A stretch of DNA of 64,000 bases. Source: an uncultured Chloroflexia bacterium (lineage in GTDB: Bacteria; Chloroflexota; Anaerolineae; B4-G1; SLSP01). The position numbers were made by a program, and so were the translations under genes. The notes under the pieces are model-generated. The model did no database searches and was not told where the DNA came from. It saw only the letters and a list, made by a program, of their open reading frames with translations. Where the stretch lies: the NCBI GenBank assembly GCA_963751345.1, contig CAVVUS010000010.1, forward strand, positions 128,001 to 192,000, in the 5' to 3' direction. Below, piece after piece: positions 1 to 64,000 of this stretch (its first letter is position 1; every line of letters starts with the position of its first letter).

Positions 1-422
1 GCTTTGCGTAGCAGTTTCTCTCTAGGGCGGAACTCCTCGATAAACCTCATCATAGTTAGCCGCTGCTCGATGTGCTGTGGATCATAGCTGTCTATCAGCA
101 GGTGTTCGGCGCTTGCAAGGTCGCCAGCTTCTGCGAAGTCGGTGGCTTGCCTCATCACGTCCGGCTTCAGTGCCCCATAGGCAATCCAGCCCAATGGCGC
201 GAGATTGTCATTGAACCGATCTGGCATACTAATCATAATCTCAAGCTTCTCGGCAAGATCGGGAAACCTATCAGAGATCTCCTGTAGCTTCTCATTCCTG
301 AGGCCAAACTGACTGAGTAAGTTCATGGAGTCTCGAAGAGTCGCAATTTCTGACATTTCTTTGTCGAGTCTTGCGAACGATGGGATATCCCGTATTCGGT
401 CTGTGTCAGCGTCTTCTGTCAT
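1..422 (-). CDS. Hypothetical protein (runs off the window start), with an apparent frameshift near 303
   Basis: Manual translation from ATG at 422 gives MTEDADTDRIRDIPSFARLDKEM...LSQL. It continues in a shifted frame as NEKLQEISDRFPDLAEKLEIMISMPDRFNDNLAPLGWIAYGALKP... with no stop before position 1. Confidence 0.55.
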   Translation of the reverse strand, partial: MTEDADTDRIRDIPSFARLDKEMSEIATLRDSMNLLSQFGLRNEKLQEISDRFPDLAEKLEIMISMPDRFNDNLAPLGWIAYGALKPDVMRQATDFAEAGDLASAEHLLIDSYDPQHIEQRLTMMRFIEEFRPREKLLRK

Positions 423-617
423 AGGTCCGTACAGCTATCCGTAAGGCTGGTTCTCTGTGGCACCACTTTCCCATCCTGCTGGCGGAAAGTATTTCACCGA
501 GCTGCAGGTAAGTTCACCATTCATTAGCGTGATTGATCGGGTTTGTCATCTCAGCAGCCGGATCCGCTCTGCGGCCGCTCTTGAGTACCTCTAGCGCATA
601 ATGTATCCACTTCGGCA

Positions 618-884
618 TCATTTCTGGCGATCTGCCCAATGCCGTACCATCTCGGTGCTATCCTCACCTGCGCTTGATGGTATGGCTTCGGCCAGGATAT
701 CCATTGCTGCTATTGCAGCCTGTACACTGGGCTGGTTCCCGGTCGCACGGCTCTCTTTCGCTGCGATATACTGCCGTAGCGCCTCGCGTATGAGTTCGCT
801 CCGGCTGCAGCGTTTTGCCTCTGCTACCGCATCGACTTGCGCGAGGAGATCATCGGGGAGTGAGATCTTTGCTCTCGTTGTCAT
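618..884 (-). CDS. Ribbon-helix-helix (CopG/NikR-like) protein, probable antitoxin
   Basis: MTTRAKISLPDDLLAQVDAVAEAKRCSRSELIREALRQY matches the RHH pattern. G-rich RBS upstream of ATG at 884. Confidence 0.8.
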   Translation of the reverse strand: MTTRAKISLPDDLLAQVDAVAEAKRCSRSELIREALRQYIAAKESRATGNQPSVQAAIAAMDILAEAIPSSAGEDSTEMVRHWADRQK

Positions 885-1267
885 ACCCCACCCTTTCACG
901 CTCTTATCAACCAAAGGACATATCCTGTCGGTTACGTGGGGAAACCTGCGACATCTTCCTGGCATCCATCTGTTAGGCGTGAGCGGGAGGCGGCTTCCTT
1001 GAGTCGGGCATCTGCGTCCGCTCACCGCTGTGTCGAGGCAGCATTGTGCGGTGACGTTGTGCGACGATGTATCCTCCAGTATATGCACCGTACCGCGCAC
1101 GTCAAGTTTTCCTTGCGAGCGGATCACCGCCTGTAACAATGGAGGATGCTGCCGGTCCCGGTCTGCTTTCTTGACTCATCTGTATTTAGGTTGAACGATC
1201 GGTAAATCCGGTCGGATGACAGGAGACGGGTGGATGAGCGCTCTGGCCTCAATGTCAGACCGTGGGA

Positions 1268-2109
1268 TTATGAGCCGCCCGGTTCCGGGATCTCCCGATC
1301 GCACATACGACCTATGTATTCGCCGATCTCTTTGTTTGCCCTAAGGGGGCATTGGGCTGGGGACCTCCTGTTGCAGTAAAGCCGCTTGAAGTAGATCAGG
1401 ACGAGATGGGCCCACCAAACAGGCGCGGTGCTCGCCGGGAGATCGAGTCCACCGTATCCCGAGTGCCTGTGCCAGATCGTAATATCGGCCTGGGGAGCTA
1501 CTCAGACTATGCTCAATATACTTCCGCATAATCTCGTGTGCGATGGGGCTCTTGGGTAGCTGTAACCCAAGGCATGGCCCGAGGAGATCTTTCATTCCAG
1601 AATCCACAGGAAAGATCCCGCAATGGTATCCCTTGGCGTACAGACACCGCACACTGGGCTACTTTGTAGCCAGCACCCTTTACCCTTTTTGCCATCTCGT
1701 TGATCAAAAGATCATTGGGACCATCCAAAACGTCTAGAGTCTCGACCGAGGCCGTCGATGAAAGCGCATATGGAGTGCAAATACTGCCGACGGGCTGTGA
1801 AGAGGCCGAGAGGCCCCACGAGATTGTATAGTTCTGCGTCTCTAGGCTGCATAGGTTCTCGTAACCGATGTACGCTGCCTGCCGGACAACCCTTTGATAG
1901 GTCGTGATCATAGTGTAGGAAACTCGGGTGCTCCATCCGGCGATCACCATACGGAGCCGCCAGTCTTCTACATCGCGCGGCCACCACCGATCGTCGTCGT
2001 GGTTCCTGATCACTTCCTCGCGAACGTCTCCTTGACCAGCGCAGACCGCGAGGATGTCGTAGAGCATCCCGGGGGACAACCCATTCGGTCCTTCATTTTC
2101 CGTGATCAT
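1268..2109 (-). pseudogene. HhH-GPD / endonuclease III-like DNA glycosylase, broken by about 4 frameshifts (error or pseudogene)
   Basis: Stitched frames give the HhH motif VKGAGYKVAQCAVLY, the catalytic FPVDSG and the C-terminal HLVLIYFKRLYCNRRSPAQCPL. Shifts occur near 1840, 1748, 1646 and 1460. Confidence 0.65.
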
Positions 2110-2170
2110 GAACGCTCTACGTACCGAGGAACCCCCAAGGTCTTTTCCGAAGCGCTATCTTGCTCCTGCC

Positions 2171-3613
2171 CTAATCGCGCCCTTCCCCCCGCCCGCCGGC
2201 ATGGCACTGCGCACAATCGTCGACGTTGTTGATGCCTTCCCGGGCGTGCCGGGCTACGATCTCGGCCTCCTGGTGGTCGTGACACCCGCCGTAGCAGGTA
2301 TACGTCTGCAGGGCGTCCGGGTGACACGTCTGGCAGGTGTTCGCAGCGGCGCGAGTTCCGTGGTCGATGGGGAAGGTGTGGGTCTGGTTGAACTGGGCCG
2401 GCGACCAGGCAGCCGTGGTGTGGCACGACGCGCAGTCGGTGCCGAACAGGCCCGCGTGGTAGGCCGGGTCGTCGTGGCAGGCCGAGCACTGCGTCGGCGT
2501 GCCCTTGAAGACGTTGTTCGCGTGACACTGCGCGCACGCCACCTGGACGTGGGCGCCGGTGAGCGGGAACGCCGTCTTGCTGTGATCGAAGGTCGCCTGC
2601 TGCCAACTGTCGGCCGTGTGACACGCGCCGCAGTCCTGGCCGAATTGGCCGTCGTGCGCGTCGTCCTTCTGATGGCAGGAGAAGCAGTCCGTCGGTGTGC
2701 CCTTGAAGACGTTGTTCACGTGACACTGCGCGCACGCCACCTGGACGTGGGCGCCGACGAGCGGGAAGGCGGTCTTGCTGTGATCGAAGGTGGCTTGCTG
2801 CCAGGCCACAGACGTGTGGCACGCGCCGCAGTCCTGGCCGAACTGGCCGTCGTGTGCGTCGTCCTTCTGGTGGCAGGAGAAGCAGTCCTGGGGTGTGGCC
2901 TGCAGCTCGGCGATGGTACCGGCCCCGGTGTGGCAGCTCGCGCAGGCCAGGGGGGCATGCCCACCCTCCAGGGGAAAGGCCACACGGTTATGATCGAAGT
3001 TGGGACCGTACGTGTCCAGGCCGTCGTGGCAGGCCAGGCAGCCGGCGTCGAACGCTGCCAGGTGATCCTGCATAAAGCCGGCATCCATCTCCGTGTGGCA
3101 GGTGGTGCAGGTCGCCACGTCGAAGTTGGCCAGGCCGGACCCGTGGCAGTCTGCACAGGTGAAGGCGGCGCCATCGGCCGTCTCCCGGTGGCCTTTGAGC
3201 GAATAGCCGGTGGCATCGTGGGGAAAGGTGGCGGAATCGACGACCGTCAGCAATGCCGCAGCTCCCTTGTGTTCGGGGTGGCAACTGTAGCAGGGCAGGT
3301 GATCGGCCCCTACTTTGAGCGCGCCGTGCAGGCTCGTGGCATCTGCCAACTGGCCGGTGACGTCGGTGTGGCAGGCCAGGCAGCGGTCCGACATCGTCGC
3401 GCTGGTCCAGGGGGCCGTGTGGCAGGCAGCGCAGTCGCCGCCGGTCGCAGCGTGGGACTGCACCCCGCCCAGCGACCCGCCCGCCTGGGCATTGAGCGGG
3501 CCCGGACTGAACAGCCCGCTGCCCCAGATCAGGATGATCCCCGCCACCAGGAGCAGGGTCAACAGCCCGGCGATCATGCCGCCGGCAGAGAGACACCCCA
3601 AGGGTTTCTTCAT
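2171..3613 (-). CDS. Membrane-anchored multiheme cytochrome c (17 CxxCH plus 1 CxxxCH)
   Basis: N-terminal hydrophobic helix (GMIAGLLTLLLVAGIILIW). Heme motifs counted in the translation. Repeated FDH...FPLxGxH units. Confidence 0.93.
   Translation of the reverse strand: MKKPLGCLSAGGMIAGLLTLLLVAGIILIWGSGLFSPGPLNAQAGGSLGGVQSHAATGGDCAACHTAPWTSATMSDRCLACHTDVTGQLADATSLHGALKVGADHLPCYSCHPEHKGAAALLTVVDSATFPHDATGYSLKGHRETADGAAFTCADCHGSGLANFDVATCTTCHTEMDAGFMQDHLAAFDAGCLACHDGLDTYGPNFDHNRVAFPLEGGHAPLACASCHTGAGTIAELQATPQDCFSCHQKDDAHDGQFGQDCGACHTSVAWQQATFDHSKTAFPLVGAHVQVACAQCHVNNVFKGTPTDCFSCHQKDDAHDGQFGQDCGACHTADSWQQATFDHSKTAFPLTGAHVQVACAQCHANNVFKGTPTQCSACHDDPAYHAGLFGTDCASCHTTAAWSPAQFNQTHTFPIDHGTRAAANTCQTCHPDALQTYTCYGGCHDHQEAEIVARHAREGINNVDDCAQCHAGGRGEGRD
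2493..2888. repeat. Intragenic tandem duplication, 2 x 198 bp (66 aa, three hemes per unit)
   Basis: ccttgaagacgttgttc occurs at 2503 and 2701. The protein unit DCFSCHQKDDAHDGQFGQDCGACHT..WQQATFDHSKTAFPLxGAHVQVACAQCHxNNVFKGTPT is duplicated. Confidence 0.92.
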
Positions 3614-3644
3614 TGGGCTCCCAGCTCCTCCCGGTTCCCCGGGC

Positions 3645-4463
3645 CTATTTGAGCAGGGTAGCGTAGTAAACAGCTCCGACCACGTGGATGAAAGCGGCGA
3701 CAAAGAGGACAATGCCGATGGGAATGTGAACCGCGCGCCACACGCCCAACATATGGCGGGCCGTGGTCAGCGAAGCCGCCTGGCGGCGCAGCGTGTTCCG
3801 CCGGTTGAGCAGGCGGTCCATCTTGTTGGCCTGGGCGCGGACGTCCGGCGCCATGCGCTGTTTCTCGCGCCGCCAGGCCAGGCGCGCGCCCCAGCCCGAA
3901 AACGAACGGCCCATGACCAGCACGAGCCCGTTGGGGGAGATCTCCGTCGCGGTCGCCTGCCATCGGGTCAGGGCTTGCGCGGCATCGGGATGGTCGGCCA
4001 GCCAGAGCGACAGCTCGGCTTCGACGGCGGCGATCTCGGTCTCGAGGACGCCGGCCTCGACCTCGGCACCGTCGAGGGTGCGCGGCACCGCTGTATAGAT
4101 GTAGCGCCCGACAAAGCCGCTCACGACGATGATGGCCGTCATCAGCGTCACGATGCCGGCCAGGCCGTTGTAGGTCCACGAGGTATGCAGCAGCACCAGG
4201 AACGGCCCTACCAGGCCGGTGAAGACGTGAAAGCGCAGCCAGGCCGCGGGACGCCCCCACCGTGCCCTGCGCGACCGCTTGCGCAGGGAGTAGAGGGTCT
4301 CGGTCATCAGCATCATCACAAAGCCCACGATGCCCAGCGAGTGGCCGATCAGGTGGCCGGCAGCCGGCACTGCACCCAGCCGCCGGACGGCGAGCGCATA
4401 TCCCGATCCAAGCAGCACCATGGCCGCGAAGGCGTAGGGGAGCTCAAGGCTACGACGCTGCAT
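3645..4463 (-). CDS. Integral membrane protein with conserved His in TM helices (ferric-reductase-like / cytochrome b-like)
   Basis: GHSLGIVG..LYSLRKR..WLRFHVFTGLVGPFLVLLH and the C-terminal WRAVHIP..FIHV. RBS GAGGAG upstream. Confidence 0.75.
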   Translation of the reverse strand: MQRRSLELPYAFAAMVLLGSGYALAVRRLGAVPAAGHLIGHSLGIVGFVMMLMTETLYSLRKRSRRARWGRPAAWLRFHVFTGLVGPFLVLLHTSWTYNGLAGIVTLMTAIIVVSGFVGRYIYTAVPRTLDGAEVEAGVLETEIAAVEAELSLWLADHPDAAQALTRWQATATEISPNGLVLVMGRSFSGWGARLAWRREKQRMAPDVRAQANKMDRLLNRRNTLRRQAASLTTARHMLGVWRAVHIPIGIVLFVAAFIHVVGAVYYATLLK

Positions 4464-4492
4464 TCTATTTCTCCTCTGAACAATCATCTGTC

Positions 4493-4584
4493 GTAGAGAC
4501 GCCCCGGTGGGGCGTCTTCGGACGCTGAGAGCCTACCAATGGCGTGCTTCTGCGTCCGGAGACGGGCCACCGGCCCGTCTCTAC
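4493..4584. repeat. GTAG-type REP doublet (REPIN-like), intergenic copy
   Basis: GTAGAGACGCCCCGGTGGGGCGTCT ... AGACGGGCCACCGGCCCGTCTCTAC: two inverted hairpin units. A second copy lies at 12228-12317. Confidence 0.8.
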
Positions 4585-4643
4585 AACGGTGCCAAGGGAC
4601 CGGTTCTGCGGAAAACTGACGGACACGCGTGGCATTCCCGCCG

Positions 4644-5948
4644 CTAATCGCCCCCATCAGCCCAGAAGCGCGTGACCAGGTCTTCCAGGCGTGCCTTGGG
4701 CTGCAACAACTGCTCCCGAATAGGCGTGATGTCGACCTGTCCGCCGATGAGGTGGTGGAGTGGCCGGGAGACGGCCTGGTCGCCCATCACGACGGCACCC
4801 AGCAGGGCTCGCTCGCCCACCACCAGACGGATGCGGTTGGGCCCCGATCCTTCCTCTGCGCCGGCCGCGTCGGGCAGTTGTCGCCAGCTTTCGCTGTCGC
4901 CGCGCGCGATCCCCTTCAGATCCGCATCCCGGCCGCGACCCACGCTGCCGATGATGGTCGTCGTCAGCCCGGCAAGGCGGGTGACGTTCAGGGATACGGC
5001 CTTGCGATACGAGATGGATTGGCCGGCCATGTTCGCTCCGGCCGTGCGTCCCTGGGCCAGAGCCACGTTCCACAGGGTGTCCAGAACCGATCTGCCGGTG
5101 AAGGGGTCGTGGACCTGGGCGATGTCGCCGGCCGCAAATACATCCGGTTCGCTGCTCTGCAGCATCTCATTGACCAGAACCCCTCGATCGGTCGCGATGC
5201 CCGCCATCTCGGCCAGCTCCTTCCGCGGCAGGACGCCGATGGCGATGGCTACCAGGTCACAGTCGATCTGCTGCCCATCCTGGGTGAGCACGGCCGCCAC
5301 GCGGCCTCGCCGGCCCAGAATCTGGGCGGCCTCGGTCTGGTAGTGAATCTGCACCCCTTGCTCCCGGAGGCGGCGCTCGACGATGTGCGACTCGGTCTCG
5401 TCCAGGACGTTACTCCAGTAGCGGTCGCGGCGGATGAAATAGTGGGCGCGGACGCCGCGGGCGTGCAGTCCCTCGACGATCTCCAGGGCGGTGATGCCGC
5501 CACCCAAGACCACGGCAGTGCGTCCCCGCCGGCCGTGCTTGAGGATGTGGCGAGCGTCGTTCAGATCGTCCAGCTTGGCGACCCCTTCCAAATCGCTGCC
5601 GGGGAGCTCCATAGCCACCGCCAGCGCACCCGTGGCGATCAGCAGCCGGTCGTAGGTCAGGCTCCCGTGCTGGTCGGTCATCACCTGATGCGCCTTGGTG
5701 TCCACGCCCGTGACGTGGGCGTGAAGCCGGCGCAGATCGAGCCGCTGAAAGTCCCGCTCGTCAAAGGGGTGGAGCAGCGACTCGGGCACTTCGCCGGTCA
5801 GGTAGTAGGCCAGGCCCGGCCGCGAATAGTAGCCGTGCTGATCTTCGCTCACCAGTAGGATGTCGCCGCCCGGGTCCTCGTGGCGAATCGTTTCGGCGGC
5901 GGCGATGCCTGCCGCACCCATCCCGACGATCAGGTAGCGATGTGTCAT
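4644..5948 (-). CDS. FAD-dependent pyridine nucleotide-disulfide oxidoreductase (NAD(P)H:rubredoxin/ferredoxin reductase-like)
   Basis: GMGAAG FAD motif, ATGA, GGGITALE NAD motif and VFAAGD. Confidence 0.88.
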   Translation of the reverse strand: MTHRYLIVGMGAAGIAAAETIRHEDPGGDILLVSEDQHGYYSRPGLAYYLTGEVPESLLHPFDERDFQRLDLRRLHAHVTGVDTKAHQVMTDQHGSLTYDRLLIATGALAVAMELPGSDLEGVAKLDDLNDARHILKHGRRGRTAVVLGGGITALEIVEGLHARGVRAHYFIRRDRYWSNVLDETESHIVERRLREQGVQIHYQTEAAQILGRRGRVAAVLTQDGQQIDCDLVAIAIGVLPRKELAEMAGIATDRGVLVNEMLQSSEPDVFAAGDIAQVHDPFTGRSVLDTLWNVALAQGRTAGANMAGQSISYRKAVSLNVTRLAGLTTTIIGSVGRGRDADLKGIARGDSESWRQLPDAAGAEEGSGPNRIRLVVGERALLGAVVMGDQAVSRPLHHLIGGQVDITPIREQLLQPKARLEDLVTRFWADGGD

Positions 5949-5967
5949 TCCGGGCTCCCCCGCCGAC

Positions 5968-6222
5968 TCACAGCTTCGCGGCGGTCGGGGCCGCGATCAG
6001 TTCGAAGCGCAGCACATCCCGCGGGCAGCGGGCCACGCACTCGCCGCACGTCAGGCAGTGGCTGTCCTTGACCGGCTCGTTCAGCCAGGCGTAGCGCCGC
6101 ACGTCGATGTCGATGGGGCAGTAATACGAGCAGATGCCGCACTGCACGCAGCGCCCCGGTTCGGGCACCACCCAGCCGTTGGCGGTCACCGCGTGCCCAC
6201 TCGTTTTCAAAGCTTTACGCAT
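5968..6222 (-). CDS. 2x[4Fe-4S] dicluster ferredoxin-like protein
   Basis: CVQCGICSYYCP and CLTCGECVARCP. GGAGG RBS before ATG at 6222. Confidence 0.9.
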   Translation of the reverse strand: MRKALKTSGHAVTANGWVVPEPGRCVQCGICSYYCPIDIDVRRYAWLNEPVKDSHCLTCGECVARCPRDVLRFELIAAPTAAKL

Positions 6223-6444
6223 CCCCCCTCCGCTTGATTCTTGCCTCAGCCTCAACCTTCTCCTCTAGCACCCCACCCGCACGTCGTGCCGGCTCGTGGA
6301 TACACGCCAGCAGATTCGGATGGGTCAGGGATGTCTAGCAGTTCGCCAATTGGTCGATTGGTTACTTTCAGGCCTCGGTTCTGCAAGGCTCGATCATTAG
6401 CATACCAAATAATCACGAACCGAAACGACGGAATTGGTTTGACT

Positions 6445-7152
6445 CTACGGAATCCTCAACACGAACGACCAGCCCTCACCGCTGGCAGTTGCGCCGTCCT
6501 CGACCGGCAAGACCAGGTCGACGGTTTGGGTGCCGGACCAGGGGTAATTGCCGTGGAAGTTGGGTGCGGTGACGTCGACGATCTGCTGGCCCGTCGTCTC
6601 GACCTGCAGGTTGAGCGTGCCGCCCTCACCCGTGGCGACGCACGTGCCGCTGACGGTCATCACCGTATCCAACGACACATCGTAGGTTACCTCGTCCTCG
6701 ACCAGCGTGTCCTGATAGACGATGGGTGTCTGCCCCTGGACCGCGTAGGGGGAAGCATCACCGGTTACGGTAAACGGGATCGACCCGATCGCGAAAGGCT
6801 CCAGGCCCACGACTTCAGCTGGGCCGACGAGGAGCTGCGCGTCCAGCACGCCGCTCAACCCCCGGCAAGGATCGGCCACCGGGGTCACGGGAGTGGGCAG
6901 ATTCACAGCCGGCGCCGTCGTTGGCGTCGGCGTAGCCGTCGGGGCCGCGTCGGGCTCCGGCGTAGACATCGCGGAGGAAGGGGAAGCGGGACTCGGGGTC
7001 GCAGTGGGTGATGGGGAAGGCGTCGCCGTGGGTGTCGACGTTAGCGTGGCGGTGGGGGTTGCCGTCTCCGGCAGAGGGGAGGGCGAGCAGGCCGCGACCA
7101 GCAAGAGGCTGAACAGCACGAGCACGACAGCGTAGGAGCTTGGTCTTTTCAT
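6445..7152 (-). CDS. Lipoprotein with Pro/Thr-rich linker, unknown function
   Basis: MKRPSSYAVVLVLFSLLLVAAC lipobox, TPT repeats and an AAGGAG RBS. Confidence 0.8.
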   Translation of the reverse strand: MKRPSSYAVVLVLFSLLLVAACSPSPLPETATPTATLTSTPTATPSPSPTATPSPASPSSAMSTPEPDAAPTATPTPTTAPAVNLPTPVTPVADPCRGLSGVLDAQLLVGPAEVVGLEPFAIGSIPFTVTGDASPYAVQGQTPIVYQDTLVEDEVTYDVSLDTVMTVSGTCVATGEGGTLNLQVETTGQQIVDVTAPNFHGNYPWSGTQTVDLVLPVEDGATASGEGWSFVLRIP

Positions 7153-7387
7153 CGCATTCTCCTTGCGGTTTGATAGGTACTCTACCGGATGAAAAGTGGG
7201 ATACCGCCCGTGGCTTGTATGTGGGCTGCGTTGCGACGGCGATGAATCTATGATAGCAGGGGGCGCCGCGGAGGTCAAACGGCTTTGTGTGGGTGCAGGG
7301 CTTCACCATTTTCGGGCTGGGAGCCCAAGCAGGCCGAGAGCTCCGTGGGCTTGTGATATCAGCCGCGGGCGGCCCGCAGCGCCCTCC

Positions 7388-8467
7388 TTATGATAGAGTC
7401 ACCGCAATGCGGGTCGCCGTGTAGGTCAGCCAGTCATCCTCCACCAGGTGGTAGAGGTGATACCGCAGCACCGAGCCGCCGGTCCTGGCGATGGTGTCCC
7501 AATAGGCTGCGCCATAGTGGGCCTCGTAGTCCTTCACGATCGCGCCGACGTGCCGCACGAAGGCCGGGATCGGCGCTTCCTGCGTGCGGAAGACGCCCTC
7601 GCCCGGACGATAGTATCCCTTGAGCCAGCTCAGCAGCGCCCGGATGGGCGGGACTCCCATGTCGATACCCGCTTCGCTGAACATCAGCAGCTCCTTGACG
7701 GTGTTGTGCCCGTGGTAGACCCACGTCCGGATGTGGTCCGGGTTCTGCTGGGAGAGGTGCCATACCAGGAACTCAAGGGCTGCCGGCAGGGCGCGCCGGT
7801 GGCGAGGGTCCTCGGAGTAGAAGAGCGCCTGGGCCGCAAAGGTGGAGCCCCACGCGCAGCTTCGATCCCAGGGCCAGCGGCCCTTGGTCTTCGACGGCGT
7901 GGGGGAGTCCGCCAGATGGTTGGGGTTGAGCCACCCACCATCCGGTCGTTGGCAGAGGGTGAGCCAATCCCATCCGCCTTGCAGGCGTGCATCCGAGGCC
8001 ATACCGACGCTGGCAAAAGCCCGCAGGGGAATGGCATAGAGGCCGCAGCAATTCGCCGTCTCCGGGAGTGAGCCATCGCGGTGGTAGTCTGTCTCCTGGA
8101 GCACGGATGCGCAGCCTTTCCGGACTCGCGCATCTTCCGCCGTGAAGCCCATTTCCCCCAGAAACGGCAGGATCCAGGCCGTGGTGACGAACTTGGGCCG
8201 CGTCGAGGTATAGCCGCGGCCCGTCTGCCGGCGATATCCCCGCGGTCCCCACGGGCCGCCGCTGAACCACGAGCCATCCTCATTCTGTTTGGAGAAGATC
8301 TCATCGGCGTCGCTGCCCTCTTCGACCTGGCGCCAGAGCTCCATCATAGGCTTGGCGTGGGGGTCCGTCCTCAGGATATGCTTGTGCGTGAGGTACTTCA
8401 CGGGCGGCGACGCGTTCTCGAGCAGCCAGTGGGTGCTCGCACGGATCTCCTCGGGGGTCATGAACAT
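7388..8467 (-). CDS. Prenyltransferase / squalene-cyclase-repeat (alpha-alpha barrel) protein
   Basis: QW-like motifs QNEDGSW and QRPDGGW. GAGGAG RBS. Confidence 0.65.
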   Translation of the reverse strand: MFMTPEEIRASTHWLLENASPPVKYLTHKHILRTDPHAKPMMELWRQVEEGSDADEIFSKQNEDGSWFSGGPWGPRGYRRQTGRGYTSTRPKFVTTAWILPFLGEMGFTAEDARVRKGCASVLQETDYHRDGSLPETANCCGLYAIPLRAFASVGMASDARLQGGWDWLTLCQRPDGGWLNPNHLADSPTPSKTKGRWPWDRSCAWGSTFAAQALFYSEDPRHRRALPAALEFLVWHLSQQNPDHIRTWVYHGHNTVKELLMFSEAGIDMGVPPIRALLSWLKGYYRPGEGVFRTQEAPIPAFVRHVGAIVKDYEAHYGAAYWDTIARTGGSVLRYHLYHLVEDDWLTYTATRIAVTLS

Positions 8468-8578
8468 AGAGGCTTACTCCTCGATGGAGTACTGTCTACG
8501 TCTGCCCATTCCGAAGATCGAGGGATGGGCTACCACGAACCCGGTCTTTATGATGGGGCGAGTGGTGCCTGCGAGGCG

Positions 8579-9332
<754 letters not shown>

Positions 9333-9392
9333 TCAGCATGGCACAAGAACGGGCGCATGTCAATAATGGCTGTGGCGTGTACCCGTTCCGAG

Positions 9393-10670
9393 CTATGGCT
9401 TCGCCTCGGCCGCCACGCGTCGCTCCTCACGTACGCTTGCCCCTCCGCTTCCTCGCCCATATGAACGTGGCGTGACATTCCCGCTCGCCGGCAGCCGCAG
9501 CACGGCCAATCCGGCCAGCGCCATCACGACCCCGCCCACGAAGAGCGGCGCACGCCGCGATATCGTGTCACTCATCCACCCGCCGATGCTCGGACCCGTC
9601 GCACCCGCGAGCGAGACCGCCATAGCGTCCAGCCCAAACGCCGTCCCGACCCGCCCCTCGGGCGCCATCCGGCCGATATAGGAGCTGATCACCGCCAGTG
9701 TCCCACCGATGCCGAGGCCCAGGAGGAACTGCCCGGCCACGAGCAGCCAGTAGGTCGGCGCCAGTCCCTGGACGATCATCGCCGCGGCAGCCAGCATCGC
9801 ACTGCCAATCAGCAGCGTCCGGCTGTTGCCGCGGTCCGCCCATCGGCCTATCGTGGGTGCCGCCAATGCGCTGCTGATGCCCGACACCGTCGCCAGCAGC
9901 CCTGAGGCCGACCCCAACAGCGTGCTTCCCGGCATCAGGTCCTGGACGATCAGGGGCATCGTCGGCGACGTGAGCCGCAGTCCCACCCGTAGGGCGAACC
10001 GTAGCCCCAACACCAGCCCCAGCAGTGACCCGGCGAAGATGGTGGAGAAGTCCTGACGCATCCTGCTGAAGAACCTTCCTTCGGTCGCGCCCTCCACCGG
10101 CGTGAATTCCTCGTGCACCAGAAAGAGGATCAGGCCCCCTGCCACGATGAGGTAGGCGCCTGTGAGCCAGAAGGTGGCGCGGTAGCCCAACGTGTCGGCG
10201 ACAAACCCGCCGGTCATCGGCCCGAAGGCCTGTCCCAGGAAGATCGCAAGCTGTAACTTGCCCAGCGTCTCGCCCAAGCGCTCCTTGGGCGTGTTGCTGG
10301 CTACCAACGCCGTCGCCGCGGTCACCGTGCCCGTCAGCGCTCCCTGGATCAGCCTGAGCCCCGCGAACTGCCACACATTCTGCGAAAAGCCCTGCAGCCC
10401 GATGATAATGGCACCGCCGAACATCGCGCGCATGATCATCACCTTGCGCCCGTGGCGGTCGCCCAATGCGCCCCAGATCGGCCCGAGTATCCCCATGCTG
10501 ATCGACGACACCGCGATCACAATCCCACTCCACCGCGCGACCAGATCGGTGGGCACGCCCAAATACTGGATGAAATATGCGTAAATGGGGGAGGTCGAGG
10601 AAAATCCCATAATGGCCAATAACTCTGCTATCCAGACAACCGTAAGGTTGCGTCGCCACTTCGTCATCAA
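9393..10670 (-). CDS. MFS transporter (DHA1 / MdtG-like)
   Basis: About 12 hydrophobic segments with motif A WGALGDRHGRK. Confidence 0.9.
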   Translation of the reverse strand: MMTKWRRNLTVVWIAELLAIMGFSSTSPIYAYFIQYLGVPTDLVARWSGIVIAVSSISMGILGPIWGALGDRHGRKVMIMRAMFGGAIIIGLQGFSQNVWQFAGLRLIQGALTGTVTAATALVASNTPKERLGETLGKLQLAIFLGQAFGPMTGGFVADTLGYRATFWLTGAYLIVAGGLILFLVHEEFTPVEGATEGRFFSRMRQDFSTIFAGSLLGLVLGLRFALRVGLRLTSPTMPLIVQDLMPGSTLLGSASGLLATVSGISSALAAPTIGRWADRGNSRTLLIGSAMLAAAAMIVQGLAPTYWLLVAGQFLLGLGIGGTLAVISSYIGRMAPEGRVGTAFGLDAMAVSLAGATGPSIGGWMSDTISRRAPLFVGGVVMALAGLAVLRLPASGNVTPRSYGRGSGGASVREERRVAAEAKP

Positions 10671-10736
10671 GCGCCTACTCCCAATCGTATAAGGTGGGTC
10701 ACAGTATAGTCCAACTCACAGATTGAATCGATGCGA

Positions 10737-13181
10737 TCAATCGCCACGTGTAATCGTCAGCTCGGCGAGCCGCACCGCGTTGTCCGTCACGGTCCCCGGC
10801 TCACCTACCACCGGCAGCCGCACCCCATCCAGCAGCCCGTACATCCCCACCTCGATGGTGTAGGTGCCCGGCGGCGCGTTTGGGTCCACCGGGAGCAGAT
10901 ACGCATCGGCGATCACCGCGCCCGGCGCCCACAACGTCGTCGGCGCCTGCCCGCCCGCCGGCTCATTGTCCTGCTGCCCCCACAGGAAGGTGCCCGTCTC
11001 GGCGTTGAACGTTTCCCCCAGCAGATGCGCGAAGACCTTGTAGCGCGCCCCGACGGGCGCCTCAGCCTGCCAGTAGAGCGTCAGCGGCACGCGGTCGCCC
11101 GCGGTCACCTCGGTCCTGGGCAGCGCATAGCCGATCAAGCGGATCTTGTCACCGAAACGGTAGTCGACCGTGGTGGGGATCGCCTCCGGCGCGGTCGCTG
11201 CCCCCGCGGCTTTGCGCACCAGCGTGAAGGTGCCGACCGGGGTGGCGGCGGTGCCCGGCACGACGACGCTGAGCCGGTAGGCGCCGCCGCTCAGATTGGG
11301 CGTCAGGGGGATGTCGACCTGGTTTCGCACGATGTTGGTCGTCGCCATCATGGGGGGCACGGGGAAGCGCAGTTCATCCGTGCCGTTGCTCGCCAGGACC
11401 TCGGCCCCATCCGGCAGCGGCGGAATCCAATAGAGCCCCAGGTGCACGGTGTCTCCCGTGCTGTAGCGCGGCAGCGGCACGGACGCGCCCACCAGGCCGT
11501 ACGACGTCGTGACATCCGCCGGCACGATGTACCCCGGCACCACCATCTCGTGGACCGGCACACGGTCAGGCGTACGCGTGTAAAAGGTCAGCGAAGCCTC
11601 GCCGCTGACCACGGTCTGCGACATCACCGAGTGTGCCGCCAGCCACTGCGGCACCGCCTGTGCCGGATCGGTTTGCAGCGACTCCGGCGTCGAGACCAGC
11701 CAGATGGCCGCGGTCTGCTCCCATATCGGCTGGAGCAATGCCTCCGTCACCGCCGGGTCGCTCAAGGCCGCGCCATAGGCCAGGTCCGTCCGCGGCCCGG
11801 CATAGTGCGCCGTGAAGATCGGCCAATCCCGGTCGACGTAGAGCACGACCGCCTCGTCGACGCGCCGCTGGGCGTTCAGAACCTCCGCAATCGTGACGTA
11901 GTCATCGTGCTGCGTCCGCCCCGGATAGTAGCTCAGCAGCCCGGCAACGGCGGCAGCCATTCCCATTCCGGCGGCACCCACCGCCAGCCAGCGACCCGGA
12001 CCGAACCGGCGCCTGGTGCCGGCCCACAGCGCATCGATGCCCCACGCCAGCAGTGTCACATAACAGGCCGCCAGGGGCAGCAGATACCGTGGCACCAGCG
12101 GGCGCGAGAAGGCGAACCTCAGCCCCGGCAGCGACACGATCGCGACGACGGTGGGCGGGAGCACCAATCCTGCCACCAGCATCGCAAGTCCGCCCACTCT
12201 GCTCTCCACTTGCCCTTCCGTGTTCTCGTAGAGACGCCCCGGCGGGGCGTCTCCGGACGCGCGATGCCGTGTCGGCGGAGTACCGCCGCCGAAGACGGGC
12301 CGCCGGCCCGTCTCTACAGCCACCGCCACCAGCCCCACCGCCAACCCCGCGAACGCTCCGACGACCCAAACGGCGTTCGCATCCAGATCGAGTGGATTTC
12401 CCACTGCCAGGATCGTCCCGTAGAGCTGGACGAAGAACCCCAGCGTGTAGGGCGCATCGCTCGACCACGCGTGCATACGGGGCAAGGCATAGAGCGCCCA
12501 CGGCAAAAAGAGCGCGACGACCGCCACCTGGGCCGTCACCCAAGTCCAGACCCGCGTCGCTTTACCCTGGCGACGCCGCTGCCACCAGAACGCCAGGAAC
12601 CCCACGTTCGTCACGACAGGCACCGTCGCCGTCAGATAGAGCGAGGCCAGACTCCCCAACGTGGTCGCAACGTACGCGCCCCACGCTACCCACCGGCGGC
12701 GCGGGCCCGCGGCACTCGTTCGCCACAGCCACACCGCCGACCACAATGACCCCGTCGCCAGCATCGCCGCCAGCGCGTACATCCGGATTTCCTGCGACCA
12801 CCAGATCGAGAACCGCGACACTGCCAGCAGCCCTGCAGCCAGGATCCCGGTTCGCGATCCGCCCAGCGCCTTCCCCAACCGGTACACCAGCGGCACCGTA
12901 AGCAGGCTAAAGATCGCGGAGAGAAAGCGCAGGGAAAACTCACCCTCGCCGGCTACGGCCCGCCAGCCGTGCAGGAGGACGTAGTACAGGGGCGGGTGCA
13001 CGTCACCGGCCGTCCACCGGATCGCTTCCGGGATCGGCATCCGGGAGAGCCAGACGCCGATGCCCTCGTCCCACCAGATATTGTGATCCGCCAATCCCCA
13101 CACACGCAGCACAAACGCCACGAGCAAGATGGGGATCAGCGTCCGAGTATTGAGATTCCTTCGACGCCGTCTAGGGTGCAC
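10737..13181 (-). CDS. Membrane glycosyltransferase, GT39 / PMT / ArnT-like
   Basis: IWWDE, DVHPPLYY, EFSLRFLS and SQEIRMY motifs, with C-terminal LYW...YKVFAHL...WGQQD domains. The GTG start at 13181 is inferred from an upstream GGGGGA. Confidence 0.85.
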   Translation of the reverse strand: MHPRRRRRNLNTRTLIPILLVAFVLRVWGLADHNIWWDEGIGVWLSRMPIPEAIRWTAGDVHPPLYYVLLHGWRAVAGEGEFSLRFLSAIFSLLTVPLVYRLGKALGGSRTGILAAGLLAVSRFSIWWSQEIRMYALAAMLATGSLWSAVWLWRTSAAGPRRRWVAWGAYVATTLGSLASLYLTATVPVVTNVGFLAFWWQRRRQGKATRVWTWVTAQVAVVALFLPWALYALPRMHAWSSDAPYTLGFFVQLYGTILAVGNPLDLDANAVWVVGAFAGLAVGLVAVAVETGRRPVFGGGTPPTRHRASGDAPPGRLYENTEGQVESRVGGLAMLVAGLVLPPTVVAIVSLPGLRFAFSRPLVPRYLLPLAACYVTLLAWGIDALWAGTRRRFGPGRWLAVGAAGMGMAAAVAGLLSYYPGRTQHDDYVTIAEVLNAQRRVDEAVVLYVDRDWPIFTAHYAGPRTDLAYGAALSDPAVTEALLQPIWEQTAAIWLVSTPESLQTDPAQAVPQWLAAHSVMSQTVVSGEASLTFYTRTPDRVPVHEMVVPGYIVPADVTTSYGLVGASVPLPRYSTGDTVHLGLYWIPPLPDGAEVLASNGTDELRFPVPPMMATTNIVRNQVDIPLTPNLSGGAYRLSVVVPGTAATPVGTFTLVRKAAGAATAPEAIPTTVDYRFGDKIRLIGYALPRTEVTAGDRVPLTLYWQAEAPVGARYKVFAHLLGETFNAETGTFLWGQQDNEPAGGQAPTTLWAPGAVIADAYLLPVDPNAPPGTYTIEVGMYGLLDGVRLPVVGEPGTVTDNAVRLAELTITRGD
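12228..12317. repeat. GTAG-type REP doublet inserted in frame within the GT39 gene
   Basis: GTAGAGACGCCCCGGCGGGGCGTCT...AGACGGGCCGCCGGCCCGTCTCTAC, 90 bp, with the same ends as 4493-4584. Confidence 0.82.
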
Positions 13182-13256
13182 ACGCCAAAGTATCCCCCGA
13201 ACGGGGCGATTCGGCAAGGTTAGCAGGCTGCTTGCCCATGCAGGTGGCTCGCCGGT

Positions 13257-13291
13257 AACCTTGCGAAGGTTTCCGAAACCTTCGCAAGGTT
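13257..13291. repeat. Nested palindromic repeat, copy 1
   Basis: AACCTTGCGAAGGTTT-CCG-AAACCTTCGCAAGGTT, a perfect 16-bp inverted repeat. Confidence 0.8.
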
Positions 13292-13427
13292 GGGGACGCG
13301 TAGATACGGTTGCCTTGATACGGTCGTTTGCATCTCCGCCACACGATCCTACAATCAACGCCATCCCGAAGCCTCTCCATCTGTAACTGATAGCTGCCAA
13401 CCGAAAACTGTAAACTGCCGATATCCG

Positions 13428-14468
13428 ATGAAAGGCATCGCACACTTCCTCACCGGCATCGCGCTGGCTACCTGCTTTCCGGCTGTCGTTGCCCAGGCAC
13501 GACAGGGATCGCTGCTGCCGGTCCTGGCCGGTGTCGGGGCGATGTTGCCCGACCTCCTCGATTTCCGCTTTGTCCGCTACCTCGTGAGATATGATGCTGA
13601 GATCGACCCCGGGCCTGTGCCCGATGCGGCGACGGCGAAAACCGCTGCAGCGTCCGTGGCCGGCGCCCTGGCGCGCACGATGCGCGACGCCTTCGAGCGT
13701 GGGACGCCCCAACGCGTCATTGCCCACACCCTTCGGCTGGGCGCCGACCTTTGGCGTCGTTACACGATTTGCTTTGAGCCCGAGCGGGGAGAGGTCGCCG
13801 TCAGGATGGGGCCGCTCATCAACACCGGCGGGGTCGACACTCCCGGAACCCTCCCGCCCGATGCCATAGCGGCGCGCCGGCTGGGGATCCCGCTTTCCGA
13901 CAGCTACAGCCGCTGCTATGACGTGGGTGCCTTCACCGGGCCGAGTTTCACCTTTGCGCGCGAGGGCGATACGCTGGCCATCCATTTCCTTGACTGGCAC
14001 CACGGCTGGACGCACAGCCTGCCCTTGGCGGTCCTCGCCGGGCTTGTCGCCGGCGCGCTGGTGGGGTTGGCGTGGGGGGAGGCTGCCGGTCGATGGAGCG
14101 GGCTCCTGGTGGCCATGGGCGCCGCCGCGCACGCCGTGGAGGACCAACTCGGCTATATGGGCTGTGGCCTGGCGTGGCCCATGATCCGCAGACGCCTGCC
14201 CGGCCTCCGGCTGTTGCACGCAAGCGAGGCCGTGCCCAACTTCCTCGTCGTCTGGACGTCACTTGCCCTGATCCTCTTCAACCTGGACCGATTTGGCGGA
14301 CCGGGGCTGCTCCCGCTGGGGCCCTACGTGCTGCTTGCGATCGTCTTGCCCTGGCTGATCCTCGGCAGCCTCCATCTCGCGCGGCGGCGCCGTGCCACCG
14401 CTGAGCCTGCCCTATCCCCCACCGCCGATGCCGAACGTCTCGCCGAGGCCGGCGGCCTCGGCCAATGA
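13428..14468 (+). CDS. Membrane-bound metal-dependent hydrolase (YdjM / DUF457-like)
   Basis: MKGIAH, LPDLLD, HHGWTHSL and H..ED motifs. Confidence 0.78.
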   Translation: MKGIAHFLTGIALATCFPAVVAQARQGSLLPVLAGVGAMLPDLLDFRFVRYLVRYDAEIDPGPVPDAATAKTAAASVAGALARTMRDAFERGTPQRVIAHTLRLGADLWRRYTICFEPERGEVAVRMGPLINTGGVDTPGTLPPDAIAARRLGIPLSDSYSRCYDVGAFTGPSFTFAREGDTLAIHFLDWHHGWTHSLPLAVLAGLVAGALVGLAWGEAAGRWSGLLVAMGAAAHAVEDQLGYMGCGLAWPMIRRRLPGLRLLHASEAVPNFLVVWTSLALILFNLDRFGGPGLLPLGPYVLLAIVLPWLILGSLHLARRRRATAEPALSPTADAERLAEAGGLGQ

Positions 14469-14534
14469 TCCACCATCCTTGATCGCCAGGGTGCGGGCAG
14501 GCCACCCGCAGAGGTAATGGGATGTTCGCGACGA

Positions 14535-14567
14535 ACCTTGCGAAGGTCCCAGAAGCCTTCGCAAGGT
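14535..14567. repeat. Nested palindromic repeat, copy 2
   Basis: ACCTTGCGAAGGT-CCCAGAA-GCCTTCGCAAGGT. Confidence 0.75.
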
Positions 14568-14648
14568 AAGCGTATCTGAAATGCGATAGCCCTGCCTTGT
14601 TCCTTTCGTTCCCCTCGCCTTGGTCCTCCACGTGGTATAATCCGACCC

Positions 14649-15698
14649 GTGAACGTCTATCACCCCCCATGGCTTCGCCGGAGGCAGGTCCGTGTCCCGG
14701 TGGTCGCGGGAGCCCTTGTCATCGGTCTATTGCTTGCCCTGAGCGCCTGCGACGGCATCCTGACCCCACCGCCCACGTCTACGCCGACCCCGGCGTCGAC
14801 GTCGGCCCGCGGTCTGGCGACGCCCACCATCTCCCCCGCGATCTACCTGACGCCGATCCCACCGACGCCCACGTTCACGCCATCGCCCACCCCCACGCCC
14901 GTCGTACACGTCGTCACCAGTGGCGATACCTTGTTCGGGATCGCGCTGGACTACGGGGTCAGTGTCGATGCCCTGGTGCGTGTGAATGGCCTCGACGAAG
15001 AGGCATTTCTGAGCATTGGCCAGGTCCTGATCATCCCGCTGGAGACAGAGGATGAACTCGTCGATGACGGTATGCAGGCACCGCAGGGCAACGTGATCCT
15101 GCCCACGCCCACGCCGGTGGGTCTTTCCGTCACCGGCATCTCGCTCTTTCACACGCCGGTCGGCGGGATCTGGTGCATGGGTGAGATCCTGAATACCACC
15201 GGGGATCCGGTGACCAACCTCCAGGTGGAGGTGACCCTGCTGGCGCCTGACGATACACCGCTGATGACGGCCCGCGCCTTGGCCGCAGCCGACTACCTAG
15301 CGCCCCAGGAGCGGGCCCCCTTCTCGGTGCTCTTCAAGAACCCGCCCGACGGCGTCGTGGACGCCGAAGTGAACCTGCTGCGTGGGGAGGCCATCAGCCC
15401 GATCACGTCGGACTTCGTGCCGGTGCAGGTCGTAGGCGCGGAGGGGAGCGTCTCCGGCCCACAATACCGCGTCCGGGGCACACTGCGCAATGACAGTGAG
15501 CAGGCCCTCACCCGTGTCGCCGTCGTCGCCACGATCTACAACGCCGACGGTGCCGTGGTCGGGTACCGCGAACTCGTCATGCCCGACGACTTCGTGCTGG
15601 GCCCCGGCGCCGAGCAGCCCTTCGACCTCTTGCTCACGCCGCAGGAAGTCACGCCCCCCTCCGGCTTTGGTGCCATCGCCTGGGGCGTCGCCGGCTGA
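14649..15698 (+). CDS. LysM-domain lipoprotein with C-terminal FxLYD-like domains
   Basis: LLALSAC lipobox, PT-rich linker, LysM HVVTSGDTLFGIALDYGVSVDALVRVNGL and GEILN/GTLRN beta domains. Confidence 0.82.
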   Translation: MNVYHPPWLRRRQVRVPVVAGALVIGLLLALSACDGILTPPPTSTPTPASTSARGLATPTISPAIYLTPIPPTPTFTPSPTPTPVVHVVTSGDTLFGIALDYGVSVDALVRVNGLDEEAFLSIGQVLIIPLETEDELVDDGMQAPQGNVILPTPTPVGLSVTGISLFHTPVGGIWCMGEILNTTGDPVTNLQVEVTLLAPDDTPLMTARALAAADYLAPQERAPFSVLFKNPPDGVVDAEVNLLRGEAISPITSDFVPVQVVGAEGSVSGPQYRVRGTLRNDSEQALTRVAVVATIYNADGAVVGYRELVMPDDFVLGPGAEQPFDLLLTPQEVTPPSGFGAIAWGVAG

Positions 15699-15729
15699 CC
15701 CGCGCTCCCCGCCTCGACTCAAAACGATG

Positions 15730-15758
15730 TTGACGCTTCCTTCTAACTATGCTATAAT
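15730..15758 (+). promoter_or_regulatory. sigma70 promoter for rpoB
   Basis: TTGACG-17bp-TATAAT with an extended TG. Confidence 0.8.
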
Positions 15759-15863
15759 GCCCTGTCGCATATCTTAGGCTTTGTGGGATTGTTTTTCGAC
15801 ACGGGTACGCCCCAAGCACACTCTCAGGGATCTCGAAAGTATCCCAGGAGGGAAGGGTAGAGA

Positions 15864-18800
15864 ATGTCAGTAGCAGACCTTGGCGTTAAATCTTACGCTC
15901 GTATTGCTAGCGCATTGCCGCTACCGGGTCTTGTAGAGATGCAGTTGCAGTCCTATGGATGGCTGCAAGAGGAGGGATTGTACGAGCTGTTTGACGAGGT
16001 TTCACCGATCGACAGCTTCAATGGCCTTCTGAGTTTGTACCTGCCCGGCCTGAAGGCCAAGGAGGCAGGTTTCAACCTGAAGTATCGCTTCGGCGAGCCG
16101 AAGCACGATCAGCAGGAATGCCTGGAGCGCGATCTCACGTTCGCCGGTCCTTTGTACGTGCAGGTTGCGCTTGTCAATCGAGAGACGAGTGAGATCGTCG
16201 AGCAGGAGATCTTCTTGGGCGATCTCCCGCTGATGACCGAGCACGCGACGTTCATTATCAATGGGACTGAGCGTGTCGTGGTCAGCCAGTTGATTCGGTC
16301 TCCGGGCGTCTATTTCGGTCTTGAGGAAGATGCCGGGCGGCGGCTGGCCAGCGCGAAGCTGATTCCCGACCGCGGTGCCTGGATGGAGTTCGAGACCCGC
16401 AAGTCCGGATATCTCACCCTGCGGTTCAACCGCAAGCGCACCATTCCGGTCACTATCTTCCTGCGCGCGCTCGCTGCCGTGGATGACCCTTTGCACGGCG
16501 ATCTGTTGACCGTGGGCGAGGACGATGAGCTCATCGAGCTCTTCCGAGAAGCCGACAACGACCCCGATCATCCCTGGATTTCGGACACGATTCGTCAGGA
16601 ACCCACGTGGGATCTGAAGGCCGGCCGCAGTGTCGCACAAGAGGCCTTGATTGAGTTCTACCGCCGCATGCGCCCTGGCGATCCTCCCACGCTGGAGAAC
16701 GCCGAGGAATACATGGTCTCGCAGCTCTTCGATCCTCAGCGCTATAACCTGCAAGAGGTGGGACGCTACAAGCTCAACCAGCGCATGCAGATCACCGTCC
16801 CGATGTCTATCCGGACGATCACGAAGGATGACTTCGTTGCGTTGGTTCGGCGGATGATTCACATCAATAACGGGGTTGCAGGTCCGGACGATATGGACCA
16901 CCTCGGAAATCGTCGTGTCAAGACGGTAGGTGAGCTGGTCCAGGCGAAGATTCGCATTGGACTAGTCCGTATGGAGCGGGTCGTTCGGGAGCGTATGAGC
17001 ATCCGGGATGAATCCCCGACGCCCGTGAGCCTGATCAATATCCGTCCTGTGGTGGCCTCGATTCGCGAATTCTTCGGTTCGAGCCAGCTTTCGCAGTTCA
17101 TGGAGCAGACCAATCCTCTCTCCAGCCTGACGCACAAGCGCACGCTCTCCGCGTTGGGTCCGGGCGGTCTGCGACGTGAGCGCGCGGGCTTTGATGTGCG
17201 CGATGTGCACCACAGCCACTACGGTCGTATTTGTCCCATCGAGACGCCTGAGGGACCCAATATCGGTCTCATCGGCCGACTCAGCACGTACGGTCGCGTC
17301 AACGACCTTGGGTTTATCGAGACCCCTTATCGGCGCGTGATCCGCACCGTGCCGAACACCGTCGATCAGCTGACCGGTGAGATTCTGCGCGAGGACCTCG
17401 AGAACCCTGAGACGGGTGAGGTCGTAGCGACTGCCGGTGCGACGATTACGCCGGAGTTGGCGGAGACCATTGCGGCCATGTCGTTACAGGATCCGGTGCG
17501 GATCAAACCACGTGTCACCGAGGAGATCACCTACCTCTCGGCAGATCGGGAGGAGCCCTACACGATCGCTCAGGCCAATGCCTCACTGGACACAAACGGG
17601 CGCTTTCTCGACGATCGTGTCGTGTCCCGCAAGGGTGACGGCTATACTTTCGCGCCTCCGGATCGTATCGACTATATCGATGTCGCGCCGATCCAGATGG
17701 TCGGTGTGTCCGCGGCGTTGATCCCGTTCCTGGAGCACGACGACGCGAACCGTGCGTTGATGGGATCGAACATGCAGCGCCAGGCTGTGCCGCTGATCAG
17801 TCCTCAAGCACCCATCGTGGGCACGGGGATTGAGCGGGCTGCAGCCCTCAACTCGGGGTTGGTCATCACCTCACGCGAAGCAGGCACCGTGCTGAGTGCC
17901 TCGGGTGACCGTGTGGTTGTCCTTCAGGACGATGGTGAGACCGCCACCTACACCCTGCAGAAATACTGCGCGGTCGAACCAGAGTACGTGCATCGACCAG
18001 CGTCTGGCTGTGGTCAAGGGCCAACGTGTTGAGGCCGGCGACGTCCTTGCAGACAGCTCCTCGACAGAGGATGGACAGCTCGCCCTGGGACAAAACGTCC
18101 TCGTGGCGTTTATGTCGTGGGAGGGCGGTAACTTCGAGGACGCGATTTTGCTGAGTGAAGACCTGGTCCGCAAGGATCAGTTCACCTCCGTGCACGTAGA
18201 GAAACACGAGCTTGCCGCTCGGGATACCAAACTGGGTCCCGAAGAGGTCACGCGCGAGATCCCCAATGTGTCGGAGGAGGCGCTTCGCGATCTCGACGAA
18301 GAGGGTATCGTTCGTATCGGCGCCGAAGTCGGCCCGCTGGACGTGCTCGTAGGCAAGATCACGCCCAAGGGTGAGAAGGAGCTTACGCCTGAGGAGAAAC
18401 TGCTCCGGGCAATCTTCGGTGAGAAGCTGCGCGACGTCAAGGATACCAGCTTGCGGATGCCGCACGGTGCTCACGGCAAGGTTGTGGATGTCAAGGTGTT
18501 TGATCGCGAGGAGTATCGTGATCTGCCCGCAGGTGTGGAGAAGGTAGTTCGCGTCAACGTGGTCCAACGACGCAAGATCACCGAGGGCGACAAGATGGCC
18601 GGTCGTCACGGCAACAAGGGGGTCATCTCCCAGATCGTGCCGATCGAGGATATGCCTTTCCTGGCGAGTGGTCGCGCGATTGACATCATCCTCAATCCGC
18701 TGGGTGTGCCGGGCCGGATGAATATCGGACAGGTACTGGAGACCCATCTTGGTTGGGCGGCACATCGGCTTGGATTCAGCACGGTGACGCCTGTCTTCGA

Positions 18801-19770
18801 CGGGGCGAATGAGCAGGAGATCGCAGCGGAGTTGGCACGGGCTTGGTTGATAGATCAGGCCTGGGATGACATTACGGAGCAGACCTGGACGTGGTTGAAG
18901 GCACAGGAGTATCCGTTGGAGTCGCTCGTCGATGACGAAGAGGCCCGGCTGATTTACGTTGCTTCGTGGTTAGCACCCAAGGGTTATGATGTGGATCGGC
19001 TCCGCGATGACAGGATCTATGCACGGCGCTCTGTGCTCCGTGAGTGGCTCCTGGATTTTGGTTACGATCCTGACGCCCTGCTTTCGTTCGAAAACGATGG
19101 GCGGTCCGTGCCCGAACGCCAGGCTGCTGATCACAGAGCGCAGGCGGTCTGCCTACGTCTGTGGATGGAAGCCCATGGAGAGGATGTTCAGGATCAGTCG
19201 GACGATGACGTGATCCTGCTGGCGACACAGTACAGTCAAGAGCACGACGAAGCTCTGCCGACGTTGGGTAAGATGATCTTGTACAACGGGAAGACGGGTG
19301 AGCCCTTCGATCAGCCGGTGACGGTAGGCATCATCTATATGATGAAGCTCGCGCACCTGGTCGAGGATAAGGTTCATACGCGGTCGACGGGCCCGTACTC
19401 GTTGGTGACCCAGCAGCCTCTGGGCGGCAAGGCGCAGTTCGGTGGTCAGCGCTTCGGAGAGATGGAGGTATGGGCGCTCGAGGCCTATGGCGCAGCCTAC
19501 ACTCTGCAGGAGATGCTGACGATCAAGTCGGACGACGTGCAAGGCCGTGTCAAGGCGTATGAGTCGATCGTGAAGGGCCTGCCGATCGAGGAACCGGGGA
19601 TCCCTGCTTCGTTCAAGGTGCTGGTTAAAGAGCTGCAGAGCTTGGCGCTTTCGGTGGAGGCTGTGACTGACTCCGGCGAGGTGCTGCACTTTGGTCGTGA
19701 CGACCGTCGTGCCCAGCTTCCGAAGTTGGGGATGGGCTTGCTTGGGTTGACACCGCAGAATGTGCGTTAG
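15864..19770 (+). CDS. rpoB: RNA polymerase beta subunit, single +1 frameshift near 17967 (probable sequencing error)
   Basis: [34 protein letters not shown] and GGQRFGEME. The two ORFs join at [12 protein letters not shown]. Confidence 0.97.
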
Positions 19771-19782
19771 GGATTCGAGGAG

Positions 19783-19810
19783 TTGACCTATTCAGGCTTT
19801 ATGGTAGAAT
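19783..19810 (+). promoter_or_regulatory. sigma70 promoter for the str operon
   Basis: TTGACC-16bp-TAGAAT with an extended TG. Confidence 0.7.
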
Positions 19811-19984
19811 TCCCATTCGCTTACGGGTGGCAGCCACATCTCCTGTCATCTACATAAGGAACGTTACGCGGTCGACAACGAGGAGGCCATCGCAGCGAAG
19901 ATGGCCTTCTTCACTGCGAAAAAGGGAAACGCCCTGGTGAGGGCGGGCCTTGAGGAAGGGCTAGACCTAATTTAGGAGGAAAAA

Positions 19985-20407
19985 GTGCCGACGATTAACC
20001 AATTGGTGCGGAAGGGCCGGAAGCCAAAGGCACGGCAGCCGAAGTCTCCAGCACTCGCCTATAATGTGAATACCAAGCGGGGCGGCAGGCGTACACGTGT
20101 GAAGGAAGGCAACCCCCAAAAGCGGGGTGTCTGCACCATCGTGCGCACGACGACGCCGAAGAAGCCCAACTCTGCGCTGCGGAAGATCGCCCGTGTGCGG
20201 CTTTCCAATCGTCTCGAGGTCACGGCCTATATCCCCGGCGAGGGGCACAACCTTCAGGAGCACTCGGTCGTGCTGGTGCGTGGCGGGCGTGTAAAGGACC
20301 TTCCCGGTGTGCGCTACCACATTGTGCGTGGTGCGTTGGACTGTGCGGGTGTGAGCGGGCGCCATCAAAAGCGCTCCAAGTACGGCACCAAGTCCGAGCA
20401 GAAGTAG
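19985..20407 (+). CDS. rpsL: 30S ribosomal protein S12
   Basis: [20 protein letters not shown] and [10 protein letters not shown]. Confidence 0.99.
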
Positions 20408-20424
20408 CGAGGATGGAGTAAAGT

Positions 20425-20895
20425 ATGTCAAGACGTAATCGTCCAGCTAGGCGAGTGGTTGAGCCCGATATTCGCTACAATAGCGTGCCCATGCAGAAGT
20501 TCATGAACCGGATGATGCGTGGCGGCAAGCGGAGCATAAGCCAGCGTATTATGTATGAAGCACTGGATCAGGCAGAGGCGCGCGCGAATAAGCCGGCAGT
20601 GGAGGTTTTCAACGAGGCGATGCAGAACGTGTTGCCCTCGGTCGAGGTGAAGCCCCGTCGTGTGGGTGGGGCGACCTATCAGATCCCGGTTGAGGTGCCC
20701 GAATACCGGCAGCTTGCACTGGCGATCCGCTGGTTGTTGGCGGCGGCGCGCAGCCGTCCGGGGCGGGGTATGGCCTCGAAACTGGCCGCGGAGTTTGTCG
20801 ATGCCGCGAATGGTGTCGGGTCTGCGGTAAAGAGGCGTGAGGACACGCTGAGGATGGCGGAAGCTAACCGAGCATTCGCCCACCTCCGCTGGTAA
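20425..20895 (+). CDS. rpsG: 30S ribosomal protein S7
   Basis: RRVGGATYQIP and MAEANRAFAH. Confidence 0.99.
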   Translation: MSRRNRPARRVVEPDIRYNSVPMQKFMNRMMRGGKRSISQRIMYEALDQAEARANKPAVEVFNEAMQNVLPSVEVKPRRVGGATYQIPVEVPEYRQLALAIRWLLAAARSRPGRGMASKLAAEFVDAANGVGSAVKRREDTLRMAEANRAFAHLRW

Positions 20896-20967
20896 GATTT
20901 TCTGCTCTTCAGCGGAGCAGTGAAGTCTGAGCGGGCTGTCGCGGGTAGCTGAAACTGAGATATAGCG

Positions 20968-23040
20968 ATGGCCGAAGCACATTCACTTGAGAATATACGC
21001 AACATCGGGATCATTGCCCACATCGATGCGGGCAAGACCACGACGACCGAACGGATCCTTTTCTACACGGGACGCACACATCGTCTCGGTAATGTGGATG
21101 AAGGTACCACGATTACCGATTGGATGGACCAAGAGAAGGAGCGCGGGATCACGATCACGTCTGCGGCTGTCACCTGTTTCTGGCACCGATGCCAGATCAA
21201 CATCGTTGACACGCCCGGACACATCGATTTTACCGCGGAGGTCCAGCGCAGCCTGCGGGTGCTCGACGGAGGCGTCGTAGTTTTCGACGGCACCGCCGGT
21301 GTGGAGCCTCAGTCCGAGACGGTATGGCGACAGGCCCAGGAGTTCAAAGTCCCTCTGATTGCGTTTGTGAACAAGATGGACAAGTTGGGAGCTGACTTTT
21401 CCTACGCCGTCCAGACGATTCACGAGCGCTTGAAGGCCAATCCCGTCCCCATCCAGTGGCCCATTGGGGCCGAGGGTGATTTCCGGGGAATGGTTGACCT
21501 GATTGAGTGGCGCGGCGTCTTCTGGTCCGACGAACTCGGCCAGACATCGGAGTTCGGTCCTATTCCGTCAGAGGTTGAGGAGAGGGCGCGAGAGGCCCGC
21601 GAGGCGATGATCGAGTCGATCGTCGAGACCGATGATGACCTGACCAATCGCTATCTGGAGGGTGAGGAGATCTCGGCTGACGAGTTACGCGTCGCACTTC
21701 GGGCCGCGGTGATCTCCGGGCAGATGCAGCCCGTGTTGTGTGGTTCTTCGCTACGAAACAAGGGCATTCAGCCCCTGTTGGATGCGATCGTTGATTACTT
21801 ACCCTCTCCATTGGATGTCCCGCCGATCACGGGGGAGAATCCAAAGAAGGAGCGGATTGAGGAGCGCCCAGCGGATCCATCGGCTCCGTTGGCAGCGCTG
21901 ATCTTTAAAATAGCTTCGGATCCTTATGCGGGACGTCTGGCGTACTTCCGGATCTATTCCGGCACGCTGACCCGCGGGAATGTCTACCTGAATGCAGGTA
22001 AGCAGATCCGGGAGCGTGTCACCAAGTTGCTGAGGATGTTTGCCGATCGCCGAGAGGAGGTCGACGAACTGATGGCCGGCGACATTGGGGCAACGGTAGG
22101 CCTGAAGAACACGGTCACCGGCGACACGCTCTCAGCGATGAACGCGCCGATTGTTCTGGAGCCGATCGTCTTTCCGGAACCGGTGATCGCAATCGCTGTG
22201 GAGCCCAAGACTGTGGCTGATCAGGATCATCTGGCGGAAGCGTTAGCGCGACTGGCGGAAGAAGATCCCACCTTTCAAGTCCAGATGGACGAAGGGACCG
22301 GCCAGACGATTCTGCGGGGCATGGGCGAGCTTCATCTGGAGATCCTGGTAGATCGAATGCTCCGGGAGTTTCGGGTTGAGGCAAATGTCGGTAAGCCACG
22401 CGTTGCGTATAAGGAAACGGTTACACAAACCGGTCGTTCTGAGGTAGTTTTCGATCGGATGTTGGCCGGTAAACCCCAGTATGCTCGGGTAGTGCTGGAA
22501 GTAAGCCCGGCAGAGGATGGGAAAGCATCCGGGTTTGTTAATCTACTGCGTCCGCAGGACCTGGCAGCTCAATTCGTTGAGTCTGTCAGAGCTGGGGCGC
22601 TAGAGTCGTTGGATAGTGGCTTGATTGCCGGATACCCGATGGTGGGTATCGAGATCCGGTTGGTAGATGCGAGTGCGGATCCGGTGTTGTCGTCAGAAGT
22701 CGCGTTTCGGGCTGCAGCAGCGCAGGCTTTTCGCCAGGCAGTCGAAGTCGCGCAGCCCGTGGTGTTGGAGCCGATGATGGATGTAGAGGTGGTGATGCCG
22801 GAAGGGTTCGTCGGTGAGGTACTCGGCGATCTGAACGCTAGAGGTGCCGAGATCAGACTGATGGAGCCCAGAGCCGGCGGTGGTCAGGCAATTCGGGCGT
22901 TTGCTCCCCTGGCCAGGATGTTTGGATATGCCACAGATCTGCGAAGTCTGACGCAAGGACGAGGTACATTCACGATGGAGTTTCACCATTACGAACCGGT
23001 GGACTCCCGGCAGATGGATGCCATCGTGTACGGCTATTGA
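20968..23040 (+). CDS. fusA: Elongation factor G family GTPase (divergent domain IV)
   Basis: [20 protein letters not shown] and NKMD motifs, in the str-operon position. Confidence 0.95.
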
Positions 23041-23141
23041 GCCTGAGTGCACGGGCGTATAAGTGTCAGCTATGCTGACATAGAATTGATCACTAAGAGT
23101 ACACAGAACTAATCTGTAAGCAGAGTAAGGAGAGGCAAGCA

Positions 23142-24362
<1,221 letters not shown>

Positions 24363-24388
24363 GACGAGGGAGCCCTACAGGTTGGTTT

Positions 24389-24697
24389 ATGGCTAAACAA
24401 CGAATTCGCATTCGGTTGAAGGGATACGATCATCGCATTCTGGACGAGTCTGCCCGGCGGATCGTAGAGGCTGCTGAGCGCACGGGTGCTCATGTTGCAG
24501 GTCCGGTGCCCCTGCCCACAAGAATCGAGCGGTTCACCGTTCGACGTTCTCCATTCATCGATAAGGACACGCACGAGCATTTCGAGATTCGTACACACAA
24601 GCGTTTGATCGATATCCAGGATCCGGATTCGAAGACGATTGACACGCTGATGCGACTCAATATGCCGGCCGGTGTGGATATCGAGATCAAACTGTAG
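24389..24697 (+). CDS. rpsJ: 30S ribosomal protein S10
   Basis: [10 protein letters not shown] and GPVPLPT. Confidence 0.99.
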
Positions 24698-24924
24698 TCT
24701 GATCTGGTTCGCGGCAGGCCAGGGTTCGTTAAGTCTGTCGTAGTCTGATTAACCGCCCCCTGGTTATCGGCTCACCGAGCACGTCGAGCTGATGGCCAGG
24801 GGGGTGGTGTCGAAGAAACTGGGATGATGCGGCGTGTCAAGGGTACGGTACGCGGGCCCAAAGGTAGCGTAGATGAAGGGCCCCGGTGACTGCGCTCGAG
24901 CGTTGGCAGTCCCAAGGAGGAATC

Positions 24925-25575
24925 GTGAAAGGTATTTTAGGACGAAAGGTTGGAATGACCCAGATCTTCCGGGAAGACGGCACGGTTGTGCCGGTCACCG
25001 TCGTAGAGGCCGGGCCATGCTATGTGACGCAACTTCGTCTGCCCGAACGTGATGGGTATCGGGCAGTGCAGCTTGGCTATGGTACCGCCAAGGCGAAGCA
25101 TTTGACCCGGGGGCAGATGGGGCATCTTGAGCGCGCCGGGACACCGCAATTGCGTTACCTGCGCGAAGTGCGTACTCGCGAAGATGATGAGCAATACGAG
25201 ATCGGTCAGCGGATCCTTGCTGACATCTTTGCACCTGGCGAGCGCGTCGATATCGAAGGGCGCTCCAAGGGACGCGGATTTGCCGGTGTCGTGAAGCGCT
25301 ACCATTTCGCGGGTGGCCCGCGGACCCACGGTCAATCCGACCGCGAGCGCGCGCCGGGCTCCATTGGCGCCTGCGCAACACCGGGCAAGGTTTGGAAGGG
25401 CCAGAAGATGCCTGGGCAGATGGGAAACAAGAGGACCACTGTTCAGAATCTAGAGGTCGTGTTGGTTGACCCGGAGCGAAACCTCCTGGCTGTGCGCGGC
25501 TCTGTGCCGGGGCCCAAAGGCGCTCTAGTCTTGGTCAAGGGCGCCCGTAAGCAACGGGTCTACAAAGGAGGCTAG
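24925..25575 (+). CDS. rplC: 50S ribosomal protein L3
   Basis: [11 protein letters not shown] start after AGGAGG. Confidence 0.98.
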
Positions 25576-25577
25576 CG

Positions 25578-26255
25578 ATGCTCGTTCCCGTTATCAATAT
25601 GCAGGGAGAGAAGGTCAGTGAGGTCGAACTGCGATCAGAGATCTTCGAAGCCTCGGTAAATGTTCCATTGATCCACCAGGCGCTGGTACGTCAGTTGGCT
25701 AATGCGCGCCTGGGAACTCACAGCACAAAGACGCGCAGTGAGAACAACCGGACAAAGGCCAAGTGGTATCGGCAGAAGGGCACCGGTCGTGCCCGGCACG
25801 GAAGCCGCAATGCGCCGATTTTCGTCGGCGGTGGTATTGCGCACGGGCCGAAGCCGCGGAGCTACGCTAAGAAGATGCCCAAGAAGATGCGGCGTGCCGC
25901 GTTGCGCTCAGCGTTGTCCGCGAAGGCGGCTGAGCAGCAGGTGATCATTTTGGACGAGCTGAAGATGGCAGGCCCGAAGACGAAGGAGATGGCGGGGACG
26001 TTGCGCCTGATCTCCCCCAATGAGGGCAAGACGCTGATCCTGCTGGCCGAACGCAATACTCCGGTCGAGTTGTCGGTGCGAAACCTGCCCACAGCTAAGG
26101 CGCTCCGGGCGCAATACTTGAATATTCGTGACCTTCTGGACTTCGATACCCTGGTGATGCCGTTGGCGTCGCTCGAGACCATCGAATCACTTCTGGGCAC
26201 GGGGAGATCCCGGTCTGTTGGGGCGGATCTCCAATCCGCCGGGGTCGAGGAGTAA
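25578..26255 (+). CDS. rplD: 50S ribosomal protein L4
   Basis: RQKGTGRARHGS. Confidence 0.98.
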   Translation: MLVPVINMQGEKVSEVELRSEIFEASVNVPLIHQALVRQLANARLGTHSTKTRSENNRTKAKWYRQKGTGRARHGSRNAPIFVGGGIAHGPKPRSYAKKMPKKMRRAALRSALSAKAAEQQVIILDELKMAGPKTKEMAGTLRLISPNEGKTLILLAERNTPVELSVRNLPTAKALRAQYLNIRDLLDFDTLVMPLASLETIESLLGTGRSRSVGADLQSAGVEE

Positions 26256-26261
26256 GGTCTG

Positions 26262-26549
26262 ATGCATAGCTACGATATTATCGTGCGACCACTGGAAACT
26301 GAGAAGTCCTACACTCTGCGAGAGCAGGGGAAGTACGTTTTCATTGTTCACGTGAACGCAAACAAGCTTGAGGTAAAGCGTGCGGTCGAGGAGATCTACG
26401 GTGTGAACGTCGATCGCGTGCGGACGATGATTATGCCCGGCAAGGTCAACAAGACGCGGGGCCGACGTGCGATAAAGCGGCGCGCTCCTTGGAAGAAGGC
26501 GATCGTGACGTTGGTCAGTGGCGGCCGGATTGAGGCATTGGAGGCGTAG
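26262..26549 (+). CDS. rplW: 50S ribosomal protein L23
   Basis: TEKS, ANKLEVK and WKKAIV. Confidence 0.97.
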
Positions 26550-26550
26550 G

Positions 26551-27399
26551 ATGGCGATTAAGAAGTTCAATCCAACGTCCCCCGGTCGGCGCCATATGAC
26601 CGGACAGACGTTCGATGATGTTACACGCACCGAGCCGGAGAAGAGCCTGTTGCGCCCGCTGAATAAGCAGGCGGGTCGCAACTCATACGGACGCATCACC
26701 GTGCGACACCGCGGTGGCGGCCATGCTCGGAAATACCGGGTCATCGATTTCAAGCGGGACAAGCACGATATTCCTGCGCGAGTCGACTCGATCGAATACG
26801 ATCCGAATCGCTCTGCTCGAATCGCTCTGTTGGTCTATTCGGATGGTGAGAAGCGTTACATCCTCGCGCCCTTGGGGCTGAAGGTCGATGATAAGGTTCT
26901 CAGTTCCAGAGACGAAGCCGAGGTCCGCGTGGGCAATGCCCTGCCCCTCGATCGAATCCCGATGGGAACTCTCGTGCACAACGTCGAACTTCATCCGGGA
27001 CGCGGTGGTCAGATGGTGCGTGCGGCGGGCTCTGCGGCGCAGTTGATGGCGAGGGAGGGCGATTACGTATCGCTCCGTCTGCCGAGCGGCGAAATTCGGC
27101 TGGTCCGCAAGGTCTGCATGGCCACGATAGGCCAGGTCGGCAATCTGGACCATGCGAATGTGAAACTTGGTAAGGCCGGTCGGAAGCGATGGTTGGGATG
27201 GCGCCCTGCGGTTCGTGGCTCGGCGATGTCGCCGCGCGATCATCCGCACGGTGGTGGGGAAGGTCGTACGCCCATTGGTATGCCCGGGCCGAAGTCGCCT
27301 TGGGGTTGGCGTACACTGGGTAGAAAGACCCGCCACAATAAGGATACGGATAAGTACATCGTTCGGCGGCGTCAATCCGGCTCGCGCCGGCGCCGCTAG
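26551..27399 (+). CDS. rplB: 50S ribosomal protein L2
   Basis: IEYDPNRSA and DHPHGGGEG. Confidence 0.99.
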
Positions 27400-27416
27400 T
27401 AAGGGAGGAAGTCGTT

Positions 27417-27704
27417 ATGTCGCGTTCCTTGAAAAAAGGGCCGTACGTCGAACCAAAGCTGTTGCAGAAGATCGAGGAAATGAACCGGACCGGCAACAAG
27501 CGAGTGATTCGTACGTGGTCGAGGGCCTCCGTGATCTTCCCGCAGATGGTTGGGCACACACTGGCTGTTCACGACGGACGCCGACACGTGCCGATCTATG
27601 TGACGGAGAACATGGTGGGACATCGACTGGGTGAGTTTGCGCCGACCAGGACCTTCCGTGGCCACGTGGCCAGGGAGAAGAAGGTCCGAGTCATGGTGAG
27701 GTAA
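27417..27704 (+). CDS. rpsS: 30S ribosomal protein S19
   Basis: MSRSLKKGP and [11 protein letters not shown]. Confidence 0.99.
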
Positions 27705-27708
27705 GGCG

Positions 27709-28065
27709 ATGCCAGAGACAGCTCGAGCAACAGCTAGATTTATCCCTATGTCACCTCTGAAGGTGCGCCACGTGATTGACGCTCTCAGGGGAATGGCTGC
27801 GCAGGACGCAATGGTCGCCCTGGATGCGATGCCTCATGCGGCTGCTATGCCCGTCTCAAAGCTGATCCGATCGGCAGTCGCCAATGCCGATGAGATGGGT
27901 CTCGATATCAACAGCCTGTATGTCGCAAGAATCGCAGCCGATGATGGCCCAGGCGTGATGCCTGGAAAAGGTTGGCGTGCACGGTGGGGAAGCCGGGGAC
28001 GGTACCGCCCTATTCGCAAGCGCTCGTCCCATATCTCGGTCGTTCTTGAAGAGCGGCTGGATTAA
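27709..28065 (+). CDS. rplV: 50S ribosomal protein L22 (loop insertion)
   Basis: SPLKVR, SAVANA and KRSSHI, plus gene order. Confidence 0.95.
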
Positions 28066-28085
28066 CTGGTGTAAGGAGGCTTATC

Positions 28086-28769
28086 TTGGGACGCAAAGTA
28101 CATCCCTATGGTTTCCGTTTGAAGGTTATCCGGGACTGGAAGTCTCGGTGGTTTGCACAGGGTCGTGAGTACGCGGATCTACTGAATGAAGACCGAAAGA
28201 TCCGCAGTCTTATCACGCAACTGATGACTGAACGGTCTCGCGATGGGCAGAGCGGCATCTCCCGCGTCGAGATCGAGCGTTTTCCGCCGAATCAGGTCTC
28301 GGTCATCGTCTGGACATCGCGTCCCGGCGTTGTGATCGGCAGGAAAGGCGAGAACGTCAAGGCCATGCGCAAGGAAGTTGAGGATCTGACAGGTGGGAAG
28401 CGTGTGCACATTGACGTGCAAGAGGTCGAGCAGCCGGATCTCGATGCGAAGCTGGTTGCCGAGAATATCGTTGCTCAGTTAGAGAAGCGTATCTACCACA
28501 ACCGCGCGATGAAGCGGGCGCTGCGGCAGGCAATGCGGGCTGGGGCCGAGGGCATTAAGGTGATGTGCAGTGGGCGTTTGTCGGGTTCGGAAATGGCCCG
28601 GCGAACGTGGATGCGGGATGGCCGGGTGCCCCTGCAGACGCTACGTGCTGACATCGACTATGCTCAGGAAGAGGCCCGAACCTCCTACGGGCGCATCGGG
28701 GTCAAGGTTTGGATCTACAAGGGCGAAGTACTGCCCCAGGTGTCCGCTGCCCTCGAAGAGGCGCACTAA
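28086..28769 (+). CDS. rpsC: 30S ribosomal protein S3
   Basis: [11 protein letters not shown] and [13 protein letters not shown]. Confidence 0.99.
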
Positions 28770-28800
28770 TCTGCCGGTTCTTGGGTAAGGAGATCGAGCT

Positions 28801-29232
28801 ATGTTGATGCCGAAACGCATGAAATATCGTAAGCAGCATCGTGGGCGAATGAAGGGTATGGCTGGCCGAGGCGTAAGCGTCGATTTCGGCGACTTCGGGC
28901 TGCAGGCCCTTGAGCCCTGCTGGATGTCCGCGCGGCAGATCGAGGCAGCACGGCGCACGATTGTGCGTCATATGCGTCGTCGCGGCAAGTACTGGGTTCG
29001 CATTTTCCCGGACAAGCCCATCACCTCAAAACCTGCAGAGACGCGCATGGGCAAGGGGAAGGGCGATGTGGACTATTGGGCGGCGGTAATCCGACCTGGT
29101 CGTGTGTTGTTTGAGGTCGGGGGTGTGCCGGAGGATATTGCGCAAGAGGCGCTGCGTCTGGCTGCCTACAAGCTGCCCATCAGGACCCAGGTTATCACCC
29201 GTATCGAATACGGTGGCGGAGCAGGAGCGTAG
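28801..29232 (+). CDS. rplP: 50S ribosomal protein L16
   Basis: RMGKGKG. Confidence 0.99.
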
Positions 29233-29234
29233 GC

Positions 29235-29480
29235 ATGCGCACGAGTGAGATTAGAAGCATCGCATCTGACGAACTACGCACCCGCTTGCAGGAAACCCGC
29301 CGTGAGTTGTTTAATCTGCGTCAGCAATGGTATGCCGGCAGCTTGCAGGATCACAATCGACTAAGTGCTGTCCGCAAGGATATCGCCCGTATCCTGACGG
29401 TCCTGCGTGAGCGAGACCTGGTCGCGGAAGCCGCAGAAGCTGCGGAAGCTGCAGAAAAAGAAGAAGGAGCGGCGGTATGA
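29235..29480 (+). CDS. rpmC: 50S ribosomal protein L29 with an AEA-repeat tail
   Basis: ELFNLR and RKDIARILT. Confidence 0.95.
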   Translation: MRTSEIRSIASDELRTRLQETRRELFNLRQQWYAGSLQDHNRLSAVRKDIARILTVLRERDLVAEAAEAAEAAEKEEGAAV

Positions 29481-29728
29481 GGGAGCGACGAAAACGACTG
29501 GTCGGCATCGTGACCAGCGACAAGATGGACAAGACCGTGGTTGTGACTGTTGAGCGACGATATCGCCACTCGCTTTATGAGAAGGTAATCCGCTCGGCGA
29601 AGAAGTATGCGGCGCATGATGAGCGCAACGACTGCCGCGTGGGTGATAAGGTCCAGATCGTGGAATCACGCCCATACAGCCGTCGGAAGCGTTGGGCTGT
29701 CGAGGAGATTCTGGAGCGCGCCGCGTAG
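29477..29728 (+). CDS. rpsQ: 30S ribosomal protein S17
   Basis: SDKMDKTVVV and ESRP. Confidence 0.98.
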   Translation: MRERRKRLVGIVTSDKMDKTVVVTVERRYRHSLYEKVIRSAKKYAAHDERNDCRVGDKVQIVESRPYSRRKRWAVEEILERAA

Positions 29729-29750
29729 CCGGCTGTGAGGGAGTCGTCCA

Positions 29751-30122
29751 ATGATCCAACGAGAATCGCGGTTAAAGGTAGCTGACAATACGGGGGCCCA
29801 GGAGCTGTTGTGTATCCGGGTGCTGGGCGGATCACGGCGTCGCTATGGCTACGTCGGGGATTCGATCGTCGCCACGGTCAAGGCGGCTACTCCGACCTCC
29901 TCTGTGAAAAAAGGTGAAGTTGTTCGCGCTGTTATTGTGCGTGTCGCCAAAGAGTATCGTCGCCCGGATGGTTCTTACATCCGTTTTGACGATAACGCCG
30001 CGGTCATCCTAGATACGGCCGGGTTGAATCCGCGGGGTACGCGCATCTTCGGGCCTGTCGCTCGCGAACTGCGAGAGCGCGGCTTTATGAAGATCGTGTC
30101 GCTGGCGCCGGAAGTCCTATAG
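29751..30122 (+). CDS. rplN: 50S ribosomal protein L14
   Basis: VADNTGA and SLAPEVL. Confidence 0.99.
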
Positions 30123-30145
30123 TGCCGGTGATGAGGAACTGAGAA

Positions 30146-30466
30146 ATGAATCGGATAAGGAAAGGCGACACAGTCGAAGTTATTGCAGGCGATGACATCG
30201 GCGTTCGCGGAGAAGTCCTGCGCGTATCGGTGAAGGATAACCGGGTTGTAGTGTCGAGCGTCAACATGGCCATCAAGCATCAGGATGCACAGCGGGCCGG
30301 ACGTTCGCAGGTACAGGGCGGACGGGTCCAGTTTGAGGCGCCGCTGGATCTCTCGAATGTGATGCCGGTTTGCCCTGCTTGTGGTCAGGCAACCCGTGTA
30401 GGATTCGGAGAGGTCGATGGCCGCAAGGCGCGAATCTGTCGCAAGTGCGGCGAGGTGATGGATTAA
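30146..30466 (+). CDS. rplX: 50S ribosomal protein L24
   Basis: [13 protein letters not shown] motif. Confidence 0.97.
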
Positions 30467-30470
30467 GGAG

Positions 30471-31016
30471 ATGGGGACTATGCAACGGTTAGCGAAGCAA
30501 TACCGTGAGGAGATCACGCGGGCTCTTACTGAAGAGTTCGGGTATGAGAATGCGATGCAGGTTCCCCGGATCCGGAAGGTTGTGGTTAACGTCGGTGTTG
30601 GTGAGGCTTTGGACAATCCAAAGGCTCTCGAATACGTGGTTAACGATCTACGGATCGTGACTGGGCAACAGCCGGTGATCACCCGCGCGCGTAGGTCAAT
30701 CGCGAACTTCAAGTTGCGGGCCGGACGCACCATCGGCGCCAAAGTCACGCTTCGTGGCGCCCGTATGTGGGCGTTCTTGGATCGGTTGATCAGCATCGCC
30801 CTGCCCCGCACTCGTGACTTCCGTGGCGTTCCGGACAAGCTGGACGGCCGTGGAAATTACACGCTGGGGTTGCGTGAGCAGCTCCTCTTCCCTGAGATAG
30901 AGTACGACAAGATCGATAAGATCCGGGGGATGGAGATTTCGATCAATACGACGGCTGAGACCGACGAGGAAGCCCGGCGTCTTCTGGAACTGCTGGGGTT
31001 GCCGTTTGAGCACTAG
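30471..31016 (+). CDS. rplE: 50S ribosomal protein L5
   Basis: KVTLRG and DGRGNYTLG. Confidence 0.99.
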
Positions 31017-31080
31017 AGACAGTGTATCTCGGGGCTAGTGTCGCCCCGAGATCCGTGGAGTTCTGAACAAGGAGTAAGGT

Positions 31081-31263
31081 ATGGCAAAGACTTGTATGCC
31101 AATTCGCGAAACCCGGCGCAAATTCGATGTGAGAGTGCGGAATCGGTGTTCTCGCTGTGGTCGTCCGCGGGGATACTACCGTCGGTTTGGCTTGTGCCGG
31201 ATTTGCGTCCGAGAACTGGCCTTGGAGGGGAAGATCCCCGGCATGGTCAAGTCCAGTTGGTAA
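31081..31263 (+). CDS. rpsN: 30S ribosomal protein S14, Zn-binding type
   Basis: RCSRCGRPR...LCRIC. Confidence 0.97.
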
Positions 31264-31275
31264 TGAGGTGCTAGG

Positions 31276-31686
31276 ATGACAACATCAGATCCGATTGCCG
31301 ATATGCTAGCACGTGTGCGTAATGCCTTGATGGCAGGTCATGCGACGGTCTCAATGCCTTCATCCAAGATGAAGGTAGCGATCGCCAGGATACTGCAGGA
31401 TGAGGGCTACATCAGCAACTACCACACGACCACTGACGAGAAATCGTTTCAGGCGCTGGTATTGGAACTCAAGTACGTTGGCGATATGAAACACCAGCGC
31501 GCCGTGATCACGGAGTTGAAGCGCGTCAGTAAGCCTGGGCGCCGCATCTATACGTCCGTCCGGGAAATCCCGTGGGTTCGCAGTGGAATGGGGATTGCTG
31601 TTCTTTCCACGCCCAAAGGGGTGATCACCGGGCAGCAGGCACGTCGCCTCAACGTGGGTGGCGAAGTCCTGTGCTACGTGTGGTAG
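31276..31686 (+). CDS. rpsH: 30S ribosomal protein S8
   Basis: [15 protein letters not shown] and GGEVLCYVW. Confidence 0.99.
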
Positions 31687-31712
31687 ACGGGGCTCCGCCC
31701 GCGGTGGGCGCA

Positions 31713-31777
31713 AGCCCCAATAGTGGGGCCGTAGTAGCTCCGATACGTGGGGCCGTAGCCCCAATAGTGGGGCCGTG
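31713..31777. repeat. Three tandem mini-hairpin units of about 21 bp between rpsH and rplF
   Basis: agccccaatagtggggccgt occurs twice, with the variant agctccgatacgtggggccgt between them. Confidence 0.75.
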
Positions 31778-31792
31778 ATAGGGAGGTAAACA

Positions 31793-32338
31793 GTGTCTCG
31801 AATAGGAAAGATGCCGGTTCCGATCCCTGCTGGGGTCGAGGTATCAATCGAGGGAAATACGGTCACCGTGCAAGGTCCCAAGGGGACAATGTCGTGGGAC
31901 TTTCATCCTGAGATGATCGTCAGCCTCGATGAGGGTACGCTGCTCGTAAAGCGGCCGAACGATGAGCGGTTCTTCAGAGCGCTCCACGGCCTGACGCGTG
32001 CACTTATCAACAACATGGTTACTGGGGTTACTGAGGGGTTCAGCAAGATACTGGAGATTCGCGGTACCGGTTATCGTGCAGAACTCCAGGGCGCCAATCT
32101 GGTAATGAATCTCGGGTTCTCGCATTCCGTGGTGGTCAAGCCACCTGAGGGAATCGAGTTTGAGACTAATCCGCGTGCCAGCACGGTTACCGTGAAGGGA
32201 TACGACAAGGAAATGGTCGGGCGCATTGCGGCTGAGATTCGCGCTTGGCGCCCTGTTGAGCCCTATCTGGGCAAAGGTATCCGATATCAGGGCGAGGTCG
32301 TGCGGCGCAAGGCCGGGAAGACCGGGCAGGCTATCTAG
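31793..32338 (+). CDS. rplF: 50S ribosomal protein L6
   Basis: SRIGK and EPYLGKGIRY. Confidence 0.99.
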   Translation: MSRIGKMPVPIPAGVEVSIEGNTVTVQGPKGTMSWDFHPEMIVSLDEGTLLVKRPNDERFFRALHGLTRALINNMVTGVTEGFSKILEIRGTGYRAELQGANLVMNLGFSHSVVVKPPEGIEFETNPRASTVTVKGYDKEMVGRIAAEIRAWRPVEPYLGKGIRYQGEVVRRKAGKTGQAI

Positions 32339-32381
32339 CCTTGGTCTCTGTTGAGAACGTGGTACTGAGGGTGTGAAGATA

Positions 32382-32750
32382 ATGAAACCAGAAGTAGATC
32401 GTGAAAAAGCCCGGGCTCGGCGTCATGTGCATATCCGCAAGCGTGTGGAAGGTACGCCGGAACGTCCACGTCTAAACGTTTTTCGCAGTCTGAGCCATAT
32501 CTACGCTCAGGTGATTGATGACAGCGTTGGTGTGACGCTGGCGTCCGCTTCCACTGTCGATCGCGATGTCCGTGATCAGGTCGCCGGGCTTGAAAAGGCT
32601 GAACAGGCAAGCATCGTCGGCAAGATCGTCGCTGAGCGTGCGATGGCTAAAGGCATTCAGACAGTCGTTTTCGATCGGGGTGGTTACAAGTACCACGGTC
32701 GCGTGAAAGCTCTTGCCGAGGCGGCTCGCAAGGCCGGCCTTGATTTCTAG
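32382..32750 (+). CDS. rplR: 50S ribosomal protein L18
   Basis: RPRLNVFRS and [12 protein letters not shown]. Confidence 0.99.
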
Positions 32751-32803
32751 TGGCGGTTATCTGACGGCGCGCCTCACCAAGGTTGCGTCCGGCTGGAGGA
32801 AGT

Positions 32804-33349
32804 ATGGCAGAAAGTAGAAGGCCCCGAGGTCGTAGAGTTGAGGAAGAGAAGGACGAACTTGACGAGCGCGTGGTTGATATCACGCGAGTGGCGAAGGTTG
32901 TCAAGGGTGGCCGTACGTTTGGTTTCCGGGTTACGGCTGTCGTCGGCGACAACAGTGGCCAGGTGGGGATTGGCATTGGCAAGGCTCGAACCGTGCCCGA
33001 TGCGATCGCCAAGGCTACCCTGCGCGCCCGCAAGGATATGAGAGCAGTGCCTCTCGAGGGGACCACAATTCCCCACGAGGTGCTCGGCGTCTGTGGCGGT
33101 GCGCGCGTCTTGCTCCGCCCGGCGACGCAGGGTACCGGTGTCATCGCCGGTGGTGGTGTTCGTGCTGTCTTGGGCGCGGCAGGCGTTCACGACGTACTGA
33201 CGAAGTCAATGGGAAGCTCAACTGCAGTGAACGTCGTCCAGGCGACGATGGATGCCTTGGATCAGCTGCGGCGTGTTGAGCAGGTCGCCGAGGATCGTGG
33301 CAAGCCCGTAGCTGAGGTCATGCCCTTCTGGCGCCGGAGGAAGGCGTAA
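32804..33349 (+). CDS. rpsE: 30S ribosomal protein S5
   Basis: [10 protein letters not shown] and GTGVIAGG. Confidence 0.99.
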
Positions 33350-33537
33350 TGGTTAAGCGGTTGCGCATTACCTTAGTCCGCAGTCCCATCGGCTATTCCG
33401 TGCGACAGAAATGCACGGTAGAGGCTCTTGGACTGCGCAAGCTACGGCAGACCGTCGAGCGTCCTGACAACTCCGCTGTGCGTGGAATGGTGGAGTCTGT
33501 CACTCACCTCCTTGAGGTCGAGGAATTCGAGGCTTAG
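33349..33537 (+). CDS. rpmD: 50S ribosomal protein L30
   Basis: ITLVRSPIG and LGLRK. Confidence 0.97.
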   Translation: MVKRLRITLVRSPIGYSVRQKCTVEALGLRKLRQTVERPDNSAVRGMVESVTHLLEVEEFEA

Positions 33538-33555
33538 TGGGTTGGAGGTTATCGG

Positions 33556-34038
33556 ATGAAGTTGCATGACTTGCATCCCGCAAAGGGTGCCAAGAAAAAC
33601 CGCAAGCGTGTCGGGCGCGGCATTTCCGCCGGGCAGGGCAAGACTGCCGGTCGTGGTACAAAGGGGCAGAATGCGCGCAGCGGTGGTGGTGTTCCTGCCT
33701 ATTTCGAGGGTGGGCAGCTGCCACTTGTGCGGAAGCTCCCGTTCGTGCGCGGATACAGTTTCTTCAACCCCTATAAGGTTGAATTCGAGCCGGTGAACGT
33801 GAGTGAGTTGGTCGAGCGGTTCGAGGCCGGGGCTGAGATCACACCGGATGCCCTGCATAGTGTCGGCCTGATCGGTGATGCCGAAGAACTCGTGGTGGTT
33901 CTGGGACGTGGTGAGGTCGATCGGCCGCTTCATATCAAGGTGCATCGCGTTTCGAAATCGGCACAGGAGAAGATCGAGGCCGCTGGGGGTTCGGTGGAGC
34001 TGTTGTCTTGGGAGCGTGGCGGCTTCCGAACTCGTTAG
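33556..34038 (+). CDS. rplO: 50S ribosomal protein L15
   Basis: RVGRG and FEGGQLPL. Confidence 0.99.
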   Translation: MKLHDLHPAKGAKKNRKRVGRGISAGQGKTAGRGTKGQNARSGGGVPAYFEGGQLPLVRKLPFVRGYSFFNPYKVEFEPVNVSELVERFEAGAEITPDALHSVGLIGDAEELVVVLGRGEVDRPLHIKVHRVSKSAQEKIEAAGGSVELLSWERGGFRTR

Positions 34039-34112
34039 CGACGCCTGCGGGTGGTCGTTAAGGGAACCGTGGCCGGTATCAGGCCTGGTCCCAGACTAAA
34101 TGGAGGGGATTG

Positions 34113-35426
34113 ATGATTGAGGCCCTGCGGAATGCATTCAAGCTGCCGGATCTGCGCCGGCGGATGTTATACACGCTCCTGATTCTGGTGATCTTCAGGA
34201 TGGCGTCAAACATTCCGGTACCTGGTGTGGATCGACAGGCGTTGAGCGCTTTCTTTAGTTCCGCGACCGCCACCAGCCAGTTAGCGGGTCTGATGGACCT
34301 GTTGTCGGGCGGTGCTGTCTCCAAGTTCTCGGTCCTGGCTGCAGGGGTCTACCCATACGTGACCGCACAGCTTGTTGTCCAGTTGCTGCTCCCCATCTTT
34401 CCCAAGTTGGAGCAACGGATTCAAGAAGAGGGCGAAGAAGGCCAGCGCAAGATGAATCAGTGGGTCTTCTATATCACGGTGCCCTTGGCAGCTCTGTCGG
34501 CCTTTGGCCAGGCACAGCTCTTCCGGTCGGCATCTGCTGGTAGCCGTCCGATTCTTCCTAACTTTGGATGGGGCCCAGGTAATATCCTGCCCACGATAAC
34601 AATGTTGTTGACGATGACAGCCGGGACGATGTTTGCGATCTGGCTGGGTGAACTCATCACCGAACAAGGGATTGGCAACGGCCTCTCTCTGATCATCTTT
34701 GGTGGCATCGTCGCGCGCGTACCTTCAAACGTACGAAGTATCGCACAGACTGACAAGCTGCTGGGTGTCGTGGTGTTCGTGCTCATCACGGTGCTTACGA
34801 TGCTCTTCATTGTCTTCGTGCAAGACGGAGAGCGCCGCGTTCGCGTGCAGTACGGCAAACGCGTGCGTGGAATGAAGGTCTATGGGGGTGGGAGCACGTA
34901 TATCCCGTTGAAGATTAACACTGCCGGGATGATCCCCCTGATTTTCGCCCAGTCCATTCTCACCTTTCCGGCCGTGGTCGCGCAGTTCTTTCTGGCAAGT
35001 ACCAATCCGTCGGTGCGAAACATCGCTAATGCGGCGATTGGCTTCTTCAGCGGGAAGAATGCATGGTATGCGCCCGTCTATTTCGCGGCAGTCGTAGGAT
35101 TCACTTACTTCTACACTTTCGTCCAGGTAGAGCAGCAGAACCTGGCGGAGACGCTGCAAAAGCAGGGCGGGTTCATTCCGGGTGTCCGGCCGGGTCATCG
35201 CACGGAGGAGTTCATCCTGGGCATCTACAAGCGCATTACGCTGGTTGGTGCTCTCTTTCTGGGACTGGTGGCAGTACTGCCCTATATCATTGGTCTCTTT
35301 ATGAACTCGAACCAGATGCTTATCCAGAGCTCAGGTCTGCTGATCGTGGTCGGCACCGTGATGGATACGATGCGGCAGTTGGAGTCCCAGCTCATGATGC
35401 GCAACTACGAGGGATTCCTGCGCTAG
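34113..35426 (+). CDS. secY: Preprotein translocase subunit SecY
   Basis: WLGELITEQGIGNG, FIPGVRPG and about 10 TM segments. Confidence 0.98.
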   Translation: MIEALRNAFKLPDLRRRMLYTLLILVIFRMASNIPVPGVDRQALSAFFSSATATSQLAGLMDLLSGGAVSKFSVLAAGVYPYVTAQLVVQLLLPIFPKLEQRIQEEGEEGQRKMNQWVFYITVPLAALSAFGQAQLFRSASAGSRPILPNFGWGPGNILPTITMLLTMTAGTMFAIWLGELITEQGIGNGLSLIIFGGIVARVPSNVRSIAQTDKLLGVVVFVLITVLTMLFIVFVQDGERRVRVQYGKRVRGMKVYGGGSTYIPLKINTAGMIPLIFAQSILTFPAVVAQFFLASTNPSVRNIANAAIGFFSGKNAWYAPVYFAAVVGFTYFYTFVQVEQQNLAETLQKQGGFIPGVRPGHRTEEFILGIYKRITLVGALFLGLVAVLPYIIGLFMNSNQMLIQSSGLLIVVGTVMDTMRQLESQLMMRNYEGFLR

Positions 35427-35453
35427 ACGCAGAGGCTGATGACGACCGGAATG

Positions 35454-35462
35454 TGGTATAAT
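35454..35462 (+). promoter_or_regulatory. Extended -10 promoter upstream of rpmJ-rpsM
   Basis: TGGTATAAT in the secY-rpmJ spacer. Confidence 0.6.
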
Positions 35463-35561
35463 GTAGGACTGCGTTGTGCGCTATCAGATTGCGCACCCGC
35501 CTGACGATGATCGGAAGAGACTGCAGATCGCGTCTGTCTAGAGGATTAAGGAGTCATAGCG

Positions 35562-35675
35562 ATGAAGGTATCACCATCAGTGAAGAAGCGCTGTCCGAAG
35601 TGCAAGATCATTCGGCGACGAGGAGTTGTGCGGGTTATCTGTGAGAACCCCAAGCATAAGCAGCGTCAGGGGTAG
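35562..35675 (+). CDS. rpmJ: 50S ribosomal protein L36 (missing from the ORF track)
   Basis: Manual translation gives [46 protein letters not shown]. Confidence 0.98.
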
Positions 35676-35718
35676 GATTCGCTCCTGTCAGAAGCGTAGT
35701 ATAGAGGAGGTTTAGAGC

Positions 35719-36108
35719 ATGGTTCGTATTGCAGGGATTGACCTGCCACGAAACAAGCGCATTGAGGTCGGACTCACCTACATCTATGGAGTTGGTCGCA
35801 AGACCAGCAACAACATCCTGGAACGTGCCGGCGTGGATCCGGATAAGCGTGATACTGACTTGACCGAAGCTGAGGTCAGCTCAATCCGCGACATCATCGA
35901 GAGAGAGCTTATCGTCGAAGGTGATCTGCGACGTGATGTTCAGATGAACATCAAGCGCCTGATCGAGATTGGTTCCTATCGCGGATTGCGGCATCGCCGG
36001 AATCTACCCGTACGTGGTCAGCGGACGCGCACGAATGCGCGCACCAAGCGTGGCCCCAAGCGCACCGTACCTGGGCGTGGGCGACGGCGTGGTTCCAAGA
36101 AGAAGTAA
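35719..36108 (+). CDS. rpsM: 30S ribosomal protein S13
   Basis: [14 protein letters not shown]. Confidence 0.99.
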
Positions 36109-36182
36109 TCTGACTGAGCCAAGTCAAACCTGACACGGTCAGGCCTGAACACGACAGGGTACAAGAGGTATGAGGAGGTTCC

Positions 36183-36602
36183 ATGGCTAAACGTGAAAGT
36201 CGACAGGCACAGCGAGGTGCGCGAGCAAGTCGGACGCGACGTGTACACCGAAACGTGCCTCGCGGGTGTATTCATATTAACACTTCGTTCAATAACACGA
36301 TCATAACCGTGACCGATCCTGAGGGCAACGTACTGCGCTGGTTAACCCCAGGGGTAGTGGGCTTCCATGGCACGCGCAAGAGCACGCCTTTCGCGGCCCG
36401 GATTGCGGCGGAGCGAGCCGCTCAGGATTCGATGAACAACGACGGGATGCGTGAGGTGGATGTCTTTGTGAAGGGTGCTGGCCCAGGACGTGAGGCTTCC
36501 CTGCGCGCCATCGCCGCTGCGGGATTGCGGGTTCGCTCGATCGTTGATGCGACCCCGATTCCACACAATGGGTGCCGTCCTCCGAAGCGTCGGCGCATCT
36601 AG
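36183..36602 (+). CDS. rpsK: 30S ribosomal protein S11
   Basis: SFNNTII and [12 protein letters not shown]. Confidence 0.99.
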
Positions 36603-36626
36603 GTCGGGGGAGAAATAGGAGAAAGT

Positions 36627-37265
36627 ATGGCAAGATATACCGGGCCTGTTTGTAAGCTCTGCCGACGTGAAGGGGCGAAGCTTTATCTCAAGGGCGAGAA
36701 GTGCTATACGGACAAATGCCCGTTTGAGCGGCGTTCTTATCCTCCTGGTCAGCATGGTAAGCAGGCCAGTTTCCAGCGGCGACGATCATCCGACTACACG
36801 CTGCAGTTGCGTGCGAAGCAGCAGGCACGTCGAATCTACGGCGTGCTGGAGCGCCAGTTCCGGCGCTACCTGCGGATGGCTGAGGGACGCGAAGGTCTGA
36901 CCGGTGAGAACCTGATCATTGTGTTGGAGCAGCGTCTGGACAATGTTGTTTACCGATTGGGCTTGGCTGATTCCCGAGCACAGGCGCGGCAACTGGTTCA
37001 GCACGGCCATATCACGGTTAACGGGCGCAAGACCAACATCCCGTCCTACCTGGTGAGATCCGAGGACGTCTTGGCTGTTCGTACTGAAAGCCGTCGTGCG
37101 ACGTACTTCCGGCAACGCCGCGACCTTCTGGGACAACGGGAAGTTCCTGCTTGGTTGAGTTTGAACGAAGAAGAACTCTCCGGGCGGGTGCTTGCATTGC
37201 CGACTCGTCAAGAAATCGACATACCAGTCGACGAGCAGATGATTGTCGAGTTCTACTCGCGCTAA
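36627..37265 (+). CDS. rpsD: 30S ribosomal protein S4
   Basis: [16 protein letters not shown] and IVEFYSR. Confidence 0.99.
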
Positions 37266-37344
37266 TACTCCTCACGCCAATTCGCCGGAGTTCATCGAAG
37301 GCGTCGATTGGGGTGGAGGAGTTTTAGTTCAGACAGGAGGCAAC

Positions 37345-38301
37345 GTGCTAGCAGCGCCAGTTCTGCCAAAGGTAGAAGTTGATGTAAACGCCGAGCAGTA
37401 CGGCCGATACGTGATCGGCCCACTGGAGAGCGGTTATGGTGTGACGCTAGGGAATTCAATGCGACGGGTTCTGCTTGCGTCCCTGGAGGGAGCAGCGATC
37501 ACGGCCGTGCGGATTATGGATATTCCGCATGAGTTCACCACCATCCCCGGCGTCAGAGAGGATGTTATACAAGTCATCCTCCGACTCAAGCAGATCCGTC
37601 TGTCATTGGAGGGCGAGGGCCCCCAGTATATGACGCTTCGCATCGAGGGCGAGGGTGTAGTTACCGCAGGAGATATCATCGCTCCTCCGGAGATCGAGAT
37701 TCTTAATCCGGATGTCTACCTGTTCACGGTGGATGCCGAGGATGTGCATCTGGATTTCGAGTTCACGGTCGAGAAGGGACGGGGATATCTGCCGGCAGAG
37801 GATCGTGGGCGTATGCCCATCGGAGTGCTGCCGGTTGATGCGATTTTCAGCCCGATTCGTCGGGTGAACTTCCGAGTCGATCAGGCGCGCGTTGGTCAGT
37901 TGACCAACTACGATCGCTTGACGATGGAGATTTGGACTGATGGGCGCATCCCACCTCTTGATGCGCTGAAGGAATCCGCGCGGATTCTGGTGACGCACCT
38001 CCGGCTGATTGCCGGCGCGGAACTGGAAGAGAATGTGGAAATCGAAGTGACGGAAGAGGAAGAGGAGATTCCGCATCAGGCGTATGCTACCCCCATCGAG
38101 GACTTGGGGCTCGGCGTGCGCGTCTACAATGCGCTAAAGCGTACGGGAATCTCCAATGTGGGCGAAGTACTGGAGATGCTTGCGCGGGGCACCGATGCGC
38201 TGCTGTCCATCCGCAACTTCGGTGAGAAGTCGCTCACAGAGCTCGTCGAACAGCTTGAGGCCAAGGGGTTCTGGGCCGAGGAAGACGAAGGCGAGGAGTA
38301 G
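37345..38301 (+). CDS. rpoA: RNA polymerase alpha subunit
   Basis: PLESGYGVTLGNSMRRVLL and RNFGEKS. GTG start after GGAGG. Confidence 0.98.
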   Translation: MLAAPVLPKVEVDVNAEQYGRYVIGPLESGYGVTLGNSMRRVLLASLEGAAITAVRIMDIPHEFTTIPGVREDVIQVILRLKQIRLSLEGEGPQYMTLRIEGEGVVTAGDIIAPPEIEILNPDVYLFTVDAEDVHLDFEFTVEKGRGYLPAEDRGRMPIGVLPVDAIFSPIRRVNFRVDQARVGQLTNYDRLTMEIWTDGRIPPLDALKESARILVTHLRLIAGAELEENVEIEVTEEEEEIPHQAYATPIEDLGLGVRVYNALKRTGISNVGEVLEMLARGTDALLSIRNFGEKSLTELVEQLEAKGFWAEEDEGEE

Positions 38302-38375
38302 CACACGGGTGCGCTCTTCGCTATCATCGACCTGGCCGGATTCTCTGACCGATTCAATGATCAGGAGGTTGAGGC

Positions 38376-38765
38376 ATGCGACATCGTGTCGCGGGTAAGA
38401 GACTAAACCAAACATCGGGGCAGCGGCGCGCCCTGCGGCGGAATCTGGTGACGGAGTTGATCCGCCACGAGCGGATTCGTACGACGCGGGCCAAGGCGCA
38501 GGCCATCCAGGGCCAGGCAGAGAAACTGATAACGTTGGCGAAGCGTGGGCTTATCGCTGCGGAGCAGGAGCCGGCCAAGGAGGTCTTTGCGCGCCGTCGG
38601 GCGGCTGCGCAGCTGAATGATCCCACGGTCGTCCAGAAGCTATTCTCTGATATTGCGCCCCGTTACTTGGACCGCCCTGGCGGTTATACGCGAATGCTCA
38701 GGCTGGGCCTGCGCAAGGGTGACGCGGCGCAGATGGTGGTTCTGGAGTTGGTTGAGGAGGCTTGA
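38376..38765 (+). CDS. rplQ: 50S ribosomal protein L17
   Basis: MRHR and RPGGYTR. Confidence 0.99.
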   Translation: MRHRVAGKRLNQTSGQRRALRRNLVTELIRHERIRTTRAKAQAIQGQAEKLITLAKRGLIAAEQEPAKEVFARRRAAAQLNDPTVVQKLFSDIAPRYLDRPGGYTRMLRLGLRKGDAAQMVVLELVEEA

Positions 38766-38774
38766 TCGCTAAGG

Positions 38775-39524
38775 GTGCGGATCAAGGCAATCATAGGCTA
38801 TGACGGTACGGGGTACGGGGGATTTCAGATCCAGGAGAATGCCCCCACTATCCAGGCCGCAGTAGAAGACGTTCTGGTTCGATTGACAGGTGTCTCGACC
38901 AGGATTCTGGCAGCAGGGAGAACAGACGCGGGGGTTCACGCGGAGGGTCAGGTCATCGCCTTTGATACGGCGTGGCGGCATGCGCTCTCTGATCTGCAAC
39001 GGGGTATGAATGCGTTGCTTCCAGAGCAGATCGCCGTTTTTGAACTGAATGAGGTCGATCCTGAGTTTCACCCGCGTTTTGATGCGTTGAGCCGGACCTA
39101 TCAGTATACGATTTACCAGGCTGCTGTAAGGCATCCGTTCTATACACGGTATAGCCTGCATATAGCGCGGAATCTGGATGTCGGAGCGATGCAGGACGCG
39201 ACGTGTTGTTTGGTGGGCGTGCATGATTTCTTGGCGTTTGGCTCACCCCCTCAGGGGCACAATTCGACGCGTGAAGTCATCCGGGCGGCCTGGTCTCTTG
39301 AGGAGCCTTGGCTGAGGTTCGATATTGAGGCCAACGCCTTCTTATATCGTATGGTAAGGATGCTTGTGGGGACGCTGCTTCGGGTTGGGACTGGAGCTTT
39401 GACGCCAGACGACTTCCGAGAGATTCTTGAGACGCGGAATCGAGATGGTGCCGGGCCGGCGGTCGCTGCTGAGGGCCTTCGCCTGAAGTCGGTTGCTTAT
39501 GACCAGGGACGTAAGGAAGTGTGA
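38775..39524 (+). CDS. truA: tRNA pseudouridine(38-40) synthase
   Basis: YDGT, AGRTDAGVHA and FLYRMVR. Confidence 0.97.
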   Translation: MRIKAIIGYDGTGYGGFQIQENAPTIQAAVEDVLVRLTGVSTRILAAGRTDAGVHAEGQVIAFDTAWRHALSDLQRGMNALLPEQIAVFELNEVDPEFHPRFDALSRTYQYTIYQAAVRHPFYTRYSLHIARNLDVGAMQDATCCLVGVHDFLAFGSPPQGHNSTREVIRAAWSLEEPWLRFDIEANAFLYRMVRMLVGTLLRVGTGALTPDDFREILETRNRDGAGPAVAAEGLRLKSVAYDQGRKEV

Positions 39525-39585
39525 ATGAGCGTCTTCACAGTAAGTGTCTGTGAACGGGCTCTTATTCCGATACGGGAGTTTTGAA

Positions 39586-40044
39586 ATGGTGAAGAACATA
39601 GGAATACACAAGACTTATGTCGCCAAGCCGGGAGAGGTCGAGCGAAGCTGGTACATTGTCGATGCGACCGGACTGACCCTCGGCAGGTTGGCGACGCAGA
39701 TCGCGAGCGTTTTGCGGGGAAAGAACAAACCCCACTATACACCTCACGAGGATGTTGGGGACTTTGTGATCGTCGTGAACGCCGAGAAGGTCGCGGTTAC
39801 CGGACGTAAGATGGACCAGAAGAAGTACTACTGGCACACGGGTTATCCTGGTGGTATTCGGGAGATTACCCTGCGCCGGCAACTCGAACTGCACCCCGAC
39901 CGCGTGATTCTTCATGCCGTCAAGGGGATGCTGCCTCGCGGCCCTCTGGGCCGACGCCAGTTGCGAAAGCTCAGAGTCTATCGAGGTATGGAGCACCCTC
40001 ATGGGGCCCAATTACCGCAGCCGTTAGCTTTGAACAGCCGCTAG
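39586..40044 (+). CDS. rplM: 50S ribosomal protein L13
   Basis: [16 protein letters not shown] and VKGMLP. Confidence 0.99.
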
Positions 40045-40066
40045 AGCTTGCTTGAAGGAGATGTGA

Positions 40067-40453
40067 ATGTATTACGAAGGTTTGGGACGTCGCAAGACAT
40101 CAACGGCGCGTGTTCGCCTGCATCCTGAAGGCACCGGCCAGATTGTGGTGAACGGTAAGCCCTACCGGGAGTATTTCGGCCGCGAGGATGATTGGTCGAA
40201 TGTCATGCAACCCCTGGAAGCCACCCAGACGGAAGGTCGCTTTGATGTGACTGTTCTGGTGCAGGGTGGCGGGATTACGGGGCAGGCGGGGGCAATCCAG
40301 ATGGGCATGGCTCGAGCGCTACTGGAGGTCAATCCCGACTTCCGCCCGGTATTGCGCAAGGGGGGTCTGCTAACGCGTGATGCGCGTATGAAGGAACGGA
40401 AAAAGCCTGGTCTCAAGCGGGCCCGCAAGGCACCACAGTACACGAAGCGCTAG
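40067..40453 (+). CDS. rpsI: 30S ribosomal protein S9
   Basis: [10 protein letters not shown] and [10 protein letters not shown]. Confidence 0.99.
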
Positions 40454-40575
40454 GTTTCACGTATCAGCTTGGTGGATCGCGCTCCGAGGGCGCAGTTCTG
40501 ATGGGTGCTTCCGGGCAGATGTGGATCAGCGCCGAGCGGCTTTGAGTCGTTTGGCCAAGATGAATTGACACGTAC

Positions 40576-40614
40576 AGGTAGGCAGGATTAGCTTCTGCCT
40601 ACCTTTTTGTTTTT
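40576..40614 (+). terminator. Intrinsic terminator ending the ribosomal cluster
   Basis: AGGTAGGCAG-loop-CTGCCTACCT followed by TTTTGTTTTT. Confidence 0.85.
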
Positions 40615-40626
40615 CCGGGGGGACGT

Positions 40627-42108
40627 ATGCCGCAAATTACCATCGTGGGCCTGGGACCTGGTTCCGTAGGCGATCTGACGCGGGATGCCTGGCAGATTCT
40701 GTCGGATGCGCCGGAGATCTGGCTGCGCACGCTGCACCATCCTGTCGTGCCCGATCTGCCGAATCAGTCGACTCTGCACGCCTTCGACGAGGTGTATGAG
40801 CGCGCCGATACCTTTCAGGATGTCTATGCGGAGATCTGCTCCCGCGTACTCGCCCTCGGTCGGCGGCCTCAAGGGGTCGTCTATGCGGTTCCCGGACATC
40901 CTATGGTGGGAGAGTCCACCGTCACGCGTATCGTTGAAGCGGCCCGCAGCGAGGCCCTGCCGGTCCATATTGTCAGCGGGCTGAGTTTCGTGGAGCCGTC
41001 GTTGACTGCCATCGGCCTGGATGGCCTCGACGGACTACAAGTGGTCGACGCGCTTGATATCGTGGCGCTGCATCATCCGCCGCTGAACCCAGATATGCCG
41101 TCCTTGATTGCCCAGGTCTACAGTCGTGCGGTCGCCTCTGAACTGAAGTTGGTCTTGATGAATCAGTATCCCGACGAGCATCCAACGGTGCTGCTTGATG
41201 GTGCGGGTACCGGCAGGGAGCGGGTTATGGAGCTTCCGCTCTATGAAATCGACCGCTACGACGCTACGCCGCTCACGTCGCTCTATGTGTCGCCGATGCC
41301 GGTCATCTCCGGCTTTGAAGGTTTTCAAGAGACGATCGCGCGGCTGAGATCACCCGAGGGATGTCCCTGGGATCGCGAGCAGACCCACCAGAGCTTGCGC
41401 ACAAACCTGTTGGAGGAGTCTTATGAGGTCCTAGCTGCGATTGATGAGAACGATCCTGATTCCCTCAGAGAGGAGCTCGGCGATCTTCTGCTGCAAGTTG
41501 TCCTTCATGCGCAGATAGCGGTCGAGGAAGGCGAGTTCCGTATGGCGGAGGTCATCGCCCAGATCGATGCGAAACTCAAGCGTCGGCACCCGCATGTCTG
41601 GGACAACCTGGAAGTCGAGGGCGTGGACGAGGTCATCTCGAACTGGGAGGTCATCAAGCGCCGTGAGCGTGCCGAAAAGGGCACCCCGGAGCGTTCGTTG
41701 TTAGGCGGCATCCCGTCGGCTCTTCCGGCCTTGGCTCAGGCGGCTGCCTACACCGACCGTGCCGGGCGTATCGGCTTCGACCGTGTCTGGGCTGATGGCG
41801 TCTGGGTTACGCTGGGTCGACCTGAGAGGGAAAGGCTAGCGGGGTTGCTGGACGCGCTCTCAGAGGTGATCGCCGACCAACCGGCACCGGAAGCTCACGT
41901 CCAGCTTCTGGGAGACATACTGCTCGTCATCGCGGACTGGGCCAGAAGCGTAGAGATCGATCCGGAAAGCGCGCTGCGCGAGGCAAACACGCGGTTCGCG
42001 CGACGATTCGCGGTCCTGGAGAGTGCCTCACGGGAGAGCGGGGAATCCCTGGAGAAGATTCCGGTAGAGCTTATCCGGAAACTGTGGCGCGAGGCCGGGC
42101 TCCTCTAG
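40627..42108 (+). CDS. mazG: Tetrapyrrole methylase - MazG nucleoside triphosphate pyrophosphohydrolase fusion (YabN-like)
   Basis: N-terminal IVGLGPG and YAVPGHP, then GCPWDREQT, EELGDLLLQV and RRHPHV. Confidence 0.92.
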   Translation: MPQITIVGLGPGSVGDLTRDAWQILSDAPEIWLRTLHHPVVPDLPNQSTLHAFDEVYERADTFQDVYAEICSRVLALGRRPQGVVYAVPGHPMVGESTVTRIVEAARSEALPVHIVSGLSFVEPSLTAIGLDGLDGLQVVDALDIVALHHPPLNPDMPSLIAQVYSRAVASELKLVLMNQYPDEHPTVLLDGAGTGRERVMELPLYEIDRYDATPLTSLYVSPMPVISGFEGFQETIARLRSPEGCPWDREQTHQSLRTNLLEESYEVLAAIDENDPDSLREELGDLLLQVVLHAQIAVEEGEFRMAEVIAQIDAKLKRRHPHVWDNLEVEGVDEVISNWEVIKRRERAEKGTPERSLLGGIPSALPALAQAAAYTDRAGRIGFDRVWADGVWVTLGRPERERLAGLLDALSEVIADQPAPEAHVQLLGDILLVIADWARSVEIDPESALREANTRFARRFAVLESASRESGESLEKIPVELIRKLWREAGLL

Positions 42109-42145
42109 GTGACTCACACCTTCGCCCGGCCCCTGCACTTACGGG

Positions 42146-42469
42146 TTAGTCGAGGTAAGGCTCGAGTTCCTTCTCCAGCGCACGCCTGGACTGGTTGCCG
42201 ACGAGCCGCTTCGCCTCTTCACCATCTTTGAAGACGATCATCGTCGGGATATTCATCACACCATACTTCGTGGCCAGGCTGGACTTGTCCACATTGACCT
42301 TGACGATCAACAATCGTCCGTCCATATCCTCGGCCAACGATTCCAGTGTTGGCCCCAACCTCTTGCACGGGGGACACCATTCGGCGAAGAAGTCCACCAG
42401 CACAGGTACAGAGCTGCCATCGATAACGTCCTGGAAGTTGCCTTCGTCAACCTGCTGTAAGTTGCTCAT
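42146..42469 (-). CDS. trxA: Thioredoxin
   Basis: VDFFAEWCPPCK and NIPT. Confidence 0.93.
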   Translation of the reverse strand: MSNLQQVDEGNFQDVIDGSSVPVLVDFFAEWCPPCKRLGPTLESLAEDMDGRLLIVKVNVDKSSLATKYGVMNIPTMIVFKDGEEAKRLVGNQSRRALEKELEPYLD

Positions 42470-42520
42470 TTCTAGCTTTATCTCCTGTGCTTTTCCGGTG
42501 GTGTGGTTTCACTGCGCCGG

Positions 42521-42608
42521 ATTATCGCATGCCCAATGACGATGTCAAGCGCCACGATGGTCATGTTCGTTAGCGGTGGTTGCGGTCTACCTGTGGCTGT
42601 GCTATAAT
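42521..42608. promoter_or_regulatory. Divergent sigma70 promoters (trxA on minus, M23 peptidase on plus)
   Basis: Minus strand: TTGACA-16-GATAAT (42548-42521). Plus strand: TTGCGG-17-TATAAT (42580-42608). Confidence 0.65.
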
Positions 42609-42631
42609 GAAGGTGATGGCGGAGGTATGAG

Positions 42632-43966
42632 ATGTGTGGGCCCCAGCCTTTCTATGGACTGGCTCAGGCCCAGGTAGGTGATCTTCGTTTCTACGAGTTG
42701 CCTGTCGCTACTTATCCGCTTATCAAACCTATGACAGACGAATCAGACAGCGTGGACGCTAGTCCACCAAACTCTGGCCAGGGATCCAGCCCAGTTGCGA
42801 CGGGTGATCCCTGCCGAGAACAGCCCGATTTCATTGGGTGCGCCATAGCTCAGCTCACAGCGACCGTCTGGCGATGGGGACATGACCGCCAGTCTGTGGC
42901 GGCGTTTGTGGGACGCAGTAGCGCGCATCTGGCGATCATTGTGTTGGCCGTGATGATCGGCCTCGTAGGTCGCGTCGCGCTCAATCCGATGCAGGTCACC
43001 GGGTTCTCCACCTCACAATCACTCTCCTTGCCCGCTGCCGCCGAGCCCGTCGCCACGCCAACGGCTCTCGACGATGATGCCATGTCCTATGAGTTGCAGC
43101 GCCCGAGGGCCGTCGTGCGGGAAGCCAACCCCCTGACGACAATTCCGGAGCGGGTTCGCCTGGAAGTGATCACCTACACGGTACAAACGGGCGACAACAT
43201 CTTCTTCATTGCGGACAGGTTCAAGCTTGACTACACGACGATCGTCTGGTCCAACATGGAGACGTTGCAGGGAGCCCCCTGGCTGATACAGCCTGGGCTT
43301 ACGCTATCTATCCCTCCCGTCGATGGCGCTTACCACACGGTGATGGAGGGGGAAACCGTGGCCTCCCTCGCCGAGCAGTATCAAGTTTCCGCTGCTGCTC
43401 TGTACAATATGTGGAATGATATTGAGCCGGGAGCACCTCTGGCTGAGGGCAGACTGCTGGTTATCCCAGACGGCGTCGGAGAGGACTTCGACCTCGAACC
43501 GCCGCCTCCGGAACCAAGTGCACCAGCCGTGGGGGCTGCCTCGGGTAGCTGGGGGTACTGTGGCGATACGGCTGTAGCGGGGTATGGCGCCAACGGCTGG
43601 TTCATTCTTCCCACAGGCTCCTACGCGGTGTCAGGATGGACGTTCCACGATCCACGCAATCCCGGACACATTGGCCTCGACTACCGTTGTTCGCTGGGCG
43701 ATCCCATTTACGCCTCTGACGCCGGTGTGGTGGTGTGGGCAGGGTGGAACGGCGGCTACGGCAACCTCGTTCGTGTTCGCCACGGCAACGGGTTCGAGAC
43801 CTACTACGCTCACTTCAGTGCCTACGCGGTCGGTTGTGGCGATCCGGTCTATCAGGGCCAGGTTGTGGGATATTGTGGGACGACGGGATGGTCGACGGGC
43901 CCGCATCTTCACTACGAGATTCGGCTGAATGGCGCACCTCAGAATCCCAGGCTGTATGAGCCCTAG
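42632..43966 (+). CDS. LysM / M23 peptidoglycan endopeptidase, start uncertain (may be 42731)
   Basis: TM segment, two LysM-like repeats, HIGLD, YAH and GPHLHYEIR. Confidence 0.88.
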   Translation: MCGPQPFYGLAQAQVGDLRFYELPVATYPLIKPMTDESDSVDASPPNSGQGSSPVATGDPCREQPDFIGCAIAQLTATVWRWGHDRQSVAAFVGRSSAHLAIIVLAVMIGLVGRVALNPMQVTGFSTSQSLSLPAAAEPVATPTALDDDAMSYELQRPRAVVREANPLTTIPERVRLEVITYTVQTGDNIFFIADRFKLDYTTIVWSNMETLQGAPWLIQPGLTLSIPPVDGAYHTVMEGETVASLAEQYQVSAAALYNMWNDIEPGAPLAEGRLLVIPDGVGEDFDLEPPPPEPSAPAVGAASGSWGYCGDTAVAGYGANGWFILPTGSYAVSGWTFHDPRNPGHIGLDYRCSLGDPIYASDAGVVVWAGWNGGYGNLVRVRHGNGFETYYAHFSAYAVGCGDPVYQGQVVGYCGTTGWSTGPHLHYEIRLNGAPQNPRLYEP

Positions 43967-45108
43967 ATGACATCGACACGACCGACGTCTCAGGAGCACC
44001 GCGCTCGCCCTTTGGAGTTGCAGCGCCCACTGCTGCTTCGCGCTGTAGCTCGCCTGGTAGCGTTTGTCTGGCGGTGGAGCGGTGATCGTGTGGGGCAGCG
44101 CCCCACGATCGGACGAATCACAGCCCACACCGGGCTCTTCATCGTGCTTGCTCTTCTCATCGTTCTAGGAAGCCTCCGGTTGGACTCTCCCTCCTCCCTG
44201 ATGAGGATGGTAGACGCGACCATCCTCGACGGGTTCGTCCAGAACGTTGATGCTGCGTCATCTCCGGCGGAGATCGTGGAACGGCCCTACGACCGCGGGC
44301 AGTCGCAGGTGGGCATCGCACGTCAGGCTCAAGCCCACACTGCTATTCCGGATCGACCGCGATTGGAGATCATCACCTATACCGTGCAGGCGGGAGATAC
44401 CGCAGACAAGATCGCCGCGAGCTTTCGGCCTGCAGCCGACCACGCTGCTCTGGTCCAATCCGGAAATGGAGAAGATGCCTGACCTGCTTCGCGTGGGCCA
44501 GGTCCTGACTATTCTGCCGCTTGATGGTGCCTACTACACTGTCGGCGTGAGTGATACGCTCGAGAGCATCGCCGACGTCTACAGCGTCGACGTCAGCGAT
44601 ATCGCGAATTGTCCCTTCAATGAGATTCCGCAGGGTGGGACTTTGGCCGAGGGCCTGCAGCTCGTCGTGCCCGGTGGAACGAAGCCTTACGAGTCGCGCG
44701 ACGTCATTACGGCTTATGACGGCCCCGTTCCTGAGGATGCCCAGGTGTTGGGGCTGTTCTCGTGGCCGACCTCGGGTGTCTTGACCCAGGGGTATTGGTA
44801 CGGACATCGGGCGATTGACATCGGTGGGTTCATCGGCGAGGCTATCAGAGCCTCGGACGGCGGATACGTGAGCTACGCAGGGTGGACCGATATCGGCTAT
44901 GGTTACTCTGATCGTCCTCGATCATCAGAACGGATTCCAGACGTATTACGCGCACCTGAGCAACATCCTCGTGAATGAGGGGCAGACGGTCGCTGCGACG
45001 CAGGTCATCGGCGAGATGGGCAGCACGGGCAACTCGACCGGTCCGCATCTGCACTTCGAGATACGCTACGACGGGTATCCTACAAACCCGTTGATTTACC
45101 TTCCGTAA
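43967..45108 (+). CDS. Second LysM / M23 peptidase, frameshifts near 44424 and 44905
   Basis: Three ORF pieces join into EIITYTVQAGD...HRAID...YYAHL...GPHLHFEIR. Confidence 0.82.
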
Positions 45109-45152
45109 TCGCCTTCAACATTTCAGAGGCCGGGCCGGAGCTGAAGATACCT

Positions 45153-45177
45153 GCGAGCCGCAAGGCTCGCGTTTTTG
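45153..45177 (+). terminator. Intrinsic terminator
   Basis: GCGAGCC-GCAA-GGCTCGC followed by GTTTTTG. Confidence 0.75.
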
Positions 45178-45197
45178 TTACCTACAAGGAGACGCTC

Positions 45198-45836
45198 TTG
45201 GAACTCACCATCGAGGAGGTCCGCCCACTGTATGGTGAGGCGGACAGTGTTCACGACTTCGACCATATTCTGCGCGTCCTTACACTGGCCGAGCGCATCG
45301 CCAAGTCGGAGGGCGCCGATCTGTCTATAGTGCGTACTGCGGCGCTACTCCACGACTGGGGACGCGCCGAGGCGCAGACCGGTGGACTCAACCACGCCCG
45401 GGTCGCAGCGGATCGCGCGGAATCTTACCTGCGGAGTCGGGGAGGGGCCGAAGCGATGCTCCAAGCCGTCTGTCACGCCATACTGGCGCACCGGTTCCGG
45501 GCCGAACCGATGCCGGAGACGTTGGAGGCCAAGACGCTCTTCGATGCGGATAAGCTCGATGCAATCGGGGCGATTGGCATCGCGCGGGCGTTCGCCTATG
45601 GCGGGGCTCACAACCAGCGACTCTGGGCCCCCCGTGATGCCGTCGACGTCGCACGTTGGCAGCAGATGGGGGACGATCCGGATGCCCACACGCCGGTGCA
45701 CGAGTTTGTCGTGAAGCTGGCGCGGATCAAGGATCAGCTTTACACGGCGGAAGGCCGGCGCATTGCCGAGGAACGGCACCGCTATATGGCTGCCTTCTAC
45801 GATCGCCTGGATGCCGAGGTCCGCGGGGAGATGTGA
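45198..45836 (+). CDS. HD-domain phosphohydrolase (YedJ-like)
   Basis: HDFDH, LLHD and DADKLDAIGAIGIAR. Confidence 0.9.
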   Translation: MELTIEEVRPLYGEADSVHDFDHILRVLTLAERIAKSEGADLSIVRTAALLHDWGRAEAQTGGLNHARVAADRAESYLRSRGGAEAMLQAVCHAILAHRFRAEPMPETLEAKTLFDADKLDAIGAIGIARAFAYGGAHNQRLWAPRDAVDVARWQQMGDDPDAHTPVHEFVVKLARIKDQLYTAEGRRIAEERHRYMAAFYDRLDAEVRGEM

Positions 45837-45844
45837 GGCTGAGG

Positions 45845-45880
45845 AGATTGGTCCAATCTGTCGCTGGATTGGACCAATCT
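45845..45880. terminator. Hairpin between convergent HD gene and lysS
   Basis: AGATTGGTCCAATC-8nt-GATTGGACCAATCT. Confidence 0.6.
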
Positions 45881-45890
45881 TGAGTCTTCT

Positions 45891-47401
45891 TTACTCGCGC
45901 GGACGTAGGTGCGGGTAGAGCAAGACGTCGCGAATTGAGTGGTTATCGGTGAACAACATCGCCAGGCGGTCGATCCCCACGCCAAAGCCCCCGTTGGGGG
46001 GCATGCCGTATTTCATCGCCCGCAGGTAGTCCTCGTCCATCGGCTGGGCCTCTTGGTCTCCCGCGTCCATCTCGCGGCCCTGCTGCAGGAAGCGCTGCTC
46101 CTGCTCAAAGGGATCGTTGAGCTCGGTGAAAGCATTGCCCAGCTCTAGGCCACCGATGAACAGCTCGAAGCGCTCAACGTGTGTCGCGTCGTCAGGCTTC
46201 TGTTTGGCGAGCGGCGAGATCTCTACGGGATAGTCGTGGACGAAGGTGGGCGCGATCAGGCCTGGCTCCGCCTCTCCCGAGCAGATTGTCGACCAGGTGC
46301 CCCCAAGTGGCGTCGCCGGCAGCATCGAACCCCCGGTCGCGCATGACACCCCGCAAGTGCGTCCGCATCGGGGAAGGCCGTGTAGTCGATGCCTGTCCGC
46401 TCAAGAATAGCCTCACGCAGCGTCATGCGGCGCCAGGGAGGCGTCAGGTCGATCTCATGGCCGGCATAGGTAAGGTGTGTCGATCCGAGCGTCCGCTCCG
46501 CCGCATACGAGAGCAACTGCTCTACGGTCTCCATGACGTGGTAGAGGTCGGCGTAAGCGCAGTAGAACTCGAGTTGGGTGAACTCGGGGTTGTGCTTGTA
46601 GGAAACGCCCTCATTCCGGAAGTCGCGCCCAATCTCGTAGACCCGCTCGTACATCCCGACCAGCAGCCGCTTGAGGTAGAGCTCAAAGGAGATCCGCAGA
46701 TATAGATCCTGCTTGAGCTGGTTGTGATAGGTGGTGAAGGGACGTGCCGCAGCGCCGCCGTAGATGGGCTGGAGTACAGGTGTCTCGACCTCAAGATAGC
46801 CATGCTCATCAAGCCAGGAACGTAAGGCTGTGATCATGCGCGAACGAACTCGAAAGTCCTCGCGCACCTTCGGGTTGACTGCGAGGTCCGCATATCGCTG
46901 CCGATAGCGCTCCTCAACATCGGAGAACGCGCCAAAACGCCTGACGTTGCCTTGCTCATCCTCGACTTCTTTGGAGATGGGGAGGGGGGTGATGGCCTTG
47001 GCCAGCATACGCAGGGTCGTCGTCTGGACGCTTATCTCGCCCGACCGGGTGCGCATCATCGTGCCACCGGCTTCGATGAAATCGCCCAAGTCCACGGTGG
47101 TCTTGAAGAGCTCGTAGGGCTCCTCGCCAAGGTCGTTACGTCGGACGAACAACTGCAGCCGGCCACTGCCATCCTCGATATGGGCGAAGGTGAGTCTGCC
47201 CATATCTCGCATGCTGATGACCCTTCCCGTGACCGTTACCTGCGGAGCGGCTGTTCCGTCGGCCTCGGTGGCGTCAAACTCCTGGATGGCTTGATGGATG
47301 GTGTGTGTGCGATATGAGCGATGGGGGTAGGGTGAGATGCCGGCCGAAAGCAGCCGGTTCATCTTCTCCAGGCGTTGTTTCTCTAGATCGTTGAGCTCCA
47401 T
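45891..47401 (-). CDS. lysS: Lysine--tRNA ligase (class II), two +1 G homopolymer frameshifts near 46350 and 46277
   Basis: [28 protein letters not shown] and [15 protein letters not shown]. Confidence 0.95.
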
Positions 47402-47411
47402 ATCGAGGCAC

Positions 47412-47888
47412 CTAGCTGATCGTGATAATCTCGAAGACGAGATCTCCATCCGGTGCCCGGACCACGGCCTTGTCGCCGACTCGTTTCCCAATGAGCGCCT
47501 TTCCGAGCGGCGATTCGTTGGAAATGCGGCCATTCTTGGGATCGGCCTCAGAAGAGCCTACGACAAAGTACTCCTCGTCGGTGGCGGCTCCATCCTCTTT
47601 GACTTTGACGGTGTTGCCAATGCCGACCGTATCAGTATCCACTCCCGATTTCGCGATAATGTGCGCCTTACGCAGGCTCTCCTCGAGATCCAGGATCCTG
47701 CCTTCCACGAACGCTTGTTCGCTTCGGGCTATCTCCAGCTCGGCATTCTCAATCAGTTCGCCTTCGCCAAGTGCGTTGTGTAGTCTCTCCGCAACTTCCT
47801 GGCGGCGAACTGATTTCAGGTACTCCAACTCCTCTTCAAGAGCCGTGTATCCTTCTTGGGTCAGGTATACTACAGCACGACTACTCAT
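47412..47888 (-). CDS. greA: Transcription elongation factor GreA
   Basis: LTQEGY, GELIENAE and ISNESPLGKALIG. Confidence 0.95.
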   Translation of the reverse strand: MSSRAVVYLTQEGYTALEEELEYLKSVRRQEVAERLHNALGEGELIENAELEIARSEQAFVEGRILDLEESLRKAHIIAKSGVDTDTVGIGNTVKVKEDGAATDEEYFVVGSSEADPKNGRISNESPLGKALIGKRVGDKAVVRAPDGDLVFEIITIS

Positions 47889-47936
47889 TGCACACATTCC
47901 TCCGGGCCGCTGTCCGTGAAGTGTCAGGGCCATGAT

Positions 47937-48006
47937 AAAAACAAAACCCGAGAGCCCCGGGGCTCACAGGTTCGGCCATTATACCATTGATTCTAGGGTT
48001 TGTAAA
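47937..48006 (-). promoter_or_regulatory. greA promoter followed by a leader hairpin and U-tract (attenuator-like)
   Basis: TTTACA-17-TATAAT (48006-47978), then AACCTG-T-GAGCC-CCGG-GGCTC-T-CGGGTTTTGTTTTT. Confidence 0.72.
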
Positions 48007-48088
48007 GTCAGACAAAAGTAAGAAACTGTCGACACCCTGTAGGATGGGGCTGCGTCCGCCCCGCCCGGCCGGATTGTAGGGAGTTGCC

Positions 48089-49327
48089 TCACGCCTCCGT
48101 ATCCGCTAGTATGACGGGAAGCGTGAAATAGAACGTGCTCCCCTTGTCTTCCTCGCTTTCGCCCCAGATTTGACCTCGATGTGCTTCGACGATCTGGCGG
48201 GCCACGACTAAGCCCAACCCCGTACCACTTGCTTCCAATTCGCTCCCGCGAAGCCGGTGGAATTTCTGAAAGAGCTGTGGTAACTGATCCGCCGGGATGC
48301 CTGGCCCCGTGTCTGTGACACTCACTTTGATCGTGTCCCCATCGCTTGCAGCCCCGACGGATATCGTGTCGCCCGGGTCGGAGTACTTGATGGCATTGTT
48401 CAGCAGGTTGAGCAGCACTTGATGTAGACGTGCACGATCCCCCACCGTCGGCGGCAAGGGCTCATGGACGTCGACGTGCACGACCCGATCTAGTTGTTCT
48501 GCATTGGGTCGGATGACGCTCACGGCACGATCGATCAATTCATCCATTCGTATGATATCTCGCGCCATGCTGATGCGACCTGATTCCAGGCGTGCCAGGT
48601 CGAGGAACTGGCTCGCCAGACTGCTCACCCGCTCCGTCTCTTGTTGGATCGTGACGACAAATCGCTCACGCGTCTGCTCGTCAAGATCGGGGCGCAGCAA
48701 CAGATCTGCATATGATAGGATAGCGGTCAGCGGCGTCCTGATCTCGTGGACGACTTCAGCCACCCAGTCACTTTGCTGAAACAGCCGGGCATTCTCGACG
48801 GCCACAGCGGCCACACCCGCCAGCGTTTCTATGGTCTCCTGATCCTGCTGCGTGAAAGTGTGGCGAGACTTGGTGGTCACGGATTCGAGGACGCCGATCA
48901 CCCGATCCCCGAAGATCATTGGCATAGCGATCATCGATTGGGTGGCATCGATAGCACGGATGCTATAGACGCGGGAGTCAGCCTGGGCGTCCTCAAGCAC
49001 AGCCATCTCACCATGGCGCACGACCCAGCCGGCCAGACTGTTCTGCATAGGCACTTCGGTCCCGTCGAGGATTCCAGACTCCGGGCCCGTGGCAGCTGCA
49101 AATCGCAGGGTCCCCTCCCCCTCCATAAGCAGGATGGAAGCACCATCAGCGTTCGTGAGGTCCCTCGCGGACTCAACGATCTGCAACAGCAGGGGCCGCA
49201 TCTCAAGTGTGGAGTTGAGTCGGCGACTAACGCTCAGCAGCCGCTCAAGGATGGTGATGGTCTCTCGAAGCGTCACCGCCTGGTCTTCTGGCTCCGCGAC
49301 TTCCCGCTGGTACATTGTACTCATCAT
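48089..49327 (-). CDS. GAF-domain sensor histidine kinase
   Basis: GAF domain, HEIRTPL, NLLNNAIKY, DTGPGI and GTGLGL. Confidence 0.92.
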   Translation of the reverse strand: MMSTMYQREVAEPEDQAVTLRETITILERLLSVSRRLNSTLEMRPLLLQIVESARDLTNADGASILLMEGEGTLRFAAATGPESGILDGTEVPMQNSLAGWVVRHGEMAVLEDAQADSRVYSIRAIDATQSMIAMPMIFGDRVIGVLESVTTKSRHTFTQQDQETIETLAGVAAVAVENARLFQQSDWVAEVVHEIRTPLTAILSYADLLLRPDLDEQTRERFVVTIQQETERVSSLASQFLDLARLESGRISMARDIIRMDELIDRAVSVIRPNAEQLDRVVHVDVHEPLPPTVGDRARLHQVLLNLLNNAIKYSDPGDTISVGAASDGDTIKVSVTDTGPGIPADQLPQLFQKFHRLRGSELEASGTGLGLVVARQIVEAHRGQIWGESEEDKGSTFYFTLPVILADTEA

Positions 49328-49349
49328 CCGGAGGCGGCGGCGACGATGC

Positions 49350-50498
49350 TCAGTCCCCGACGATGGCCTGGACGACCCGCCGAACCTGTTGAGCCACGAG
49401 ACCATGTGGCTGAATTTCCACCATCGGTTTGCCATTCTCCACACTCTCGTAGGCAAGATCCGGCATCAGCGGAATCCCGGCGATCATCTCACGGTGGAGC
49501 GTTTGCTCGATCACATAGCGGTTCAACGCGCCGGCAGCGGGGACGCGGTGGATCAACACGACGCGGGTTTTCTCCCTGCCGATGCCGAGCACATCCAAGG
49601 CGTCTAGCATCGCCTGCGCTAGCGCAAAGCCGATGCGGCTGGGCTCAAGTGTGATGATGATGAGATCACACATGCTAAGAGCTTCCCGACAGCCTCCATC
49701 AAGTCGGCAGGGAAGGTCAAGCAACATGTAGTCGTACTCCGTGCTCAAGTATCTCAGGATGGTGTGTGCCAGCCCTTTGTTGAGCCCCGGCCCCGAGCCT
49801 ACCGGTCTTGGAGATGCAAGCAGAGCACGCAAACCGGTTGGGTGCTCGACCATGTGCTCGCGCAGGGTTTCCTTGGTGATGTAGGACAATGGCTTGTTCA
49901 GCAGGACGGAGAGCCCAAACTCTGCCTCCGCAGCGGGGTCGAGACCGAGCTGTAGCCCCAAGGTGCCGTTCCCTTCGAGGAGCTCAACCACTGCGCTGGA
50001 AGCGTTCTGGTGCATCCGAGCTAGCTCGATAGCGGTATTGAGCACGAGGGTGCTGGTGCCCAGTCCGCCCTTTGTCGGGAGGAATCCGATGATGTCGCTT
50101 CGCTTCGACTCTTCGTCGGGGTGGGTCTGACGAGCCAAGAGGGCTTCAACCCGCGTAATCAGCTCGCCAGGACGTACCGGCTTCGTCAGGTAGTCATCCG
50201 CGCCGGCCTGGAATCCGGCGATCCTATCATTGACTGCGTTCCTGGCAGAGAACATCAGAATGGGGATCGACTCAGTGGCCGGATGGCTGCGCAGTTTGGC
50301 CGCGACCTCGTAACCACTTATGTCGGGCATCATCACATCGAGAATCACAAGTGCAGGATGAGCCTCGATTGCTTTGTCCAGCGCTTGTTGGCCATTCGAG
50401 GCAGCGAGGATCTGGTAGCCTTGGCGCTCGAGCATCAAGCCTATGAGTCTGAGGGCATCGACATCATCATCGGCAATCAGGATCTGGCGAGGTTCCAT
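49350..50498 (-). CDS. Response regulator receiver fused to a MinD/ParA-like (CpaE-like) ATPase domain
   Basis: ILIADDD, LDVMMP, KP and the deviant Walker A TKGGLGTS. Confidence 0.85.
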   Translation of the reverse strand: MEPRQILIADDDVDALRLIGLMLERQGYQILAASNGQQALDKAIEAHPALVILDVMMPDISGYEVAAKLRSHPATESIPILMFSARNAVNDRIAGFQAGADDYLTKPVRPGELITRVEALLARQTHPDEESKRSDIIGFLPTKGGLGTSTLVLNTAIELARMHQNASSAVVELLEGNGTLGLQLGLDPAAEAEFGLSVLLNKPLSYITKETLREHMVEHPTGLRALLASPRPVGSGPGLNKGLAHTILRYLSTEYDYMLLDLPCRLDGGCREALSMCDLIIITLEPSRIGFALAQAMLDALDVLGIGREKTRVVLIHRVPAAGALNRYVIEQTLHREMIAGIPLMPDLAYESVENGKPMVEIQPHGLVAQQVRRVVQAIVGD

Positions 50499-50581
50499 AG
50501 AGTGCTCTCACTTTCTTGACCTGGGCCAATCCCATTATAATGTGAAGGCTGTCATACCTCAAGTTCGCGCAGACTTGACGG

Positions 50582-52115
50582 CTAGAACGCGAAACGTGCG
50601 AAGAGGTAGCCGATAACGGCAATGATCGCGATGATGATGAGGCCAAACTCTGTCGTGCGGCGAAGCGCCTCACTCTCGCCTCCGCTTAGCCCTACCGTGC
50701 TGCATCCCACGATGATCTTCGCAGGTGCGAAAATGGAGCCCACGGCGGCACCGGCGTTGTGAAGCGCCAGGATGAGCGGGGCAAATAAGCCCAAGGTCTC
50801 GGCGACCTGGAGCTGAAAGGCGCCCAGTAGGACATTGGAGTTCGTGTTGCTGCCGGTCATAAATGCCCCCATCGCTCCAATGAAGGGCGAAATCAGGGGG
50901 AAGAGGCCACCGGCCAGGGCGGCCATTGCCGTCGCAAGCGTCGAGACCATTCCGGAGGTCTGCATTGTCGTGGCCATCGCCATCATGGCCAGGATGCCCA
51001 GGGTCGACTTTACCCCGCTTTTCAGCACTCCATTGCGGATCTTCGTGCCGCTTCCAGGCGGTAGTCGATCCTGTAGTTTGGCCAAGGCCGAGCGAGATCA
51101 CCGCGGCATAGACCAATTGGGCGCCCGGGTGACCCAGGATGGAGATAGCCTTGGTCTTGCCGGCCGGAATCACCGTGCCATCCCTAAGGGTTAGTGAAGG
51201 CATGTTGAACTGGAGCACCCAGTGGTTTAGCAGCGTATCGATGAACGGAACGAAGTTGACCACCATAATGATCGAGATCAGCAAGACATAGGGCAGAAGA
51301 CGCAAAGCCAGCTGTTGTGCCGGAACCTTCTCGCCGTCGTCGGCTGCCGAGCGCCTTCGCAGAACTGCCCACAAAGCGCCAACGAGAAGGCCCGCAAGGG
51401 CTCCCAGCATAGCAGCAATGTTGGGCACTCCGACCCGCACAGCCAGATATTGGCCGATGCTCATTGCCAGGGCCATCGAGATCATCGGCCCCAATTCCTG
51501 CCAGGGGTGGTCCTTGTCTCTACCAATACGCAGGACGATGAAACCGACCTGAAAACAGACAATGCCCAGCATGACCGCCATCCAGGGAGCGATGACTGCG
51601 CCATTCACTCCCGTCGCCGAGATGAGCGCCTCATATGAAGCTCCCAGCGAGCCAAACGAGACGGCCCAGCCGTGTCCCAGGGAGGGCATCACAACCGCGT
51701 CCAGCGCGGGGAACCCTAGCGTCACGAGAATTGGGGCCACGACTGCCACCGGCACACCGAAGCCGCCTACACCTTGGAGGAACGAAGCAAAGCCCCATGC
51801 AAGCAGCAGTACCTGCAGCGTCCGCCCTGGTGCCAGACGCTGCAGCAATTCGCTCATAGCCTTCAGCGTTCCGTCCGCTTCGGTGACGCGGAAGAAGAGC
51901 AGCGCACCCCAGATGATGTACAGGACGTACGCAGCCCGGAAAAAGCCTTCGATCTGTGCCCAAAGAAGGACGTTGGGACTTGCCCCGAAGCGTAAGCCCG
52001 CAATCAGCAGTGCCGCGATCCAGCCGGCGGCGCCCGCCTTTGAGCCGCCCCACTTGAAACCCGCCATGAGGACGAGAATGATAACCAACGGTATCGTAGC
52101 CAGGAAGATATCCAT
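50582..52115 (-). CDS. lctP: L-lactate permease (LctP family), frameshift near 51089
   Basis: FLQGVGGFGVPVAV, SFGSLG and GAFMTGSNTNSNVL. Confidence 0.85.
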
Positions 52116-52223
52116 GGAGATTCGCCTTATCTGTGGACCAAAGCCGCGTCACCCTTCAAGAGGAAGCTGGGCGACACGCATTCACACGAGGTTATTGGGC
52201 TCAACACGAGGCTATTCTAGCAC

Positions 52224-52285
52224 AGAGAATCAAGAATCGAAAAATGGAGAATCTTAGATTCTTCGATTCTCCATTCTTCGACTCT
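52224..52285. repeat. Inverted array of 7-bp AGAATC-like units downstream of dnaA
   Basis: agagaatcaagaatcgaaaaatggagaatc-tta-gattcttcgattctccattcttcgactct. Confidence 0.65.
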
Positions 52286-53628
52286 TAGTTTTCGCCGTAG
52301 AGCTGGCCTTTGAGCAACATCATTTCGCGCTTGAATTGGTCGTCCTGCTCCAAGCGCACGCGCACGCGCTCATACCCATAGAGCACGGTTGTGTGGTCGC
52401 GCCCGCCCAGCTCGGCGCCAATCTGTGGAAGCGAAGCATCCGTCTCCTCGCGCATAAGGTACATCACGATCTGGCGAGGTTGAGCAATCCGACGCGTCCG
52501 TCGACTTCCCCGGAGTTCCTCGGGGGTGACGCCGAAGAAACTACCGACGGCCTTGACGATATCGTCGGCAGAGACCTCCGGGCGGTTCGGCAGCAAATCG
52601 GCCAGCGCTTTCTCGGCAACCTGTTTGTTCAGGGGGAGATCGGTCAGGCGGCTCATTGCCAGAACGCGATTCAGCGCGCCCTCCAGTTCTCGGATGTTGC
52701 TCTCGATATTCGTCGCGATGTAGCTGAGGAGGTCATTGGGGACCACGACGTTGATGCGCTCTGCCTTGGATTGGAGAATGGCCATACGCGTCTCATAGTC
52801 GGGCGGTTGGATGTCGACGATCAGGCCCCACTCGAATCTTGACCGTAGTCTTTCCTCGAGTGTGACCATAGCTTTGGGTACTCGGTCGCTGCTCAGGACG
52901 ATCTGGCGACCATTATCTCGCAGGGCGTTGAAGGTGTGAAAGAACTCCTCCTGTGTGCTCTCTTTCCCCGCGATGAACTGGATATCGTCGACCAGCAGCA
53001 CGTCTGCCGTCCGATACTTCTCCCGGAACTGCTCGGTCGTATGGGTCCGGATCGACTCGATCAACCCATTGGTGAACGTCTCGGACGTGATATAGAGCAC
53101 CTGCATTCCCCTGCAATAGCAGAGGTGCCCGATGGCATGCAACAAGTGGGTCTTGCCCAGCCCCACGCCGCCGTGGATGAAGAGCGGATTGTACGCGCGA
53201 GCCGGAGACTCGGCGACGGCTTGCGATGCCGCCTGAGCGAGCCGATTGCTCGGACCGACGACGAAGGATTCGAACGTGTAGTCGCTGTTGAGGCCAGGAT
53301 CTCGCGGCAGTTCTTGCGGCATCGTATTCTCTTCTTGGAAGATCACGGGAACGCTATTGTCTGTCTGCTTGGCGTCCCACACCACGAAGCGAGCTTCCAT
53401 ATCGCCGCCCGTGAGCCGGGCCAGAGTGCGCTTGATAACGGGATAAAGACGGTTCTCCAACCACTCTACGGCATAGCCATTCTTGACGCCAATGACCAAC
53501 GTGCCTTCATTCTCGACACCAATACAATGAGTATCTCGCAACCACGTATCAAACGTCGCCCGAGCCATCTTGAGCTCCAGCTCGCCCAGCGTGGCCTGCC
53601 ATATTCTTTGAGGATTGAGATCGTTCAT
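52285..53628 (-). CDS. dnaA: Chromosomal replication initiator DnaA
   Basis: [29 protein letters not shown] and [17 protein letters not shown]. Confidence 0.98.
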
Positions 53629-53895
53629 GCAGATCTCCTTGTGTTTGAGTGACGCAAAACGTCTCCTTACCAGCAACAGATCACTGCCGAAGAAATGTAT
53701 CTGAGACTCTCCAGCATCCGCTGGAGAAATCCTGAGGTGGTATCCGGCCGGCCGGAGGTCCTGATCTTGCCGCAACCCGGTGCCGGGGATGGTTTTCCCC
53801 AAGAAGCTTCCGCGTTGCCCCCCCACCCTTAACTGTTCTCAGGACGGTTGGGACTATCCTGAAGGCCCTAGGGCTCTTGCCAGATCACCACTGAC

Positions 53896-53924
53896 ATTCT
53901 ACCAAAAAGCGGGCCTTCATGCAA
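53896..53924 (-). promoter_or_regulatory. dnaA promoter
   Basis: TTGCAT-17-TAGAAT with an extended TG on the minus strand. Confidence 0.65.
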
Positions 53925-53944
53925 TAACACTTCGGCATCTCTGC

Positions 53945-54100
53945 CTTAAAAACCGATAAACTTTAATACTGCGAAATCCGCTGTGGACAGCAACTATTAT
54001 TATCAGTGCATGTGCCATATGACGGGCGAGGAGACACTAGATCCGGTGTCCGGGCTGTGAGTATCTCTGTGGATAACGCCGCATGATTTGTGTGGACAGC
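53945..54100. promoter_or_regulatory. DnaA-box cluster with AT-rich tract (candidate oriC or dnaA autoregulatory region)
   Basis: Perfect TGTGGATAA at 54068-54076 and TGTGGACAG at 53982 and 54091. AT-rich at 53946-53970 and 53992-54004. Confidence 0.6.
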
Positions 54101-54127
54101 GTATTTTGAGCTCCATTTGGCCACCGT

Positions 54128-54850
54128 CTAGTCCTGGGCCTTCGCAATCTGCCGGTAGTAGCAGCAGATATCCCTCAGGGGGCAGGCCTCGCACTGCGGA
54201 TTCCGTGCCCTGCAGAGCGTGCGTCCGTGCTCAATGAGGTTGAGATGGAAGACGTAATAGAGCTCCTCAGGCAGGAGCTCCTCCAGCAGGGTGTGCGCCT
54301 TCTCCCGGGACGTCTTTGGGGGAATCAGGCCAAGTCGCCGTGTGACACGGTGAACGTGGGTATCGACCGGGAACGCAGGGCGTCCCATAGCAAACAAGAG
54401 TACAATCGCTGCGGTCTTGGGCCCAACGCCGTCCAGGTCGAGGAGCCACGACCTGGCTTCCTCAAGGGGCATGTCGCGTAGGAAATCCAATGAAATCTTG
54501 CCCTGTGATTCAGTGATCTTCTGAAGGGCCTTCTGTATGCGGGGAGCCTTGGTAGGAGCCAGCCCCGCCGGTGTCACGGCTTCAGCGATCTGCGCTTCCG
54601 GCGCGTCTCGCACCTCTTCCCAGGATGGAAATCGCTCTCGGAGGCGCTGGTAGGCGATGTCCCGATTGTGGTCGTTTGTGTTTTGGCTGAGAATTGTGTT
54701 GACCAACGTCGCAACCGGATCGCTTTCGTCGCCGGCGTCCCTGCGTTTGTCACCGTAGGTCTTCACCAGCCGGCGATGCACTTCGAGCGCTTTCTCGGCC
54801 AGGCGTGCGCTATGCTCGGCTCCTCCCTGGGTTATCGTATCGACTCCCAC
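54128..54850 (-). CDS. nth: Endonuclease III, start approximate
   Basis: ILSQNT, LDGVGPKTA, FPVDTHV and the Fe-S loop CRARNPQCEACPLRDIC. Confidence 0.92.
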   Translation of the reverse strand: MGVDTITQGGAEHSARLAEKALEVHRRLVKTYGDKRRDAGDESDPVATLVNTILSQNTNDHNRDIAYQRLRERFPSWEEVRDAPEAQIAEAVTPAGLAPTKAPRIQKALQKITESQGKISLDFLRDMPLEEARSWLLDLDGVGPKTAAIVLLFAMGRPAFPVDTHVHRVTRRLGLIPPKTSREKAHTLLEELLPEELYYVFHLNLIEHGRTLCRARNPQCEACPLRDICCYYRQIAKAQD

Positions 54851-55275
54851 GCGCGCCGAGCGCGCTTGACCCACTCCCGCTCTGCCTCAAAGGTCAGATG
54901 CTCTTCCAGCTCGGACCACGGCACCCAGACCGTGAAGAACTGCTTCTCGTCGGCCGGTGGGCGCTTGGTGCGTTCCGGCGACTTTATGCGCATAAGGAAG
55001 TAGCGTTCGGTTCGATCGATTTCATTCTCGTCCAACAGGAAGGTGACCATCAGCTCGCCAAGGTCCGCAATCACCTCGAGGTCGCCATACCCGGTTTCCT
55101 CTTGCACTTCCCTCAGAGCGGCAGCCACAGGCTCTTCGTCGCGCTCGATATGTCCTTTGGGAAGCCGCACTTCATCGCGGCTTGGACGTATCAGCAGAAG
55201 GACTTGATCGCCTGATTCATCCAGGACTATACCGCCCGCAGACCTATACTTGACGCGTTCCTCTGAGTTACCCAT
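54832..55275 (-). CDS. NUDIX hydrolase
   Basis: PKGHIERDEEPVAAALREVQEETG Nudix box. Confidence 0.92.
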   Translation of the reverse strand: MGNSEERVKYRSAGGIVLDESGDQVLLLIRPSRDEVRLPKGHIERDEEPVAAALREVQEETGYGDLEVIADLGELMVTFLLDENEIDRTERYFLMRIKSPERTKRPPADEKQFFTVWVPWSELEEHLTFEAEREWVKRARRAWESIR

Positions 55276-55332
55276 GGGTTCGTATGCTCCTCAGTGCTTG
55301 CCGTGCGACGTTATCTCCGGATGACAACGCCC

Positions 55333-58300
55333 TTAAGTTCCCAACAACCTTCGATTCAGTTCCTGCACCCACGTCGTATATTGGTTGAGATCTTCCCGAA
55401 GCTGTGCCACGTCGGCCCCATAGTGCATACGACGCGCCAGGAAGGCAAAAGCCTCCGAGTCGACGGGGGGTACCGTCAGGTCCTTTGCATTGCCGCGGAC
55501 CATCCGTAGCCCATCGATCAGCCACCGCAGGAACGTGTGGGCCTTCCGGAGCTTGACGTAGTCTCGCTCTGATAGGAAACCGGCCTCGGCCAGAGCTTGC
55601 ATCACGTCACGAATATTCGTGCTCCGCAGCGCCGGGTCCCCGTGGCCATGCGTGATCTGCAGTCCCTGGACGAGATATTCCACGTCGACCAGGCCTCCGA
55701 GGCTATACTTCGCGTTGAACGTTCCGCCGGTGACGAGATGCCGGACTTGTCGTTCGCGCATCGCACGCATCGCCGTCACATCAAAGGCACTTCCATCGTA
55801 TACATATCGATCCCGCCAGGCTGCGATCTCTTCTCCCAGTTCAGGACTGCCGGCGATAGGTCTGAGCTTGACCAGTGCCTGGCGCTCATAGGCCCACGCG
55901 GGTCCATCCGGCGCGAAGTACCGCCGGAAGGCCTCCAAGGAGACGGCCATACTGCCGGCCTTGCCGTAAGGTCGAAGTTGCAGGTCAATCTCGAAGATGC
56001 CCGCCCTCTTCGCTTCGATAGCCTGAATGAAGATCTGGACGAGTTTCTCGTAGAATTCCGCTGTCGTGATGATGTGTGGCCCTGAGGTCTTGCCGTTGCC
56101 GGTGTAGATGAACATGAGCTCGATATCCGAGGCAAATCCAAGCTCGCGTCCGCCGCACTTGCCCAGGGCCACGACGGCCATGTCGCTGATCTCCCCGTTC
56201 TCCAGGTACGGGGTACCGTACTGCGTGCGCAGGTCCTCGTGGCAGAGGTGGTATGCCGAATTCACGATCACCTCGGCCAGTGCGGTCAGTTCCTCTGAGA
56301 AGTCCCAGAATTCCTGCGTATGGCCGAGAATGTGCCGCATGTCGATACGGAACATTTCACGGTCTTTGAAGGCATTCAGAGGCCTCTCGCCACGGGCCCT
56401 CCGAGGATGGAGCTTGAGGACCCTTGTGTACGACAGCCAAAGCCGCTTCCAGCTCGGCCTGAAGCCGCGTTCGCGTCTTCTTGGTGTCCAGCGCATCCAC
56501 GTCTCGCACAATGGGAAAGAGGTTGGAGTATTGCATCCGCAGAAAGTCGTCCCAGAGGAACTCGCTGACGCCCAGCAAATGTGCTAAGGCGTTCAGGACT
56601 TCGGGATTCTCAAGCGAAGCGAGTTCATCGGGCCAGTTGGGCTGGCGGAAGAGATGGTTGACGAACTCCCGGAAATGGAGCAGCGCAGTCTCGGGATCGG
56701 GCGTGTGGGGCAGCAAATGGGTGAAGTGTTTGATCAGCACTACTGCGGCGCGGAGCTCTCGCTGTCGATCGGGAGACACGATTTTGCGTCCATTGACATC
56801 GGTTACGAAGAGCGTGTCGTGGGCTCGATCGCCGAAGGACTCTACGCTGACCCGGCCGATGTAGGTGCGGCTGTAAGCCAGGGCGTTGGTGAGTTCGTAG
56901 AGGAACCCTACGGTGTCCGGGGCCGTGATGTGCAGGACGGTGTAGTGCAGGGAGGTCTCGTTATCGATCCGGATGTCCACCGGGTAGAGGGTCGGTTCGC
57001 TGTCGGCGGCGCCTGCGATGGCCGATGCGACGCGTTTGGCCAGGACCCCCCGTGCTTCCTGTCCCTGATCGCCGTGCGAGAGGCGAAGCAGACCCAGCAA
57101 ATCCTCTGCGTAGGCTCGCCACGTCCCGGCGGTGACTTCACCTCGAACTGCACGCACCGTGAAAGCGTCGACGATCTTGCGTCGTTCGCGCATCGCGGTT
57201 CGGACCGATGCCTGGTCCGCAGAGGGCTCATAGGTGAAGACCTGGCCCTCCTCGATTGATAGACCGTAGACAAACAGCAGCCCGCAAATCAGCGAGAGCT
57301 CGCCCGGATAGTCATATCCGACGAGCGTCACTCGCCACCGCTCGTCGTCGAGCATGGCCGCCTCGACCTCGATGAGATTCTCAGGGTCGAGACGCGCCGC
57401 CAGAAGGGCGTGTCGCTGGATTTCCTGCGGTGCGAAGACTTCCGTGTACGAAGCATCCATCCGGGCGATATGGGCGGTGCTTGGGTCCGCCATCGCCGGC
57501 TCCGAAAACAACGCGTTCATAGGCTGTTCTCCCAGGAATCTTAGGTAGACGGCCCGGATTGCTGATCGATGTTGTTCGTATCGCGCTGTAAACTGCTCGC
57601 CCGCGGCGTCTCCTTCGAACCCGAGCCGGTAGGCCAATCGGCCCAGGGCGCGCGGGTCGTCAGGCAGCTTGTGGGTCTGCCGGTAGTGCATCATCTGCAG
57701 ATAATGCTCAATCGTGCGGAGGAAGACGTAGCCCTCGGTCAAGGTACGGGCGTCGCGTCGCGAGAGGTATCCGTTGGTCGAGAGCCGGTTCAAGGCGTCC
57801 AGCGTGTTATGACTGCGGATAGCAGGATCTGCGGCGCCGTGCGCCAACTGCAGATACTGTGTGACGAACTCCACATCCCTGATTGAGCCCTCGCCCAGCT
57901 TGACCTCGCCCCATTCATGCCCCTGTTGTCGCAAATAGCTCTCGGTCAAGCGTTTCATCGTGCTCACACTCTTCCGCGCATCGCTCTCCGTGACGCCGAA
58001 GATGATGGGGGCGGTCTGTTCCAGGAAGGCCTCCCCAATGCGCCGATCTCCTGCCACGACACGCCCCTTGAGCAGGGCCTGTTTCTCCCATACGCGCGCG
58101 TGGTTTTCGAGATAGGCCATATAACCCCGTGTGGATGTCACCAGGGGCCCGGACCTTCCCCACGGGCGCAGACGCATGTCCACTCGATAGAGAAAACCCT
58201 CTCCGGTAACCTTGGTCAGACCTTCGATCAGGCGCTCGCCCAGGCGAGTGTAGACGTCCAGACTGCTCTCAGCCAGGAACAGCAGATCGATGTCCGAGCT

Positions 58301-59012
58301 GTAATTCAGCTCGTGTCCCCCGAGTTTTCCCAGAGCCAGCACCACGAAGCCAGGAGTATCCTCTGCAACGAGCTCTAGCTCGATCGGCTGCCATGCTCAG
58401 GCATGCCTGGACCAAGCTGTCGGCCAGGTTGGAGAGTTGGGCGGTGACGACGGGGAGATCGAAGAGGTCCAGCAAGTCGCACGTGCCGATGCGCAGAAAC
58501 TCCCATCGCTGGAAACGGCGGAGGGCGTCGAGGTGATCCGTCTCGCAGAGAGCCTCGCTGTCGACGAAAGCCTCCTCGCAGAACTGCTCGACTGTCTTTG
58601 CGCGCGCGAGGTTGTGGTGTTCCACGAGAAGGCTTGCGTACTCGGGATTGCGTAACAAGATCTCCGTCAGGAACTGGCTGCCGGAAAAGAGCCTTACGAG
58701 AATCTCGGTTGCGCGCAGATTGCGCGAAAGCCATACCAATTCCTTCCCCATCGATGGCGCGCTCTGGAGAAATCGCTCCAGGTTGACCAGGACCCTGTCA
58801 GGGTTGCCGGTCTCCGAGAGCATCGTCAGGAGATAAGGCATGAGGTCGGCAAAGGCACGTGTGGCCCCGGATCTCTCCGATATCCGTTTCAGGCGACGAT
58901 AGGTCACTTCCCAATCCGCAAAGCCGGCGGGGAGTAACCACTGCCGTATCCGCTCGGCGGTCGGCTGGTCATACAGGAGTTCGCGCGACTCCTGGAATAG
59001 ATTCGCGTCCAT
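55333..59012 (-). CDS. glnE: Glutamine synthetase adenylyltransferase with central ACT-like domains, frameshifts near 58385 and 56382
   Basis: Two NT domains (LGKLGGHELNYSSDIDL and LGKCGGRELGFASDIEL) with DMRLRPWG and DLQLRPYG. Divergent from glnA. Confidence 0.88.
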
Positions 59013-59020
59013 GGGGACCC

Positions 59021-59049
59021 ATTATAGGAAGCGGCCAACCGGTTGTCAA
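59021..59049 (-). promoter_or_regulatory. Consensus sigma70 promoter for glnE
   Basis: TTGACA-17-TATAAT, ending 8 nt before the ATG. Confidence 0.8.
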
Positions 59050-59197
59050 CGCCTCAAGGCGCCGCCTCATTCCCTTTCCATCGAATATGGCCCATTTGGG
59101 TAATAGACAGGTACCTCGGTCTCGTCTACCATGACTTCTGTAATATCGCTGGCCGTTGAGTTCGCATCGACGAACTATAGACTAAAGGAGATACGCA

Positions 59198-60607
59198 ATG
59201 TTAGAGACTGTTGCCGACGTACTGAAGATGGGCAAGGATGTGGAGATGGTCGACCTCCGCTTCACCGATCTTCTTGGCATGTGGCATCACTTCACGCTTC
59301 CGGCTCGAGAGCTGTCCGAGGAGCTCTTCACGGAGGGGATTGGCTTTGACGGGTCCTCCATCCGAGCTTTCCAGGAGATCCACGAGTCAGACATGATCTT
59401 GATCCCGGATGCATCGACGGCTTTCATGGATCAGATCTTCGAAGTTCCTACGCTTATCATCATCTGCGATATCTACGATCCTGTGACGCTGCAGCCCTAT
59501 ACGCGTGATGCGCGGTATGTTGCCAAGAAGGCGGAAGCGTATCTCAAGCAGACGGGTATCGCCGAAATCAGCTATTGGGGACCCGAGGCTGAGTTCTTCC
59601 TGTTCGATAGCGTCCGATACGGCGGGGGGACCAATAGCGCCTTCCACTACATTGACAGTGCCGAGGCCTGGTGGAACAGCGGCAATGAAGGCGGCAAGGG
59701 TGGGCAGATCGGCCCGAAGCGGGGCTATTTCCCTGTGCCTCCCGCGGACAGCAAGCAGGATGTCCGCAGCAAGATCGTGATGGCCCTGGAGGCCACCGGG
59801 GTGCCGGTGGAGGTCCACCACCACGAGGTCGCGACAGCGGGACAGTCAGAGATAGATTTGCATTACGCCCCATTGGTACGAATGGGAGATAGTATCCAGA
59901 TCTACAAATACCTGGTGAAGAGTGTCGCGCGCCAGAACGGGCTGACGGCTACTTTCATGCCCAAGCCCCTGTTCGAGGACAACGGCAGCGGCATGCACGT
60001 CCACCAGAGCCTGTGGCGCGGAGAGGAGAACGTCTTCTTCGACGAGGCGGGTTACGCTCAGTTGTCAGATACTGCAAAGTACTACATTGGCGGATTGCTG
60101 GCTCACGCTCCGGCTTTGCTGGCCATCGTGGCGCCCACGACCAACTCCTATCGTCGCCTGGTGCCCGGCTTTGAGGCACCCGTGAATCTGGCCTACTCGC
60201 AGCGCAACCGGTCGGCCGTGTGCCGCATCCCGATGTACTCGAAGAGCCCGAAGGCGAAGCGTGTCGAGTTCCGTGCACCCGACCCCTCCTGCAATCCGTA
60301 TCTCTGCTTCGCAGCGCTGCTGATGGCCGGTCTGGATGGTGTCCAGAACCAGATCGATCCCGGTGAGCCGATGGACAAGGATCTCTACGATCTTCCGGCA
60401 GAGGAAGCCGCCAAGGTCAAGCAGGTCCCGGGCTCGCTCTCTGCAGTCCTGGCAGCCCTCGAGGACGATCACGATTTCTTGCTCCAGGGGGACGTGTTCA
60501 CGCCGGACCTGCTGGAGGCCTACATCAAGTACAAGAAGACAGCGGAGGTCGATCCCATTCGGATGCGCCCGCATCCCTATGAGTTCACACTCTACTACGA
60601 TATCTAG
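59198..60607 (+). CDS. glnA: Glutamine synthetase type I
   Basis: FDGSSI, HHHEVA, TFMPKP, NGSGMHVHQS and the adenylylation-site Tyr in DKDLYDLP. Confidence 0.98.
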   Translation: MLETVADVLKMGKDVEMVDLRFTDLLGMWHHFTLPARELSEELFTEGIGFDGSSIRAFQEIHESDMILIPDASTAFMDQIFEVPTLIIICDIYDPVTLQPYTRDARYVAKKAEAYLKQTGIAEISYWGPEAEFFLFDSVRYGGGTNSAFHYIDSAEAWWNSGNEGGKGGQIGPKRGYFPVPPADSKQDVRSKIVMALEATGVPVEVHHHEVATAGQSEIDLHYAPLVRMGDSIQIYKYLVKSVARQNGLTATFMPKPLFEDNGSGMHVHQSLWRGEENVFFDEAGYAQLSDTAKYYIGGLLAHAPALLAIVAPTTNSYRRLVPGFEAPVNLAYSQRNRSAVCRIPMYSKSPKAKRVEFRAPDPSCNPYLCFAALLMAGLDGVQNQIDPGEPMDKDLYDLPAEEAAKVKQVPGSLSAVLAALEDDHDFLLQGDVFTPDLLEAYIKYKKTAEVDPIRMRPHPYEFTLYYDI

Positions 60608-60630
60608 GCTCGACAGGTAGGTCTGCGAGC

Positions 60631-60661
60631 GGCAGTCCGCCGGCATATCCGGCGGACTGCC
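60631..60661 (+). terminator. GC-rich hairpin after glnA (no U-tract)
   Basis: GGCAGTCCGCCGG-CATAT-CCGGCGGACTGCC. Confidence 0.55.
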
Positions 60662-60867
60662 GGATACGCCGGCGGGGAGCGTAGCTTATCTCGCTGTCCC
60701 GGTCCTGGGCGGGTCTTGCCAAGACGACCATCCGATGCTGGCCTTTTGGGGGAAAGGGTGGAGGAGGAGAAGTGCTCGATAGCAACGGTCGGTCTTGGCA
60801 GACCCGCCTAGGTGTTTCTCTGGGATCATGATTGTTTTGCATCATGATCCTGTTAGAATCTCGCTAG

Positions 60868-63141
60868 ATGTCGAGCTTCACAGATTCAGACCTGGTCCAA
60901 GGCGATCCCCGAATCCTTGAGGCGCTGTCCAGTCTCAACCGGATCGGTGTTGCCATCAACCGCCTCACGCCACGGGCTAACATCAGCGTTGACGTAGCCA
61001 GCGTGGGGGCCACGCTGCGTCTGATCGCGGAGAGCGTCGTCAAGGTGATGGACGATGCGGTTGCCGTGATCTACACCTACGACGCCGCGAAACAGGAGTT
61101 TGATCTCTCCTCTGAGGTCTCGGCGGGGGAATCCGGCAGCGGCGACCTCTACGATCCTCCACGTCCCAATGGCATCGGGATGCGCGCCATTCGGCAACGC
61201 CGGCGCGTTCTTTCCTACGAAGAGCCCGATCTGGCAATCCATCCGCGAGCTGAGAAGGCCGGTGCCGGGACGGTAGCCTGTTTCCCACTCGTCGTTGCCG
61301 ATCAACCCGTCGGAGCCCTCTACGTCTACCTGCGCCGGCGAGAGCCGTTCGCCGAATTCGAATTGCTGATCATTGAGAGCATGGTCAACCATGCAGCGAT
61401 GGCGATTTACCAGGCGCGCCGTGTGTCAGATATCCAACGTGACCTTGCGCGCAGTGAGGAAGCAGTGGATCGGCTGTGGCGTGCGGGCATGCTGATCTCA
61501 TCCCGATTGGGCCTCGACGAGACGCTTGAGGCGATCCTCCAGATGGCGCTCGGGGTCACGGGAGCGCATCACGGGATCTTCCGCTTGGTGAACGATGTGG
61601 GGACGCATCTGGTGACCCGGGCTATTGCAGGTGCGCCCGGTCGCCCCCAGATGGGTGACCTGCTCGTCGATGGTTCCAGCATTATGGGATGGGTCGCAGC
61701 GCATCGTCAGCCGCTTTGTATTCACGATCTGGAAGCCGCACCGTGGGTGCGGCTTTACCATCCTCTGGATGCCGACTTGCGGATGCGCTCCGAGTTGGCG
61801 GTTCCACTTGTGGGGGCCAGCGGTCGGCTGGAGGGTGTGCTCAATCTGGAAAGCCCTCAAATCGGTGCGTTTGGTGACCAGGATCGTCATCTACTGCAGT
61901 CATTGGCCACGCAGGCGGTGATCGCCATCCAGGAAGCTCGGCTGTTGGATGCGCTGCTCGGCGTGGCGCGATTGCTGCTCCTGGAACCGACCCACCGTGT
62001 ACTGGACCATCTGGTGATGCAGTCCTCCGATCTGTTGAGCGCGTCGACAAGCGCTATCTGGACCCTGGAGGGCCAGGAATTGGCTCTACAGGCTACCACC
62101 GAGGGGCTGCAGCGCGGCGACCGGCTTCCGCTCGAGGGCAGCCTCACGGGGCTGGCCGTGCTCAACCGTGCCCCGGTGGTCTCGGAGGACGTGCGTCAGG
62201 ATGCACGCTTCTACCGGGCGGATCTGGCGCGCAGCCAGTCGTGGACCCGGGCGCTCATCGTGCCATTGCTGTCCAGCGAGGATGGCGAGGCCATCGGCGC
62301 ATTCAGTGTCTACGGCGTCCAGGGCGACCCGGGGCTCTTTACCGAGTCGGAATGGGATCAGAAGGTGCTGACCTGTCTGGCGTACTATGCGACCCTGGCG
62401 TTGCAGAATGCCGACCACCAGCGGGCGCTGCGCATAGCGCAGGAGCGTCACGCGGTGGCGGAGACATTCGCCGCCGTCGGCGATGTGGCTGCCAATGTGC
62501 TGCATCACCTCAACAACAAGGTCGGCACGATACCGGTCAGGGTCCAGGGCATCCAGGACAAGTGCAAGCCCTCGTTGGCGGCAGATGAGTATCTTGCTTC
62601 AAACCTCACGGAGATTGAGCGGAGCGCCAGGGAGGCCATGGATGCCGTCCGCGACAGTCTCGTCTACCTGCGTCCTATCAACCCGGCCCCGGTCACGGTG
62701 GCCGGGTGTGTAAGTGCAGCTCTGGATGATGCTCATCTCTCACCCTCTGTTCACGTCCGTACGGAGGGGTTGGAAGCGCTTCCCCAGGTTGTTGCCAGCC
62801 AACGCAGTCTCGTCTTCGTTTTCACGAATCTGTTGGAAAATGCGGCCGCCGCGATGGAGGGTGCGGGCCAGATCGTCATTCGCGGAGAGGCGGTCGGGCC
62901 ATGGGTCGAGGTGGCGGTCATCGACGATGGCCCGGGGATTCCGGCCGCGCTTCACGAGCGCATCTTCGAATTCAGCCTTCCCAACCATACATCGCGACGC
63001 AACGGTAGTCTGGGGTTTGGCCTATGGTGGGTCAAGACGCTGCTTATGCGGTTAGGGGGTGGGGTGACGGTAGAGAGTGATGGCGCGCACGGAACACAGT
63101 TCCAGCTTCGGTTGCCACGCGTCGGAGCAGACGATGCCTAA
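60868..63141 (+). CDS. Multi-GAF sensor histidine kinase
   Basis: Three GAF-like segments, HHLNN H-box, NLLENA, DDGPGI and GFGLW. Confidence 0.9.
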   Translation: MSSFTDSDLVQGDPRILEALSSLNRIGVAINRLTPRANISVDVASVGATLRLIAESVVKVMDDAVAVIYTYDAAKQEFDLSSEVSAGESGSGDLYDPPRPNGIGMRAIRQRRRVLSYEEPDLAIHPRAEKAGAGTVACFPLVVADQPVGALYVYLRRREPFAEFELLIIESMVNHAAMAIYQARRVSDIQRDLARSEEAVDRLWRAGMLISSRLGLDETLEAILQMALGVTGAHHGIFRLVNDVGTHLVTRAIAGAPGRPQMGDLLVDGSSIMGWVAAHRQPLCIHDLEAAPWVRLYHPLDADLRMRSELAVPLVGASGRLEGVLNLESPQIGAFGDQDRHLLQSLATQAVIAIQEARLLDALLGVARLLLLEPTHRVLDHLVMQSSDLLSASTSAIWTLEGQELALQATTEGLQRGDRLPLEGSLTGLAVLNRAPVVSEDVRQDARFYRADLARSQSWTRALIVPLLSSEDGEAIGAFSVYGVQGDPGLFTESEWDQKVLTCLAYYATLALQNADHQRALRIAQERHAVAETFAAVGDVAANVLHHLNNKVGTIPVRVQGIQDKCKPSLAADEYLASNLTEIERSAREAMDAVRDSLVYLRPINPAPVTVAGCVSAALDDAHLSPSVHVRTEGLEALPQVVASQRSLVFVFTNLLENAAAAMEGAGQIVIRGEAVGPWVEVAVIDDGPGIPAALHERIFEFSLPNHTSRRNGSLGFGLWWVKTLLMRLGGGVTVESDGAHGTQFQLRLPRVGADDA

Positions 63142-64000
63142 GAGCCGGATACCAAGGGCGCTGGTCGTCGAGGATGAGCCTGCGTGGCAGCAGATTGTAA
63201 GCGAGATCCTTCAGGATTGCGGCCTTGAGGTTGACGTTGCCGGGAATCTTGAGGAGGCGGTCTTCCTTCTGCGTCAGGCTCCCCATCGCCTGGCGGTTGT
63301 CGATCTGTCTCTGGGCGACGAGATGGCTGCGAATCAGGATGGGCTGCGGGTTCTGGAGTCCGTCGAGCTTCAAGATCCCGGCTGCACGACACTCCTGCTC
63401 ACGGGCTATGCCACGGTTGAGCTGGCGGTGAGCGTCCTGACCGACTATGGCGCGATGAGTTGCTTACAGAAGGCCACCTTCGATCGCGCCGAGTTTCGAG
63501 CGTTGGTCCGGCGTGCGCTGTCGGTCCCACCGGTCTACGAGGAGACACAGGAACGCGCTGCTCCTCGGTCAGCCCTGCCCCGACGTTCCGGGTCCGATCA
63601 CGACGTTCCGTCGGCATCGACTGCGGTCCTGGTCGTCGAAGATGACGCGGGCTGGCGCGGTATCCTTGCGGAGCTGCTCTCAGAGGCGGGGTACCATGTC
63701 CGGCTGTGCAATAGCTATGGTGAGGCTGTCGGGTGTTTGCGCCGCGAACCCTACGCATTGGCCATCGTGGATCTCTCCCTCACCGATGCGCCTCGCCCCG
63801 ATGCGGATGATTCACAGGACCTCGGGGGCTACCAGCTTCTGGCCCTGGCGGGCGAAGAGGGCGTTGCGACGATCGTAGTCAGTGGCGTAGCCAATCTGAG
63901 TGACATCGAACGTGCATACAATGAGTTCGGTGTCTATTCGTACCTGGAGAAACAATCGTTCGACCGACGCGCCTTTCTGCAGACCGTGGCAGAAGCTCGA
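63134..64000 (+). CDS. Response regulator with two tandem receiver domains (runs off the window end)
   Basis: Manual translation gives MPKSRIPRALVVEDEP...AVVDLSL...LQK, then VLVVEDDAGW...AIVDLSL...LEK. Confidence 0.85.
   Translation, partial: MPKSRIPRALVVEDEPAWQQIVSEILQDCGLEVDVAGNLEEAVFLLRQAPHRLAVVDLSLGDEMAANQDGLRVLESVELQDPGCTTLLLTGYATVELAVSVLTDYGAMSCLQKATFDRAEFRALVRRALSVPPVYEETQERAAPRSALPRRSGSDHDVPSASTAVLVVEDDAGWRGILAELLSEAGYHVRLCNSYGEAVGCLRREPYALAIVDLSLTDAPRPDADDSQDLGGYQLLALAGEEGVATIVVSGVANLSDIERAYNEFGVYSYLEKQSFDRRAFLQTVAEAR

Follow-up and report, generated by a model that had tools for sequence, protein, structure and literature searches.

The EF-G gene in the str operon of this Anaerolineae bacterium (fusA, type A below) encodes a factor that has lost both conserved motifs at the tip of domain IV, and the same loss affects the str copy in many families of the class, with every other domain canonical. 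Three further EF-G genes were detected in the same genome, all of them tip-intact: B on contig C44, D on contig C6 and C on contig C11. The tip-intact second copy found in other families of the class is termed type N. A main-operon EF-G without the tip, together with extra copies that bear it, points to a division of labour. The domain IV tip is among the most conserved parts of the bacterial translation machinery and is regarded as essential for fast, frame-keeping translocation. In the accessible part of Margus et al. (2011; PMC3150367), the constraints on the evolution of the str-operon fusA are assumed not to differ among bacteria.

Open reading frames and Pfam matches placed fusA in the order rpsL-rpsG-fusA-tuf within the window, the whole 64,000-nucleotide stretch of DNA that was analysed (Table 1). 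This is the context by which EFG-I is defined in the available portion of Margus et al. (2011). A sequence scan detected no terminator-like site in either intergenic gap. Small assembled RNA contigs (run X2) were seen to span 22269-22525 and 22555-22752 with 5 and 3 differences, respectively, which does not imply transcription and gives no basis for ranking the genes; stretches left uncovered carry no information.

Table 1. Features of the str operon and of the type A EF-G, in window coordinates
Feature	Position	Strand	Remarks
Promoter-like site	19783-19810		10/12 positions; match to consensus only
rpsL (ribosomal protein S12)	19985..20407	+	ORF; Pfam PF00164, 1.2e-38; first gene of the str operon
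rpsG (ribosomal protein S7)	20425..20895	+	ORF; Pfam PF00177, 7.5e-55; adjoins fusA upstream
fusA (type A, EFG-I, degenerate domain IV tip)	20968..23040	+	single ORF, 690 aa
G domain with G' insert, aa 8-280	20989..21807	+	PF00009; P-loop, RGITI and DTPGH intact
Switch I region, aa 41-51	21088..21120	+	form common to types B, C and N
Domain IV, aa 477-595	22396..22752	+	PF03764; sole domain losing universal conservation
Loop I, aa 495-505	22450..22482	+	Q->M (498), S/T->L (499), first G->A (500), G->P (503)
Third domain IV segment, aa 525-535	22540..22572	+	G529/P533-type conservation lost; tip position assumed
Loop II, aa 567-577	22666..22698	+	G->A (568), Y->A (570), H->D (571), D->L (574)
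Domain V, aa 599-684	22762..23019	+	PF00679; canonical, all universal sites kept
tuf (EF-Tu)	23142..24362	+	Pfam; downstream of fusA
S10 gene	24389-24697		Pfam; after tuf

The positions that the initial annotation had given for loop I, loop II and the G-domain stretch proved exact, and so did its reading that both tip motifs, the His included, are gone. The G-domain stretch was present as read, but it is not specific to tip-less copies since its form is shared by other types (Table 1). The tip that characterises EFG-I (Q-S/T-G-G-x-G; G-S-Y-H-x-V-D) is missing from type A. Its loop I core reads M-L-A-G-K-P where the canonical form is xxQ[ST]GGxGQY, and its loop II core reads A-S-A-D-P-V-L in place of DGSYHxVDSSE, leaving it without the tip residues Q, first G, third G, H and D; S575-S576-E577 of loop II are still present. 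In a gapless phmmer alignment, residue n of type A corresponded to residue n+2 of Thermus thermophilus EF-G, such that M498 aligned with Q500, A500-G501 with G502-G503 and D571 with H573; we take T. thermophilus H573 and Q500 to be the counterparts of Escherichia coli H583 and Q507. Among 60 tip-degenerate str copies, loop I was 11 aa long in all and loop II in 59, and from these canonical lengths it is clear that the tip has changed by substitution and not by deletion. At the positions matching E. coli S587, S588 and E589, these copies had S in 53/60, S/T in 57/60 and E in 55/60, respectively.

Type A is an EFG-I, the str-operon copy that this Anaerolineae bacterium inherited vertically. In a profile search it reached 904.6 bits against TIGR00484 (cut-off 659.4), as expected of EFG-I; all five Pfam domains scored above cut-off (PF00009, PF22042/PF03144, PF14492, PF03764 and PF00679, the G' insert included) and the GTPase motifs (P-loop, RGITI, DTPGH) were canonical. 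With phmmer, T. thermophilus EF-G matched at 812 bits and about 55% identity, and at this identity to a solved EF-G there is no doubt about the fold. A FastTree phylogeny of 234 sequences, rooted with EFG-II, nested type A in a clade of Anaerolineae str copies with an SH-like support of 0.976 for the clade.

The initial annotation had proposed a recycling-only "EF-G2". In the family sense this name does not apply, as human EF-G2mt matched at 513 bits vs 812 for the canonical factor, and the two NCBIfam EF-G2 models scored 472.1 (cut-off 890) and 456 (cut-off 1000), both below cut-off. Membership of the spdEFG2/mtEFG2 clade was rejected on these scores and cut-offs, the operon context and the EFG-I placement; the comparison consisted of scores to human EF-G2mt and the NCBIfam models, the tree being built without spdEFG reference sequences. 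Grouping with canonical translocases had been named beforehand as the outcome that would speak against the EF-G2 reading, and type A does group with canonical EFG-I; the same placement would also be expected from a recent division of labour within the lineage. An assignment to EFG-II was ruled out by the retained RGITI and DTPGH and by the top score on TIGR00484, the EFG-II model NF009381 giving 705.4 bits. A ribosomal protection protein of the Tet(M)/Tet(O) type was likewise rejected (tet_protect, 391.7 bits vs a cut-off of 775).

Type A is not the only EF-G of its genome, and the second fusA with intact QSGG and YHxVDS motifs that the initial annotation had called for was found in B, in D and in the frame-broken C. 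The B protein (702 aa) carries KQSGGHGHY and DGDYHEVDS, scored 819.8 bits on TIGR00484 and is divergent but EFG-I-like; it is 45% identical to A. It formed a clade of its own (support 1.0), whose position relative to other EFG-I was weakly supported (0.633). Among the best 120 relatives listed, identity to B was at least 66%, and the names given were Anaerolineae or Chloroflexota EF-G. Copy C retains the tip and is broken by three frame changes. Copy D (686 aa) is an EFG-II (NF009381, 870.4 bits) in which RRQISL replaces RGITI and DTPGY replaces DTPGH; the catalytic His and RGITI were absent from all 18 D copies examined, which makes D an unlikely main translocase, as judged from its motifs. 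D was present in 105/111 class genomes irrespective of the tip state of the str copy, so that D alone does not free the tip from selection. Its motifs were alike in genomes with and without B and its rate relative to A was also similar, and D was rejected as the cause of the tip release. RRF is encoded by a single gene in the genome.

The presence of B was found to be uneven. It occurred in 18/29 genomes of the order that were at least 95% complete and was not found in the other 11. When B was used as query in 10 genomes (nine from the order, and G057 from another family of the class), only A and D were recovered in eight and A alone in two. In 10 of these 11 genomes, the sole tip-intact copy found was the EFG-II without the catalytic His; family f3 contributed six of the ten (out of its seven high-quality genomes), f2 three and f1 one. 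In the remaining one, a fourth f2 genome (G027), neither B nor D nor any other EF-G copy besides A was found.

To place the tip loss in its lineage, EF-G loci from related and distant genomes were compared. None of the 29 type A orthologues from 29 related genomes within the order (L011-L039) had the His. Of another 80 EF-G loci, 79 were parsed (L057, with no ORF, was left out): the His was likewise missing from the 8 whose titles were of the Anaerolineae type (L040-L046, L060), whereas the 71 from outside Anaerolineae all had the five tip residues, namely Q, GG, H and D. The tip was also kept in 16/16 single-copy Chloroflexota sampled from other classes. Across 109 class genomes sampled, loss of the tip His was seen in 22/26 with a second EFG-I copy vs 5/83 without one, 78 of the latter retaining it. 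The decayed copy was the rpsG-linked one in each of the 22 two-copy genomes with decay, and all 73 non-str copies kept 5/5 tip residues. Two copies with neither decayed were found in four genomes of the class and two from other Chloroflexota classes; outside the class, two EF-G matches were obtained in 2/115 genomes (2/113 leaving out G241 and G259). Tip sequences varied widely from family to family, which looks like a constraint released, and graded intermediates were present, namely families that have lost the His but not Q-x-GG, and genomes in which both copies are intact.

The association is phylogenetically clustered, with only seven independent pairs, and the raw two-by-two table is thus not readable as a probability. 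The independent-pairs test on these seven (about two as expected, none against, about five ties; p 0.5) has no power. An AU test against a single origin of tip loss gave p 0.039 and a log-likelihood difference of 101.5, a marginal result obtained with LG+G4 on a quick tree for a group named after the trees had been inspected. Left out were the fragments L158 and L159, L157 and the C11 copy (both frame-broken and not in the alignments), and L291, L293 and L295-L297, in which the P-loop pattern was unmatched (L291 is the D-type gene of G057). G016 gave no A-type match, and G099 and G122 gave no match at 1e-170. A tip-degenerate str-operon EF-G in Chloroflexi/Anaerolineae was not found described in the literature searched, mostly outside subscription journals; the EF-G lists that PMC3150367 and PMC4342817 give genome by genome may be relevant here.

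Conservation along the protein was then scored at universal sites, for which a conservation of at least 95% across 151 canonical EF-Gs was required. Type A kept 86/88 of them in the G domain, 23/23 in domain II, 27/27 in domain III, 14/24 in domain IV and 17/17 in domain V, that is, 153/155 in the four domains outside domain IV. The corresponding values were 75/88, 19/23, 22/27, 21/24 and 12/17 for type B and 46/88, 15/23, 17/27, 22/24 and 12/17 for type D. The losses are complementary: those of type A are confined to domain IV, and the paralogues show the reverse. The split of EF-G function that the initial annotation had inferred is borne out in so far as tip loss tracks the presence of another EFG-I gene and only domain IV has lost conservation, but it is weakened by the 11 of 29 genomes in which B was not found.

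Within the genus, dN/dS of type A outside the loops was 0.04-0.12, indicating purifying selection, and type A was the slowest-evolving of the paralogues. Loop I gave 0.04, its new form being conserved there; loop II gave 0.28 and segment 525-535 gave 0.39; relative to the remainder of type A, these two stretches are relaxed three- to fourfold. For genus g5, which yielded no B, tip identity was 0.68 vs 0.93 elsewhere in the protein and the tip is still the part that changes fastest. Codon adaptation indices were 0.714 for A, 0.764 for B and 0.776 for D, the background averaging 0.748; genes for ribosomal proteins, the reference set, themselves averaged only 0.722 in a leave-one-out calculation, and the genome therefore has no usable translational codon bias.

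The reading we prefer, and to which we give about an even chance, is that tip-dependent translocation has moved to a paralogue and that the str copy serves mainly in RRF-dependent recycling. On this reading type A, which is under purifying selection, still folds into its five domains, binds the ribosome and hydrolyses GTP, but selection has probably been lost on the tip residues that enter the decoding centre in translocation (equivalents of Q507, G509/G510 and H583). The release most likely came after the gain of extra tip-intact EF-G genes, the putative partner copies being B, the frame-broken C and the EFG-II D in this genome and the N type in other families. A tip-intact paralogue would do most of the tip-dependent work, that is, fast, frame-keeping translocation, and the str copy would be kept mainly for the job that tolerates tip substitutions, namely the splitting of post-termination ribosomes with the single RRF. 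This assignment of jobs to the copies we infer from the pattern of losses. Running counter to a recycling role, A as a whole resembles canonical EF-G more closely than B does (904.6 vs 819.8 bits) and sits in a highly expressed operon; moreover, loop II has a role in recycling in E. coli, so tip loss is not neutral for recycling either.

The sub-lineages in which B was not found pose a separate question. In genus g5, translocation must fall either to the tip-less A or to D. It is conceivable, and somewhat short of an even chance, that in the sub-lineages where only A and D were found routine translocation runs without the universal tip (Q, GG, H), or via a GTPase-deficient EFG-II as principal translocase. 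If true, free-living bacteria would break a supposedly universal rule of bacterial EF-G.

The strongest alternative to a transfer of translocation is that the str copy is still the housekeeping translocase and recycler, either with a re-evolved tip or with a slower tip-less translocation tolerated by slow growers, the extra copies being accessory. The str-operon position of A, its most canonical score and its slow evolution fit this alternative, as does the finding that, in the 11 high-quality genomes (of 29) where B was not found, no EF-G other than A has a canonical GTPase centre. Yet the residues lost are invariant in the 71 EF-Gs from outside Anaerolineae and in the 78 His-keeping class genomes with a single EFG-I, and the H583K substitution abolishes translocation in E. 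coli, according to the accessible text of PMC4666400. The strong conservation of the new loop I within the genus also suits this alternative; against it stand the relaxation of loop II and segment 525-535, and a variation between families that resembles released constraint more than one new solution. Undecayed pairs do exist, in the four class genomes and the two of other Chloroflexota classes; decay nevertheless accompanies the second copy. On balance, we regard a retained housekeeping role as less likely than not.

It is more doubtful still that the tip-less copy has become another ribosome-associated GTPase, splitting hibernating or stalled ribosomes or acting in quality control or stress, with both translocation and routine recycling left to the other copies. 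An intact body and GTPase with a changed tip, and several paralogues per genome, would allow for this, and EF-G with RRF has been reported to act on 100S ribosomes (PMC7196661, accessible part). However, there is no specific pointer to such a role, the housekeeping position and the retention of at least 95% of universal residues outside domain IV speak against it, and where B was not found, a D without the catalytic His would have to do everything else. That assembly or frameshift errors produced the deviant loops, or that fusA is a decaying pseudogene, is hardly credible: frame errors do occur in the assembly (rpoB is split at ~17896-18032 and the C11 EF-G has three frame changes), but the loops are of canonical length with no frame change, purifying selection extends over the whole gene, and the same loop state, with the His absent, recurs in 29 independent genomes.

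For annotation, it follows as a warning that fusA in the str operon is not always equal to the translocase. Furthermore, the tip-less copies, their matched paralogues and the graded intermediates make up a natural separation-of-function allele set. It opens to testing which activities of EF-G depend on the tip, how duplicated copies share out translocation and recycling, and whether an EFG-II carries translation where no other tip-intact copy exists.

Type A matches canonical EF-G of T. thermophilus and E. coli in its five domains, its GTPase motifs, its place in the operon and the length of its loops, with about 55% identity, and it differs in lacking Q, the first and third G, H and D of the tip. 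The EFG-II factors (T. thermophilus EF-G-2 and Bacteroides EF-G2) form the group of type D and not of type A. An altered loop I glycine is a feature of the recycling-only spdEFG2/mtEFG2 factors: EF-G2mt has Asp for the second Gly, and Borrelia EF-G2 has Ala for the first, as given in the accessible part of PMC8203779. Type A shares this feature, with Ala at position 500 as in Borrelia burgdorferi EF-G2, and to this extent the likeness to recycling EF-G2 drawn in the initial annotation stands, although clade membership does not. EF-G2mt and Borrelia EF-G2 also work beside a separate translocase paralogue. Unlike them, type A is an EFG-I ortholog, has lost the loop II His as well, and has a partner, B, that is not universal.

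Type A also resembles a multi-site version of the E. coli tip mutants, in which translocation is lost and recycling mostly kept. In the part of PMC4666400 available to us, loop I deletion and nearly all single-site mutants of loops I and II left recycling intact, and S588P and loop II deletions impaired it. Those mutants were engineered and toxic when overexpressed, whereas the type A tip is natural, selected and order-wide. A further parallel is provided by Pseudomonas aeruginosa, where the str-operon EF-G1A acts in recycling with RRF and is poor in poly(Phe) synthesis, and the non-str EF-G1B is the elongation factor (PMC3832671, accessible part). There too the pair consists of EFG-I paralogues of which the str copy gives up translocation, as is only proposed here; but the P. 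aeruginosa proteins are 84% identical, whereas A shares only 45% identity with B and has a visibly degenerate tip, and the pattern is class-wide.

The canonical domain IV tip has been lost from the str-operon EF-G of this lineage. According to Pfam, the product of fusA (type A) is a complete five-domain EF-G, and it scored 904.6 bits with TIGR00484, the EF-G equivalog model, against a cut-off of 659.4. Loop I (residues 495-505) and loop II (residues 567-577), which make up the tip and canonically read xxQ[ST]GGxGQY and DGSYHxVDSSE, were both found to be degenerate, exactly at the nucleotide positions claimed in the initial annotation. The alignment of A with T. thermophilus EF-G was gapless across both loops; M498 was placed opposite Q500, A500-G501 opposite the two glycines and D571 opposite H573, and we take Q500 and H573 to correspond to Q507 and H583 in E. 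coli. A promoter-like site (consensus match only) was observed before rpsL, and a consensus-match scan detected no terminator-like site in either intergenic gap.

Coordinates of EF-G genes and associated features (window positions unless a contig or locus is named)
Feature	Position	Strand	Length	Remark
rpoB, first part	15864..18032			
rpoB, second part	17896..19770			Rpb2 domains 6 and 7
S12 gene	19985-20407			neighbour of A (Pfam)
S7 gene	20425-20895			neighbour of A (Pfam)
fusA, type A	20968..23040	+	690 aa	single ORF
EF-Tu gene	23142-24362			neighbour of A (Pfam)
S10 gene	24389-24697			neighbour of A (Pfam)
B	C44:65525-67543		702 aa	45% identity to A
C	C11:49311-51359			68% identity to A in G domain; three frame changes
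D	C6:22227-24254		686 aa	37% identity to A
C orthologue, genome G002	C5:348038-350082			split
B in its locus L002 (contig C44), long-tailed	L002:1432-3540			

Since rpoB was split between frames and the EF-G copy on contig C11 carried three frame changes, an assembly artefact had to be considered as the source of the deviant loops of A; this was ruled out, as degenerate loops were shared by 29/29 A orthologues, each from a different genome of this order (17 belonging to the window's genus, the remaining 12 to two other families). A comparison set drawn from named public genomes was also inspected (80 EF-G loci, 79 of which were parsed); the Q, GG, H and D at five tip positions were kept in 71/71 EF-Gs from outside Anaerolineae, and the tip His was absent in all eight Anaerolineae-type loci. 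The two overlapping frames of rpoB (15864-19770) change close to a run of AAA (about 17960-17975), which makes a read error of the assembly probable there. The rpsL gene directly follows rpoB, and no rpoC-sized ORF was found beside it or elsewhere in the window (no fitting ORF of at least 600 aa). The G+C content was 0.546 in positions 1-2000, 0.63-0.67 at 2-16 kb and about 0.58-0.60 over the ribosomal-protein region (16-42 kb).

In a FastTree phylogeny (LG+gamma; 234 sequences, with the root placed at the D clade), A was nested within the Anaerolineae str-operon EF-Gs (clade support 0.976). The closest phmmer match was T. thermophilus EF-G for A (812 bits) as well as B (705 bits), as compared with 513 and 449 bits against human EF-G2mt. 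This placement and these scores thus indicate that A is a derived EFG-I outside the spdEFG2/mtEFG2 group, which was represented by human EF-G2mt, and the EF-G2 identity initially proposed for A was not borne out. The 22 B tips formed a clade of their own on a long branch (support 1.0), whose placement with respect to the rest of EFG-I was poorly supported (0.633); the database relatives listed for B all carried the name of an Anaerolineae or Chloroflexota EF-G. Two further types, N (23 tips, support 1.0) and C (4 tips), arose within the Anaerolineae clade, beside intact str copies of particular families, and look like in-class duplications or transfers.

Four EF-G-like genes (A to D) and one RRF gene were found in the window's genome (5.4 Mb, 49 contigs, 93% complete, 5.6% contamination), so tip-intact paralogues do exist there: the loops read KQSGGHGHY and DGDYHEVDS in B (819.8 bits with TIGR00484), HQTGGSGHY and GGRVHEVDS in C, and KQSGGAGQF and DGKEHPVDS in D (870.4 bits with the EFG-II-type model NF009381). 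The motifs AH[IV]DAGKT, RGITI and DTPGH were present in types A, B, C and N; D instead had an RRxIS-like switch I and DTPGY, i.e. no catalytic His, in 18/18 copies examined, and the D-type tip was strictly conserved (HKKQ[ST]GGAGQFAEV; DGKEHPVDS), the copy of the window's genome lying at L003:1498-3558 in its locus from contig C6. The C gene (loci L004-L007) was split into four segments in three reading frames with 67-82% identity to the intact orthologue in G005, and G002, a genome with 96% similarity, likewise had a split orthologue; the breaks reflect a pseudogene or else read errors that recurred. A further EF-G-like type at L294 (G064:C439) and L299 (G076:C132) showed 41-43% identity to A and 48-51% to D, with DTPGY and loops GRHKKQTGGRGQFGD and DGSYHPVDS. 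The basic C-terminal tail after the conserved Tyr had 23-26 residues in B- and C-type EF-Gs, against medians of 18 (71 EF-Gs from elsewhere), 17 (type A) and 16 (type N); for the mitochondrial translocase EF-G1mt, an extension at the C terminus that clashes with RRF is reported (PMC8203779), which may serve as a lead only. Codon adaptation was uninformative in this genome, and RNA-library contigs covering parts of A including both loops (about 98% identity) are no guide to transcription or its level.

Loss of constraint in A was specific to domain IV and was mirrored in the paralogues. The losses were complementary, as A gives up only the tip of domain IV while the paralogues hold the tip and change elsewhere, and other thresholds gave the same domain-by-domain picture.

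Conserved sites (conservation of at least 95% among 151 canonical EF-Gs) kept in at least 80% of the members of each type
Type	G	II	III	IV	V
A (60 tip-degenerate str copies)	86/88	23/23	27/27	14/24	17/17
B	75/88	19/23	22/27	21/24	12/17
N	83/88	22/23	23/27	22/24	15/17
D	46/88	15/23	17/27	22/24	12/17

A remains under selection as an otherwise canonical GTPase, and it evolved more slowly than the other paralogues in all three genome sets under comparison. Within the window's genus, where synonymous sites are near saturation and values are rough, dN/dS in A was 0.04 in loop I, 0.28 in loop II, 0.39 in residues 525-535 and 0.04-0.12 in the remainder of domain IV and the domains outside it. Loop lengths were preserved in the tip-degenerate copies, and the residues matching S587, S588 and E589 of E. 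coli were mostly kept as well (S in 53/60, S or T in 57/60 and E in 55/60). The tip was the fastest-changing part of A in genus g5, where B was not found (identity 0.68 vs 0.93 for the rest), whereas in canonical single-copy EF-Gs it was more conserved than the rest (0.74 vs 0.64).

For the class, 110 genomes at least 92% complete were sampled (111 with the window's genome, 109 of them matched); the best-matching EF-G and every second EFG-I-like match were fetched, their loops were read and adjoining rpsG and tuf were sought. When a second EFG-I-like copy was found (26 genomes), the tip His was lost in 22 and kept in four (G051, G055, G064, G126); when none was found (83 genomes), it was lost in five (G022, G043, G057, G091, G147) and kept in 78. 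The degenerate copy was the rpsG-linked one in 22/22 two-copy genomes with His lost, among them the single-contig genome G109, and the copy elsewhere was intact, mostly of N type (RLV[KR]QTGGHGQFAHV and DG.YHEVDSS). Among the first 234 sequences collected, the tip was kept at 5/5 positions in 73/73 non-str copies and at fewer than five in 64/161 str copies. D-type EFG-II was present in 105/111 class genomes regardless of tip state. In two family f12 genomes without a second copy, GG was changed to GT with His kept; the str-operon EF-Gs concerned (L181 in G131, L183 in G058), apparently single-copy, read RQ[IV]GTRNHY in loop I, which may represent tip change at an initial or incomplete step, no second EFG-I copy having been detected. 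Outside the class, 115 other Chloroflexota genomes were sampled, among which G241 and G259, flagged unpublished, enter this tally only and as single-match genomes. Two EF-G matches were obtained in only 2 of the 115, both with intact str copies, and the tip was intact in 16/16 single-copy genomes fetched. A B-type-like EF-G (YKKQSGGRGHFAEV) was seen beside an intact str-operon copy in G158, of another Chloroflexota class (L301, L302), and the B type thus extends beyond the lineage whose str copy lacks the tip.

The association between tip loss and a second copy is large and consistent across 13 families. On a str-copy tree built without domain IV columns, a minimum of 10-11 changes was counted for tip state and of 12-14 for second-copy presence; an independent-pairs test gave seven usable pairs, of which about two agreed with the expectation, about five were ties and none opposed it (p 0.5), and in an AU test the grouping of all 27 degenerate rows in one clade was rejected, though only marginally (p 0.039). 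The association therefore lacks firm statistical support when kinship is taken into account.

We give about even chances to a reading in which frame-keeping translocation, the function that depends on the tip, would have passed largely to a tip-intact paralogue, and the str copy A would be retained mainly for RRF-dependent recycling. The chief alternative, that A still translocates, appears less likely, and it draws on the distribution within the order. Among 29 other order genomes at least 95% complete, A was present in all, D in 28 (the exception being G027) and B in 18; the 11 genomes that gave no B were G043 (family f1), G019, G027, G031 and G034 (f2), and G026, G028, G038, G039, G040 and G041 (f3). 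A tip-intact translocase encoded elsewhere, as initially expected, thus has its candidates in the window's genome but does not hold for the whole lineage. When B was used as query against nine order genomes and G057 from another family, it was found in none, only A and D being detected in eight and only A in two (G022, G027). A and the EFG-II without catalytic His were hence the only copies found in 10/29 order genomes, and A alone in G027, and the tip of A was unconstrained in such genomes too. This sub-pattern is the most interesting point of the distribution: in the genomes where B was not found, either translocation would do without a canonical tip or EFG-II would be the working translocase.

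In the literature searched, supplements excluded, no description of a tip-degenerate str-operon EF-G in Chloroflexi was found. Margus et al. assumed the same constraints on the str-operon copy in all bacteria and viewed EFG-I as not replaceable by any other subfamily alone (PMC3150367). The division of labour we favour, with A mainly in recycling, may be set beside E. coli, where RRF-dependent polysome breakdown was reported to be intact in the loop I deletion, all single-site loop I mutants and most single-site loop II mutants, but not in S588P or loop II deletions, and translocation was abolished by H583K, S588P and E589A (PMC4666400). The second loop I glycine is Asp in EF-G2mt and the first is Ala in Borrelia EF-G2, replacements proposed by the authors as a reason that neither can translocate (PMC8203779). 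In P. aeruginosa, the str-operon EF-G1A was reported to be 75-fold below EF-G1B in poly(Phe) synthesis and appears to work with RRF (PMC3832671).
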